From Callorhinchus milii (Eukaryota), in the NCBI RefSeq assembly GCF_018977255.1, contig NW_024704742.1, positions 131,132,001 through 131,196,000 on the forward strand: a DNA stretch of 64,000 nucleotides. Direction: 5' to 3'. Position numbers and translations under genes: made by a program. Positions 1 to 64,000 of the stretch are shown one piece after another; the stretch's first letter is position 1, and each line of letters begins with the position of its first letter. Below the pieces are notes generated by a model. It did not search any database. It saw nothing but the letters and a program-made list of their open reading frames with translations, and had not been told where the DNA came from.

Positions 1-309
1 TTGCTTTCATCTTGCAAATGAAATGTTCACTTCAAGCCTTTCGTCATTCTCTTTGGTTCAGACGATGAACCAGCAGTAAACTCCCAAGAGGCCATTTTTT
101 TTTGAAGGGCGGAGAAGGAGTGCGGGGGTGTGGGGGTGGTGGGAGGGGGGTGAGTGTGGGCTTGAGGAGGTAGGGGAAGAGAAGAGAGAGAAGATCGGAG
201 GCTTAAGGAAAAAAAATCTAAGTAAGAAGAGTCAGCCCGCTCTCGGTGGCTGAGAGCTTCTTTCCAAAAAATGAGCTAGCGAGTGAGCATCTGAACATTG
301 AAACATCAA

Positions 310-432
310 GGGGTTCAGAGTAAGAGCTGGCAGGCAGGATTTAAATGTCAAAGGGATGATTTAGAAAAATGGGCAGAGAGCAGCACAGATTCGATGGGTC
401 AAATGGCCTCCTTCTGTGAAGAAAATGTCTAC
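310..432 (+). mobile_element. CR1 LINE 3' tail fragment
   Basis: gcacagattcgatgggtcaaatggcctccttctgtg matches the CR1 3' end seen at 23270-23330 and 33700-33768. Confidence 0.65.
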
Positions 433-706
433 GGGATAGGTAACATTTGCTGCGTTCTTTAAATTAGCACACGTTAATTCACATTCACAGCCTTGTTATC
501 TGGCCACCAATCCTTGAACGTAAAGTGAATCACTCAACTACATCTCGGCTGTTTGCGAGACGCTGTTGTGTGAAAATTGGTTGTTGGATTCGTCAACAAA
601 ATACACGGTCACCACACGAAACAGTAATGTCTGGAGATATTTCAAAGTTGTGGAGGGCTGCATCAAATGCAAGAATTATCAATGATAGTGGCCTGGAATT
701 TTGTTA

Positions 707-998
707 TAATAATAATCCTTGCATTTGATATAGCATCTGATATAGCGCCTTATCAGGTCTTTGAGACGTCTCAAAGCACTTCGCAGAATACACTGTAAAG
801 TGAATTGACGTATATTTTGTGGCCAATTGTGCATAGCAGTGGCCCACAAAGTCGTGGATTGAGTTCTTACTTACTGCTAGGTAAACTGAGGCGTGTGGAG
901 TAAGGAAACTTGGCTAACGTTTCACCCTGTCTGGGAATAGAACCCAGGTCCTCTGGCTTGCGAGGCGAGTGCTCTAACCAATACACTACAGGACTTCC
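707..998 (-). mobile_element. SINE-B (tRNA head, L2-type tail), internally deleted
   Basis: (AAT)n-ccttgcatttgatatagc tail at left; reverse tRNA head (gaacccagg, ctctaaccaatacactacaggac) at right. Confidence 0.85.
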
Positions 999-1289
999 TA
1001 TTTTGGGGGGGCATAGGAAGGGGATGGGGTGGGGAGTTTCAGTGATTTGGCTTTTCGTTCACAAATTCAGCAACCTTTACAGTGATGAAATGTAACTACT
1101 GTATCTGCAGTCCGCCTATGTAGGGAGCAGTCAGCCGAGAAAAATGCATGGCTATTTGGATATTTGAGCACCCAGGCCCCATCAGATTTGACAAGCTTAC
1201 CCAACCTTGAATCATCTCAACAGAGTTTCAGAAATACTTTGAAGCTTGAGTGTCAGGCGGATGTTCATGGCTGACATCATCTATACACG

Positions 1290-1292
<3 letters not shown>

Positions 1293-1320
<28 letters not shown>
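1293..1320. repeat. (TC)n microsatellite
   Basis: Perfect TC run. Confidence 0.95.
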
Positions 1321-1415
1321 GACATTCATCGCTTGCAGTCTGTTCATGTTTAAAGGATGAGCAGTAATGGGAAAATAATCGTGAGAGTTTTAGCTGCGAC
1401 GCTTTAAGATTTGTG

Positions 1416-1667
1416 TGTCAGCCTGGTTCAGTCAGAGGGTTGTGAGTTCAAGCCCCACTTCAGGTCTTGGAACTCATATATAGTCTAAGCTGAAACTCCA
1501 ATCCAAGGCTTGGGGGTGCGTTATTATCAAAGATTCCATTTGTCCTTTCAGATGGACATTGAAGATCCTGTGGCACTCTTTGGAAATTGATGCACTGATC
1601 ACCAACATCTGACCACAAAATACACAGTCACACCACTTGATAGTGTATCCTGCAAAGCGCTTTGAGA
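1416..1667 (+). mobile_element. SINE-A (Deu-domain, SacSINE1-like), deleted copy
   Basis: tgtcagcctggttcag head, gaagatcctgtggcact Deu segment, aaagcgctttgaga tail. Confidence 0.75.
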
Positions 1668-1685
1668 TAATAATAATCCTTGCAT

Positions 1686-2125
1686 TGAGTACATAGAGTA
1701 CAAGAGTCAGGAGGTTATGATTAACCTATATAAAACACTGGTTAGGCCTCAGTTAGAATACTGCGCCCAGTTCTGGGTACCACACTATAGGAAGGATGTT
1801 AAGTTAGTGGAAAGGGTACAAAGGAGATTTACAAGAATGGTACCAGGAATGAGGGACCTTGATTATGAGGAAAGGCTAGTGAGGCTGGGATTATTCTCAT
1901 TGGAGCAGAGAAGGTTACGAAGAGACCTAATAGAGGTCTTCAAAATCATGAGGGGATTTGATACGTTAGAAAGGGAAAAACTGTTTCCACTGATGGGTGT
2001 GTTGGGGACTTGAGGTCACAGATTTAAAATAGTTTCTAAAAGAAGCAGAGGGGAGGCGAGAAGAAATTTTTTCACGCAGCGAGTTGTTTGAATCTGGAAC
2101 GCAAGGCCTGAAAGGATGATGGTGA
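1686..2125 (+). mobile_element. CR1 LINE ORF2 C-terminal fragment
   Basis: ORF 1717-2013 LYKTLVRPQLEYCAQFWVPHYRKDVKLVERVQRRFTRMVPG...LFSLEQRRLRRDLIEVFKIM is typical CR1 ORF2 C-terminus; similarity continues out of frame. Confidence 0.95.
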
Positions 2126-2773
2126 ATGATGTGATGTAGCTTTATATCGAATGCAAGAATTACTGTTATTGTTATTATGATTATTATTATTGTCCACGGT
2201 GCAAATACCATCGGTATATAAAAACATAAAGCGGAACCAAAACAGCTGAGTGAAGACCATTAGAAAACTTAATAGATACCATCGGAATAATTGCATGGCT
2301 GTAATCTCCTCCTGAGCATCACAGAACAGTCATAAAGTCACTTAGGCGTTGCTCTGGAAGTTCATGATGTCATCTGAACCTTTTTATGAGAGGAATTGTA
2401 ACCGGTCCCAAGCTCTATAACATGAAAGCTATCAGTCAGATAGCTGTACCAACTGTACCAAAATGTCATTGGCTGCCGCTTTTCGCCCCGAAAATATACA
2501 GTGACTTCACTTTACAGTATATTCTGTGAATTGCTTTGAGACTTCTCGAAGATGTGATAAGGCGCTATATCAAATGCAAGGATTGTTATTATATATTATA
2601 TATCAAATACAAGGATTATCATTATATATACATTATAAATCAAATGCAAGGATTATTATTATTACTGCACACGTAACCTGGTTTGAATTTGTGCTGCTTT
2701 TTATTTTTCGGTTATTTGGGTACATTCCTACATTGGCATTCAATCTTACAATGCACTCTGACACTGGCTGCAT

Positions 2774-3108
2774 TATCAGACCGGCTCAGTTGGTAGCATT
2801 CTCACCTCTGAGTCAGAAGGTTGTGGGTTCAAACACTACAATCAGACATTGAGCTCATGCTCCAAGCTGACAATCCAATGCAGTCCTCGAGGGAGCATGA
2901 CAGTGTTGGAGGAGCCATCTTTCGGATGCAACATTGAACCTGCTCAGGTAGACATTAAAGATCCCATGGCATTGTACAAAAAGAGAAGGGAGTTTCTCCC
3001 AGTGTCCTGGACAACAATCTTCTAGGTCAAAATTGATCATTCACTTCAAAGTTGGTTGTAGGAGCTTGCTGTGTGTAAAAAAAAAGGCTGCCACATTTGA
3101 TGACAAAA
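2774..3108 (+). mobile_element. SINE-A, 3'-truncated
   Basis: A box ggctcagttgg, B box ggttcaaac, Deu core gacattaaagatcccatggca. Confidence 0.85.
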
Positions 3109-3414
3109 CTACTCATAAAAGTAGAAATGACTCCAAGTCATTTCAACAGAATAAACTGTGATGAAAGTGAACTTTTTTTTCTATCTTATTTACTTTCTTC
3201 TGTCGACAGTGGTGAATCAAAGGAACACAAGATTTTTAAAAAAAATACCCTCTGGTAACACAGCAAATGGACTTGTGACATTTTCTTGTGTCTCAATCTT
3301 TCAAAAAGTCATGCTCTGAGGGTATTTTCCCACTCAAGAAGTTTCCCATTCCGGTACAACATTCGAAGAAGTTAACCTTTCACCAACTTCCTACAGGGCA
3401 AAGTCAGGACAGAC

Positions 3415-3618
3415 ACCAAGGTCTTGTCTGCCTGTTCAGGAGGACGTTAAGGATCACATGGCTCTATTAGAAAAGAGAAGGGAGTTTCTCCCAGTGTCCT
3501 GTCCACATAATCCGCAAATAAAATTGGTCATTCACTTCATGGCTGTTTTGGGGACCTTGCTGTGCTCAAATTGGCTGCTACACTTCTGTTTACAAACATA
3601 CAGACTACAATTCACAGT
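3415..3618 (+). mobile_element. SINE-A 3' half
   Basis: gtctgcctgttcagg...gggagtttctccc...aaattggctgc. Confidence 0.8.
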
Positions 3619-3717
3619 AAAACAAAAACAGAGAGAGCTGGGAAAAGTCAGCAGGTCAGGCGGCATCTATGGAAAAAGGAAAGTGAGTCAACGTTTCGGG
3701 TCCACGACCCTTCGTCA
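3619..3717 (-). mobile_element. Penelope-like terminal element with hammerhead motif lacking C3
   Basis: Near-identical to 26379-26514; minus strand reads tTGACGAAGGGTCGTGGACCCGAAACGTTGACT. Confidence 0.75.
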
Positions 3718-4319
3718 ACCCTTTGGTTGAAGGTGCTTGCTGTTAAACTCACTTGATGAAGCCACAATCATGCCACAAACAGCTACAAAGTGAGTGATCA
3801 AGTTTATCTGGGGGTTGTTGGCCAGGACATGAGATGTCTAGGAGGAGAGGTTAGCAGTTGCTGAACCCAACAGAAAGGGAGCGGAATTCAGACTCACCCC
3901 TGGAGATGACAGGATCAATGCCCCTGAGTTACTCGCAGGGTCTCTGCTGATCCTCCCCTTTTTTCAAGGTGAGAAGGAGATTCTGTTTTAAAAGCGCTTG
4001 AACGTTTGGAATGAAGCACAACTTCGATTTCAATTCAGGGGCTGGTTCTTCCGAAGTGCCAATAATCTGGGAAGTGAATTGATTTTTTTTAAAGTACTAA
4101 GTAATTTCCTTTTTTACTGCTTTCAGTAAATCAACGTTTCCATCAGACTGGGCGCAGGACAGGATGAAATCATTTCGCCACCAAATTCTATCTCAGATCA
4201 TGCTTTGAGTTACAGAGCTGCACAGATGGGCAAATGGATACCTAAAGCTATTGCATTTATTTTCCAAATTATAATTATAATGCAATAATAATTCTTGCAA
4301 TTTGATATAAGATCTATTG

Positions 4320-4682
4320 GTGGCAGGGATTCTTCCCACTTGGCTCTTGTTAACCCTGCAAGCCAAAGATATAATGGGGAGGGTGGACCTATCAAGAAGC
4401 ATAGGTCTTGGTGGACTTATCACCAAGCAGTGAAAAGCTTGTCAGAAAGTGCTTTCAATGTTTTAGTTGGTTACACTCCAGCAGTACCTTAATGCACACT
4501 CCAGGGTCCCCTTGCCTTGATTTTGCCAACCTGCACCTAATGACATACAGAATTAGGTGAAGCAGGGTGTGGATTCCAGATTTGGGAAAATTTTCATGTG
4601 TAGGTGGGATACATGGAACTCTCAGTCTGATTCGGATACGCTTAAGTGAAGTGATGGGATTCCATGTGTGTCAGACGCCCAA
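4320..4682 (-). repeat. Unclassified dispersed repeat (family X)
   Basis: Reverse complement matches 10760-11050 and 11465-11880 (ccacctacacatg, ctaattc, gtctgacaca). Confidence 0.7.
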
Positions 4683-5424
4683 AATAAGTAGCGTCTATGA
4701 TGTTGAAACGTCTCAAAGCAATTGTAGGACTGTAAGTTAGATACTGTACATTGTCCAATGTGTTGCTAGGTTGAAGATTTAGGAGAAGGAATAATAATAA
4801 ATTATATTTGGTACTGTAAACCTCACATAAATCAGTTAGGACCACACATTTAATATGACTTATGCAAAGAATGAGTTATGCCAAATTTGCATAGAATATA
4901 AACTCTTGAACATGACTCGGGCAGATGTACGACTTAGGTGATTATACGATTTATACAGATCAAACTTATGCGAGTTTAACTGCATTGTGCCTTTCATGTT
5001 GGGGAATGTCTGAAAGTACTTTAAACTGCAGGGTTTACTGTACAGTGTATGCTGGTGGCATTTTTTGCTCATTGTGATAATTAGGACCGGTGATAATATC
5101 ACTTGCCTCATTCCAGCCAATAGTCCCCCCACACACTGACACACACTCACACACACCTATAAAATAAAGATTTACATTTTCTTTGCTTAAGGCCACAGGA
5201 AGCATGAAATGACATAAGGCTTATCCAGTCTGTTCCCCCCCAGAACGTATGTATAACGCATTGTAACATGGATTCCAGAAACACTAATTAATCTCCTGAG
5301 GAGAAAGTTCCATGGATATCCTATCTGAACAGCAACTGTACTGAGTGAAAATGTTATACTGTTTATCCCTTCATTACATCGCCACTATCCCACCCTGGCT
5401 CTAACCCCTTCTCCTGTTTCTAGG

Positions 5425-5829
5425 TGTCAGCCTGGTACAGTGGTAGCGCTCTCATCTCCGAGTCAGAAGGTTCTGAGTTGAAGCCCCACATTGGGGCTTG
5501 GAATCATACAGACTAAGCTGACACTCCAATGCAGTGCCGGGGGTGTGCTGCATTGTCAGAGGTGATGAGATCTTAAACCGAGATCCCGTCTGCCGGGACG
5601 TGTGGATATTAAATGGCACCATTCGAAAAGAGAAGGGAGTTTCTCCCGATGTCTTGGCCAACAATCCCCCCCAGATAGCACTCCATGGCTATTTGTGTGT
5701 GCAAATTGGCTGCTACCCTCGCCTACAAAATACACAGACACTGTACTTCCCAGTGAATCCTGTGAGGCGCTTTGAGAAGCGTCCCCGACATGACATGATA
5801 GGCGCCGTATCAAATGCAAGGATTATTAT
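5425..5829 (+). mobile_element. SINE-A, near full length
   Basis: tRNA-like head, Deu core, tail ending tatcaaatgcaaggattattat. Confidence 0.9.
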
Positions 5830-6414
5830 GAAATGTCACAAAGTGAGAGAAGAAAAACACTTGTAATCACAGGAGAATAAAACGGGCCACGCAATCCTGT
5901 GACAGGATAAAAGGGAACATTTACCATAACTGTGGTACAAAGTGCTTCCATGGTCTTTAAAAGGTTAAATGCATGGGCATATTGACCCAGTATCTAAGAG
6001 GTTCTCAGAATCCAGCGTGTGAAGCTGTGCTGTGTGGCACTCATTGCAACATTCACGGGTTCATTTGCTTCACTTATTAGAAGTGCGTATAAAGTAGTCA
6101 GATCCAGTAATGTGAGGAGAGAAGGGGAAAGAGTCTTTCATTAATTATGAAAAAATCCTTCTTTTCCGCCCTTCACTATTTTAATATATTTCAGCTTCTT
6201 TTCTCTCTTTTTTGAATGCATATAAAAATGATGAAATGCCTGCCCCGAAGGATTAAGTCATTTTGTTTAAGTTTTACTCAGGCGTGCAGAAACCTCGCTA
6301 CTCTTGCAAAGGGCTGGCTTGTCCGAGACAGACGACATTAGAGAGTACTCTGGTTGCACGGAAATTCTTAATACCTGCTGTAATTGACAACGTGAGCGCC
6401 TGGGAAAAAGGATC

Positions 6415-6860
6415 ATAAATCCTTGTAATTGATCACGTCTTCAAGACGTCTCAAAGCGCTTTGCAGGATCGACTGTGTATTTTGTTGGCAAACGCAGCAG
6501 CCAATTTGTGCACAGAAATATCCCACAAGCAGCCATGAAGCGAGTGACCAATTTTATCTGGGAGATTGTTGGACATCGGGAGGAACTCCCTTCTCTTTAC
6601 AAAGTGTGTCCTGTGATCCAAGGTGACAATCCAATGCAGTGCTGGGGGTGTGCTGCATTGTCAAAGTTTCAAAGTACAGGCTTAGGCACACTTTAAAGAT
6701 CCAGGGCACCACTTGAAAAGAGAAGGTAGTTTCTGGCCAACAAGTCCAAAGGTAAAATCAGTCATGGCTGTTTATGGGTACATCGCTGTCCCCAAAATTG
6801 GCTGGCTTTATTCGCCTACAAATACAGTCACGGTAAAATCCTGTGAAGCGCTTTGAGAGA
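6415..6860. mobile_element. Two divergent SINE-A fragments (minus ~6415-6600, plus ~6620-6860)
   Basis: Reverse tail and Deu end followed by forward body and tail. Confidence 0.7.
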
Positions 6861-7625
6861 TCCTCCCATTGAGGTTCCTACTCAAGTTTCTATGCCCTCT
6901 CTGTTAGTCCTAGGCTGGTGGAAGGACAACAACAACAAATTAAATTTGTATAGTGCCTTTCGTGTCAGGTCTCGGTTGGTGCAGTCAATAATTGAATACT
7001 ATGGCGGCTCACCTTCGAGGAATGCAATCTCTCCGTCTATAACAGCGATACATTTACATTATTGGCATCAATTTTAAAAAAATGCAGTAGCTAATAAAAG
7101 ACCGGGTCCCAGGGAACCCCATCAGTCTCCCCCCATTCCTGCCATAATTTCCTGAGAGACCACAAAATGATTTTCCTGTCTGTGCTTGTTCTGGAGGCTG
7201 TACATTATTCCGGTAGCAGCTCAACCAATGCAACTTCCAAAACCCTCAGCGTCCAGACAGAAATACACCTCCTGACATAACAGCGACAGCGGGTATCCGA
7301 TAGAAAGACTGAACAACTTTAGATGTAGGCTCATTATGCTCCACGGGGGCTGAGATGCTTTCAGGACTGTTTTATTTGATGTTGCTGCAAGTAGTATAAT
7401 GGGAGCAGTAAAATAAATCATTTATAAAGCTGTTTTAAACAAGTCTGGAAGGAAGGTTTGCAGTCAATTTATTACCGTTTTTTTTATATTATAACTGGCT
7501 GAAATGAGAGGCGTTTGGGTAGTGGGGGGGTGGGGGGGAGTGGGGGATGGGGGAATTTGTAGACCATTTGGAATGTGTGATGATCGAGAAAGTTAACTCC
7601 AAGACAATATATTTTATTGTATAAA

Positions 7626-8185
7626 GAGTCCTGTAGCTTAGTGGCTAGAGCATTCGCCTCAGAAGTGAGAGGACCTGGGCTTGATTCCCGGGTGGGGCGA
7701 AACATTAGCAGTAAGTAGGAACCCGGTTGTTAATCGATTGGTGGATCGCTTTTCTGAGGGTAATAATCCCTTCAAAAATAAATCAATAAAATAACATCAA
7801 TAGTAATAACAATAATCTTTGCACTGGTTTGGCGCTTTTCATGTCTTCTAGACATCTCAAAGAGCTTCACAGAATATACTGTAAAGTGAATTGACTGTAT
7901 ATTTGTGGGTGAAACTCGGCAGCCAATTGCGCACAGCAGTGACCCACAAACAGTCGTGGACTGAAGTGACCAATTTTATTATCGTATATTTTTCTTGAGG
8001 GATTATTATCAGGCATGGGGAGTAAGGAAACTTGCCCAAGGTTTTGCCCTGCCGGGAATCAAACTCAGGTCTCTCGCTTGCGAAGTGAGTGCTCTAACCA
8101 CTGAGCTACAGGACTCCAACCACTGAGCTACAGGGCTCCAAAATAATAATTTGGTCACTCAATCCACGACCGTTTGTGGCACTGT
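7626..8185 (+). mobile_element. SINE-B interrupted by an antisense SINE-B
   Basis: Head gagtcctgtagcttagtgg at 7626; body resumes at ~8141 (aataataatttggtcactcaatccacgac). Confidence 0.8.
7800..8117 (-). mobile_element. SINE-B, short subfamily
   Basis: Complete reverse copy from tail to ctgagctacaggactcc. Confidence 0.9.
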
Positions 8186-8189
8186 GATC

Positions 8190-8522
8190 CTGCTAACTCC
8201 ATGCTGACCTGTCCGCTCCTTCCGCTCAGTGGTCTCTGGCCTACTTCATGTTCTCCTCCCTGTCTGCTTCACCATCGGTGGTCAGGCCTTCAGACTTTCT
8301 GCCCCTTTGGAACTTCATTCCACAGACCCTTTGCATTGTCTCCTCCCTTGTCTCCTTCGAGATCTGTCTCAAGACCCTCTTCAACTGCACCTTCCGTCAT
8401 CCTCCTACCCCTACCCTCCTTGCCCTCCACCCCTTCTGATCCCAACCCCAGCTTGGGTCAAAATCCTTGACTGTCCAGCACCTTAGACTGTCCTAATCAA
8501 ATATAATCTGTTGTTGCGATTG
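8190..8522 (+). mobile_element. L2 LINE 3' end
   Basis: ctttggaacttc...ctcaagaccctcttcaactg, pyrimidine-rich 3' UTR, TTG tail. Confidence 0.75.
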
Positions 8523-8677
8523 TTTTAGCATGGGGGGGTGGGGACAAACATCTACAGATCGCAAAATGTTCAGATGTTAACAGGGATTCCTGCAGGACAG
8601 AGTCAGACACAGTTGACTGGCAGGATTGAGTTGAGGTGCTGCAATTGACTCGCTGGGATCACACCACTCTGCCCTAA

Positions 8678-8880
8678 TACTCTCTCCCCTGGAGGGACGC
8701 ACCTAATTCCAGTGAGTGTTAGATGCAGGCTAGCAAGAACCAAGGCTTGGGATGCTGGGGTACTGTTGAGCGTTAAAACCACATGGCTTTTCATTGAAAG
8801 CACTGCTTGGCAAGCTTTCCCATTGCTTGTCCAGCTAGTTATGAGGAATCATTAGGAGACCTGAGGAGGGTGCTGTAATC
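8678..8880 (+). repeat. Family X internal fragment
   Basis: ctctctcccctggagggacgcacctaattccag shared with ~10900 and ~11595. Confidence 0.7.
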
Positions 8881-9309
8881 TAGCCTGATCATCGAGTCGG
8901 TCTCGTGAGAAAATCGGCATCAATATTCCTCTGTTGAAGAGTGCAGCCAAATGTACCTTAACAAAGGGTTTGTGCATACGAGCCTTTAAGGGGAAAGCCC
9001 AAGGAAAAGGAATAACAAAAGGGCAACAACGTCTCTATTCTTCAACAATGCTTTGGTGCTGATAACAGGTGGATAAAGGGCAGTGGCCCATGGGTTCAGA
9101 TCAAGACCTTCTCTGTCACATTTTCAGCTGGATCGATCGCTCTATAGTGAAAGGAGCTTTGTCATCATGTGTTGTAACGTTTCCTCGGTTTCTTTCTACT
9201 TTCATTGAAGAAGAAATTATAAAGGGAGAGGGTCGCTTATAGATCAGACATTTTGTCTCAGAAGAAGCCTTGGCTCATTGTAACAATGTAATACCACTGT
9301 GATTTACTT

Positions 9310-9475
9310 TTATACAGCTGCTTTCACGTCGGGAGGAGTCCCAATGGGTTTCACAGTGCAAGATGGGCACCCGAGCTGGGTGTGGGAGCGAGGGATGGTA
9401 GGGAGGGGAAAGATAACTGAAAGCCTGGTCTGAAAGGTACATTTAGAAATGTGTCTTGAAAAAGGGGGAGTGAGG
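9310..9475 (-). mobile_element. L2 3' end
   Basis: tttcacgtcgggagg stem-loop and purine-rich reverse UTR. Confidence 0.65.
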
Positions 9476-9822
9476 CTATATAATGACACACTATCTACTC
9501 TCACCCTGTTCGGATTTGTCTATCAGAGGGAAGACTCTGTCTACATTATCGATTCCCTTCATTGCCATAATGACAGCAGTCAGAAAACGCTTAATCTCCT
9601 GAGCTCTTAGGAACATCACCCAAGTTGATCCAATCTCTTATCACAGCTAAGCAAAGCGCAACCTTTCTGTGTAAAGCCCTTTGAGATGACATGAAAGGCA
9701 CTATTTAAATTTGTATTGTAAGTCCATTCCACACAGTGTCAAACATTCTAACAAATAACTACTGGATTTTGTCTAAGGGCAACATAACTTTCTGAATGCA
9801 AACTGAACATGATAAATCACAA

Positions 9823-10210
9823 CAATAATAATAATTCTTGCATTTTATTTAGCACTTTTCACTTGAGGAGGATGTCTCAAAGCTCTGTAACATGTAGTGA
9901 CTGCGAATTTTGTAGGTTAACGCAGCAGCCAACATCCCACAAAGAGTCATGAAGCGAGTACTCAATTTTATTTGTGGTATTGTTGGCCAGAACACAGGGA
10001 GAAACTTCCTTTTTGTTTTGCAGTAGCGCCATGGGATTTCTAATATCCACCTGAACAGGCAGATGGGACCTCGATTTAACATCCCATCTGAAAGGCAGCA
10101 CCTTGAACAACGCTGCGCTCCCCCAGTATTGCACTGGAGTGCCATAGTCCAAACATGGGGCTTTAACCCACAACCTTCTGCCTCAAAGTGCTACTAACTA
10201 AGGCTAATAC
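9823..10210 (-). mobile_element. SINE-A, near full length
   Basis: Reverse tail, Deu core (ccatgggattt, acctgaacaggcagatgggacc) and head. Confidence 0.85.
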
Positions 10211-10244
10211 CAGGTTGAAACATAGTAGGATCACAAACAAAACC

Positions 10245-10473
10245 CAGAGAAGGGAGTTTCTTCCAGTGTCCTGGCCAACAATCCTGGCCAACAATCCCCC
10301 CCAAAAAATTTGGTTATGTCTGTTTGTGAGACACTGCTATGTGCAAACTGGCTGCCACATTTCACCTGCAAAATACACAGTAAATCCATTTTACAGTACT
10401 ATTTACGGTGAACTGCTTTGAGGCATCTCATCGATGTGATAAGGCACTATATTAAATGCAAGGATTATCATTA
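10245..10473 (+). mobile_element. SINE-A 3' half
   Basis: gagaagggagtttc...aaatgcaaggattatcatt. Confidence 0.8.
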
Positions 10474-10759
10474 TTTAACAGGCTCATCTCTTTTTGATAG
10501 TTTGCAACTCCCCACCTACCTGTTATTTCACTAAATCCCACATCGCTGAATAACCTCTCTCCTTAAATGAACCTAATTTTCTTGTATAAAACACATACCT
10601 ACTTACACTCCTCCCCACTCTACATCTGGCCTCTTGTGACTATATTAGTGCTTAGAAGTTTTTTTCATGAAATTGTAAGAGCTGCCCCCCAAAAAACATA
10701 CTTAGGATATAAAGCGATAGACAAATACGGCCATCAGAGGCATATAGTCGAAAAGCAAG

Positions 10760-11050
10760 ATTTTTGGGGGTCAGCCGGGTGTGTTATGCATACAGAAACC
10801 CATCACCATGCTGAAGAGTATCCAAACCAAGCTGAGAATTCCATGCATCCCACCTACACATGGAAATTCCAGAGTTAGATTATTGGAAGGGAATACGCAC
10901 TCTCTCCCTGGAGGGACGCATCCTGCTTATCTAATTCCAGAAAGTATTAGGCCAGGTTGGCAAGAGCCAAGGGCTGGGAACCCCAGAGTATGCGTTGGGG
11001 TAACTGATGGAATCTAACTAGCTAAAACCATACAGCTTGCCACTGAAGCA
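10760..11050 (+). repeat. Family X, T-run end portion
   Basis: tttttgggggtcagccgggt start; aagagtatccaaac; ccacctacacatggaaatt. Confidence 0.75.
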
Positions 11051-11464
11051 AGCCTTAGGCCAGTGAAACGAAAAGCAGCCAAATAGACATAGTTAGACAA
11101 TACAAAAGCAATGGCCCTTTAAAGTTTGTTTTTCCCAAATCCAAAGTAAATTCTTGTAATCGTTACACCAGCTTATCAGCCGTGTAGTAATGGAAGTGTC
11201 AGAGATTCTAACTGTCTGAAAATCTATAAATCTATCCCTGAAAATGTGCAGCAACATTGCGTCGGAGATAAAGCGGATCCCTGACAAGTCTGAATGACAA
11301 GCAAGAAGAACGTTTCTGCAGAGGCAAGCGGGGAGTTAATTGCATTCTCTGAATAGGTGAGGAAAGTGGAACTTTGACACAATTATTTTTCATGTATTTA
11401 AATGGAAAGTGGCTCAGGGACTCTGAATGCTAAGAAACTATGTCCTTTGTGAATTATTTTTTCA

Positions 11465-12130
11465 TTCATCCAGGTGTCTGACACCTGCGCAAACCCATTA
11501 CCGTGCTTTAAGAGTATCCAAACTAGACTGAGGGTTCAACATATGCATGCCTCCTACACATGGAAATTTCCATGTGTCTGGAATGGAATGTGCACTCTCT
11601 CCTTGGAGGGATATACCCTGCTCTCCTAATTCCAGAGAGTAATAGATACAGCGCCTTGGGACGTCCTCCTGACGTGAAAGGCACTTTACAAATGTAATTT
11701 TGTTGTTGTTGTTGTACAGGTGGGTAAAGACCACATGCTTGTGGATCTCAAGGGTATACGTTAGGTGACTGCTGGGGTTCAACCAGCCAAAACTACGTAG
11801 CTTGCTATTGAGAGCACAGTCTGGCAAACTTTCCACAGCTTGTCCAGATAGCACCACCATACCCATTAGGGCTTTGACAAGGGCATGTTTAACCGGAGCT
11901 GAGTGAGATGAGTCCCTCCTCCCAGTAACTGGCCTTTACCTTCAAGTCCTTCCAATGAGCTATGCTGGTTGGTTTGTCATAAGCAGCCCCCTGTTGTCCT
12001 TAAGAGCCATCTGGCTCAGGAGCTGGACTCTTGAGACTGCAACAGAAGATTAATTTGATTCTGACATTCTGTTGCCAAACGTTCAGCTCAGTCACAGAGA
12101 TCCTGCTTACCTCTAACCCACGCCCAAAGG
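11465..12130 (+). repeat. Family X, longest copy (contains L2 tail at 11652-11714)
   Basis: Matches 10760-11050, 8678-8880 and the reverse of 39700-40077 (cagaagattaa(t/c)t(t/c)gatt). Confidence 0.75.
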
Positions 12131-12269
12131 AGGACAATCACTAGTTGGTAATTTTAGCAGGTCTGACTCTTCACTAGGTGGATGGCAGGTACCAGGAACA
12201 TCCTATGAGATTCCCAGTAAATGACTCAGGTCAGTGTGACAATGGTGAGAACATTGCCACCATCCTCCT

Positions 12270-12560
12270 GCCCTAGCTCTGGCAGCCATCCCTATCTATG
12301 AAATGGAGTGAGTGCCAATGCAGATAAACATGATCATTGCCTAGGGTGAGAAGCCACTGACAGGAGCTAAGCAGGTGAGCCCCAGTCTTGTCCACACTGT
12401 GCTGTAAAACATTAGAGCTCATCCAGTAGTCAATGTCTGATAGCCTATCAATCAGAGCAGCACTAGACCTGGAATCAAACAACAACAAATTATATTTATG
12501 TAGTGCTTTTCATGTTGGGAGGCGTGGAATCGAAAGTAGAGGCAGGAAGAAAAACAACTC
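12270..12560 (-). mobile_element. Old L2 ORF2 fragment interrupted by a short L2 tail
   Basis: Translation LSDIDYWMSSNVLQHSVDKT aligns with SWMSANFLQLNVDK of the 13491 copy. Confidence 0.75.
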
Positions 12561-13490
12561 GCAGGCGAACTTCAGTATCTCTGTGTGTCAGTGTATCTGT
12601 ATCTCAGTGTGTCAGTATCTCAGTGTCAGTGTGTCAGTATCTCAGTGTGTCTGTAGGTCAGTGTTTCAGTATCTCAGTGTGTCTGTATGTCAGTGCGTCT
12701 GTGTGTCAGTATCTGTGTGTCAGTACCTCAGTGTGTCAGTACATCACTGCGTCAGTGTATCAGTATTGCAGTGTGTCAGTATCTCAGTGTGTCTGTGTGT
12801 CAGTATCTGTGTGTCAGTATCTCAGTGTATCAGTATTGCTGTGTGTCAGTGTGTCAGGATAGCAGTGTGTCAGTATGTCAGTGTGTCAGTGTCTCAGTCT
12901 GTCAGTTGTCAGAATCGAACAACAACAAATTGTATTTATATAGCGCCTTTCAGGTTGGGAGGATGTGCAATCGAAGATAGAGGCTGGGAGAAAACCAACT
13001 CACAGGCGAACCTCAGTGTGTGTCAGTCTGTCTGTATCTCAGTGTGTCTGTAGGTCAGTGTGTCAGTATCTCAGTGTGTCAGTATCTCAGTGTGTCTGTA
13101 GATCAGTGTGTCAGTATCTCAGTGTGTCAGTATCGCAGTGTGTCAGTATCGCAGTGTGTGCGTATTTCAGTATCTTAGTGTGACTGTATGTCAGTATATC
13201 AGTGTGTCAATATCTCACTTTGTCATCATCTGTGTGTCTGTATATCAGTGTGGCAGTATCTCAGTGTGTCAGTATCTCATTGCGTATGTGTGTCAGTGCG
13301 TCAGTATCTCAGCATGTCTGTATGTCAGTGTGTCAACATTTCAGTGTGTATGTGTGTCAGTATCTCAGTGTGTCAGTATCTCAGTGTGCCTGTGTGTCAG
13401 TAGCTCAGTGTGTCAATATCTCAGTGTATCAATATCTCAGTGTGTTTGTATGTCAGTGTGTCAGTGTGTCAATATCTCAGTGTGTCTGTA

Positions 13491-14441
13491 CACGGGGTAC
13501 ATTTCCACATGTACGCAGATGACACCCAACTCTATTTTTCCACCTCTCTTTGCGACTTTCAGTCCCCTGATATTCTGTCAGCCTGCCTCAGGAGCTGGAT
13601 GAGCGCAAACTTCCTTCAGCTGAACGTTGATAAGATGGAAGCCATACTCTTTGGCTCTCGTCAACGTCTAAAATCTCACGGCTCTCACCTCCTCCACCTA
13701 CCCGACCTCCCCATAAAACTCTCCAAACCCGTACCCAACCTAGGCATCAGGTTTGACCCCCAATTATCCTTTCTCGCACATGACCGGCCCTTCACTAGCA
13801 CCGCTTTCTTCCACCTCCGACACATCGCCCGTCTCCGCCAATACCTCTCCCCAAAGACTGCTGAAACCCTGGTCCATGCCTTTGTCACCTCTCGGCTGGA
13901 TTACTCTAATGCTCTCCTCGCCGGTCTCCCATCCACTACCATCCATAAAATCCAAATCATTCAAAACTCTGCCGCCCGCATTCTCACCCGCACAAGACTC
14001 CGCTCCCCGATCACCCCAGTCCTTGCCAGACTGCAGTGGCTGCCTGTTCCAGAGAGGATCGATTTCAAGATCCTCATCCTTGTATTCAAGTCCCTACACT
14101 CCTCTGCACCCCCCTCCCCACCCCCACCTCTCTGACCCCCTCACTCTCCTCAAAACAGTACCCGTTGCCTTCGTTCCTCCAGGTCTGGCCTCCTCCACTC
14201 CATCCTCGGTGGCTGTGCCTTCAGCCACTATGCCCCGAGGCTCTGGAACTGCCTTCCTCACCACCTTCGTCTCGCTCCCTCCCTTCCTATTTTCAGGTCT
14301 CTGCTGAAGACCTTTCTTTTCGACCGCACTTTTGGTCACCTTCCTCCCCCTCCCCCGGCTCGGTCCCAGGATCCGTTACTGTAAAGCACTCTGAGACGTC
14401 ATCTGGTGTGGAGGACGTTATATAAATCCAAGTTGTTGTTG
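13491..14441 (+). mobile_element. 5'-truncated L2 LINE: RT C-terminal part, 3' UTR, (TTG)n tail
   Basis: HMYADDTQLY catalytic motif, AETLVHAFVTSRLDYSNALL, LQWLPVPERIDFKIL; tail aaatccaagttgttgttg; possible TSD tgtctgt. Confidence 0.96.
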
Positions 14442-15102
14442 TCTGTGTGTCAGTATCTCAGTGTATCGATATCTCAATGTGTCTGTGTGTCAGTGTGTCT
14501 GTGCGTCAATACCTCAGTGTGTCAGTATCCAGTGTGTCAGTACCTCAGTGTGTCAGTATCTCAGTGTATCCTTGTGTCTGTATGTGTGAATGTCAGTGTG
14601 TCAATATCCCTGTGTGTCAGTATCTCAGTGTTTCTGTATGTTAGTGTATCTGTGTGTCAGTATGTCAATATCTCAGTGTGTCTGTGTATCAGTAGTTCAG
14701 TCTGCCAGTATCTCATTGTGTCTGTATGTCAGTATCTCAGTTTGTCTGTATCTCAGTGTATCCTTGTGTCTGTATGTGTGTATGTCAGTGTGTCAATATC
14801 CCTGTGTGACAGTATCTCGGTGTTTCTGCATATCAGTGTATCTATGTGTCAGTATGTCAATATCTCAGTGCGTCTGTGTGTGTATCTGTGTGTCAGTATC
14901 TCAGTGTATCGATATCTCAGTGCGTCTGTGTATCAGTGTGTCTGTGTGTCAATACCTCAGTGTGTCTGTGTGTCAGTAGTTCAGTCTGTCAGTATCTCAG
15001 TGTGTCAATGTGACAGTATCTCAGTGAGTCAGTATCTCAGTGTGTCAATAGTTCAATGTGTCTGTGTGTCAGAGTGACAGTATCTCAGTGAGTCAGTATC
15101 TC

Positions 15103-15347
15103 CTAGGCTCTGGAACTCTATCCCCCAGTGCCTTCGCCCTTTCCTCCTTCAAGGCCGGTCTCAAGACCTTTCTCTTTGACCGTGCCTTCAGCTCCCCTCT
15201 CGACTCTCTACCTCCTCCTCGCTGCCTCCCTTCCCTCCCCTCACCCTGACCATTTCCCCCCTGCTCGGGTCCTGACCCAACTGTACAGCGCCTTGAGACG
15301 TCCTCCCGACGTGAAAGGCGCTCTATAAATAGAATCTTGTTGTTGTT
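15103..15347 (+). mobile_element. L2 3' end with TSD gtatctc
   Basis: FKAGLKTFLF translation, acgtcctcccgacgt hairpin, TTG tail; gtatctc at 15096-15102 and 15348-15354. Confidence 0.92.
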
Positions 15348-16467
15348 GTATCTCAGTGTGTTAGCAGTTCAGTATGTCAGTGTGTCAGCATCTCAGTGTG
15401 TCAATATCTCAGTGTGCCTGTATGTTAGTGTGTCAATATCTCAGTGTGCCTGTATGTTAGTGTGTCAATATCTCAGTGTGCCTGTATGTCAGTGTATCAG
15501 TATCTCAGTGTGTCAATATCTCAGTGTGTCAGTATCTCAGTGTGTCTGTATCTCAGTGTGTCTGTATCTCAGTGTGTCAGTATCTCAGTGTGTCAATATC
15601 TCAGTGTGTCAATATCTCAGTGTGTCAGTATCTCAGTGTGTCTGTATCTCAGTGTGTCAATATATCAGTGTGTCAATATCTCAGTGTGTCAGTATGTCAG
15701 TGTGTCAATATCTCAGTGTGTCAATATCTCAGTGTGTCAGTATGTCAGTGTGTCAATATCTCAGTGTGTCAGTATGTCAGTGTGTCAATATCTCAGTGTG
15801 TCAGTATGTCAGTGTGTCAATATCTCAGTGTGTCAGTATGTCAGTGTGTCAATATCTCAGTGTGTCAATATCTCAGTGTGTCAGTATATCAGTGTGTCAG
15901 TATCTCAGTGTGTCAATATCTCAGTGTGTCAGTATGTCAGTGTGTCAGTATCTCAGTGTGCCTGTATGTCAGTGTATCAGTATCTCAGTGTGTCAATATC
16001 TCAGTGTGTCAGTATGTCAGTGTGTCAGTATCTCAGTGTGCCTGTATCTCAGTGTGTCAATATCTCAGTGTGTCAGTGTGTCAATATCTCAGTGTGTCAG
16101 TATCTCAGTGTGTCTGTATCTCAGTGTGTCAGTATCTTAGTGTGTCAGTACCTCCATGTGTCAGTATTTCAGTTTGTCAGTATCACAGTATGTCAGTGTG
16201 TCAATAGCTCAGTGTGTCTGTATCTTGGTGTATCAGTATTTCATCAAATCATGTCAGAGTATCAGTGATTCAGTAAATCAACGTGTCCATATTACAATCA
16301 GTCAGCAATTCCTAAACAAACCTCATAAAGTAATGATTTCTGACAAAGGATTAGTGCATTGTTCCTCCTTTTTATATTCTCAACTGACAGAAACAATGCC
16401 GTGAGGATCAGTATTTCTATCAGGAGTTGTGCAAATGTAGCCTGACTAACCCACACGCTCTTGCCTG

Positions 16468-16545
16468 TAAGGAACAGAGGAACAGGAGAAGGCCATTCAG
16501 CCCTTCGAGCCTGTTCCGCCATTCTGTTAGATCTTACCTGATCTA
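16468..16545 (-). mobile_element. CR1 3' tail
   Basis: aggaacaggagaaggccattcagcccttcgagcctgttccgccatt; the reverse complement occurs at ~46620-46703. Confidence 0.85.
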
Positions 16546-16694
16546 ATATAATTCTTGAAAGAGTGTGGCACTTTGTACAAGCAGGTAGGTGTACGGAGCA
16601 CCTGCTGAACTGACTCACACAGAAAAACCACAACACAAAACCTCAAATAAGATGCTGAGGTAGTGAAATGCTGAACGACTGAAGTAGTGTAGTA

Positions 16695-17030
16695 ATAACA
16701 TAATAATCCTTGCATTTGATATAACTCGTTTTCATGTCTGTGAGACGTCTCAAAACGTTTCACAGAACATGCTGTAAAGTGAATTAGTAATAATAATCCT
16801 TGCATTTGATATAGCACCTTGTCATGTTTTTGAGATGTTTCAAAGCGCTTCACAGAATATACTGTACAGTGAATTGACTGTATATTTTATGTACAAAATG
16901 CAGTAGCCAATTGCATGCAGCCGTGTCCCACAAACAGTCATGGATTGAGCGACCAAACTATTATATTATTTTTAATTATTTTTTTTGAAGGGATTATCAT
17001 CCCTGGAAAGTGATCTGCCAATCAACTGTA
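16695..17030 (-). mobile_element. Two tandem SINE-B 3' portions
   Basis: Two successive taataatccttgcatttgatata tails. Confidence 0.8.
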
Positions 17031-17699
17031 TTTTGTGGGTGAAACGCAAACACTGAGACACTGAAATATGGAGATACCGAGGAACTAACTCACTGAACTA
17101 CCGAGGCAGTAAAAGACTGAGATAGTAAAACCCTGAGATATTTGGAGTTTAATTCTGAAAGACTGAGTACGCAGACAAATCAGACTAAGTAAGTGCAATA
17201 CTGGGCTCTAAAATGGAGCATTCAGAACAACTGCACACAATGCTAAACGTGACATCTGTTTTGTGACTGAAATTGCAAATACTCAGTGCTGAAGACCGTA
17301 CTAATATATGCAGGCTTTATTCAATCTGAACAGCTGAGCCCATGGATGGGCATTCTGGCCCCTTCTCCCTCAATCACCAACTTCAGTGCTTACTGGCTAA
17401 TGTCACATTTAATCTGCCTCACTCACAGAAAATAAATGAAAATTCAGTCGGTTATATTTTCTTTTTTTAAAAAAAAAAGAAAAGGCTCAAGATATGAAAA
17501 CTCAAACAGCACAGATGCCGCCACAAGTGACAGTGTAATCTTCTGTCACCCCTGTTTGTGTGTGCAACAATGATGGGGTCCGATGGAAGGATTATCTAAA
17601 GGAAAATTACTTATTTACTACCTTTTTTTTCATTAAGTAGAAAATGTCAAGCTACAACCTGCCACAAAGAGCTTTGTGGGATTCATTATATAATTTTGC

Positions 17700-18034
17700 A
17701 AGTGTATATTTGTAGGCGAACGAGGCAGCCAATTTGTGCACACCAATGTTCCACAAACCCCCATGAAGTGAATGACCAATTTTTTGTTTGGGATATTTGT
17801 TGGCCAGAACACCGAGAGAAACTGCCTTCTCTTTTCAAATACTGCCATGTGATCTTTCAAGTTTACTTGAACAGGCAGCTGGGACCTTGTTTTAACGTCT
17901 CATCTGAAGGATGGCACCACCAACAGTGTAACACTCCCCCAGCACTGTATGAATTCAAAGTACTGATGCGGTGCTTGAACCCACAACCTTCTGACTCGGA
18001 GACGAAAGTGCTACCGACTGAGCCAGGCTGGCAC
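17700..18034 (-). mobile_element. SINE-A
   Basis: Reverse Deu core and head ending ctaccgactgagccaggctggcaca. Confidence 0.88.
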
Positions 18035-18111
18035 ACGTAAGACAAGCAAGTAAGTGATGTTAATCAAGCAATTCATACCAAGTTTGCAGGTGGTTGCTCG
18101 ACCCATTCCTT

Positions 18112-18200
18112 TAGGAACATAGGAAAACAGGAACAGGAGGAGGCCATTCACTCCATTGAGCTTGTTCCACCAGTTTATTAGACCTTGGCAGATCTTTTAA
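18112..18200 (-). mobile_element. CR1 3' tail
   Basis: taggaacataggaaaacaggaacaggaggaggccattca. Confidence 0.8.
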
Positions 18201-18469
18201 TCCTAATGTCCTTTCCTTTCACCATCCCCTTTTTATCTCAATGTAAATTAACACAGGGAAAGTGTGAAGGAACACTGCAAATATTACCTCACTTTGATGG
18301 GTGTGTATTTTTTATGGTCTGGGTAAAACTCATCTTTATAATAGAAAACAAAAATAATCTTGCATTTGATAAAACGCCTTATCACATAGTTGAGATGTCT
18401 CAAAGCGCTTCACAGAATATATTGTAAAGTGGATTGACTGTGTATTTTGTAGGCCAAATCCTTGCCCCT

Positions 18470-18831
18470 TTTAGGTACGAATCCCTTCATGCCCTGGCAC
18501 TTCCCTACCTTTCCAACTAGCTTACTCCCCAACCCACCACTTGCTCCTTCCACTCGACTGGCTCCAGCCTCCTGTATGGCCCTTGTGACCTCTGTTCCAC
18601 TATCGGTAGCTGCGCTTTCAGCCATTGCACACCGAAGCTCTGGAACACTCTTCCCCTATCCCTCCGCCTTGTCCCTTCCTTCCCTACCTTGAGATCACGC
18701 CTGAAGACCTCCCTCTTCAACCGTGCCTATGGTCACCTCCCCCCACTTCAGCATTGGGCTCTGCCACTGTTAAGCGCTCTGGGACGCTACCCTGTGTGAG
18801 GGGCAAGTTGTTGTTGTTGTTGTTGTTGTTG
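18470..18831 (+). mobile_element. L2 3' end
   Basis: aagctctggaac...gaagacctccctcttcaaccgtgcctatgg; long (TTG)n tail; paralogous to 35830-36178. Confidence 0.9.
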
Positions 18832-19734
18832 GACTGGACTGGATGAGGAAAAAGCAATATTTGAGCAGCAAAAGTTGATTTTAAACAATGAGCCATGCCC
18901 TGCGGTTTAGTTATGCGAATCCTTCTCTCTTTCAGATTTTTCCGAAAGGTATTTCACTTCTACTTTGACATTTTCCGCTAATTAGTATGCCAGGAACACC
19001 GTGGTCCCCAGACAAAAAACCCGACCAGCTGTGCGCCAGACGGGGTTACTCCAGTCTGCGTGATTATTTGCTGCTAAATTTATTAGCTTTATCAAAGAAA
19101 GTGCAAAATCCCCTAAAGTCACTTCAAGTTTGTGTAAGTGTTTTTCAAAGGCAAACAATTTCCTCTCGGTAAATAGATTGTACGCTGAGCCAAGGCATTT
19201 AATTGATAGTTTTTTTAAAAAAATTAAAAACAATTGCCTTTGTTTCGCCCACAAGTTATACAGTCAATTCATTTTACAGCATATTCTGTGAAGGGCTTTG
19301 AGACACCTGAACGGTGTGATAATGCGCTTTATCAAATGCAAGGATTATTATTATTATTCTCCTCTGCTCTTCTTCTCCCCCATTTCCACAACCTTGTGTT
19401 CCGGCTTCCTACAATTTAATAGTCTGTTGTTCTCTTTCTCCACACCACCAACTAACCCAAGGACATAATCTCTTGAAGATCAATCTCCTGCAATGCTTCA
19501 CGTCGACAGCTTGCCAGCATTCCCACACTGAGAGCAGGATAACAATAATAATAATTCTCGCATTTGATATTGCACCTTATCAACTGAAAGTCAATTGCGC
19601 ATGGATGTAGATTGAGTGACAAAATTTTTTTTTTTGCATGCATGTGTGATACACCCCACATGTGCAGGGACCCCTCCTATCCACCCCCTACTCCCCGAGA
19701 GTGGCAAGGGGTTACACAGGGTTAACCCTACATC

Positions 19735-20091
19735 AGTACTTGGAACTCATATAGTTTAGGCTGATACTCCAATGCAGTGCTGCATTGTGGAAGGTGCTGA
19801 GCTTCAGATGAGACATTTAAACCAAGGTCCCATCTGCTTGTCCAGGTGGATGGTAAAGATCCCATGGCCCTGTTTCAAAATGAGAAGGGAATTTCTCCCG
19901 GGGTCCTGGTCAACAATCCCCAAATTATATTAGTCATTCAATTCATGGCTGTTTGTGGGACATTGCTGTGCATAAATTGGCTACTACATGCACCCAAAAA
20001 ATACAGTCATTTTACAGTATATCCTGTGAAGTGCTTTGAGAGTCCTCCCAATGTGAAAGGCGCTCTATCAAATGTAAAGATTATTATTATT
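19735..20091 (+). mobile_element. SINE-A, 5'-truncated
   Basis: Deu core and (TTA)n tail. Confidence 0.85.
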
Positions 20092-21726
20092 ACTGTATTC
20101 ATATCCCCAGCTCACAGTCTATTACTTGAGAACAAAACCACTCTGATATCATGTTATTGAGGCCTTGTTTAAGAGTCGCACATTAACACATGCTGAGTAC
20201 GCTAATATACGACTGTGGACTCTTCAAACTATCAATAGGTCAGGCTGAAAACTAGTCAGATTGAAGGTCATCTTTGATGAGGTTGGACTGCAATTGGCAT
20301 GTGCGTAGCTATAGAGGAACGAGAATTCAATGCCTGGAACCAGGAATACAATACAATATAATTTACTCTTACATTGAAGTGCCTTGGGATGGACACTCAA
20401 CGTGAAAGGCATCATACAAATATAAATATAGACAGTATTTGTTTATAGCGTCTTTCACATCAGGTGTACAGCACAAAGCAATTGACAATTCTTGCTGGGC
20501 GCCAAAGTTGAGGGTGAGGAAAGATGACCTAAAATGTAAGTTTTGAGGCATACCTTGAAACGCCTAACTTTAAGGTGGCCTAACTTTGAAATTATTTTTA
20601 ACCTCCAAATTCCCTATTCCTCCATCTGTTTATTTCCCCTTAGAGCAGGAAGATCTAAAATGTCTAAAGTGTCACCCACAAAATACAGTCAATCCACTTA
20701 ACAAAATATTCTGTGAAGCGCTTTGAGACATCTCAATGACGTGATAAGGCACTATATCAAATGCAAGGATTATTATTAAATCAAATGTACTCCCAGCTCT
20801 CTGCCACTTGTACTGACCAGTAGAGTAATAATAATAATCCTTACATTTGATCTAGCACTTTATGCTGTCAAGAAGTCTCACAAAGCCTCACAGGCTCACT
20901 GTAAGGTGTGTTTTGTGGGCGAATATAGGAGAGACTTTATGCACATCTGCTTGTCCAGGTAGATGTTAAAGATCCCATGTTTCTATTCGAAAAAAGACAG
21001 CGTTTATCCCGTGTGCAGCGTGCTATATAAAATTTAAGTAGTTGTGATTGTGATATAGACATGAAGAAAATACTACCTTTCTTTTTCTGTTTCATACAAG
21101 GCACAAGGCAGTGGATTTTACAAACCAAGTTGATGGGGGAGATGGGAGTCAGAAAACACCAAGATAAATAAGCTGGACCTAAAGGGTTAAAGCTTTAGGC
21201 TTTTGTGGATTTTGGGGTATTTAGCTTGGTGTCACAAAGGAGCCTTGGTTCTGGCTCAATGACTTGATACGCAAGGGCTTTGAAGTGTAATTAGCTGATA
21301 TATGCATGTCAGTCATTTCATGGGGGCTGTGAGTAAGAAGCTTGCAGCTCAGTGTAAAACATGGGGATGCAGATTAGTTCTTTTGTTAGAACCACCCCCT
21401 CCGGTAAATGAATATTAATAAACCTCTCAAGAAAAAGGACAGACAGGAGTTTTCCAATGTGCTGAGAGACATGTTGTTGTGCTGAGGAAACTGAGCTGAG
21501 ATGCCTTGAAAAGAGATGTCTTAGAAGGGACCTTACAAAACAACAACTATTTTACATTCATATAGGACCTTTCATGTCCGGAGGATGTCACAAAATGTTT
21601 CAAAGACCTTATAGAGGTTTATAACGTACTAGATGTGATCGAGAGTGTAAACTCGCGCACGGGCTCAGGATTGTGAAAGGCAATTTCAGGACGGACACCA
21701 ATAAGTATAATAATAATGTCATATTA

Positions 21727-22030
21727 ATCCTTGCATTTGATATAGTACCGTATCACGTCATTGAGGCGTGCTTCTAAAGATGTTACTGTGAAGTGGAGGG
21801 ACTGTGTAGGTGAATGCAGCAGCCAATTTGCACTCTGCAATTGCACCACAAACATACTTGAAGTGAGTGACCAATTTATTTCAGCTGGAGGATTGTTGGT
21901 CAAGATACTGCAGAGAAAGTCCCTTCACTTTTCGAGTAGTGTTGTGGGATCTTTAATGTCCAGGCAGATGGGGACTCAGTTTAGTGTCTCATCCAAAGGA
22001 CGACAGCGCTGGAACTGTCAGCATTGACTG
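21727..22030 (-). mobile_element. SINE-A
   Basis: Reverse tail and Deu core. Confidence 0.8.
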
Positions 22031-22646
22031 TCATGGTTCACTATCAAACCTACTGAGTTTAGCTGGCCATTGATTTAAAGATCGGGACAGACAATGCACT
22101 GAAAGCTGTCTCGAGAAGAAAACTTAGCGGTTCATTTGAGTTTGGGAGCACAGCCGTTTAACACAGAGGGAGCTAACATAAGGCACAACTTACTGCTATA
22201 TATAGCGCTTGCCTGAAGGGCATGAGTGCACAGAGTAGAGGTAACTAAAGGAGATGTGAATTCTGGAATTACATTTGGCACTTCTCCAACAAGAGAGACA
22301 CTTGTGCAGGATATTGCTAACTGAAGTGTATGGGATTTGATGGTTCCTGCACTCCCTGGGCTGGGTGGAGGGGAAGAAGAGTTGTCATCTGTGCACGTCA
22401 GCTGGCCAGAGTTAGGCAGAGTACACGGAGAGACGGTGAGATGTTCGGGAGTTTTGTAAACCCACCTTTGGGGAATCGGGATTATTTATACAGAATTCCT
22501 CTGAGAGATTAGATAGGAAGAGCCAAGACCATGAACAGGGTACAATTTGTAAAGTCTGTTGATAGAATAAGCCTTTCTGTGATCCAGGCTACACAATGCT
22601 CTTATTAATAATAATAATCGATTAATATGTTCCTATGTTCCTATGG

Positions 22647-22863
22647 TGAGTGACCAAATTATCATTTGTAATTTTTTTTTGAAGGGCTTATTACCCATAG
22701 AAAAGCGATTCACCAACCGACTAACAACCATGTTCCAAATTACTACTGGGTAAACAGTGGAGTAAGAAAACTTAACATTTTAACATTTCGCCCTGCCCAG
22801 GTTTCGAACTCAGGTCCTCTCGCTTGTGAGGCGAGTGCTCTAACCAAAACGCTTCAGGACTCT
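22647..22863 (-). mobile_element. SINE-B 5' half
   Basis: tttcgccctgcccaggtttcgaactcagg...gagtgctctaacc. Confidence 0.8.
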
Positions 22864-23019
22864 TAACCTGGATTATAGATTTACATTGCACTTGGGAGTG
22901 CCCCAACAAGAGTCTGGCCTGAGAAGGCAGAATAGGGGTAATTTACCCCAAACAAGCACCTAGCATTTGCTATTATTTCATCGATTTCACTATTTCATTG
23001 CATTCTCCACCCCCTATAA

Positions 23020-23330
23020 GGAGAAACTATTTCCACTGGCAGGTAACCAGAAGACACAGATTTAAAATAATTGTCTAAAGAACCAGAGGGGAGACGAGAA
23101 TTATTTTTACGTAGTGAGTTGTTACGATCTGGAATGCACTGCCTGAAAGGGTGGTGGAAGCCGATTCAGTAACAACTTTCAAAAGGAAGTTGTATATTTA
23201 TTGGAAAATAAAAAAATTGTGGGGCTATGGGGAAAGAGCAACTATTGGATAGCTCTTTCAAAGAGTCTGGGACAGGCATGAATGGGCCAAAAGGTCTCCT
23301 TCTGTGCAATAGGATTCTATGGTTCTATGA
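23020..23330 (+). mobile_element. CR1 3' end
   Basis: atctggaatgcactgcctgaaagggtggtggaagc; tail ttctatggttctatga. Confidence 0.9.
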
Positions 23331-23740
23331 TATCTCCCGTCCACCTCAGGCTCCCACTCCATCTCCGTAAAGCACTTGGAACCATTCTTGTATGTGAAAG
23401 TTATAAGTTTGTTGCTGTAGTCATTGCCAATGAGACACCAATACACAAAGCACAAGTACATGGAGCAAAATGTGATAGCAAAGCACGTGGGTGAAAGATG
23501 CACAAAGTACAATTTGCAAGTAATGGAGCAAGTCCCGGGATCCGTTATTGTGAAGTGCTCTGAGACGCCGTCCGGCGTGGAGGGCGCTATATAAATCCAA
23601 GTTGTTGTTGTTGTTGTTGTAAGTAATTGCTTTGCTACTTATTTATTTAAAAACAAACAAATAAATAATAATAATAATAATTTGGTCCACGACTATTTGT
23701 GGGACACTGCTGTGTAGAATTGGCTGTCGTGTTTCGCCCA

Positions 23741-24356
23741 CAACAACAACAACAATAAAATTACATTTGCATAGCACCTTTCATGTCGGGAGGACATCCC
23801 AAGGCGCTGGACAGACAGAGTTAAGAACCCGAGCAGGGGGTCGGGGTGGGGGAGGGAAGAGGGCAGCGGGGGAAGCAGGGAGATCGAAAGCACAGTTGAA
23901 GAGGAGAATCTTGAGGTGGGTCTTGAAGGTGTCGAGGGAGGAGGCGAGATGGAGGGACTATGGGATGGAGTTCCAGAAGGTGGGTGCAGAGTGGCAGAAG
24001 GCCCGCCTGCCAATAGTGGGGCGAGCAAGGTGGGGCACATGAAGCAGGTCGGAGCCCGCTGAGAGCAGGGAGCGAACAGGGTGGTAGGGGGTTAGGAGGT
24101 CGGAGAGGTAGGGGGAGCAAGACCTTGGAGGGCTGTGAAGGTAAGGACCAGGATCTTGAACTGTATCCTCTGTGTGATGGGAAGCCAGAGGAGTGGGGCG
24201 AGGATGGGGGTAGTAGGGTCGTGGAGTCGAGTGCGGGAGAGGACATGGGCTGCAGATTTCTGGATGATCTGCAACCTATGGAGGGAGGAGTTGAGGAGGC
24301 CGACAAGCAGTGAGTTTGGATAATCGAGCCTCGATGTAATGAAGGCATGTATGAGG
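23741..24356 (-). mobile_element. L2 3' fragment inserted in a SINE-B 3' half
   Basis: ORF 24092-24274 QIIQKSAAHVLSRTRLHDPTTPILAPLLWLPITQRIQFKIL; (CAA)n at left; SINE sequence on both sides. Confidence 0.93.
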
Positions 24357-24756
24357 GGGGCGTCCTGGTCAACAATTATAGCCTACAGTGAATTAACTTT
24401 ACAGTATATTCTGTGAAGCGCTTTGAGTCGTTTCAAAGACATGATGAGGCGCTATATCAAATGCAAGGATTATTTTATTATTACTCATTATCTCAATCCC
24501 TACATTCTTATCCCATCTTTACCTATCTTCGGATTGCACCTGAGGCTTTCTGCTTTGACTGTACCTACGGTCACCTTCCCTTTCTCCCCAGCTCGGCATC
24601 AAAAATTGTTCAGTGCGTTACCTCCACATGGAGGGTAGATACAGTATATAAATACAAGTTGTTTTAATTTTTGTATTACAAGACAAGTAGGATGTACAAA
24701 TCGTGATGTTCAACCTCGTAAAAGCCTGTATTGGCACATGGACATCTGCATTGCTA

Positions 24757-24935
24757 TTAATAATAATCCTTGCATTTGATATAGCGCTTTTCACTTCTTC
24801 TAGACGTCTCAAAGCGCTTCACAGAATATACTGTAAAGTGAATTGACTGTATATTTGTGGGCGAAACGCGGCAGCCAATTGCGCACAGCAGTATCCCACA
24901 AATAGTCGTGGATTGAAAATGCCCAATTTTTTTTT
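24757..24935 (-). mobile_element. SINE-B 3' half, young (CpGs retained)
   Basis: Consensus-like reverse tail. Confidence 0.9.
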
Positions 24936-25869
24936 AATGAATATCATAGACTGACATGCGGTATTTCATAATGATATTTGTTAATAAGGGATTCTGTTAG
25001 AATTCTCATTAAATTGCAGGACACTGCAGTGGCAGTGACAACTGTAGCAATTCCTTCCGGGCATAGATTGTGTCCGAGCAGCGTTCCCCGCGGGTCAGGA
25101 GACTTATGTTTGGGTACCAGAGTGAGTCGCCAATTTGTGAGATTTCTCATTAAGAAATCTGTCAAGAAATAGTGCAAATTAGACTCAATAATTTGATAGC
25201 TGTAGACATTCTGTGCAGGGTCAATAAGCCATTTACACATAAACTGTATATGCATGCGGTTGACTTTACCTGAGAGGTGAGAAAAAAGAAAAGATGAGCT
25301 TTCTCCAGTAGTGATACTGACATTAGCCGGTGTGTGTATGTGTGTTTGTGTGCATCTTTTAACAAGGATATATGAGGGCTGACACCAAGACTCGCTTGAG
25401 CTGCACGGAAAGAGATTGGAATGAAGTGCCAACCTTCACCAGGAGTGTATTGTGCTTCTCAGACCTTCTCTTCAGTGGAATTGGATGTCCAAACCATCGT
25501 TTCGTCAAAAAATAAACACGGCCTGCCTCGAAGGAAGTGACTTGTTTTTCTCTCCAGAGTTTGGGCTCAAATTGACAGCGGGAATCTAAAATACGATATG
25601 CTCAAATGGATCTGTAAATAGCGACTCAGAGTTTCAACAGCAGAGTCTAAGAGTAACCGGACATGTGTCACACCGACCAGTTGAAACTCTGCTCCTGTAG
25701 ACTGCACCCAAGTTGACTATTAGAATTATACTTCCCTGCATCAAACATATTTCTCCAGACTCCCGCTTCTGAGTCAAATGGTTGTGGGTTTCAATCCCCA
25801 TAATTTGAACTCATGGTCTAGGCTGACATTGCAGCATTGGTGCAGAATCTTTCACTTCAGGAGAATGTC

Positions 25870-26260
25870 CCAGAACGCTTTGCTGAATTTACTGTAAATT
25901 GCAGTGAATGTCTATTTCGTAGATAGACAAAGTATAGGCAATGTCCGAAAAACAGCCATGGAGCGAGTGACCAATTTTATTTGGGGGATTGTTGGCCAGG
26001 ACACCGGGAGAGAGAAACTCCCATCCCTTTTCCAACAGCTCCATGGGATCTTTAACGTCCACCTGAACAGACACAAGCAACTTTAGTTTAACATCTCAAC
26101 AACTACAACAGCAGGGTAGAGCCCCAGAGCACTTGAAAGTACACTGTCTCCTCTGCAGTACACCACCTCCAACAACAACACCTCCCTCAGCCCTTTATTG
26201 TAGTGTCAGCATAGACTATGTGAGTTCGACGTCCTGAGGTGGAACTCAAATCTAGGTTCA
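25870..26260 (-). mobile_element. SINE-A
   Basis: ccatgggatctttaacgtccacctgaacag Deu core. Confidence 0.8.
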
Positions 26261-26378
26261 ATGACATCCAAGACCCAGCATAATAATCATGATAATAATA
26301 ATCCTTGCATTTAATATAGGGCCTTATCACATCTTCGAGATGCCTCAAAGCGCTTCACAGAATATACTGTGAAGTGAA

Positions 26379-26514
26379 CAAAACACAAAATACTGCAGAT
26401 GCTGGAATCTGAAACAAAAACAGAGAGAACTGGGAAAACTCAGCAGGTCAGGCAGCATCTATGGAGAAAGGAAAGTGAGTCAACGTTTCGGGTCCACGAC
26501 CCTTCGTCAGAACT
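26379..26514 (-). mobile_element. Short Penelope-like (PLE) terminal element with 13-bp TSD
   Basis: Flanked by actgt(g/a)aagtgaa at 26366-26378 and 26512-26524; paralogues at 3619, 28594, 33464. Confidence 0.8.
26478..26514 (-). ncRNA. Minimal type I hammerhead ribozyme motif
   Basis: AGUU-CUGACGA-A-GGGUC(GUG)GACCC-GAAA-C-GUU-GACU: both core boxes, 5-bp stem II, 4-bp stem I, palindromic loopless stem III. Confidence 0.7.
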
Positions 26515-28339
26515 GTAAAGTGAATTGACCTAATATTTTGTGGGAGAAATGCGGCAACCAATTGCGCACAGCAGTGTCCCACAAACAGTTTAGTGACCAA
26601 TTTATTATTATTATCTTTTTTGGAAGGAATTATTACCACCGGAAGTGTGATCCGCCAACCGACTACCAACTGGATTCCTACTTACTCCTAGGTAAACAGA
26701 GGCTTGTGGAGTAAGAAAACTTGCCCAACATTTTGCCCTCCTGGGAACAGAACCCAGATCTCTCGCTTGCGAGGCGAGTTCTCTAACCACTGAGCTACAG
26801 GTCTCCACTTCTGATAATAATTGTTACCAGAAGCGGCTTTGCTTACAATTATTCTTGAGACGACTTGAGACGTCCTCCTGACGTGAAAGGCACTATACAA
26901 ATGTAATTTTGTATTGTATTCTCACAAAAATTGTCGGGCGGAGGGTGGGAGGTAGGGTTATGTGTGAAGGTATAAATAATTAGGGATTATTGACAGGGAT
27001 AGAAATTCTGCGGAAGTGACAACATCACTGGTTCTAATTATCACGTTGAATAATAAAATATAATCCTTGCATTTGATATAGCACCTTATCATACTGTGGA
27101 AACATCTCAAAGCATTTCACAGAATGTATTGTAAAGTGAATTGATTGTGTGTTTTGTTGGCAAATGTTACATTTTCAACACCCGCCACCCATAGGCAGAT
27201 TTTGCAAGCTCACCATTTTGAAATTTACATAGGTTTACGTAGACAGTACAGTGTGGAAACAGACCATTCAGCCCAACCAGTCCGAGCCAGTGTTTATAGA
27301 GGTTTCTCACGACCCACACCATACTCCCTCCCATAGCCTTCTATTCTCATCTCCCTCAATGAGTGTTGTGAGGAATTTGACTACCGGTGCACCTTTCTCT
27401 CTGCTGCTCCCATGGGAATTTCAATGGTGTTGCAATTTTACACAGAGGTAATGGTATCCCTAGCAGCTACCTGAAGTATAAACTTCCACTCTTTGCCGAA
27501 AGCGCATTTGTCTCGTCTCATCTTTGTGGCCCCAACTTTAGCTGGTGCAGTGCATCACGAGAATATATGGTTAATATTTGGCTCTAGTGCAGGAATAGAT
27601 TCTCGTCTTTCTTGACAACTTTAGTCGAAAATTATGTTCAAATAACTTTTAAATCCCTTTGATGCATCATTTTTTTTTGGCAGCCGACTTAGGATGTATT
27701 TAAAGAGCACAATAAATCAAATCCTCTCTTCGTTCTGTATAACATACGAAACCATTGAAATTGAGGAGTAATTGCTTTCCAAATGCATTTCAAATGCTGA
27801 GGTTCCAGGGATCCGAACAAAACATAAAGAACATTGTCTGCTTCTTGTAGAATTGCAATAGTTTTAAGAACAGAAGAAAGCACGGCACGAGAAAAGGACA
27901 TTTGTTCCATCGAGCTTGTTCCTTTCACAGAACATCTAAATGTACTCTTTAATGAAGCCCACCCTGTCCCATCTACCTTTTGGGGATAAACGTGACAAGG
28001 TGCCATAACAATTGCAAGGATTATTATTCATATTTTTATTATTAAAATAAACTTTTGTTACAGATAACGCTGAACTATGGAGATGGTTAAGAAAAACATT
28101 CATTCATTGAATTCTGGGCTGCTTCGTTCTCTGGAGAGGATAGTAATATTAATCATAATAATCCATGCATTTGATATGGCGCCTTATCACTTTGTCTCAA
28201 AACGCTTTGCAGGATATACTGTGAAGTGGGTTGACTGTATTTTGTGGGGGAAACGGATGTAATTGATGCGGAGTCTGGCATGGTCGAAAATTCAGGCCTG
28301 AATATGTCCTGAATAGGTCCTGTCAGTGCAGAAGAGAGC

Positions 28340-28975
28340 AATAACATTGATCCCAGTGTTAGAGCTATGGAATCGTTGGACAAGCTACGACTCTTTATTC
28401 TTGAAAAGAGAAGTCTAAGACGGAACTTTACAGATGCTAAATGGGATAGAAAATGTAAACCAAGAACAATACATTCAGATAAACCAAAGCAGAGGGATAA
28501 GGGAATAAGAGAATCTCATGTTAATGTTATGAAGGACAATTTCAGGATAGACACCAGGAAGTATTTCTTTACACAAAGGTTAATTAACATCTGGTATAAA
28601 CACAGAAGTCACTGAGAACATGCAGCAGGTCAAGCAGCATCCATGGAGAGAGGAAAATGAGTTAATGTTTCAGATCTGTGCCTTTTGTTAATTAACATCT
28701 GATGATTCTCACGACAGTAGATCAAGAGGATATACGTTTATATAGGTTTAGAATTGCAAAGGCCAATTGCAGGACAGAAACCAAAAAGTTTTTATTTGCT
28801 CAGAGGGTAATCAATGACTGGAACAGGTTATCAAGAAAGGTGGTTGAAGCCAGGACACTGGACTCATTTAAAGAGCAGCTTGACACTGTGATCAGAGGCT
28901 GGTAGGATGGGTGTTCTGGCGAGATGAGATCAGATGGGCCGAAGGGCTTTCTTCACCTGAACCTCTTGTGATTCA
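28340..28975 (+). mobile_element. Two decayed CR1 3' fragments separated by a PLE-type insertion
   Basis: LFILEKRSLR, FRIDTRKYFFTQRLINIW and FLFAQRVINDWNRLSRKVVEA translations. Confidence 0.85.
28594..28686 (-). mobile_element. Degenerate PLE-type element with 15-bp direct flanks
   Basis: cagcaggtcaagcagcatccatggagagagg; gttaattaacatctg at 28579-28593 and 28687-28701. Confidence 0.75.
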
Positions 28976-29369
28976 GTGACATGGGATTTTGGAAAGTTGA
29001 TCTGAGGAAATCATGGGGATGTCAATGGCAATCTTCAAGCTGATGAAAGCACAGATCAACAATAAAAATAACTTATTCAAGCAATTTACATGAATTCATT
29101 ATTCGGAGTGTTCAGAGTACACCATCTGCATGTTTAAATGTTACTCTTGTGAAGATACCATTTTTGTCTAATTGTAAGACTCCACAGAAGCATAACGCTC
29201 ACTCACAGTGAGAGGAGATTTTTGTCGAGACAATTGCTGCGTGTAGCTAATCTGTGAGAGTGTTACATACACTAAAAACCCCTGTGAATAAGTAAACTGC
29301 ACCATAAAGATCCCAGGGTCTAACACCCACAGTTTGCTAATTTTAGCTTCGTCCAGTTGACAATATTCT

Positions 29370-30125
29370 AGCACCTGGGTCAGAGGATTGTGGGTTCAAG
29401 TCCCACATTAAGATGTAAACTCATTGTGTAGGCTGATATTTCAGTTCAGAACTGGTGAAATGCTGCATATTGTGTGTGTGTGTGTGTGTGGTGTGTGTGT
29501 GTGTGAGGGTGTCTGCCTGCCCATTCAGGTGGTTGTTAAAGATCTCATGACAAGTCCTGGCAAACAATTCTCCAAATAACATTGATTATTCACTTCATGG
29601 CTGTTCGTGGAACACTGCTTTGTGCAAATTTGCTGTATTTTCCTACAACTCCTTACATTTTCACACCTGGTGGACATCTCAAAGTGCTTCTCAGGATATA
29701 TTGGAGTGTAGCGACTGCGTGTTTTGTAGGCGAATGCAGCAGCTAATTTGCACAATGTCCCACAAACAACCATGAAGTGAATGACCAATTTTATTTGGGT
29801 GTTAAAATATTGGAAGAAACTCCCTTCTCTTTTCGAATAGATTTCACATCTACCAAAACAGGCAGATGGTTTTAACTTCTCACCCGAAATATAGCAAGTC
29901 TGACAAAGCAGCACAATGCCACTCCAATGTCAGCCTAAACTGTGTATGTTCAAAGCCCATACTCAGACTCAGTTATTGTTATACCTTCTGACTCAGAGGT
30001 AAGAATGGTTCAAACTGAGCCAGGCTGACACACAGTCACTACACTTGATAGTAGTTCCTTGTGAAGCACCTCGCGATGTCCTGACATTATGCGCTCTATA
30101 TCAAATGCCAGGATTATTATATCAG
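29370..30125 (+). mobile_element. SINE-A containing a (TG)n run and an antisense SINE-A (~29650-30030)
   Basis: Forward body breaks at ~29648 and resumes at ~30030 (cacagtcactacac). Confidence 0.75.
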
Positions 30126-30249
30126 GATTACTATTAATGCTTGCGAACGTTTCATTCACGCTAACAACAGGAAATCTGTTATAGCGTTTTCAATCTCTTT
30201 GAAAGGGAATTTTCCATTTGCAGCTTTAACTTTACAAAGGGGTTAGGGC

Positions 30250-30500
30250 AGGACAAAGAGGACATCAGAGATGATACCAGGGTTTAGATCACTGAGCTAT
30301 GAAGGGAAGCTAAGAAGCTGAATTTACTTTCATTGGAAAAAAAAGATTAAAAGGAGGCCACGATTCAAGTTTTTACAATAACAAAGGGAATCGATAGGAT
30401 AGATATTGAGAGGTAAACCCAGGATAATAAAATCACACAGACATGGCTAAAGCTAAAGAAACCACCAGCTGAACTTATAGAATAGGTCTTTCAACCAATG
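30250..30500 (+). mobile_element. Old CR1 ORF2 3' fragment
   Basis: gatgataccagggtttaga...ctgagctatgaa...ttttcattggaa, similar to 1830-1910. Confidence 0.7.
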
Positions 30501-31229
30501 GAGTCTTTGGGATGTGAAATGCTATATTTGAAAACTGAACATCGCTGAGCTAATTGTGATTTCCGTTTTGTGCCTGAAATTGCACGATTCGCTAACAAAA
30601 CTGCTGGAAATAAATCACAAAAAAACTAACTCCCGATAAAGATTGCTTTAAAGCTGCCATTTTGCTCTCCTGACCGATTCTCGGACTTTCTGGGACTTTT
30701 CTCCCCATTTGTCTAAGTAAACAGTTACTACATTTGACAGTAAGTATCTTGAAGTGCATTGGACTCCAATGCAGTGTTTGAGACGTTTTGACTTTGGAGA
30801 TGCTGGATCAAATGCGAAGATTATTAGCTTTTCGCCAAAGGAAATTGGACCTGCACTGAGCGATGTTTCACCCAGAAAATATACAGTCAATCCACTTTAC
30901 AATAGATCCTATAAAGCATTTTGAGACATCTAAATGATGTGATAATGCACTATATGCAAAGATTATTGTTATTATTTCCTGGCTAATAATCCCTGTGATA
31001 AACTGAGTGTTCACCCGACAGCTGTTGGCAGCACTCTTGCTGTGCACAAACTGGCTGCTGCATTTGTCTACAGAAACAGTCACTACAATGGACAGTAAAT
31101 ACCTGTAAAGAACCTTGAGACATTTCTTCATGGAGACCCTAGATCAAATGTGAGAATTATTAGCTTTACGTTAAAGTAAATCTGACCGGGCTACATTTCT
31201 CCAGGACATTCTCGGTCATAATAACCCAT

Positions 31230-31648
31230 ACATTTGATATAGCAACTTATCACATTGTCAAAATGTCGCAATTATTAGAGAGTGTAGTGAGTGGGTATTT
31301 TGTAGGTGAAAACGACAGTTAATTTGCACACAGCAACGTCACACAAACAGCCATGAAGTAAACGGTGGATTTTATCTGGATAAGTTTTGGTCAGGACACC
31401 GGGAGAAACTACCATCTCTTTTTTCCAATAGTGCCACGGGTTCTTCAACATTCACCTGAACAGGCAGTCATGTAAACTCGGTTTAACGTCTCATCCAAAA
31501 GATGGCACCTCTGACAACACAGCGCATTCAAAACATTGCATTGGAGTATAAGCTGAGACAACACAAGCTCAAAGTCCGATGCAGGGCTTGAACGCACAAC
31601 CTTCTGACTCAGAGGCGAGTGTGCTGATAGTTGAGCCAAGCTGGCACA
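31230..31648 (-). mobile_element. SINE-A, near full length
   Basis: Reverse tail, Deu core, head ttgaacgcacaaccttctgactcagagg. Confidence 0.85.
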
Positions 31649-32661
31649 GATGCATTAGTCAAGGGAAGGATTCAAAACTGCAACCCAAACACTCCGCCGC
31701 ATGTTTACATTTGGAAGTCTCACAGATCAGCAATTTTGAATTGCAAGACAGCATTCTGCACCGTACTTAAAAGGTACTCATGTGAACCCTTTTCTAAAAT
31801 GCCACGGTGACAACTCATTTATTGAGACCATCTTGTCAATACAGTATTGATTTTTTTTTACACAGTGAATACAAGTCAGAGGTACAAAAATGATCAATCT
31901 TGCTAATTGAGTTGTCAGCATGAAAACTAATCGATCGCCCAATTGATCAATTAAGTTATGGTTACATTTGGTTTGTGACACACCAGAGTCATTGCCGTCT
32001 GTTTCGGATCCGTGCAGCAGTGCCACTGGTCAAGTTACTTCAAGATCCTGAAGAGATCCAGCCAAGCTTGCAGACAAACGAGTTTTAAAAGCGAGTAAAC
32101 AAGGGGAGCAGGGCTTGTATTAAACCTGCCTCGTTGCTGGAATGAAGTGACTTTGGTTGGCTGACTGGCTATATGGGAAATCAAGGAATTTCCTGAGTGC
32201 CCTGTGAATGGTTCTTGAATGCCCTTGTAATTTGTCTCCTGTTATTTAGCACCCCAGAGCCCAACAACAACAACAATTTACATTTGTATAACGCCTTTCA
32301 CGTCAGGATGACGTCCCAAGGCACTTGGTGAGTAACAGCTGGGACCAGCCAATCATCGCCCAGAGCCCGCCCGCCTGCCCTGATGAATAATTTCTATGAT
32401 CACTGCTTGGATCCCGCCCTCCTGTTTAAGGCCCGACAAACCGAATTTGGCTGTTATGCCAAATTGGTAACCTCTCCCATGAATCAGTGATCCCATTTTG
32501 CCTGAAAATCACAATCCCTTTCGAGGAGCAGTCCACCACTGGACTCAAGACATAGTCTTTTTTTGTTGGTCAGCTGGGTGTCTGACACATGTGGAAATCC
32601 AGATTATGAGGCGACCAATTTATCTGTAACTTGGAGTCAGTTAAATTTCACACACACCATT

Positions 32662-32926
32662 TATAGAGACAGGAGGCCATTTGTCCCATTGTGGCTGTGA
32701 TGACCCTTTGAAAGAGCTATCCTCTTAGTCCCATTGTCCCGCTCTTTCCCCATAGTCTTGCAATTTTTTTCTTGTTAACTATATATCCAATTCCCTTTTG
32801 AAAGTTATTATTGGATCTGCATCCACCACGCTTTCAGCCGGTACATTCTAGATCGTAACAACTCGCTGCGTAAAAAAAAATTCTCCTCACCTTCCCTCTG
32901 GTTCTTTGGCCAATTATCTTAAATGT
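32662..32926 (-). mobile_element. CR1 3' end
   Basis: Reverse-complement match to 23060-23330. Confidence 0.9.
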
Positions 32927-33463
32927 CCCTTCCATGGAGAATATTTTTACAACTTGAAAAATGGACGATCTATTGGGATTTGAATCCACAGCTTTCTGGT
33001 CCCTGATCTGGTGCTTGATCAATTGAGCTTGATCAACTGAGCTACTCAGGTCGAAGGTTGTGACCCTAAGTCTCCACTGTTCACATTCCCACTACATTAT
33101 TACTGCAACACTGAAGTCAGCAAATATGTTGAAGGATGGGTTATTGAACTTCTAACCTGGAATATGGATTCTTTAAAATGTTCAATGTTTTAGAAATTCA
33201 ATGATTACACAATTGGGATTAAGAAATCTGTTAGGAAATAGTGCAAAATTGCATCCCGTGTTCTCCATTTCGTTTTCACGTGGAGTGAATCGATCATTTG
33301 CTGTTTGCGGGACATTGCTGTGAGCAAATTAGCTGTCGCATTTTGCTCACAAAAGTGCAGAATCAATACATTTGACAGTAAAATCCCATGAAGCGCTTTG
33401 AGACGTCTTGTGATAAGGCATTGCATCAAATGCAAGGACTATTGTTACTATCCATGCATTTGA

Positions 33464-33860
33464 TGATGAGAGGTCGTTGACCTAAAACGTTAATGTGCTT
33501 TCCTCTCTCCACTTTCCTCTCTCCTTTCTCCACACAGCGAGTTTTTCGGATCTGGACTGCATTGCCTGAAAGGGTGGGGAAGCCAAATTCAATAACAACT
33601 TTTAAGAGAGAAGTAGATAACTATTTGGGGAGGGTATGTTTACAGAGCTATGGGGAGAGCGTGGGGGAGTGGGATTGAATTGGATAGCTCTTTTTAAAAG
33701 GGCCGGCACAGACACAATGGGCCGAATGGCCTCCTTCTATGCTATATAATTCTATGATTCTATGATTCATAGATACTGCCTGACCTGGTGAGTGTTCCCA
33801 GCACTTCTGTTTATATTTCAGATTTCCAGTATCTGCAGTATGTCATCTTTTGTGTATTGG
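33464..33860 (+). mobile_element. PLE-type element with decayed hammerhead, split by CR1 insertion
   Basis: tgatgagaggtcgttgacctaaaacgttaa; resumes with catagatactgcctgacctg after the CR1. Confidence 0.75.
33525..33768 (+). mobile_element. CR1 3' end
   Basis: FSTQRVFRIWTALPERV translation; (ATTCTATG)n tail. Confidence 0.92.
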
Positions 33861-34669
33861 TATTATTGTTCTTTTTCAGTGGGAATGGGGAGAAAACAGC
33901 ATTGAAGATTTCAGAATTCAGGGTATAGTGCTGGAATATATTTCCTCTTGTGCAAACTCAATCCACAGATAAAGTGTGGGGGGTGGGGGTTGGGGGGGAG
34001 GGAGGTGTTCAGAGGGCTCTAAGGATGTTTGCAAGTCAAAGTAATAAGCAATAATTTATAGGAGGCAAGTGTGCATTTTACCTATTCAGCTGAGAACAGG
34101 GGAGTCAATGATTTTGACCTCTGAAGCTCATAGATATTAAAACAGGACCCAGATAACTTTCATTTGTTTTAACGACTGTAATGGAAAGGGAGTTGTGCTT
34201 GGAAACCACATAGCATGTTCAAGGTAAAATAGGGTGCACATAATACTCAGCGTTCCTATGGGCTTTCTGCTTAGCTTTTTCTTTGTAGCAATTATAATGC
34301 TTCATTTGAAAATGCACAATAATGAGAATTATTAGCATTGGAGATAGAAGGGGGGTCGTGGTGGTGGGGAAACAGAGCGCTGCGCAGAATATCTTGTTAA
34401 AATATTCACCGCTGCAACCGTTAAAATTCTGCATATTTAAACATGCCTAGAGACGCTGAAATAATCGGATTTGGGAAATATTATTAGTTTATTCCTCGTA
34501 AGAATCAAACCATCTCGGGTTTGAGCAAACTTATTTTGGGAGCTGCCTGACTCGTGGCATTTCAGTGCTCTACCACTTAGAATAAAATTGCTACCAAAAC
34601 CCTCCCCCTCAATTTGGACACATTTACCTCTCCCCACTACTCTCCATTTGGATGATTTCCTCTCTTCCT

Positions 34670-34862
34670 CCCTCTTGCAAGCGAGAGGATACGGGTTTGA
34701 TTCCAGGGCGGGGTGAAATGTTAGGCAAGTTTCCTTATTCCACACTGCGTTTTGGACACAAAATATACAGTAAATTCACTTTACAGTATATTCTATGAAG
34801 CGCTTTGTGACTTCTCAATGACATGATAAGACTCTATATCAAATGCAAGGATTATTATTATT
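34670..34862 (+). mobile_element. SINE-B, deleted copy
   Basis: gcaagcgagagg...ggcaagtttcctta joined to tail. Confidence 0.75.
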
Positions 34863-34948
34863 ATCATTTGGATGTTTTCCGCTCTCCCTCTCTTCATTTG
34901 AGCTTGCTTTCCTCTCTCCCCGCCCTCGTCATTTGGACTCCCCACCTC

Positions 34949-35257
34949 AGAGTCCTGTAGCTCAGTGGTTAGAGCACTCGCCTTGTAAGCGAGACACCTG
35001 GGTTCAATTCCAGGCAGGGTGAGACCTTGGGCAAGTTTCCTTACTCCACACGCCTGATAATAATCCCTCCAAAAAACAAAAAAAAATAATAAATTGGTCA
35101 TTTTCAATCCACGACTGTCTGTGGGTCATTGCTGTGTGGCTGCTGCTTTTGACCCATAAATATACGGTCAATTCACTTTACAGTCTATTCTGTGAAGCGC
35201 TTTGAAACGTCGAGAAGACGTGAAAAGCGCTATATCAAATGCAAGGATTATTATTAT
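34949..35257 (+). mobile_element. SINE-B, short subfamily, full length
   Basis: A box tagctcagtgg, B box ggttcaattcc, (TTA)n tail. Confidence 0.93.
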
Positions 35258-35829
35258 ATTATGTTTTGCTTTCTCTTCTCTTTCTTCCCTTAAGCGCTCT
35301 GTGACGCTACTCTGTGTGAGGGGCACTATATAAATGCAAGTTGTTGTTGTTGTTGTTCCCTTATTGGATATGTTTTCCCCACGCCTCCACTGTGTGGAAA
35401 GTTACCTCGGGGTTTGTGACAGTGTTTGTTTAGTTAAATCCGCCTGAACACACAATGAGAAATTATACCCTGTGGAACTAAGTACATTTTCACGAGGATC
35501 CATTGGAACTATAATTATGATCATTATATGTATAACTGAAAGTCAATTACAGCACATTCAGCAGGCAACAAGCTTATGCAAGCTATACCATTGTTTAAAC
35601 AATTACAAATTTACAAGTACCAAGTGGTAATTTTCTGTTATTAGATGTGCTGTGATGCTGTAAACAGCAAAGTGTGCTTATTTTCCTAATCGGATTTGCA
35701 ACATGTACGTTGACATTCCTTTGACAAGCCGCACCCTTTAACACCGTTGTTCCCGTTTGCCCATATATCTGCGGCCGACTCATCTGCCCCTCGTGGTAGG
35801 ATTCACACTGGGTCTCTGACTGACACTGA

Positions 35830-36178
35830 TGTCTTCAATTCCCTTCATGCCCTGGCACTTCCCTGCCTCTGCGATCTACTTACCCCCCAATACCCACTGC
35901 CTCCACTTGACTCCGGCCTCCTGCTTGTCCCTCGTGTCCTCCATTCCACTATTGGTGGCTGCGCCTTCAGCCACTAACTCGCCGAAACTCTGGAACTCTC
36001 TTCCTCTATCCCTCCAGCTTGTCCCTTCCTTCCCCATCTTCAGGTCGCGCCAGAAAACGTTCCTCTTTAACTGTGCCTACGGTCACCTCCCTCTTCCCCC
36101 AGGCTCAGCGGTGTGTCAAGCGCTCTGGGACACTGCCCTGCATGAGGGACACTATATAAATGCAAGTTGTTGTTGTTG
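35830..36178 (+). mobile_element. L2 3' end
   Basis: PKLWNSLPLSL...FRSRQKTFLF translation; aaatgcaagttgttgttg tail. Confidence 0.9.
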
Positions 36179-37036
36179 AATTACCAGCTTTCAAGGGAGG
36201 GAGCGCTCTGTCCAGCACTGGTAAACAATGAGTGTCCAGCACCTTGTGGAAGGTACCATAAAAATAAATGCAATTTATTGTTGTTGACCAACTGGTAAGA
36301 TGTCCCAAAGAAAGATCTTGCAGCCTTCTCTCACTTTCCTATTTTTCAACAATACTCCCGTTTTCCTGGAGACTCCTATGAGCTATCCATGACTCCCATC
36401 CCCGATCTCCCTTACCCTCTCTATGCTAAAAATGCAAATTGTGTCCCATGATTGCCATTTCTAATTCACATGAATTGGTCATTTGCTGTTTGTGGGACAT
36501 TGCTGGGTGCAAATTGGCTGTCGCATTTCACCCACACAAGTGAACAGTCAGTATATTTTACAGGAAAATCCTGTGAAGCACTTTAAGATGTCTCGTGATA
36601 AGGCACTGTATCAAATGGCAGGTTATTATTATTCAGTGGAAGTGGGGAGCTCAGTAAGAGTAGATCAAGTGTAATATTGTATAAGAATTGGTGACAATCG
36701 GGTCTACAATGTTTCTTTACAGAGGTGATTATTACAATAAAAAATGATACTTGCATTTGGTACAGTGGCTTTCACGTTGGGAGGAAGTCTCAAACTGGAT
36801 TAGGAGGCAAGGGAAGGAAAGAGATTTACCTTTTCTTTTTAGAGAAAATCTACATCTTTGGATTAGCTTTAATATACACTGCTATACAGTATATGGTTAG
36901 GTATACACACGTGAATTGGCAGACTTTATCTACATGCTCACCTCGCCTCTCGATGGGTTGCCCCGGTCCTCAGGTAGCTATGAACAGCTTCTCCCTCATA
37001 GAGAAGAGTAACCACCTAAGGTAATAAATTATCATG

Positions 37037-37895
37037 GTAATAATCCTTGCATTGAATGTAGTAGCTTTCACATCAAGAGGACGTCTCAAAGCAGTTCACA
37101 GGATCTGGAGTGGAGTGACTGTATTTTGTAGCAGTAGCTAATTTGGATACAGTAAATAATAATAATCCTTGTATTTGATAAAACGCCCAAACATGTCTTC
37201 GAGTCGTCTCAAATCACTTCACAGAATATATTATAAAGTGAATTGACTGTATATTTTGTGGGTGAATTGCTGCAGCCAATTGCACAGAGCAGTGTAGCAC
37301 TAACAGTCATGGATTGCTCTGGGTCACTACCCCACGTGAAAGGCGCTTATATAAATGCAAGTTGTTGTTGTTATTGGATTGAATGACCAAATTAAAAATT
37401 ATTTTTGTTTGATGGGATTATTATCCTGGAATAGCTATCCACCAATCGACTAACAACTGGGTTTCTCCTTACTGCTAGGTAAACATAGGAGTGTGGAGTA
37501 AGGAAACTTGCCTAAGGCTTCACCCTGCCTCGGAATCAAACCCAGGTCCTCTCGCTTGCAAGGTGAATGCTCTAACCAATATGTTACAGAACTCCACGAG
37601 TCCCGCAAAGTCCCCCAAACAGTTGTGAAGTAAATGATTGTTGGCTTGAACAACGTGAGAAATTCCTTTTCCTTTTCAAATAGTACCATGAGATCTTTAA
37701 TATCCAACTGAACAGGCAAATGGCATGTTGGTTTAAAGTCTCATCCGAAGGACTGCTCCTACATCAATGCAACGCTCCCCCAGCATTGAACCTTACTGGA
37801 ATGTCAGCCTGGACTCTGATTTCAAAGTCTCGACATGGGGCTTGAACCCACGAGCTTCTGACTCAGAGACGAGAGCACTGAGCCAGGCTGGCACC
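37037..37895 (-). mobile_element. SINE-A host of nested SINE-B (~37157-37595) and L2 tail (37317-37374)
   Basis: SINE-A consensus is collinear across the insertion; TSD tggattg flanks the L2 tail. Confidence 0.8.
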
Positions 37896-38489
37896 TGAGA
37901 ACAAGAGGAGGCTGTTTTGACACATTGAGCCAAGAAACATGTTTTACTGGCTCACCTACTTCTGCCAAGTGGTCTAAAGCTCTGTAGCGAGATGCTAATC
38001 AGGTGATGGATTCAACAAAGCAGCTCCCGAGAATGCCAATGCTTATTGATTCATCATTTTCAAAAATGAACAACATCATTTAAGTGACATGTGGAAGTCC
38101 CATCTCAATCAATGCTGAAAGGGTAAGTCCCCTGAGTGTTGCATTATCTTAGTGAATTTCACAACACGCAAGCGTTTGCACCACACACTGCCTATCAAAT
38201 TATATCCTGTGCATTTGAGAAACTGAGCAAAGGTGACCGGTAGTGGTAGATAAATCTTGTAGTAAACAGGAAAGAAACAGAGGCTCGAAATTCTGCCTAA
38301 CATTAACCCTAAAGATCATTTTCACTTAAAATTCTAAGATCTCACAGAATTGTGGACAACTCTTCAATTTGGGTTTAGTTTGGGAGACGGCTTCTTATTA
38401 AGAACGGCGAGGGAAAAAAAAGGCTTTCTTATTAAGACTGGATTTATGAGTTTTTTTTCCTTGCACGATTTAACATTTGAGGATAAAAC

Positions 38490-38682
38490 CGTCTTGTAGT
38501 GTATGACTCAGTGGAATTGCAGCCCTCTGGGATTTGCTGTGGGTGTTTGAGGCCAGGACGCTGGATTAATTTAAGAAATGGTTTGATGTTGTAATGCGGG
38601 GCAGTGAGATGGGTATTTATAGAAGGACGAAATGAAATGGGCTGAAGGGCCTTCTTCATCTGAACTTCTTCATCTTGTGACC
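38490..38682 (+). mobile_element. Old CR1 3' end
   Basis: tgggctgaagggccttcttcatctgaac matches ~28935-28960 and ~60710-60735. Confidence 0.7.
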
Positions 38683-38779
38683 TTCTGAAGTCCAGGAGGC
38701 ATGATGCAGTTACAGTGACTGGCCCCCATGGTTATACACCACCCCCTCTGTATGACACAGCTATAATTCCAGGGGGTAA

Positions 38780-39135
38780 ATTAATAATAAAAATATCCTT
38801 AATTTGATACAGCGCCACTCATGTCAGTAGAAAATCTCAAAGCACTTCTCTCCACTATAAGGTGGAGTGACTGTATCTTGTAGGCAAATATGGGATCTAA
38901 TTTGCAACAGCAATGTCCCACAAACAACCATGGAGTGAAGACCAATTTCACATGGGGATTTGTTGGACAGGAAACTAGGAGAAAGTCCCTTTGGTTTGGG
39001 GATCTTTAAAGTCTACCTGAACAGGGGATGCGACTTCAGTTTGATGTCTCAGCCAAAGAAGCAGCACATAGGACACTGCAGTGCTCCCCCAGCCCAGATG
39101 ATATGAGTTCAAAGTCCCAACGTGGGGCTTGAGAT
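38780..39135 (-). mobile_element. SINE-A
   Basis: Reverse tail, gatctttaaagtctacctgaacagg, gtggggcttga. Confidence 0.8.
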
Positions 39136-39357
39136 GTTTTGGGAATTTTTAGGAATTGTGCATTGTCAGTGATACAGTGTGGAAGGGGCACACCTCACAA
39201 GGGGTGCATTGTTGGAAGGATGAAAACCAAATTAGAAAGGGACTTGGTGAGGTAGTGAGTGGACATCCTCCCGACGTGAAAGGCGCTATACAAATGTAAT
39301 TTTGTTGTTGTTGTTGTTCACTGATCCTTTTCCTTCAGGGTCTGATCCACATTGTTT

Positions 39358-39655
39358 AACAACAACAAATTACATTTATTTTCGCCCACAAAATAGACAG
39401 TCAATTCATTTTACAATATATTCTGTGAAGCGCTTTGAGACGTCTCAAAGACTTGATAAGGTGAATATCAAATGCAAGGATTATTATTATTATAATTATT
39501 ATAGCGCCTTTCATGTCGGAAGGGCATCCCAAGGTGCTGAACAGTTAAGGCATCCGAGCTGGGGGTTGGAATTAAGAGGGTTGGAGGATAGGGGGAGTGG
39601 GACCAAAGGCACAGTCAAAGAGGAAGGTCTTGAGACTTGCCTTGAAGGAGGTGAG
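39358..39655 (-). mobile_element. L2 3' end interrupted by plus-strand SINE-B tail (~39380-39498)
   Basis: aacaacaacaaattacattt resumes as tatagcgcctttcatgtcgg. Confidence 0.8.
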
Positions 39656-39699
39656 GTTTATATTAAGAGACTCATTTGGAAGTAAACCGCAGTTTCAAA

Positions 39700-40077
39700 A
39701 TACTACCCTCGGAAAAGAGCGGGGGATGAGAAGTTAGTGGGGTCTCCTCAGAGCTGAACCGGCTCCAAGGTGACATGCCTGGCAATGGAATATCGGAATC
39801 GAGTTAATCTTCTGCAGTAGTCTCGGTAGTTGTTTCCTGAGCTAGGCAGGTCCAAGGCACTGTTCATAGCAAAGGAGGCAGCTCTCACCAAACTTCACCA
39901 AAGACAAGAAGAGTATATCCCGCTGGGGAGAGAGTGCGCATTCCATTCCAGACACAGAAATGTAGATGTGTAGGTGGCTTATATATATGAAACTCACAAT
40001 CCAGTTTGAATACTCTTAAGCACAGTGCTGGGTTTCCACATGTGTCAGAAAACCCAACCCGGCTGACCAAAAAAAAC
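39700..40077 (-). repeat. Family X with internal deletion
   Basis: Reverse matches to ~11465-11620 and ~11970-12130; ends ccggctgaccaaaaaaaa. Confidence 0.75.
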
Positions 40078-42019
40078 CGCCCTGATGGATTTTAAACATT
40101 AAATTCTCCTGCATATTTTAATGACATTTATCTACCTTTTTATTATTAATACCTTCATTTAATAAAAGAAAAGTGCTGTTATTTCGAACGTACAAAAAAA
40201 TTGTCTTTGTGTATAATGGAACGGAAATAGAATTTAAAAAAATACTGTCAGGACCAAGTAATGAATAAATTACCACTGTCTTAATCTTTCATGTCTTTTA
40301 ATGGCAATTCCCTGTAAGAGAAAGTGGATTATAATTTGCCGACGGGACGATAAAAGATGAACCGCTATTACAAACAATATACTTCTCGATTGGATATAAT
40401 TTCCAGATTAATCTGCTGTGCGGGCTGAACAGAGATGGGGGTGGGGTGGGGGGGAAATATTTTCATTTGGAGTGCAATTCTTTTTAGTGACAGAATAACA
40501 GAATAGAGAATGGACGTTATCAGCTCTCTGTCATCAAAGAATGCTTCCAGCTTTGTTTTTTTTCTTTTTTTCTCTCTCTATCTCTTTCTCGCATTCATTT
40601 AGCCTTTCAGTTTGAGACTCTACCGATTGTGCCTGCTTCACACTGGGGGAGATAAGTAATCTTCCCTGCCTGTCACTGCTCCCGCAATCACGGCACTTGC
40701 CTGTGCAGTCTAATTGCCATCACATAGCGTTCGAATCGGCACTTCATTTGGACAAAAAAATGACAGCATTTCGTAACCGGAGGAATATGGATGTGGAATT
40801 CCTAATGCAACCACGTAGCGCTGGGAGCAAAGCAATAATTTTCTTAGATGTGCAGTTTTGCGTGGTTTTTTTTAGGGGAAAAAAACTTAGTTTTATTTTG
40901 TAATTTTTCTCTAGCTCTTTCTCTCTCTGACTCTCTCTCTCTCTCCCCCTCCCTCTCTCTGCCACTGTAGCAGACACCTGTCTCACAGGGGTTCACTGTC
41001 CTTTGCTTAATCGTGTGCTGTGCATCCGCTGAATGTTGCAGAGGGGAAGAAAAACAGTGCAGTGATTTATTTGGTAAAATTATACAATATATACATACAT
41101 AAAACCCCACACACACGCACACACATGGAGCCATGACCTGACAAAAAACTTAAGCCAACACCTCTCCAACACCAAAACAAAGAAACAGCATTAACAACAA
41201 CAACAAGTTGGATTTGCATAGCTCCTTTCACGTCGGGAGAATGTCCTATGGTGCTGGATAGACAGGGATTAAGAAACCTCAGTGCATTAACTTCACAAAA
41301 TTGTTTCCCTTACGCTATCGACAGTATCTCACAAAGCCGCTAATTATATTCTGTTCCCCCAGCCTTTTTCTTCCCCGCTGTCTATATTTTGATTCCCATT
41401 TGCCCCTGTGATTGCCTTTTCTCTTCCACCTGTATTTCTATCCCCTTCATCCCCCGCTCTTTCATTCCTCACTCCCCCACCCCTTGCGTTGCGTCTTGCG
41501 AAAGGGTTGAAGCCTGCATTAAAAATGGAACCAATCTGATCATCCTCTGAAGTCTGTCTTTCATCAGCAGGCTTCTGTTAGTTTGCACAACCTAAATAGA
41601 AACATCACTTATTCCGCAGGGGAGGAGACAACGTTTTTTAATATATTCACAGTTTCTGCCGGCTGCGCTCCAAAGACTGAAATGAAAATTTTTGGCAAAT
41701 GTTGCGTGTGTTTATTCTTCTCTCTCTAGGACGTAATCGCTTCCCTTCTTGCAACTCGGAATGGGGTATGATTTGTAACCCATGTGCAAAGTTTGCAGGT
41801 TGGATTAACCAACCACAGCAACAAAATTACATTTGTGTAATGACTTTCATGTCGAGAGGACGTTCCAAGGCGCTGGACAAATGGTGTTTCGGACACAAGC
41901 TGAGGGTTGGGATCAGGGAGGGTGGAGGGCAGGGAGAGAAGGCAAACAAGCACATGTACGCTTAATTTTATTATTGTTATAATTCAGCGACTGACAGCCA
42001 ATAAGAAAGACTATCGAGT

Positions 42020-42200
42020 TATAAATAAAATAATCCTTGCATTTGATATAGCGCCTTATCACGTTTTCGAGACGTCTCAAAGCACTTCATAGAATATACT
42101 GTAAAGTGAATTGACTGTATATTTTGTGGGTGAAATGCAGTAGCCAGTTGCGCACAGCAGTGTCCCACAAACAGTCGTGGATTGACTGACCAATTTATTG
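42020..42200 (-). mobile_element. SINE-B 3' half
   Basis: Consensus-like reverse tail. Confidence 0.9.
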
Positions 42201-42434
42201 AGTCCATACGCATTTGGACATGATTGCATGAAGAAGTTGCATATTTTACGTTTATGTTATTAACCCAACCCACATAATTGTGCCATAACTGCAAAACTCA
42301 AACACCTTAGTATCCAATGACTGAAAAGTAGTCCTGCATTGGTGATAATATAGAAAACTAGTCATGCCTTTGCGACATAAAGAAATGCAGTCCTTGGTAA
42401 CATCTAAAATAAAGTTCTGTTTTGCTAATATATA

Positions 42435-42800
42435 ACAATAATAATCCTTGCATTTGGTAATAGTGCCTTATCACATTGGAAGGATTGCTGTGAAATGGAG
42501 TGACTGTGTATTTGTAGGCAAATGCTGCAGCTCCATTTTGCACACCAATGTCCCACAAACACCCAAGAAGTGAATGACCAATTTTATTTAGAGGATTGTT
42601 GGCCAGGACATGGGAAGAAACTCCCTGCTCTTTTTGAATAGTGCCATGATCTTTAACATCTACCTGAATAGGCAGACATGAAGTTGGTTTAACGTCTTAT
42701 CCGAAGGACAGCACCTCCGACAATGCGACACCCCTCCCCCCTCTCCCCCCAGCACTGCAGTGGAGTATCATCTTAGACCGTGTGAGTTAAAGTCCTGACG
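42435..42800 (-). mobile_element. SINE-A
   Basis: Reverse tail and Deu core. Confidence 0.85.
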
Positions 42801-44444
42801 TGATATCGTACTTGGTTTGGCATTTTAGTTTAACATTGAGTCTGCAACTCCAAAATGAGCTTCAAATATAAGGCAAAATCACTTGGAAAGGTTATTTGGA
42901 GAGATCAGAGAAGAGCCAAGCTGCATAGGAACTCAACCATAAAAGCACTATTTATTGACGAGTGATTTATTGACGATTATAGTCCCTGAAACAAAGATTC
43001 GATCGAGTTCCACTTGAAAAGTAAACAACTGCTGAAACTCATCTTAGCCATCCGTAGTTTGGCTTGTAACTGTTCGGCCTTAAACGTTTCTGAGAAAGTA
43101 TTTAAGAAGGGAAGGGGAATATCAATCTGTTCAAATGTTCTTTTAAATACATTAAGTACTTTGTGGCTGCAACGCTTCACCCACAAGATACACGGTCAAA
43201 CCACCTTACAGTATATCCTTCAAAGTACTTTGAGATGCTTCGGCGACGTGATAAGGCGCTCTTTCAAATGCAAGAATAATTATTATTATTTTATTTCACC
43301 TCAAATCCTTAATCTGTTGTACTATATTTCACAGGGACAGCGCAATATAATAATAATAAGATAACAATCGTCTCGCTTGACATTGCGCCTTTCACATCAG
43401 GAGGATGTCACAAAGCGCTTTGCAGAATTTACTGTAAAGAATGGTGACTGCAGATGAAGGCAGAGCTTTGGAGCAAAGGCATTCTTGGCTGAAGGAATGA
43501 ACTAATGCTGGTTGAGAGAAAAACAGGAGCAATGTTTGTCCATTAACTATGGTTTCATTTTGAATGCACACTTTAATCTTTCAGGTCCTAATAAAAGGTG
43601 CGCTATTATTATTATTAATTATAATAAAGGCTCATTATATTCTCTACAGATTCCTCTTCTCCCAGGCCTTTATCCCTGTATTTATTTCCAGCCACCTAAG
43701 CATCTCGGCTGCCTAATTTACTATGAGATGCATCTTTATTACGGTGCTGCTTGAGGTCATAATTGAACTGAATTCTTTTTTCTAATGCTCACTGCCATTT
43801 GCAGATCTGATAGGGAACCGAGGCTAGCAACTGCGAAACAAAACAATCTGAAACAAAAAATAAATACATGCAAAGTGGAAAGCAGATCCATTTTTTTGAA
43901 AGCTAATTGATGCATACTTTTTTCATATATATATATATATATGTGTGTAGAAAACACCACTGGCAGCTAGCCTTGAAGAATACTGAAGTAAGATGTAAGT
44001 TATTATTCTTAATAGATATTTTCTCTCTTTTTCGCTCTCCGTAAGAATGTATTTGTAAGAACTCATTAGGATTCTGAGCTGGCTGTCACCCTCTAAATCC
44101 ATCTCTTAAGTCATCTGCGGAATAGTAGTTTTGAAATTATTAAGGTTCCTTCCTCCCAGATTCATTGGAAGTGTGTGGTGTCAGCTCCAGCCAAAGCAGC
44201 GATAAAGTGAATTGACACATTGACCTCCTTTGCCAAGAGGGATAATATTACTGCTCAGGTGAATCATTTTTGCACATGACACTTATCCTCATGGATTGGA
44301 TCTGCCATGTACCTGGGAAGGGAAATCGGGATAAAGCTTCTTTTTTATTTTTGCAGGTTGCATGCCGCACGTATGTCCTTGTAAACACTTGCATTGCCTT
44401 CCGAGTCCATCAAGTAATAGCTTACTGGAGTGACAAACGCATCT

Positions 44445-44740
44445 CAACACCAACAATTTGCATTTATGTAGCACCCTTCATGCCAGATGGGTCTCAGAGC
44501 GCTTAACAGTGGCGGAGCCCAGTGTCGAGCCAGGGGGAGGGGGAAAGTTGACCGTAGGCACGATTGAAGAGGAAGGTCTTTAAGCGCGACCTAAAAATGG
44601 GGAGCAACGCAAGGCAAAGGGATTGAGGGAGAGAGTTCCACAGCTTCGGGGCACAGTGGCTGAAAGCACAGTGAGTGGGGCAAAGGGTCTGGAGGTCAAG
44701 GAGCAGGCTGGAACCAGTCGAGCGGAGGCAGCGGGTAGCA
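44445..44740 (-). mobile_element. L2 3' end
   Basis: AFSHCAPKLWNSLPQSL...FRSRLKTFLFNRAYG translation. Confidence 0.9.
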
Positions 44741-45054
44741 GTGGACATGCTAACAAGATGCTGGGATGCCAAAAGAAAAATCTTCCATGCTCCAGTTGAG
44801 TTCACTGTTGATCACGCCACCATTGCAAAGCCTTTCACATGGTTGTGAAGATCTCTTAGTAATTGACTTGACCTTTCTTTGTCTGTGTGTTGGACTTTCA
44901 CACCCATCCCTAGTTGCCTACCTCCCACCTCCTGTTTTGAATAACATTCCCCCCTCCCTGCAATCACTGCTTGCTCTGGACACTGAACGATGTGGAGTTG
45001 TGGACTTGGAACCCACATAATCGAAAGTCAAACTACTTGGCAATGAATGCTATC

Positions 45055-45390
45055 ACGCATAGTGACTGTCTTTGTGGGCGGCGAACACAGCTGCCATTGT
45101 GAGCACAGCAAGGTTCCACAGACAGCCCTGAAGTGAATGACCAACTACCTGGACAGTCATTGGGCTGGATACTGAGAGAAACTTCCTCCTCTTTTCATTT
45201 AGCATCTACCACAAGAGCTGGGAAGATAGGCATCGATTCAACATCTCATCCAAAGGGCGGCACCTCCAATAATGCAGCACTCCCCCGGCACTCTATTGCA
45301 ATATCAGCCTAGATCATGAGTTTGAGTCCAAAGGTTGGGGTTGAATCCACAACTTTCTGATCAAGATGGGAGATTGTGACCGACTGACTT
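45055..45390 (-). mobile_element. SINE-A, decayed
   Basis: aacatctcatccaaagggcggcacctcc; ttgaatccacaactttctga. Confidence 0.75.
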
Positions 45391-46064
45391 TGTTTCACCA
45401 GCACAGGAGACCTTTTAAGGTTTTTCTGAATCAGTCCCACAAAGAACAATGTAACAATGGAAAGAGTACGAAAGAGTACAAACTACGCTGCGTGTGAAGG
45501 GCGTTATATAAATGCAAGTTGTTGATGTTGAGAATGCGGAACTCACTGCCCAAAGCAACGGTCGAAGCAGATCGGATAGATCTATTTAAGAGGAAGCTAG
45601 ATACACATGAGGGAGAAGGGAAGAGATGGAGTGAGGAGTGAGCCAGGTAGAGACTGATATGCAGAATAAGTACTGACATGGAGTCGTTGGGCTGAAAGGC
45701 CTGTATCTGTGTGATAGATTTTATGTAATTCTTTGAGAAAAGCGGCATTTCCTAATATATTTTGTTTTTCACTAATTTTCTATTTATGTCTTCTGGTCCT
45801 TTTTTTTGGCTCACTGTGAAGCAATATTCTTTCAACTAAAGGTTTCCTATCATCTATTACAGTGCCTTCCTTGACAATTTACCACGTTAGTAAACAGAGC
45901 TGATGTTATCTGTGATCTGAGGCTATCACCGCTCCATTGATTGTGTGAAGTGCTAAGTTTTTTTTATTTCTGTGGAATATAGTACCAGGGAGGTGATTGA
46001 AACAGACAGTATAAATGGGTTTCAGAGGCAATCTGATGTACTTCTAAAGAGGAGGGATATGGTA

Positions 46065-46480
46065 AGAACAACAACCTGCTGTTATAAAGCACCTTTCATG
46101 TAGGATAAATGTTTTGGAGTGCTTCAGTGTGACAAGAGAGATCACCAAGTAGAGCGGGAAGATTGTGTTCTTCAAAGATATGGTCAAAGGGTCAAGGTAC
46201 GAGGCTTGAAGACAAAAGAATTTTGGGGAGAGAGTTCCAAAGAGAGGGGCTGAAGGTTCAATGATGTGTTAGATGAAGTATGGAACCACCAACAGATTGG
46301 TATCAGAAAACTGGTTGGTACAGGTGGAAGAATAGGACTAGAGGAAATTGCAGAGGTAGAGTGGAGTAGGGTTTTGAAGAGATTTGCAGTCGACCTGGTG
46401 GAGGTACTGATTGCCAGAGAAGCCTGGTGAGAATGGGTGTATTGGGTGTGCGTAAATGCAGAAACAGTCACTGAGATTTT
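46065..46480 (-). mobile_element. Old L2 3' fragment inside a CR1 3' end (~45985-46600)
   Basis: aacaacaac tail and ggagagagttcca (reverse WNSLP); CR1 sequence on both flanks. Confidence 0.6.
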
Positions 46481-46934
46481 ATAAGAGAAGGTAGGTGCCT
46501 TCACCCTATAGGGGAATGGGAGAGTGTAGGGTATAAACACTGGCACAGGTGATTTGGGCCAAATGACCTGTTTACATGGCTAATCACTCAATGTACCTGG
46601 AGTTGAGAAATTGCTGCTGAGGTATAGATCAGCCATGATCTAATAGATTAGCGGAACAGGCTCGAGAGGCTGAATGGCCTACTCCTGTTCCTACATTCCT
46701 ATAACCAACCATCAAAAAGCATTGGACTTGTTCCAGTACATTAGCCATTACTTGTGCTAAACATTTGCCATCATATCCGACCAATAATATATTCAATGAT
46801 TAACATTAAATGGTCTAAGAAAAGATGAAGTAGCAGAAACCATTCCTGAGTTTGTACAGCATTCCCAATACGATCTTTTATATAACCTTAAACTCCCTCT
46901 ATGACTGCCGTGTGAAGGCACGGCCCATTGAGTA

Positions 46935-47193
46935 TCTAGTCACACAGAACAGAAAGGCACAGGTTGGATTCCCACTCTGTGTTGAGTTAGCTAATCTCAG
47001 CCTGGGTGATAGTTGAGCAGATACAATAGGCTTTAGCCCACAAAATATACTGTCAATTTATTTTACAGTATTTACTGTGAAGCTTCCTGTAATGTCTTGA
47101 CGATGTGATAAAGCTCTATATTAATTCCTTACAGTATTTCCTGTGAAGGAATTATTTATTATTTAGGTTCAGTGGAGGAAATTGAGCCAAGGT
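46935..47193 (+). mobile_element. AmnSINE2-like ancient SINE interrupted by a SINE tail
   Basis: caggttggattcccactctgtgttgagttagctaatctcagcctggg...tacaataggc resembles recalled AmnSINE2 consensus. Confidence 0.6.
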
Positions 47194-47274
47194 GGGAGGG
47201 GAAGAGGCAGACACAGTTACCTTGGTCTATACTTTTTTTCTTAGAGTTTAAAGCTGTACAGATTGTTGAACACT

Positions 47275-47600
47275 AATAATAATAATCCTTGCATTTAATT
47301 TGCTGCCTTTTACGTCAGGAGAATGTTTCAAAGCACTTCCCAGGATATTCTGACTATGTAGTTTGGAGGCAAAAGCAGCAGCCAATTTGCACACAGAAAT
47401 TTTGCACAAACAGCCACAAAGTGACTAACCCATTTATCTAATGGATTGTTGGCCAGAACACCAGGAGAAATACCCTTCTCTGTTTAACTAGTGCCATGGG
47501 ATCTTTAACATCCACTCAAAGAACACACAGATGGGACCTCATCCAACAATGAATCCCTCCCCAAGCACTGGGTTGGAGTGTTCAGACTATGATGTTCATT
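47275..47600 (-). mobile_element. SINE-A
   Basis: gtgccatgggatctttaacatccac. Confidence 0.85.
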
Positions 47601-48071
47601 ATCCTGAAGTGATCCTCACATGCACAGAGCTGTTTAGCAATTGTAACAATAGTGTATTGCCCACAAATCAAATAGTCACTCCACTTTACAAAATATCATG
47701 TATAGTGCTTTGGAATGTCCTACTGACATGAAAAGCGCTATTCCAAATGCAAGGCTTATTATTATCATTATTATTAATATGCTATCTGTCCTAGTAGACA
47801 AATTGAAGACTAAGACTCTGCTGTGATACTGATGAAGTGTGCATACAATACACAGTCTCGAGAATTTAATCAGGTTTTGAGATTTTGCCAGAATTAGTCA
47901 TTTTTTAAACTAAAAGTATTCCCTGATTATTATTTTAGTTTCTTTTTGCATTTTTCTTAAATACATAAACTAAATTACATAAACAAATATTTCCATTTGA
48001 TTTATAGCCTTTCAGGCCAAGAGGATATTTAACATCGATCCGAAAAGGCAGAAAAGACCTTGGGTTAACGT

Positions 48072-48395
48072 GGAGTCCTGTAGCTCAGTGGTTAGAGCAC
48101 TCGCTTTGCAAGCGAGAGACCTGAGTTCAATTCCAGGCAGGGCGAAACCTTGGGCAAGTTTCCTTACTCCACACGCCTAATAATAATCCCTCCAAAACCA
48201 AAAACAATAATAAATTGGTCATTTTCAATCTACGACTGTTTGTGGGACATTGCTGTGCACAATTGGCTGCCGCGTTTGCCCACAAATATACAGTCAATTC
48301 ACTTTACAGTGTGTTCTGAGAAGCACTTTGAGACATCCTCCCGACGTGAAAAGCGCTATATCAAATGCAAGGATTATTATTATTATTATTATTAA
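48072..48395 (+). mobile_element. SINE-B, short subfamily, TSD taacgt, inserted in antisense SINE-A (~48020-48495)
   Basis: tRNA-like head; taacgt at 48066-48071 and 48396-48401. Confidence 0.95.
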
Positions 48396-49041
48396 TAACG
48401 TCTCATCTGAAGTGCAGCACCTCCAACAATAGAGCCCTGCAGTCGAGGGTCAGCCTAGACTGTGAGCTCAAAGTCCCGACATGGCTTGAACCCTCACAGT
48501 TTTCAGTTGCATGTTCTCAGTCGTAGTATTGCAACAGAGCAGAATTGACAGTATTTGTGTGGGGTGGGGAGGGCAAGAAAGCTGTTCGCATTAAGACAAT
48601 TATGTAAACAAATAGCCTCATTTTTAAAACGAAGGAAATTGTTGTGTTAGGACAACTTATTTTGAAGGCATCTAATGCAATTTTAAAAGCAAAGTTAAAC
48701 TAGTGACAAGATCAATGTGATTGGCACAGCATCAGTGGTGAGGTCCTTTCTGCACATCAATCACGTCAGTCAGTGCATCTGACCTGAGCTGACACGGGAC
48801 TGCATTGAGGAAATACAAGTGTCAATAAATTGTTTGAGGGTGAAATCCGCTAAAGTATTTCAAGCAAACTTTGCAATGGCTGCGGTAAACTTATGACTTG
48901 TGTGTTTACGTGCAGACGGCTGGATAGATGCGCAACAGACATCCTATATCTTTATAATAACTGGAGATGTACCGCTAAATAGCAATACAAATGTTATCTC
49001 TCCCCCTTAGCGCTGCTCTGTAGCTTTCATAAGGTGTACAT

Positions 49042-49062
49042 GTTTCTGTCCATGGTGCTGAC
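49042..49062 (-). promoter_or_regulatory. RE1/NRSE (REST binding site) 1
   Basis: GTCAGCACCATGGACAGAAAC, 16/21 to TTCAGCACCACGGACAGCGCC with both core half-sites intact. Confidence 0.65.
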
Positions 49063-49078
49063 TGACAAGACACTGGCA

Positions 49079-49099
49079 GTCGCTGTCCATGGTGCTGTG
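49079..49099 (-). promoter_or_regulatory. RE1/NRSE (REST binding site) 2
   Basis: CACAGCACCATGGACAGCGAC, 17/21 to the same consensus. Confidence 0.7.
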
Positions 49100-49929
49100 G
49101 CTCAGTGTGACAGACTGTACCTGCCACTGTGCAGGTGACAGGGTATACCTGACTACTTCTGAGGGGCAGAATCACAGCGAAGGAAGCAAATAAGCTTCAC
49201 TGTCACAAGAGCGAAACAACATCCAGAAAACAAGCAATTCACAACTTTACATAAACCAATTATATTTAAAACACAGGCTAATATACAAGAGGAGCTTGAC
49301 AAGGTGTCTGGCATACAAATGAAGGATCTTGGAGCCGGTTATATATCCATTTGAGGAAGTCAGTCTGAGAGCATATGCACAGAACTGCGCAGAGTAGTAA
49401 TGAAAAAGAACACAGGGGAATCTTTAAATTCCAAGGAAGCCATAATTCTTTTTGATTTATGGTGTATCAACGGCAATGTGCAAGGGCTGGGAAATAATAC
49501 ACACAAGCGCCAATAGAAAGACTTGGTTGTCATAAAAATACGTGGTAGAAAAAAAAATGTGAACAAATTAAGAGAGATTTCTGAAATGACGTGGGTTGTA
49601 CAGAAGCTGGAGTTATACAAGTGTACAGGACTGGGAGAAGCTCCGCACAGTCAGAGGTGACGTCCTTCAGATGAGATGTTATTAATAGTAATAACAATAA
49701 AGATAATGATATTTGCATTTGATACAGCACCTTTCATGACCTGTCATGTTCATAAAGGATGTTCCAAAGCACTTCACAGGATTTACTGTAAAGTCTCATG
49801 ACCATGCATTTCACCCACAAAATATACAGTTAGTCCACTTTACAATATATTCTGTGAAGCGCTTTGAGACGTCTCAATGACATGATGAAGTGCTATGTCA
49901 AATTCAAGCATTATTATTATTTGTCAATT

Positions 49930-50275
49930 AATGCAGCAGCCACATTTTACACTGCAATGTCCCACAAATAGCCATGAAGTGAATGACTAATTGTATCTGG
50001 GGAATGGTCAGCCAGGACACCAGGGGGAAACAGAGAAACTTCCTTTTCATTTTAAGTAGAGCCATAAGATCTTTAAAGTCCACCTGAACAAGCAGGTAAG
50101 ACCTCAGTTTAACACTTTTATCCAAAGGACTGCACCTCTGACATTGTAGCCCACCCCCAGAACTGCACTTGAGTGTCAGCTTAGACCATGAGCTCAAAGT
50201 CCTGATATGGGGCTTGAACCCCTAACCTCATGACTCAGTGGCTTGAAGTGTTTATCACCTGAGACAGGCTGACGC
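49930..50275 (-). mobile_element. SINE-A
   Basis: Reverse Deu core and head ggggcttgaaccc. Confidence 0.82.
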
Positions 50276-50776
50276 CTCAACATGAAACTGAGATGGCGTG
50301 TGTTCTGCTCGTGTGATGGTTTAAGTTCATGTGACATTGTTCGACAAGGCAAGGGGTTTTCTTTTGGTATTCTGGCCAACAATCCTCCAAATTAAATCAG
50401 TAATTCACCTGATTGAGGTGGGGGAGGTAATTCACCTCATGATTGTTTGTTTGTAGGACTTTTATGTGGCACAAAATGGCTGCTGCTCCATTTGACAGTA
50501 ATTAATTGTGAAGCACTTTGAGGTGTTTCGACATGACAAGATGCTAAAAAAAAAGTCTTTTATTTTCGTCTTGTGTACTCAATAAATGTAATTTATTCAA
50601 TCATTTAATCTTAGACTTAATTTTGTTTGATATTTCTGAAACATTCTCAAATTGAAAGTTCAGCAACGCATTATCACAGTCCTCCATCACTTCAATACTT
50701 CCTTAAATCAGCCTCACCCGGGAATGGGCTTTGAAAATCAATTAAAATACTTACTTTAAGCAATAATGTTTTGAAG

Positions 50777-50990
50777 GTGTGTACATGTGTGTGTGTGAGC
50801 GTGTTTGTGTGTGAGTTTGTGTATGTGTGTGTTTGAGTGTGTGTGTTTGAACGTGTGTGTTCGTGCGTGTGTTTGAAAGTGTGTGTTTGAGAGTGTCTGT
50901 GTGTTTCAATGTATGTGTTTGAGTGTGTGCGTGTTTCAGTGTGTGTGTGTGTGTGTGTGCCTGTGTTTCACTGTGTGCGTGTGTGAGTGT
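50777..50990. repeat. Degenerate (TG)n tract with recurring GTTTGA interruptions
   Basis: Direct inspection. Confidence 0.9.
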
Positions 50991-52039
50991 TGTTATGGGA
51001 GTGGGGGGAGGGTAATTCTCATATCATTATATTCTTTGGATCTGACCAGGTGATTGTTAACATTTAAAAGCAAATTACCTACAGCCGCAGTGTATTAAAT
51101 ATGCTAAGAATTCAAGTTTCATGCAAGTCCCCTGCAAATGAGCTCTGCGATATGGAGGCAAAAAAAATCTGGTTTGAAAGCTTTTTTTTTTGCTCTGCAT
51201 TGGATTGCGGCAATAAGATAACAAATCAGATGCTACTGCATATTTATTATTACTTTGCCACGGTTCTGAAAATCTTCCTTTTGCAAATATATACCACAAT
51301 GTGGACTAACTGACTGTTCAACTTTGCCCATAAAATGCCTAACACATTCCTTTAGCCTGCTATTACTGATTAGTGTGAAAAACTCTTGTCTGTGACTATA
51401 ATAATAATATATCACATTTTATATATCGCCTTCCAGACCAGGAGGATGAATCAAAGCACTTCACAGGATATACTGTAAAGTGAAGTTTCTAAGCAAAGCT
51501 TTACAGGTTGGCTGCCAATTTGTGCATAGCAACGTCCAACACGCAACAATGAAGTGAATGATCAATTTTATTTGGGGGATTGTTGGACAGGACATTGGGA
51601 AAAACTCCCTTCCCTTTTCAAACAATGCCTCAGGATCAAACAATCTTCAGAGGTGGGAGTGCTGACAAATGAGCCAGGCCGACTGTAAAGGCACTGCACG
51701 TTTAACAATGTTTGCTTCTCAACAACATTCATAATAAATCCAACAATGTATTTGGTTGCCCTCAGTATAAAAATATTACCTTGCCATATAAACCAGATGG
51801 CACCATGCTTCAGCTCCAAATTTAACACTTGTGATGAATTCCACACATTAGAAATCAAGTGCCTGCCTGCAGCAAATTCTGTCTATTAATCTATTCTATA
51901 ATTAAAGGAAGGTCTGTGACTTTCTTAATGAGAGTTTAATTATTTACAGTGAGGCAAAGACAGTGGACTAAGCAGAATGTAAATTACTCAACTTCTTTAC
52001 AATATTTCAGGAGAATTGATTGAGAACATACAACTATGT

Positions 52040-52437
52040 GTGTCACTCTGACTCAGTTGGTAGCACTCTCACCTCTGAGTCAGAAGGTTGTGGATCTAAG
52101 ACCCAAATCGGGACTTTGAACTTACAGTGTAGGTGGTTGGTTCTCCAATGCAGGTGTGAGGAAGTGCTGTATTGTTGTAGGTGCTGTACTTTGGATGAGA
52201 CGTTAAAGTAAGGTCCCTGTCTGCCTGGATAGTAAAAGATCCCATGATACCATTTAAAAAGAGAAGCGAGTTTCTCCAGATGACTGGGCCAACAATCCCC
52301 CAAATAAGGCCATTTTTGTGTGCAAATTGGCTGCCGAATTTGCTTACAAATTCACACAGTCACTATACCATACAATAAAATTCTGTGAGATGTCTAGGTG
52401 ACTTGATAAGGTACTATATCAAGTGCGAGGAATATTA
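52040..52437 (+). mobile_element. SINE-A, near full length
   Basis: ctcagttggtagcactctcacctctgagtcagaagg head, Deu core, tail. Confidence 0.87.
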
Positions 52438-53119
52438 GTGCCCAAATGCATCAAGGCCCCACATTTACCAGGCATCTTGCTAGACATTATTGTGCTTACC
52501 CTGCAGTAATGCTATTACATTTGAAAACGTATCTGTGGAAGTGTAAAATTGTATCGTGCAATTATAGCCCCCGAAGGAGCATCAAACAAATGTTACATTA
52601 TCATTTGAATGAGAGTTAATAAAATATAAAAGTATGCCATTAAAATGCTTTTAAAATCCTATTGGTAAATGATTTATCATATGAAGGTTTCCATTAATAT
52701 TGGATCATTGGATAGAGTTAGGTAAATATGGTTTTAAACTACTTGAAATAATCACCCCCAATAAAATAACAGGTCAGACACATTTTAAGAAACCTATCTT
52801 CATTTGTAAATTTAAACTGTTAATTTTTTTTAAACAGATTTCGTCATGTTTTTTGTCCAGGTACAAGGCGGGATTTAATCAGGTTTTATTTATGTATTGT
52901 CTGAATCATCTGTTCCATTACTAAACATGAAACTTTTGCTTGTTTTCTGCGACCTAACAACTCATTTGGGCAATCTGTTCCAGTGTAAAACAAAACAAAT
53001 TAAAGATGGTTATAAGACACAGGTCTAATGCAACAAAGCCAATCATGCTCAGCATGTAAGCATTGCTGCATCAGGGGTCTAAATTCTGGGAATCAGAATA
53101 GGATTTATAAACTGCAAAT

Positions 53120-53525
53120 GATAATAATAATCCTTGCATTTAACATCTTGCCATAACAAGTTGAAATGTCTCAAAGCTCTTCCCAGCAATTACTGTGAAA
53201 TGTAGTGACTGTATATCTGCGGGCAAATTGGCAGCCAATTTTCACACCACCATATCCCACAAACAGCCATGAAGTGGATGTCCAATTTTGTCTGGGGCCG
53301 CGGGTGGGGGGAATAATTATTGACCAGGATAACTTGAGAATCTCCCTTCTCGTTCGAACAGTGCCTTGGTATCTTTTAACATGGAACTGAACAGGCAGAT
53401 TTTGGTTTAACAACTTATTAGAAGGATGGCTCTTTGATAGTGCAGCCCCCGCCCCGGTACTGCACAAGAATGTCAGCTTTGTCCATGAGCTAATGCTCCC
53501 CAGTGAGAGGCTTGAACTCACAACA
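53120..53525 (-). mobile_element. SINE-A
   Basis: Reverse tail through gggcttgaactcac. Confidence 0.8.
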
Positions 53526-54567
53526 GGCCAACTCTGTGCAACTATTCTTGGATCCCAGTCTCTGTTCTAACTTCCCTTTGAGATACACACTGTGCAGCTG
53601 ATTGCCTGCACCTTTGCATCAAATGCACAGGAAAAGCTGCAGGAAATGATGTTCTGCAAAAGTGAGTGGAGGAAGAAGCCTGGATTTAACTTAAATCTCG
53701 GTGCTGATTCCTGACATTCTGTCACTGTCCAGATGGAAAAGTCTTGAATTATTCACCAGATCACCAGCAGACAAGAACCCGATGACATAATTGACCCTGT
53801 AACCTCTTTTTTTAATATATATAAAAGATGAACAACATTCTTCTCTTTATGGAGCTTAAGGTGGAATTCAGCAGCAGTCAGAATAAATAAACTGTCAGGA
53901 TCAATTTACCTCCTGGCCATCAATGACAGAGAGTTGTCCATTGCTGTTATGAATGAAGTAATGTTGACTTTTAGAAAGTGTCAACAATACTCATGGAATC
54001 TAAATGTGAACGCCACATAGATGACAGGAGGAACCCCTTGCTCCCAGGCTAAGTGAACAAGAAATTCTCAGAGAAGACAGTGCCTGTGGGATGATGTGAA
54101 AGACTTCAAAAAAAAACTTTGCGATTTATTCCTATCAATAATTCCAGCAAGCTCGAGAAACATTCCCTTTGGAGGAAGTGTCTAACGCTTAACGGAATGC
54201 TTTTTTTTAATATCTTCTAAAGATGTGTGAAATAAACCAGGTGCATCAAAGAAGTACATGAATATCACTGTGCCAAATGATGAACTGCAGACGTAGCTTT
54301 GGGAATCAAGGGTTTAACCTCCTAATATAAAACATTATGATTACTTTGCAAGATGAATTGGTCTGTTTCCAATCTGAGGGACTGGGACTGTGGTTACTGG
54401 CTACATGAGGATAAACCAGCAGATAGACTCACCAACTGGCTGGAAAAGGACAAGTTTGAGCAGCCTTGGGGTCGAAATATAATTCTACAACTACTACTAA
54501 TCCTTACATTTGGTATTGTGCCTTTCATGCCACGACAATGTCCCAAAGCACTTTACAGAATACAATG

Positions 54568-54857
54568 ATAATAATCCTTGCATTTGATACAGCACCATAT
54601 CACATCATCAAGACATCTCAATGCGCTTCACAGGATACATTGTAAAGTGGATTTGCTGTGTATTTTGTGGGCGAAAAGCAGCAGCTAGTTGCGCACAGCA
54701 ATGTCCCCCAAACAGCCATGAAGTGAATGACCAAGTTTTTATTTGGGGGATTCTTGGCCAGGACATCGGGAGAAACTCCCTTCTCTTTTCAAGTAATGCC
54801 AATGGGATCTTTAACGTCCACCTGAACAAGCAGAAGGACCTCGGTTTAACGTCTCAC
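54568..54857 (-). mobile_element. SINE-A 3' two-thirds
   Basis: gggatctttaacgtccacctgaacaagcag. Confidence 0.88.
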
Positions 54858-54859
54858 CA

Positions 54860-55167
54860 TTTTATACCGCAAAGTGTTGTGACCATGTATTTTGTAAGGA
54901 AACGCAGCAGCCAATGTGCGCACAGCAATGCCATACAAACAGTCATGGAATGAAGTGACCAATTTATTATTATTATTATTTTTTGAAGGAAATATTACCC
55001 CCAGAAAAGCGATCAGTCAATCGACTAACAACCAAGTTCCTACTTGCTGCTAGGTAAACAGAGGCGTATGGAGTAAGGAAACTTGCCCAACATTTCGCCC
55101 TGCCGGGAATCAAACCCAGGTCTCTCGACTGCGAGCTGAGTGCTCTAACCACTGATCTACTGGACCA
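54860..55167 (-). mobile_element. SINE-B, long subfamily
   Basis: ctaggtaaacagaggcg...gagtaaggaaacttgccc; reverse tRNA head. Confidence 0.9.
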
Positions 55168-55430
55168 CACAAGTGCCTTACCATGTCATCGAGATGCCTC
55201 AAAAGGATTTTACTGTGAAGTGGAGTGACTGTGTATTTAAAGCAATTGCAAATCTCGGACTGACGATGGGAATCAATGCGCTGGTAGCGATTTTTATTAT
55301 TTTTATTTTTGGTCTATGTCTGAAATTTGCTGCCAATTGACTAAATCACCACAATCCAAAAGGCTGGCAAAGGCTGTTTTGCTTCTTGAACCTTTGATGT
55401 TCTTTTCAGACCTTTTCTCTGCCAGCAAGG

Positions 55431-55845
55431 TGTCAGCCTGGCTCACTTGGTAGCACTCTTATCTCCGAGGCACAAAATTGTGAGTTTGAGTCCCACATTG
55501 ATACCTTGAGCTCACAGTCTAAGTTGACACTCCAATACAGAGCTGGGGGAGAACTGTATTGTTGGAGACACTGTCCTTCTGGCGAGAAATGAAACCAAGG
55601 CCCTCTCTACTAAATAGTAAATTCCATCGTACTATCCAAAAAGAGAAGGGAGTTTCTCTCCGTGTGTTCTGACCAACAATCCCTCAAATAAAAAAATCGG
55701 TCATTTACTTTATGGCGGGTTTGTACATTACTGTGGCGCAAATTAGCTGCTTATTTGCCTACAACATACACAGTCATTGCACTTTACAGTAATTCCTTAG
55801 AGACAACATGATAGAGCTGTATATCGAATACAATTATTATTATTA
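55431..55845 (+). mobile_element. SINE-A, full length, decayed
   Basis: tgtcagcctggctcacttggtagc head to (TTA)n tail. Confidence 0.8.
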
Positions 55846-56165
55846 AAAAAAGCAGAAACAAAACGCTTTCTACAGTTGAGCCTTGTGGTTTGCAATTGCG
55901 CTGTTTCCAACTATAATGTAGTCTCAGCAGTGAGTGTTCAGTCTGAGCTGGGTCACAAGGCTCCTAGAGTCAGTCACTGAGAAAGGATAGCAACAATAGC
56001 TAATGTGGGTTATATACATATAGTTCTTTATGGTGAAAGTCACTATATTTCTTTTGTCCACAAAATACACAGGGTCGATTCACTTTACAATATATTCTGT
56101 GAAGCGCTTTGGGATGTCTCAACAACGTGATTAGGCGCTATATCAAATGTACAATTATTATTATT

Positions 56166-56480
56166 ACAACAACAACTTGCATTTATATAGTGCCCCTCAC
56201 ATGGGGTAGTGTCCCAGAGTACTTGACAGTGGCAGAGCATGACACTGAACTGGGGGGAGTGGCGAGGTTACCGTAGGCATGGTCGAAGAGGAAGGTCTTC
56301 AGGCGCGATCTCAAGATGGGGAAGGAAGTGGCAAAGTGGAGGGATAGAGGAAGAGTATTCAGAGTTTCAGGGTGTAGTGGCTAAAAGTGCAGCCACCAAT
56401 GGTGGAACAGAAGGCATGAGGGAAGTGCAGAAGGATGGAGCCAGTCGAGTGGAGCCAGCGGGTTGTGGGTTGGGGGGTTA
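56166..56480 (-). mobile_element. L2 3' end, tail-to-tail with a SINE tail (~56056-56165)
   Basis: Reverse-complement match to 18530-18831. Confidence 0.9.
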
Positions 56481-58231
56481 ACTTCTCATAAAAGGACAGT
56501 CAAAAATAGTAAGGCCATTACTATTTGAAAGCACAAAGTTATCTTTGTTATTTCTTTTGACGTATATCTTAAAATAAAAGTTTAGTTCTCCTCATTTTAA
56601 TTACTGCAACTGATGCCACAGGTTTATATTTATATGCCACCAATTTTTTTTTAGCTATATTTATAACCTCAATATTTCTCCTGCTCAAAACAGAATCCAA
56701 ACCAAAAAGGATTATGTGTATTTTGACACTTTCTTTCCAGTTTCCTATTAACAGCAGCTCACACCCAATGCTGAACAAATCATCTTCAGACAGTAGGTTT
56801 GGAATCTTCTCTTTAATATGTCAAGGGAATACGTTGAGAAACATTCTGACATTGGGTCAGAACAAACCTAAATCTGTTAATGTACTTTGCTCTGATGCCC
56901 TGGATATAAAATAATTTACAGAAAAAAAAATCTAGGGTAGTTCCGTTGATAACAAATAATGATTCACGGGTGCTTTGAGCTCTTGTGCAAGAAATGAATG
57001 TGTGCCCTGGTATTTCAGTCACCCACTGCACCTGTCCTTACAAGGAGTTAGGAGCTGTCCTACATGCAAACCTTTAAATCATTCATATGGATTCTAATAC
57101 TGATAATAACATCTTGAAAGTGATTGCAGGCTGGCGAGAATTCATTTGAGTACCCAAAAAATTGATTTCCCACATGTACTTTTGAGCAGAATTGAAGTTA
57201 AAGCTTTCGAGAGAGGAATAGCTTGACCTATATTTGCACAATTTACCCCTCCCTCTCCGCAGAGCAGATAAGGGTTTAAGGCTGTGTAATAAAGTGGAAT
57301 TAATTGTCAATATACCACTAAGTTGAAGAGCGGCTTATATAGACGTGCCGAGCTTTCCCGAGAGAAATGAATTTTGGTCAATGTCCCTCCATATTTTCCT
57401 TTAATAATAATCACTGTACTCTTCTGTTTTTTTGCATTTTATTATTGGACTCAGAAGTATTTCAGTGAAATAAAGCTTCTATCGAGAGCATTCACATATG
57501 CATTGTCAACCAGTGGATATGCTCGCCCCAAAACAGTACACACAATTGAATTTCATGAACCGAGACTTAAAGTCACCAAGATTTAAACAATTCAGCCGCA
57601 TTTGTTATCTTAAGTAACAATGAAGTACAGTGGAGATGCAAAGGGTACTGATAGCAGTGGTGACTCTCTACATTTGTCAATTGTGTGAGATTTAGATTGT
57701 TTGTTGGCTTCGCTGTTCATCCCTGGTAGAATCGGTGTTTAATGTTAGGTTTTAAAATCAAGGTTAAGAGAGGTCATCTTTGGCGAGCTAGCAATGGAAC
57801 AAGGAACTGCAGTCCACAGGGCTGCAAGTTCAAACCTCGTCGGCAGTGACGAGTGTTATCAGATAACTCACTAGTCAGGAGGGAACCTGTTGGTGTGTTT
57901 CCAGTGTCAGGGAGGACACAAGGCTGGGCAGGACTGGTGCACCCCATCCCTCCCCACAGAAAACACACCTCCTGTCATCCAAGCCCACGGCATTCCCTCC
58001 ACGCAGGAAGAAATCCTAAACTCAGATCATCTGTTCACCTCTACAATACACAGTCACTACACTTTACAGTAAAACCTGTGAAGCACTTTGAGATGCCCTC
58101 CTGATGTGAAAGCCGTTGTAGCAAATACAAGGATTTTTTAAATCTGCGTCTCTCAGTTGAAGTGCATAGTTTAGGGTCTCTAAGGCTGATGCACCTGTGC
58201 TGGACTGGGGGGGGACGCTGCACTGTCAGTA

Positions 58232-58563
58232 AGAGGACTCAGGTTTGATTTCCAGGCAGGGCGAAACCTTATAAAAGTTTCCTTAATTCACACGCCTCTG
58301 TTTATCTAGCAGTATGTAGGAACCCAATCGATAGTCGATTGGTGGATCGTTTTCCCGGGGGTAATAATCCCTCGCCCCAAAAATTGATCATTCAATCCAC
58401 TTCAGTTTGTGGAAACTGTTGTGCGCAGTTGGTTGCCACGTTTCTCCCACAAAATATGTAGTCAATCCACTTTACAATGCATTCTGTGAAGCGCTTTGAG
58501 ACGTCTCAATGAGGTGATAAGGCACTATATAAAATGCAAAAATTATTATTATATTATTATTAT
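58232..58563 (+). mobile_element. SINE-B, long subfamily, 5'-truncated
   Basis: ccaggcagggcgaaacc...gcctctgtttatctagcagta...tail. Confidence 0.88.
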
Positions 58564-59097
58564 CCAGTTTGCATGAGATGGGAGTCTGTGACTTTCCATT
58601 GTGTTGCAGTTTCGAATTGCAATGGGTTACACTTTTAGTTTGTTTCGGGTGGGGAATGGAATCTGATATGGCAATGATGCAGTAAGAAATCTGTGCTGCA
58701 GTCAATAAATACAAATGGACTCAAGTTATTGGAATGACTGTTGCCACATTCCGCAAGACTCTGCTCTCACAGATTAAATGTTCCTTTTGTTCTGAGAAAC
58801 AAACAGAACTCCTTTGTATTGATTGGTGAATAGCAAAGTAATATCTTGCTGGAGAACAAATGAGTTATGTTTTTGAAAACAAAATAAGCAAATAAAACGA
58901 GAGAGACTGCGATAGCTTTTTACCTAAAGGTCATCTAGGGATACAGAGCTTGTGTGCAAAATTGAAATGGAATCGAAGATTTTTGCAATTCAGGAGGAAT
59001 TGTACCCCAATACTGGCTCACTGATAAAGCAGTGCATTCTCAAAGACTTAACATTGGTGATCAAGTGATTCAGCCTTGTTTGGTATTTACTTTTAAG

Positions 59098-59385
59098 TAT
59101 CAGTATGGCTCAGTTGGTAACACTTTTGCCTCTGAGTCAGAAGACTGTGGGTTCAACTGCGGGACTTTGAAATCACAGTCTAAGACGGACACTCCAATGC
59201 AGTTCTGGGATACGCTGTGATGTTGGAGGTGCCATCCTTCGCTGAGACTTTAAACCGAGATCCCATCTGCTTGTTTAGGTTCAGGTGGACGTTATAAATC
59301 CCATGGCCCTAATCTAAAAGAGAAGGGAGTTTCTCCCTGTCCTGACCAACAAACCCCCAGATAAAATTGTTCATTCACTTCATCG
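59098..59385 (+). mobile_element. SINE-A 5' two-thirds
   Basis: ggctcagttggtaac head, Deu core. Confidence 0.85.
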
Positions 59386-60004
59386 AACCCAGGTCCTTCA
59401 ACTTACTGCTAGGTAAACAGAGGTGTGTGGAGTCAGCAGACTTGCCTAAGGTAAATGGTAAATAACTAAATAAACCGGGAGAGTTCTACTCCTGGGAGTT
59501 AGTTAGTGAGATATGCAAAGATCATATAATATTAATAATCATATAATAATATCATATAATACTAATAATCTTGTAATTGATATATTTGTATTATCATGTT
59601 ACCAAGACCTCTTAAAGCACTTCACAGGATTTTACTGTGAATTGCAGTGACTGTGTTCGTAAGCGAACACGGCAGCCAATAAGCCACAACAATGTTTCAC
59701 GAGCAGCCATGGAGTGAATGACTGATTTTTTACGTGGGGGATTGTTGGTCTGGTAGAGAGAAGTGCCTGATATGTGTCACAGTGAAGTGACATGTGCATG
59801 TGATAAATTTCAGTGAGAGGTATGCCATCGCTTTGTGTGCTGGTAGAGAAATGACTCAGTGATCTGCCAAATACTCTTGTGTGTGTCTGAAAGTGGTACA
59901 ACTTTGCAAAACATGTTAAAACCCACTGAGTAAAACCACTGTCTGCTCGTGTGTACTTTTTACACACTGAACATTGCAGGCTCTGCAAACTCACTGGTGA
60001 AGTG

Positions 60005-60244
60005 GGGAAAGATTCCATCTGCGTCTAGATTTATTCTATTTTCTTAGGGTTTCAGAGTGTCCAGAATTTGGCAAATTGTTAAAATCAGGCTTAACTTTGA
60101 AGCTGATTTTCTGTAGTTTCTTCAAAGAAACATGCAGAAATTCAGCTTCAAAACAAGGCATGCGTTTGAAAATTTGCCAACTTCAGGATGTACTAAAATG
60201 CTAAGAAACTAGAGTAAATCTGGATCCAAATGGAATTTCTATCC
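60005..60244. mobile_element. Palindromic MITE-like element
   Basis: ~110-bp imperfect inverted arms around a few-base centre near 60123. Confidence 0.75.
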
Positions 60245-60484
60245 TCTAATACAGTCAGAGAAATAGATATTCCTTCAAGTCTTCCATATAGCAAACCACA
60301 TTACTGCTCTCCAGATCTAGCTTTCAATTAAATTGATCATTTTGTTACTAATTGTGTGGTTACTATCAGATATAAAGCAAGATAATCCACTACTTTACAT
60401 CCAATATTGGTGATAATAACACAGATGAACATGTGCTCATCTCATCCAAACAACACAGGTAATGTACAGTTGAGCTCTCAGATC

Positions 60485-60752
60485 CAATACTTTAACATGC
60501 TCCAAGGCAGTAGAACAAGAGGACCTATGTTTAGAGTTGCAATTTCAGGACAGATACCAAGAGGTTTTTCTTTACTCAGAGGTAATTAACAACTGGAACA
60601 GGTTATCAGGAAGGGTAGTTGAGGCCAAGACACTGGACTCATTTGAAAAAGCAGCTTGATGCTGTGATGTGAGGATGGCAGGGTGAATTCAGGAAGGATA
60701 AGATCAGATGGCCAAAGGGCCTTTTCCATCTGAACCCATCTTGTGATCTTAT
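60485..60752 (+). mobile_element. CR1 3' end
   Basis: actggaacaggttatcaggaagggtagttgaggcc, paralogous to 28800-28975. Confidence 0.85.
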
Positions 60753-62989
60753 GAGCACAGCAGGGCTTGACGAATCATGGCTTATTTTACATTTCCTTAG
60801 CTATGATAACCATTTTTCTCAGTGTAGGTGCCACTGTATGCAAGGCTTGTCTGTGAATTTTACGAGAGATCGGGATTCTAACCACTAGTTAAATATTATC
60901 AGTATCTGAGCTTTCAGCCTAGTAAAATAATATTATGGCTCTGCTCTTTGAGTGATCACCCATATGTTCAGCTACAAATTATAGTCACCATACTTTACAG
61001 CATATCTTGCGAAGTGCTTTGAGACATCTTCCTGAAGTGAAGGGTGCTACACCAAACACAAAGATTATAATTTTATTATTATTATCATTACCGTGCTTCA
61101 TGACCTACATTGTCTCTGTAAAGCATGGAGATGTAACGCTCATCTTGTTTGTAAGGCAATGTAGAAGTAAGATGTTATGATGCTCCTCGGCTAAACTTAT
61201 ATTTAATAGGAGTTGTAGGGCTTGAGAAGAAACTCAACTAACCACACATAATTGGGCCATTGCCTTCCAAAGTGCATAAGTCAAGAAACATACAGTATTA
61301 AATTACATATACCATACATTAATTGAAAGGAAAAACATTGTTTAATATCCAAGGTATATTTAATCACATTGAAAGGATATTTCACCATTAATTCCTGACT
61401 TCTGCTTGTAAATAAATGGAATTTGCCCTTGCTGTTGGCTACATTTTATTCACCTTTTTTAATATTACCTCATGCAAAGTTTGTGTTCCTTTCTAAAATA
61501 AGCTTTGCTCACTCCGTGACCCCATTCTCAGTAGACCCCACTAGCTGCCAGTGTCCCAGTGGATGAAATTCAAGACCCACATCCTGAGATTAAAATCCCT
61601 GCAAGATTTTACATCTCCCTCACTCTGCAATGTTGTCCAGTCCTCTTCTCCAGTCCATACTCTTTGCTTGGTAAAGTTATTTAGCACGTTTTGCTCACAA
61701 ATATACAATCAATTTACTTTACAGTATATTTTGAGATGTCTTGAAGATGTGGTAAGGCACTATATCAAATGCAAGGATTATTATTATTACTAAGAGAGGG
61801 TAATATCACAGGGCTATCTGCTTTGCTGCTCGTGTTTATCCCAATTGCATTGCTGTATTACAACAAGTTGCAGTGTGCAGGAGAGGTGCACTATACATTG
61901 GTGGGAATGTTAAAGATAGCCTCAAGCATTCAGGTTGCTGCTCTGGAATATTCACTGTGCGTAAATAGACTGCCGTATTCGCCTGCAAAATACACAGTCA
62001 CTACACACTCCAGTGAAGCTGTGAAGCACCCTGAGGCACCGGGAAGACATGCTAAGGTGCTGTATCAAATGCAAGGATTATTATTATCATTAGTTTGCAT
62101 ATTTATATCTCTGCTGCACAGTTACAATAATGACACCATCAAGTCAGTATCTTGCTGGGATGGGAAAATGCAGTTAAGAAAGGGTAAAATGATGCCTTCA
62201 ATTGTGAGTACGTTAAATTGCAATGATGTTTATGATTAGAGGATCAAATAGTTTCTCACAGACCCAGGCTGCTAACAAAAAGTCGTATTTTATTAAATTC
62301 CACAGTACTGAAGGAATCTACTGTCAACGCAGATGACATGTAATGTTATTATGGTGACAATTAATGACACACTACCCTTTCTCGGGCCTTTAACAGACTG
62401 AGTTTGAGAAACAATATAAAATTAAAACCTATTATCTTCTGTCTACATTCCGCTAATTATGTTTCTTTGATTGCTTTTTCATTTGATTACATTTAGAGCT
62501 GTAACTCCAGTTCTCTCATCTCTGGCAGATGCTCAGAAGCCTCAGAATTATTGCACTGCGAATAAATTTGCTGTTTTGAATTGTGTTTCAAGAAATTGAC
62601 CTTAAAAGGCCAGAGCTGGTTATTAATAATGAGAGTAAATAACAAGGACAAAAACACTGACCTGAACTTCAAGCCGTTAAAAATTAAATTGCACAAAAAA
62701 AATATTATCTGAGACATTTGCTCAGTACTGTGAGTAACAACAGCTTTACGGTAACATCGTAAAGTATTTCATCTCCCTTTTAACTTTCAACACAAAATAC
62801 TTTTGACGCACTTTACAGTATATTCTGTGAAGCACTTTGAGATGCACCATCAGTGTGTTAAGGCTCTATATCAAATGTAAGGATTATTACTATTGTAACT
62901 TTCAGATAAATTTTTTCCCCAACTTTTTTGATGATTCACCATTTATGAAGTTTCTTTCTGACACACATGGTGCTCAGGAGTATCAGCAG

Positions 62990-63508
62990 ATAATAATAAT
63001 AATTCTAATATTTAATATAGCACCTTTCGTGATGGGATGATGACTCAAAGTGCTGTACAGGATTTACTGTAAAGTGTAGTGACCGTGTATGAGCAGACAA
63101 GGTAGCCAATTTGCGCACAACATTACCTCACAAATAGCCATGAAGTGAGTGACCAATTTTATTTGGGCAATTGTCAGCTAGGACCCTGACAGAAACTTCC
63201 TTTTCTTCTTGAATAATGCTATGGAATCTTTAATGTCCTCCTGAACAGGCAGATGTGACAACAACAAAAATTACATGTGTAGCACCTTTCATGGCAGGAA
63301 GACGTCCCAAGGCGCTGGACAGTCAGAGTTTCGGACCCGAGTTTGACCTTGATTTAACATCTCATCTGAAGGATGGCACCTCTAACAATGTAGTGCATCC
63401 CGAGCATGGCATTGAGGTGTCAGCCTCGACTTGTTCATTCAAATGGGATTTGCAGCAACAGCCCTCTGACTCAGAAGTGAAAGTACTACCAACTAAGCCA
63501 GCCTGACA
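62990..63508 (-). mobile_element. SINE-A full length interrupted by L2 tail (~63257-63340)
   Basis: Tail to ctaccaactaagccagcctgaca head, collinear across the insertion. Confidence 0.85.
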
Positions 63509-64000
63509 CCGAAAGAGATAAAGGAAACTTGATCAATCTGGACCAGGAATTCACCTTCAGATGTCGAAGTCCACATGTTTAGAATACATGAGGAAGAGGG
63601 AATGTGGTACGTGTAACTGATCACAACTACATAACTCACTCCTTCCCCCCCTCCCCAATATTTGCCATTCCCATATTAATCCAAATAAATATGAAAACAC
63701 ATCATAACAGCTTTGGTGACACACAAGTTGCTTCTCCAAAAAGCTGCTGTTAATCAATATAATTGAGCTTTCCTCTACTATAAAATGCAATTATCACTAA
63801 TGGCTTTCGGTCCATACCTAAGTCGAATGTTAACATGGCCGGTGACTCAGGAGGTAAATAATCCACACAAAGTATTATTAGTGTAATCTATTTACAGACT
63901 CACAAAGTTGGTTACACATTTTGTTGTTGTGTTGCTGTAGCTCCAGTCATATTAAGGTACAATGGATGTTGAGAAGCGACAAAATCAATTAATGGTAATT

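Follow-up and report, generated by a model that had tools for sequence, protein, structure and literature searches.

In the 64-kb stretch of DNA analysed here, which we call the window, a short unit on the minus strand (26379–26515) has been inserted into a tRNA-headed SINE. Our analysis indicates that this unit is likely to be the 3' end-piece of a 5'-truncated Penelope-like element (PLE), comprising a hammerhead motif and a 33-nt tail, that was inserted into the SINE from uncut RNA and is probably inactive alone. Its membership of the PLEs is likely, on the strength of the RNA motif and the anatomy of the insertion.

The hammerhead motif and its insertion site

Read on the minus strand, positions 26514–26478 agree with the published minimal-hammerhead consensus of PLEs (PMC4209133, Fig. 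S3), and both our reading of the letters and a pattern descriptor point to a minimal type I hammerhead motif at 26478–26514. The 5' strand of helix I, AGUU (26514–26511), is followed by the core box CUGACGA (26510–26504), an extra A before helix II (26503), and helix II itself, in which GGGUC (26502–26498) faces GACCC (26494–26490) across a GUG loop. The second core box, GAAA (26489–26486), then leads through C-G-U-U (26485–26482) to the predicted cut and to the 3' strand of helix I, GACU (26481–26478). Helix II has 5 bp and a 3-nt loop, while helix I has 4 bp, with a U.G wobble as its core-adjacent pair. Helix III is replaced by the loopless palindrome ACGU (26486–26483), and a nested dimer of 22 pairs can be drawn through a shared helix of two such palindromes. 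The core elements of the PLE minimal hammerhead, CUGANGA, GAAA and a UH cut site, are all found in the focal motif. The extras described as typical of the class (PMC4209133) are a base between positions 9 and 10.1, a G10.1–C11.1 pair and a palindromic 15.2–16.2; they appear here as A26503, G26502–C26490 and ACGU, respectively.

A descriptor built from the published consensus had a single match on the two strands of the 64-kb window, at the focal site, and matched none of 300 dinucleotide shuffles. Rfam hammerhead models expect a helix III, and no hammerhead family was matched, either across the whole window at the gathering threshold or over 26300–26620 at E ≤ 10. The original prediction had described the same minus-strand motif with both core boxes, a stem II of 5 bp, a stem I of 4 bp and ACGU in the place of stem III, all of which was confirmed on the letters and, for the motif, by the shuffles. 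Its cut after GUU is rightly placed between 26482 and 26481, with cleavage itself a prediction. The search with hammerhead models that it had proposed was successful for the consensus-based descriptor but not for Rfam. A scan for the same pattern returned no matches in metagenome contigs and none in viral contigs. Three matches in prokaryote genomes were rejected as isolated chance matches of 21–22 bases in DNA of 66–68% GC.

The unit is flanked by the two copies of a 13-bp target-site duplication, at 26366–26378 and 26512–26524. These repeats differ at one base, and it is the left copy that bears the mismatch relative to most copies of the host SINE. The stretch between them (26379–26511) is 133 bp long, or 137 bp with a 4-nt microhomology included, as the first ~4 bases of the right repeat overlap the element. 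We deduce this junction microhomology of ~4 nt from the right-repeat bases that also belong to helix I, namely the three bases 26512–26514 of its 5' strand, together with contigs from other loci that align up to 26513–26515. In all, the SINE grew by 146 bases, of which the insert accounts for 133 and the duplication for 13. The expected ~135-bp unit between 13-bp direct repeats with one mismatch was thus borne out. The span first assigned to it, 26379..26524, was correct at its start but took in the right repeat at its end, whereas the insert proper ends at 26511.

The host had been taken for a SINE-B tail. The insertion does lie within a SINE, which is now refined to a whole tRNA-headed element on the minus strand (26277–26804), with its head at 26804–26733 and its end at ~26277, in the same orientation as the hammerhead. 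The host also carries a second insert of 65 bp, at ~26636–26700. Elsewhere in the window, 17 of the 23 matches to the flank pair are clean empty sites, with zero gap at exactly the insert position. Of the remaining six, three are offset by 2, −7 and −24 and three are cross-matches at 70–123 bases.

Copies of the family and their ends

The window contains four dispersed copies of the PLE-like unit, the focal one and three others, and a profile search of the window gave no further clear copy (next E 0.084). The second copy (3620–3717, minus strand) is 96% identical and has no tail. It stops inside the CUGA box, with C3 and the 5' strand of helix I missing, and no duplication was found around it. 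An older copy (28594–28686, minus strand), ~78% identical, also has no tail and has a damaged core; it is flanked by exact 15-bp repeats (28579–28593 and 28687–28701). The last copy, likewise older (33464–33853, plus strand), has the tail and is split by an insert of ~255 bp (33512–33767). Its G12 and C3 are lost, and it has A-U for G-C at 10.1–11.1 of helix II. This is the only double-sided helix II change seen among the four window copies, and covariation accordingly amounts to a single pair in one copy. The focal copy is the only one of the four with an intact core; the nearest other copy, 2.1 kb away, has lost its core, and the window holds no intact partner. Target-site duplications accompany two of the four copies (13 and 15 bp), and no adjacent duplication was found at the other two. 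Within the 15-bp duplication lies an AT-rich palindrome of 10 bp without mismatch, and the final 5 bases of the duplication are identical to element sequence at the boundary of the tail. The ~255-bp repeat that splits the fourth copy has a short tandem end.

The tail of the focal copy is an optional 3' extension of 33 nt (26379–26411, minus strand), present in two of the four window copies. The copies fall into two 3'-end classes 33 nt apart, two copies in each, ending at the equivalents of 26379 and 26412. Between the tail-less copies, the one at 3620 ends exactly at the equivalent of 26412, and the one at 28594 at 26407–26412, depending on how its 5 shared bases are assigned. Measured from the predicted cut, the two 3' ends are at 70 and 103 nt. 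The 33-nt difference fits the optional tail of 30–40 bp described for PLEs (PMC8557442), which has been traced to the use of two internal sites at which reverse transcription can start (PMC11167929). In the anole element of the latter study, reverse transcription starts in a stem-loop, and we compute from that paper that one start site lies 85–92 nt from the cut. The body downstream of our hammerhead, together with the tail (26385–26463, minus strand), could form a long hairpin (z −2.23, with 7 of 200 shuffles as good).

Public sequencing data place the unit in a large family. Contigs from four of 24 runs (X1, X5, X6 and X7) aligned to 26330–26560 at 80% likeness, with 8,073 to 49,870 aligned contigs per run, SINE flanks counted in. 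These contigs, whose depth is not equal to copy number, include thousands of related pieces; the pieces inspected were the 32 longest, with ends that are biased toward the full unit. Runs X6 and X7 share a loose end at 26515 whose consensus is almost identical in the two (335 and 407 records, with an agreement of 0.41 and 0.50), which suggests that the family continues upstream of the hammerhead. These two runs come from organisms B and C, which carry other labels than the best-matching organism, and the loose end is not among the rows listed (24 of 1,098) for X1 and X5, the runs of the best-matching organism. The upstream motif does not occur in the window. Opposite-strand joints at 26504–26515 were seen in three of the four runs (X5, X6 and X7), as would be expected of inverted 5' partners of PLE insertions; the focal copy is without inversion.

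At the five CpG positions of the motif that were listed, 9–25% of the depth is altered, and at the catalytic G12 12–16%. This suggests neutral decay after insertion, G12 included. The original prediction had offered the lack of preferential conservation of the core across genomic copies as one part of its ground for refutation. As inserted copies should decay neutrally, conservation of the core among them is unsuitable as such a test. On helix pairing, the contig data consist of single-site shares at the positions listed, a listing that leaves out 11 rows.

The description of the unit as a PLE terminal repeat is well supported by the motif consensus, the 33-nt tail, the duplications, the upstream continuation and the inverted junctions, but an ORF for RT/GIY-YIG could not be linked to it. 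No such ORF was found adjoining any of the four window copies, although 5'-truncated copies would lack one anyway. Previous work reported that 5' truncation yields very short PLE insertions, with a median of 128 bp (PMC9977147). The Pfam scan covered 73 of the 83 frames of at least 90 aa, the other 10 lying in a low-complexity block (12430–16268), and it yielded one weak RT match at 13404–14132 (RVT_1 E=0.0011, below the cut-off), 12 kb from the focal copy. There were two further sub-threshold matches, of which the EGF-like one sits in a SINE-like repeat. The region at 12570–16300 is a GT/CA-rich, low-complexity, satellite-like block broken by a LINE-like RT fragment and SINE tails. All three frames across the unit hold stops, save for a short frame from the ATG at 26459. 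A protein search with a 44-residue read-through of one of the three frames found no longer protein, which is weak evidence, and the window yielded no host exon. The terminal repeat is a possible starting point of PLE ORFs. The ATG-opened frame is 26 codons long (26459–26382, minus strand) and stays open across the tail as far as the insert's end.

Origin of the copy and competing explanations

The likely history of the end-piece can be sketched from the work on the anole element (PMC11167929). A PLE RT/GIY-YIG protein would bind the RNA near the tail and nick AT-rich DNA, and reverse transcription from one of two internal sites ~33 nt apart would yield tailed or tail-less copies. Of this step, the two classes of 3' ends are what we observe in the window, and the enzyme is what we infer. 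Copying may then have come to a halt with ~135 nt made, at the hammerhead's 5' edge, and the product may have been joined via ~4 nt of microhomology; the observed traces of this step are the microhomology overlap and the 13-bp duplication. The focal copy spans the predicted cut, and none of the four copies begins at it, so the templates must have been uncut or re-ligated. In the anole study, cleavage needed protein, and insertion did not need cleavage (PMC11167929). In a tandem parent, by extension from PMC4209133, cleavage after GUU would require the ACGU palindromes of two hammerheads to pair into a shared helix III, and it would be slow and probably protein-aided.

One feature is not explained by random truncation. 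All four window copies stop within ~12 nt (26504–26515), at the 5' edge of the hammerhead, and the inversion joints in the contigs cluster there too, at 26513–26515. With n=4, this common stop is no more than a lead, which may point to a start or splice site beside the hammerhead or to a block to the reverse transcriptase. In the Penelope element of D. virilis, the 5' end of helix I is also where an intron terminates (PMC4209133), and the loose-end consensus of the present family, in its minus-strand reading, ends with CAG directly before the UU of helix I. We considered that short copies may stop at a fixed 5' edge, set by the start or splicing of the RNA or by a protein-bound hammerhead that blocks the RT. 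The family would then be a PLE-dependent mini-element of ~135 nt, in which the hammerhead acts as a copying boundary and not as a cutter. We regard this proposal as rather unlikely.

A more specific variant, to which we give a somewhat lower chance, holds that the unit is a non-autonomous mini-element, whose RNA of ~135 nt starts at the hammerhead 5' edge, be it a start site, a splice acceptor or a site of processing, and is mobilised in trans by a PLE protein, so that the short copies would be full-length. The shared ends, the inversion joints, the D. virilis intron and the CAG before helix I, a putative splice signal, are all consistent with it. However, the upstream continuation is common to two runs, the ends are staggered, with two or three copies lacking C3, and an internal promoter is not evident. 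Moreover, there are only four copies, and PLEs normally give rise to very short products of truncation (PMC9977147). The truncated PLE end-piece is thus preferred over a full-length short element.

The original prediction had also considered a retrozyme-like unit. A solitary monomer of a non-LTR retrozyme family, amplifying via circular RNA, is quite improbable here, although retrozymes derive from PLE terminal repeats, are present in the genome of one cartilaginous fish and can leave monomers dispersed (bioRxiv 10.64898/2026.07.22.740005). This reading fails because there is no tandem array in 25000–28000, and the window holds only the four dispersed copies. In addition, the hammerhead is minimal, with a 4-bp helix I and no loop 3, whereas the canonical form has a 6-bp helix I and a looped helix III (PMC7229834). 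The limits of the unit are set by the hammerhead's 5' edge at one end and the tail at the other, rather than by a repeat period, and there was no head-to-tail joint among 15 of the 258 contig joints.

In published tests, minimal hammerheads did not cleave as monomers and cleaved to a low degree as dimers (PMC4209133), and eight of nine frog dimers did not cleave (bioRxiv 10.64898/2026.07.22.740005). For the focal copy, nearest-neighbour energies, which ignore tertiary contacts in the core, predict that a lone copy prefers a fold pairing the core with the cut site, at −11.4 kcal/mol as against −8.8 kcal/mol for the active-like monomer, which makes up 0.6% of the ensemble. The predicted energy of the active dimer is −15.7 kcal/mol, compared to −22.8 kcal/mol for two misfolded monomers and −29.5 kcal/mol for the best dimer. 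The folding of the whole motif is no better than that of shuffles (z −0.58). On these models, the solo copy is probably inert.

It is hard to believe, then, that the focal copy functions at its locus, for example as a ribozyme under the Pol III promoter of the host SINE or by cutting a host transcript. Its core is intact, and it lies ~290 nt downstream of the SINE head, in the same orientation. Nevertheless, judged by the usual rules for promoters and terminators, this SINE has a B box that differs from that of the intact copy, and a T4 run comes ahead of the hammerhead, at 26719. The monomer is predicted to misfold, and the active dimer would be less stable than two misfolded monomers. Furthermore, a young copy, 96% identical to that at 3620, is expected to keep an intact core anyway. 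Finally, a chance resemblance to a hammerhead has next to no likelihood: the missing Rfam match and the ordinary folding score would suit it, but no shuffle matched the descriptor, and the family-specific consensus extras are all present.

Relation to known elements

The focal unit resembles the metazoan PLE minimal hammerheads (Cervera and De la Pena 2014, PMC4209133) in its CUGANGAH box, the G-C first pair of helix II, GAAA, the palindrome in place of helix III, the UH site and the short helix I, as well as in its dispersed solo copies. It differs from them in forming its own sequence family and in a helix II at the short end of the range, with 5 bp and a 3-nt loop. Among the entries inspected in Fig. 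S3 of that paper, there is no cartilaginous fish. In PAc, a Poseidon element from the green anole (Frangieh et al. 2024, PMC11167929), the hammerhead is likewise followed by two alternative tail-defining ends within ~100 nt, and insertion proceeds from uncut RNA into an AT-rich target. Unlike our unit, whose frames hold stops, PAc is full-length, with an ORF starting at helix II. The animal non-LTR retrozymes (PMC7229834; bioRxiv 10.64898/2026.07.22.740005) are also non-coding and PLE-related, with a type I hammerhead and possible monomers. Their defining feature, however, is the tandem array, to which PMC7229834 adds canonical hammerheads and circular RNAs, whereas the focal unit is solo and its motif minimal.

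Our literature searches found no paper on this particular family; the supplements of bioRxiv 10.64898/2026.07.22.740005, which lay outside the searches, may hold it. The minimal-hammerhead class has been known since 2014, and the focal unit, which adds one sequence family to it, is as it stands of little importance. The role of hammerheads in PLEs is still open (PMC8557442, PMC11167929), and a very high-copy family provides a good natural record of the points at which copying starts and stops. Genome-wide copy ends could tell whether reverse transcription ever uses cut RNA, and whether it is the hammerhead that fixes the 5' boundary.

The promoter upstream of a hammerhead in the same orientation recalls the SINE-like Sm-alpha elements of Schistosoma (PMC6765202). 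In contrast to Sm-alpha, the arrangement described here is a one-off nested insertion, and other copies of the host SINE are empty. A hammerhead SINE of the Sm-alpha type was rejected on the grounds that 17 of the 23 other flank-pair matches are empty and that no other SINE copy in the window has the motif. Rfam also gave tRNA-like matches at eight sites in the window, from 923 to 55166; those inspected in full belong to a single abundant SINE family, as the heads of ~320-bp units that end in ATT repeats.
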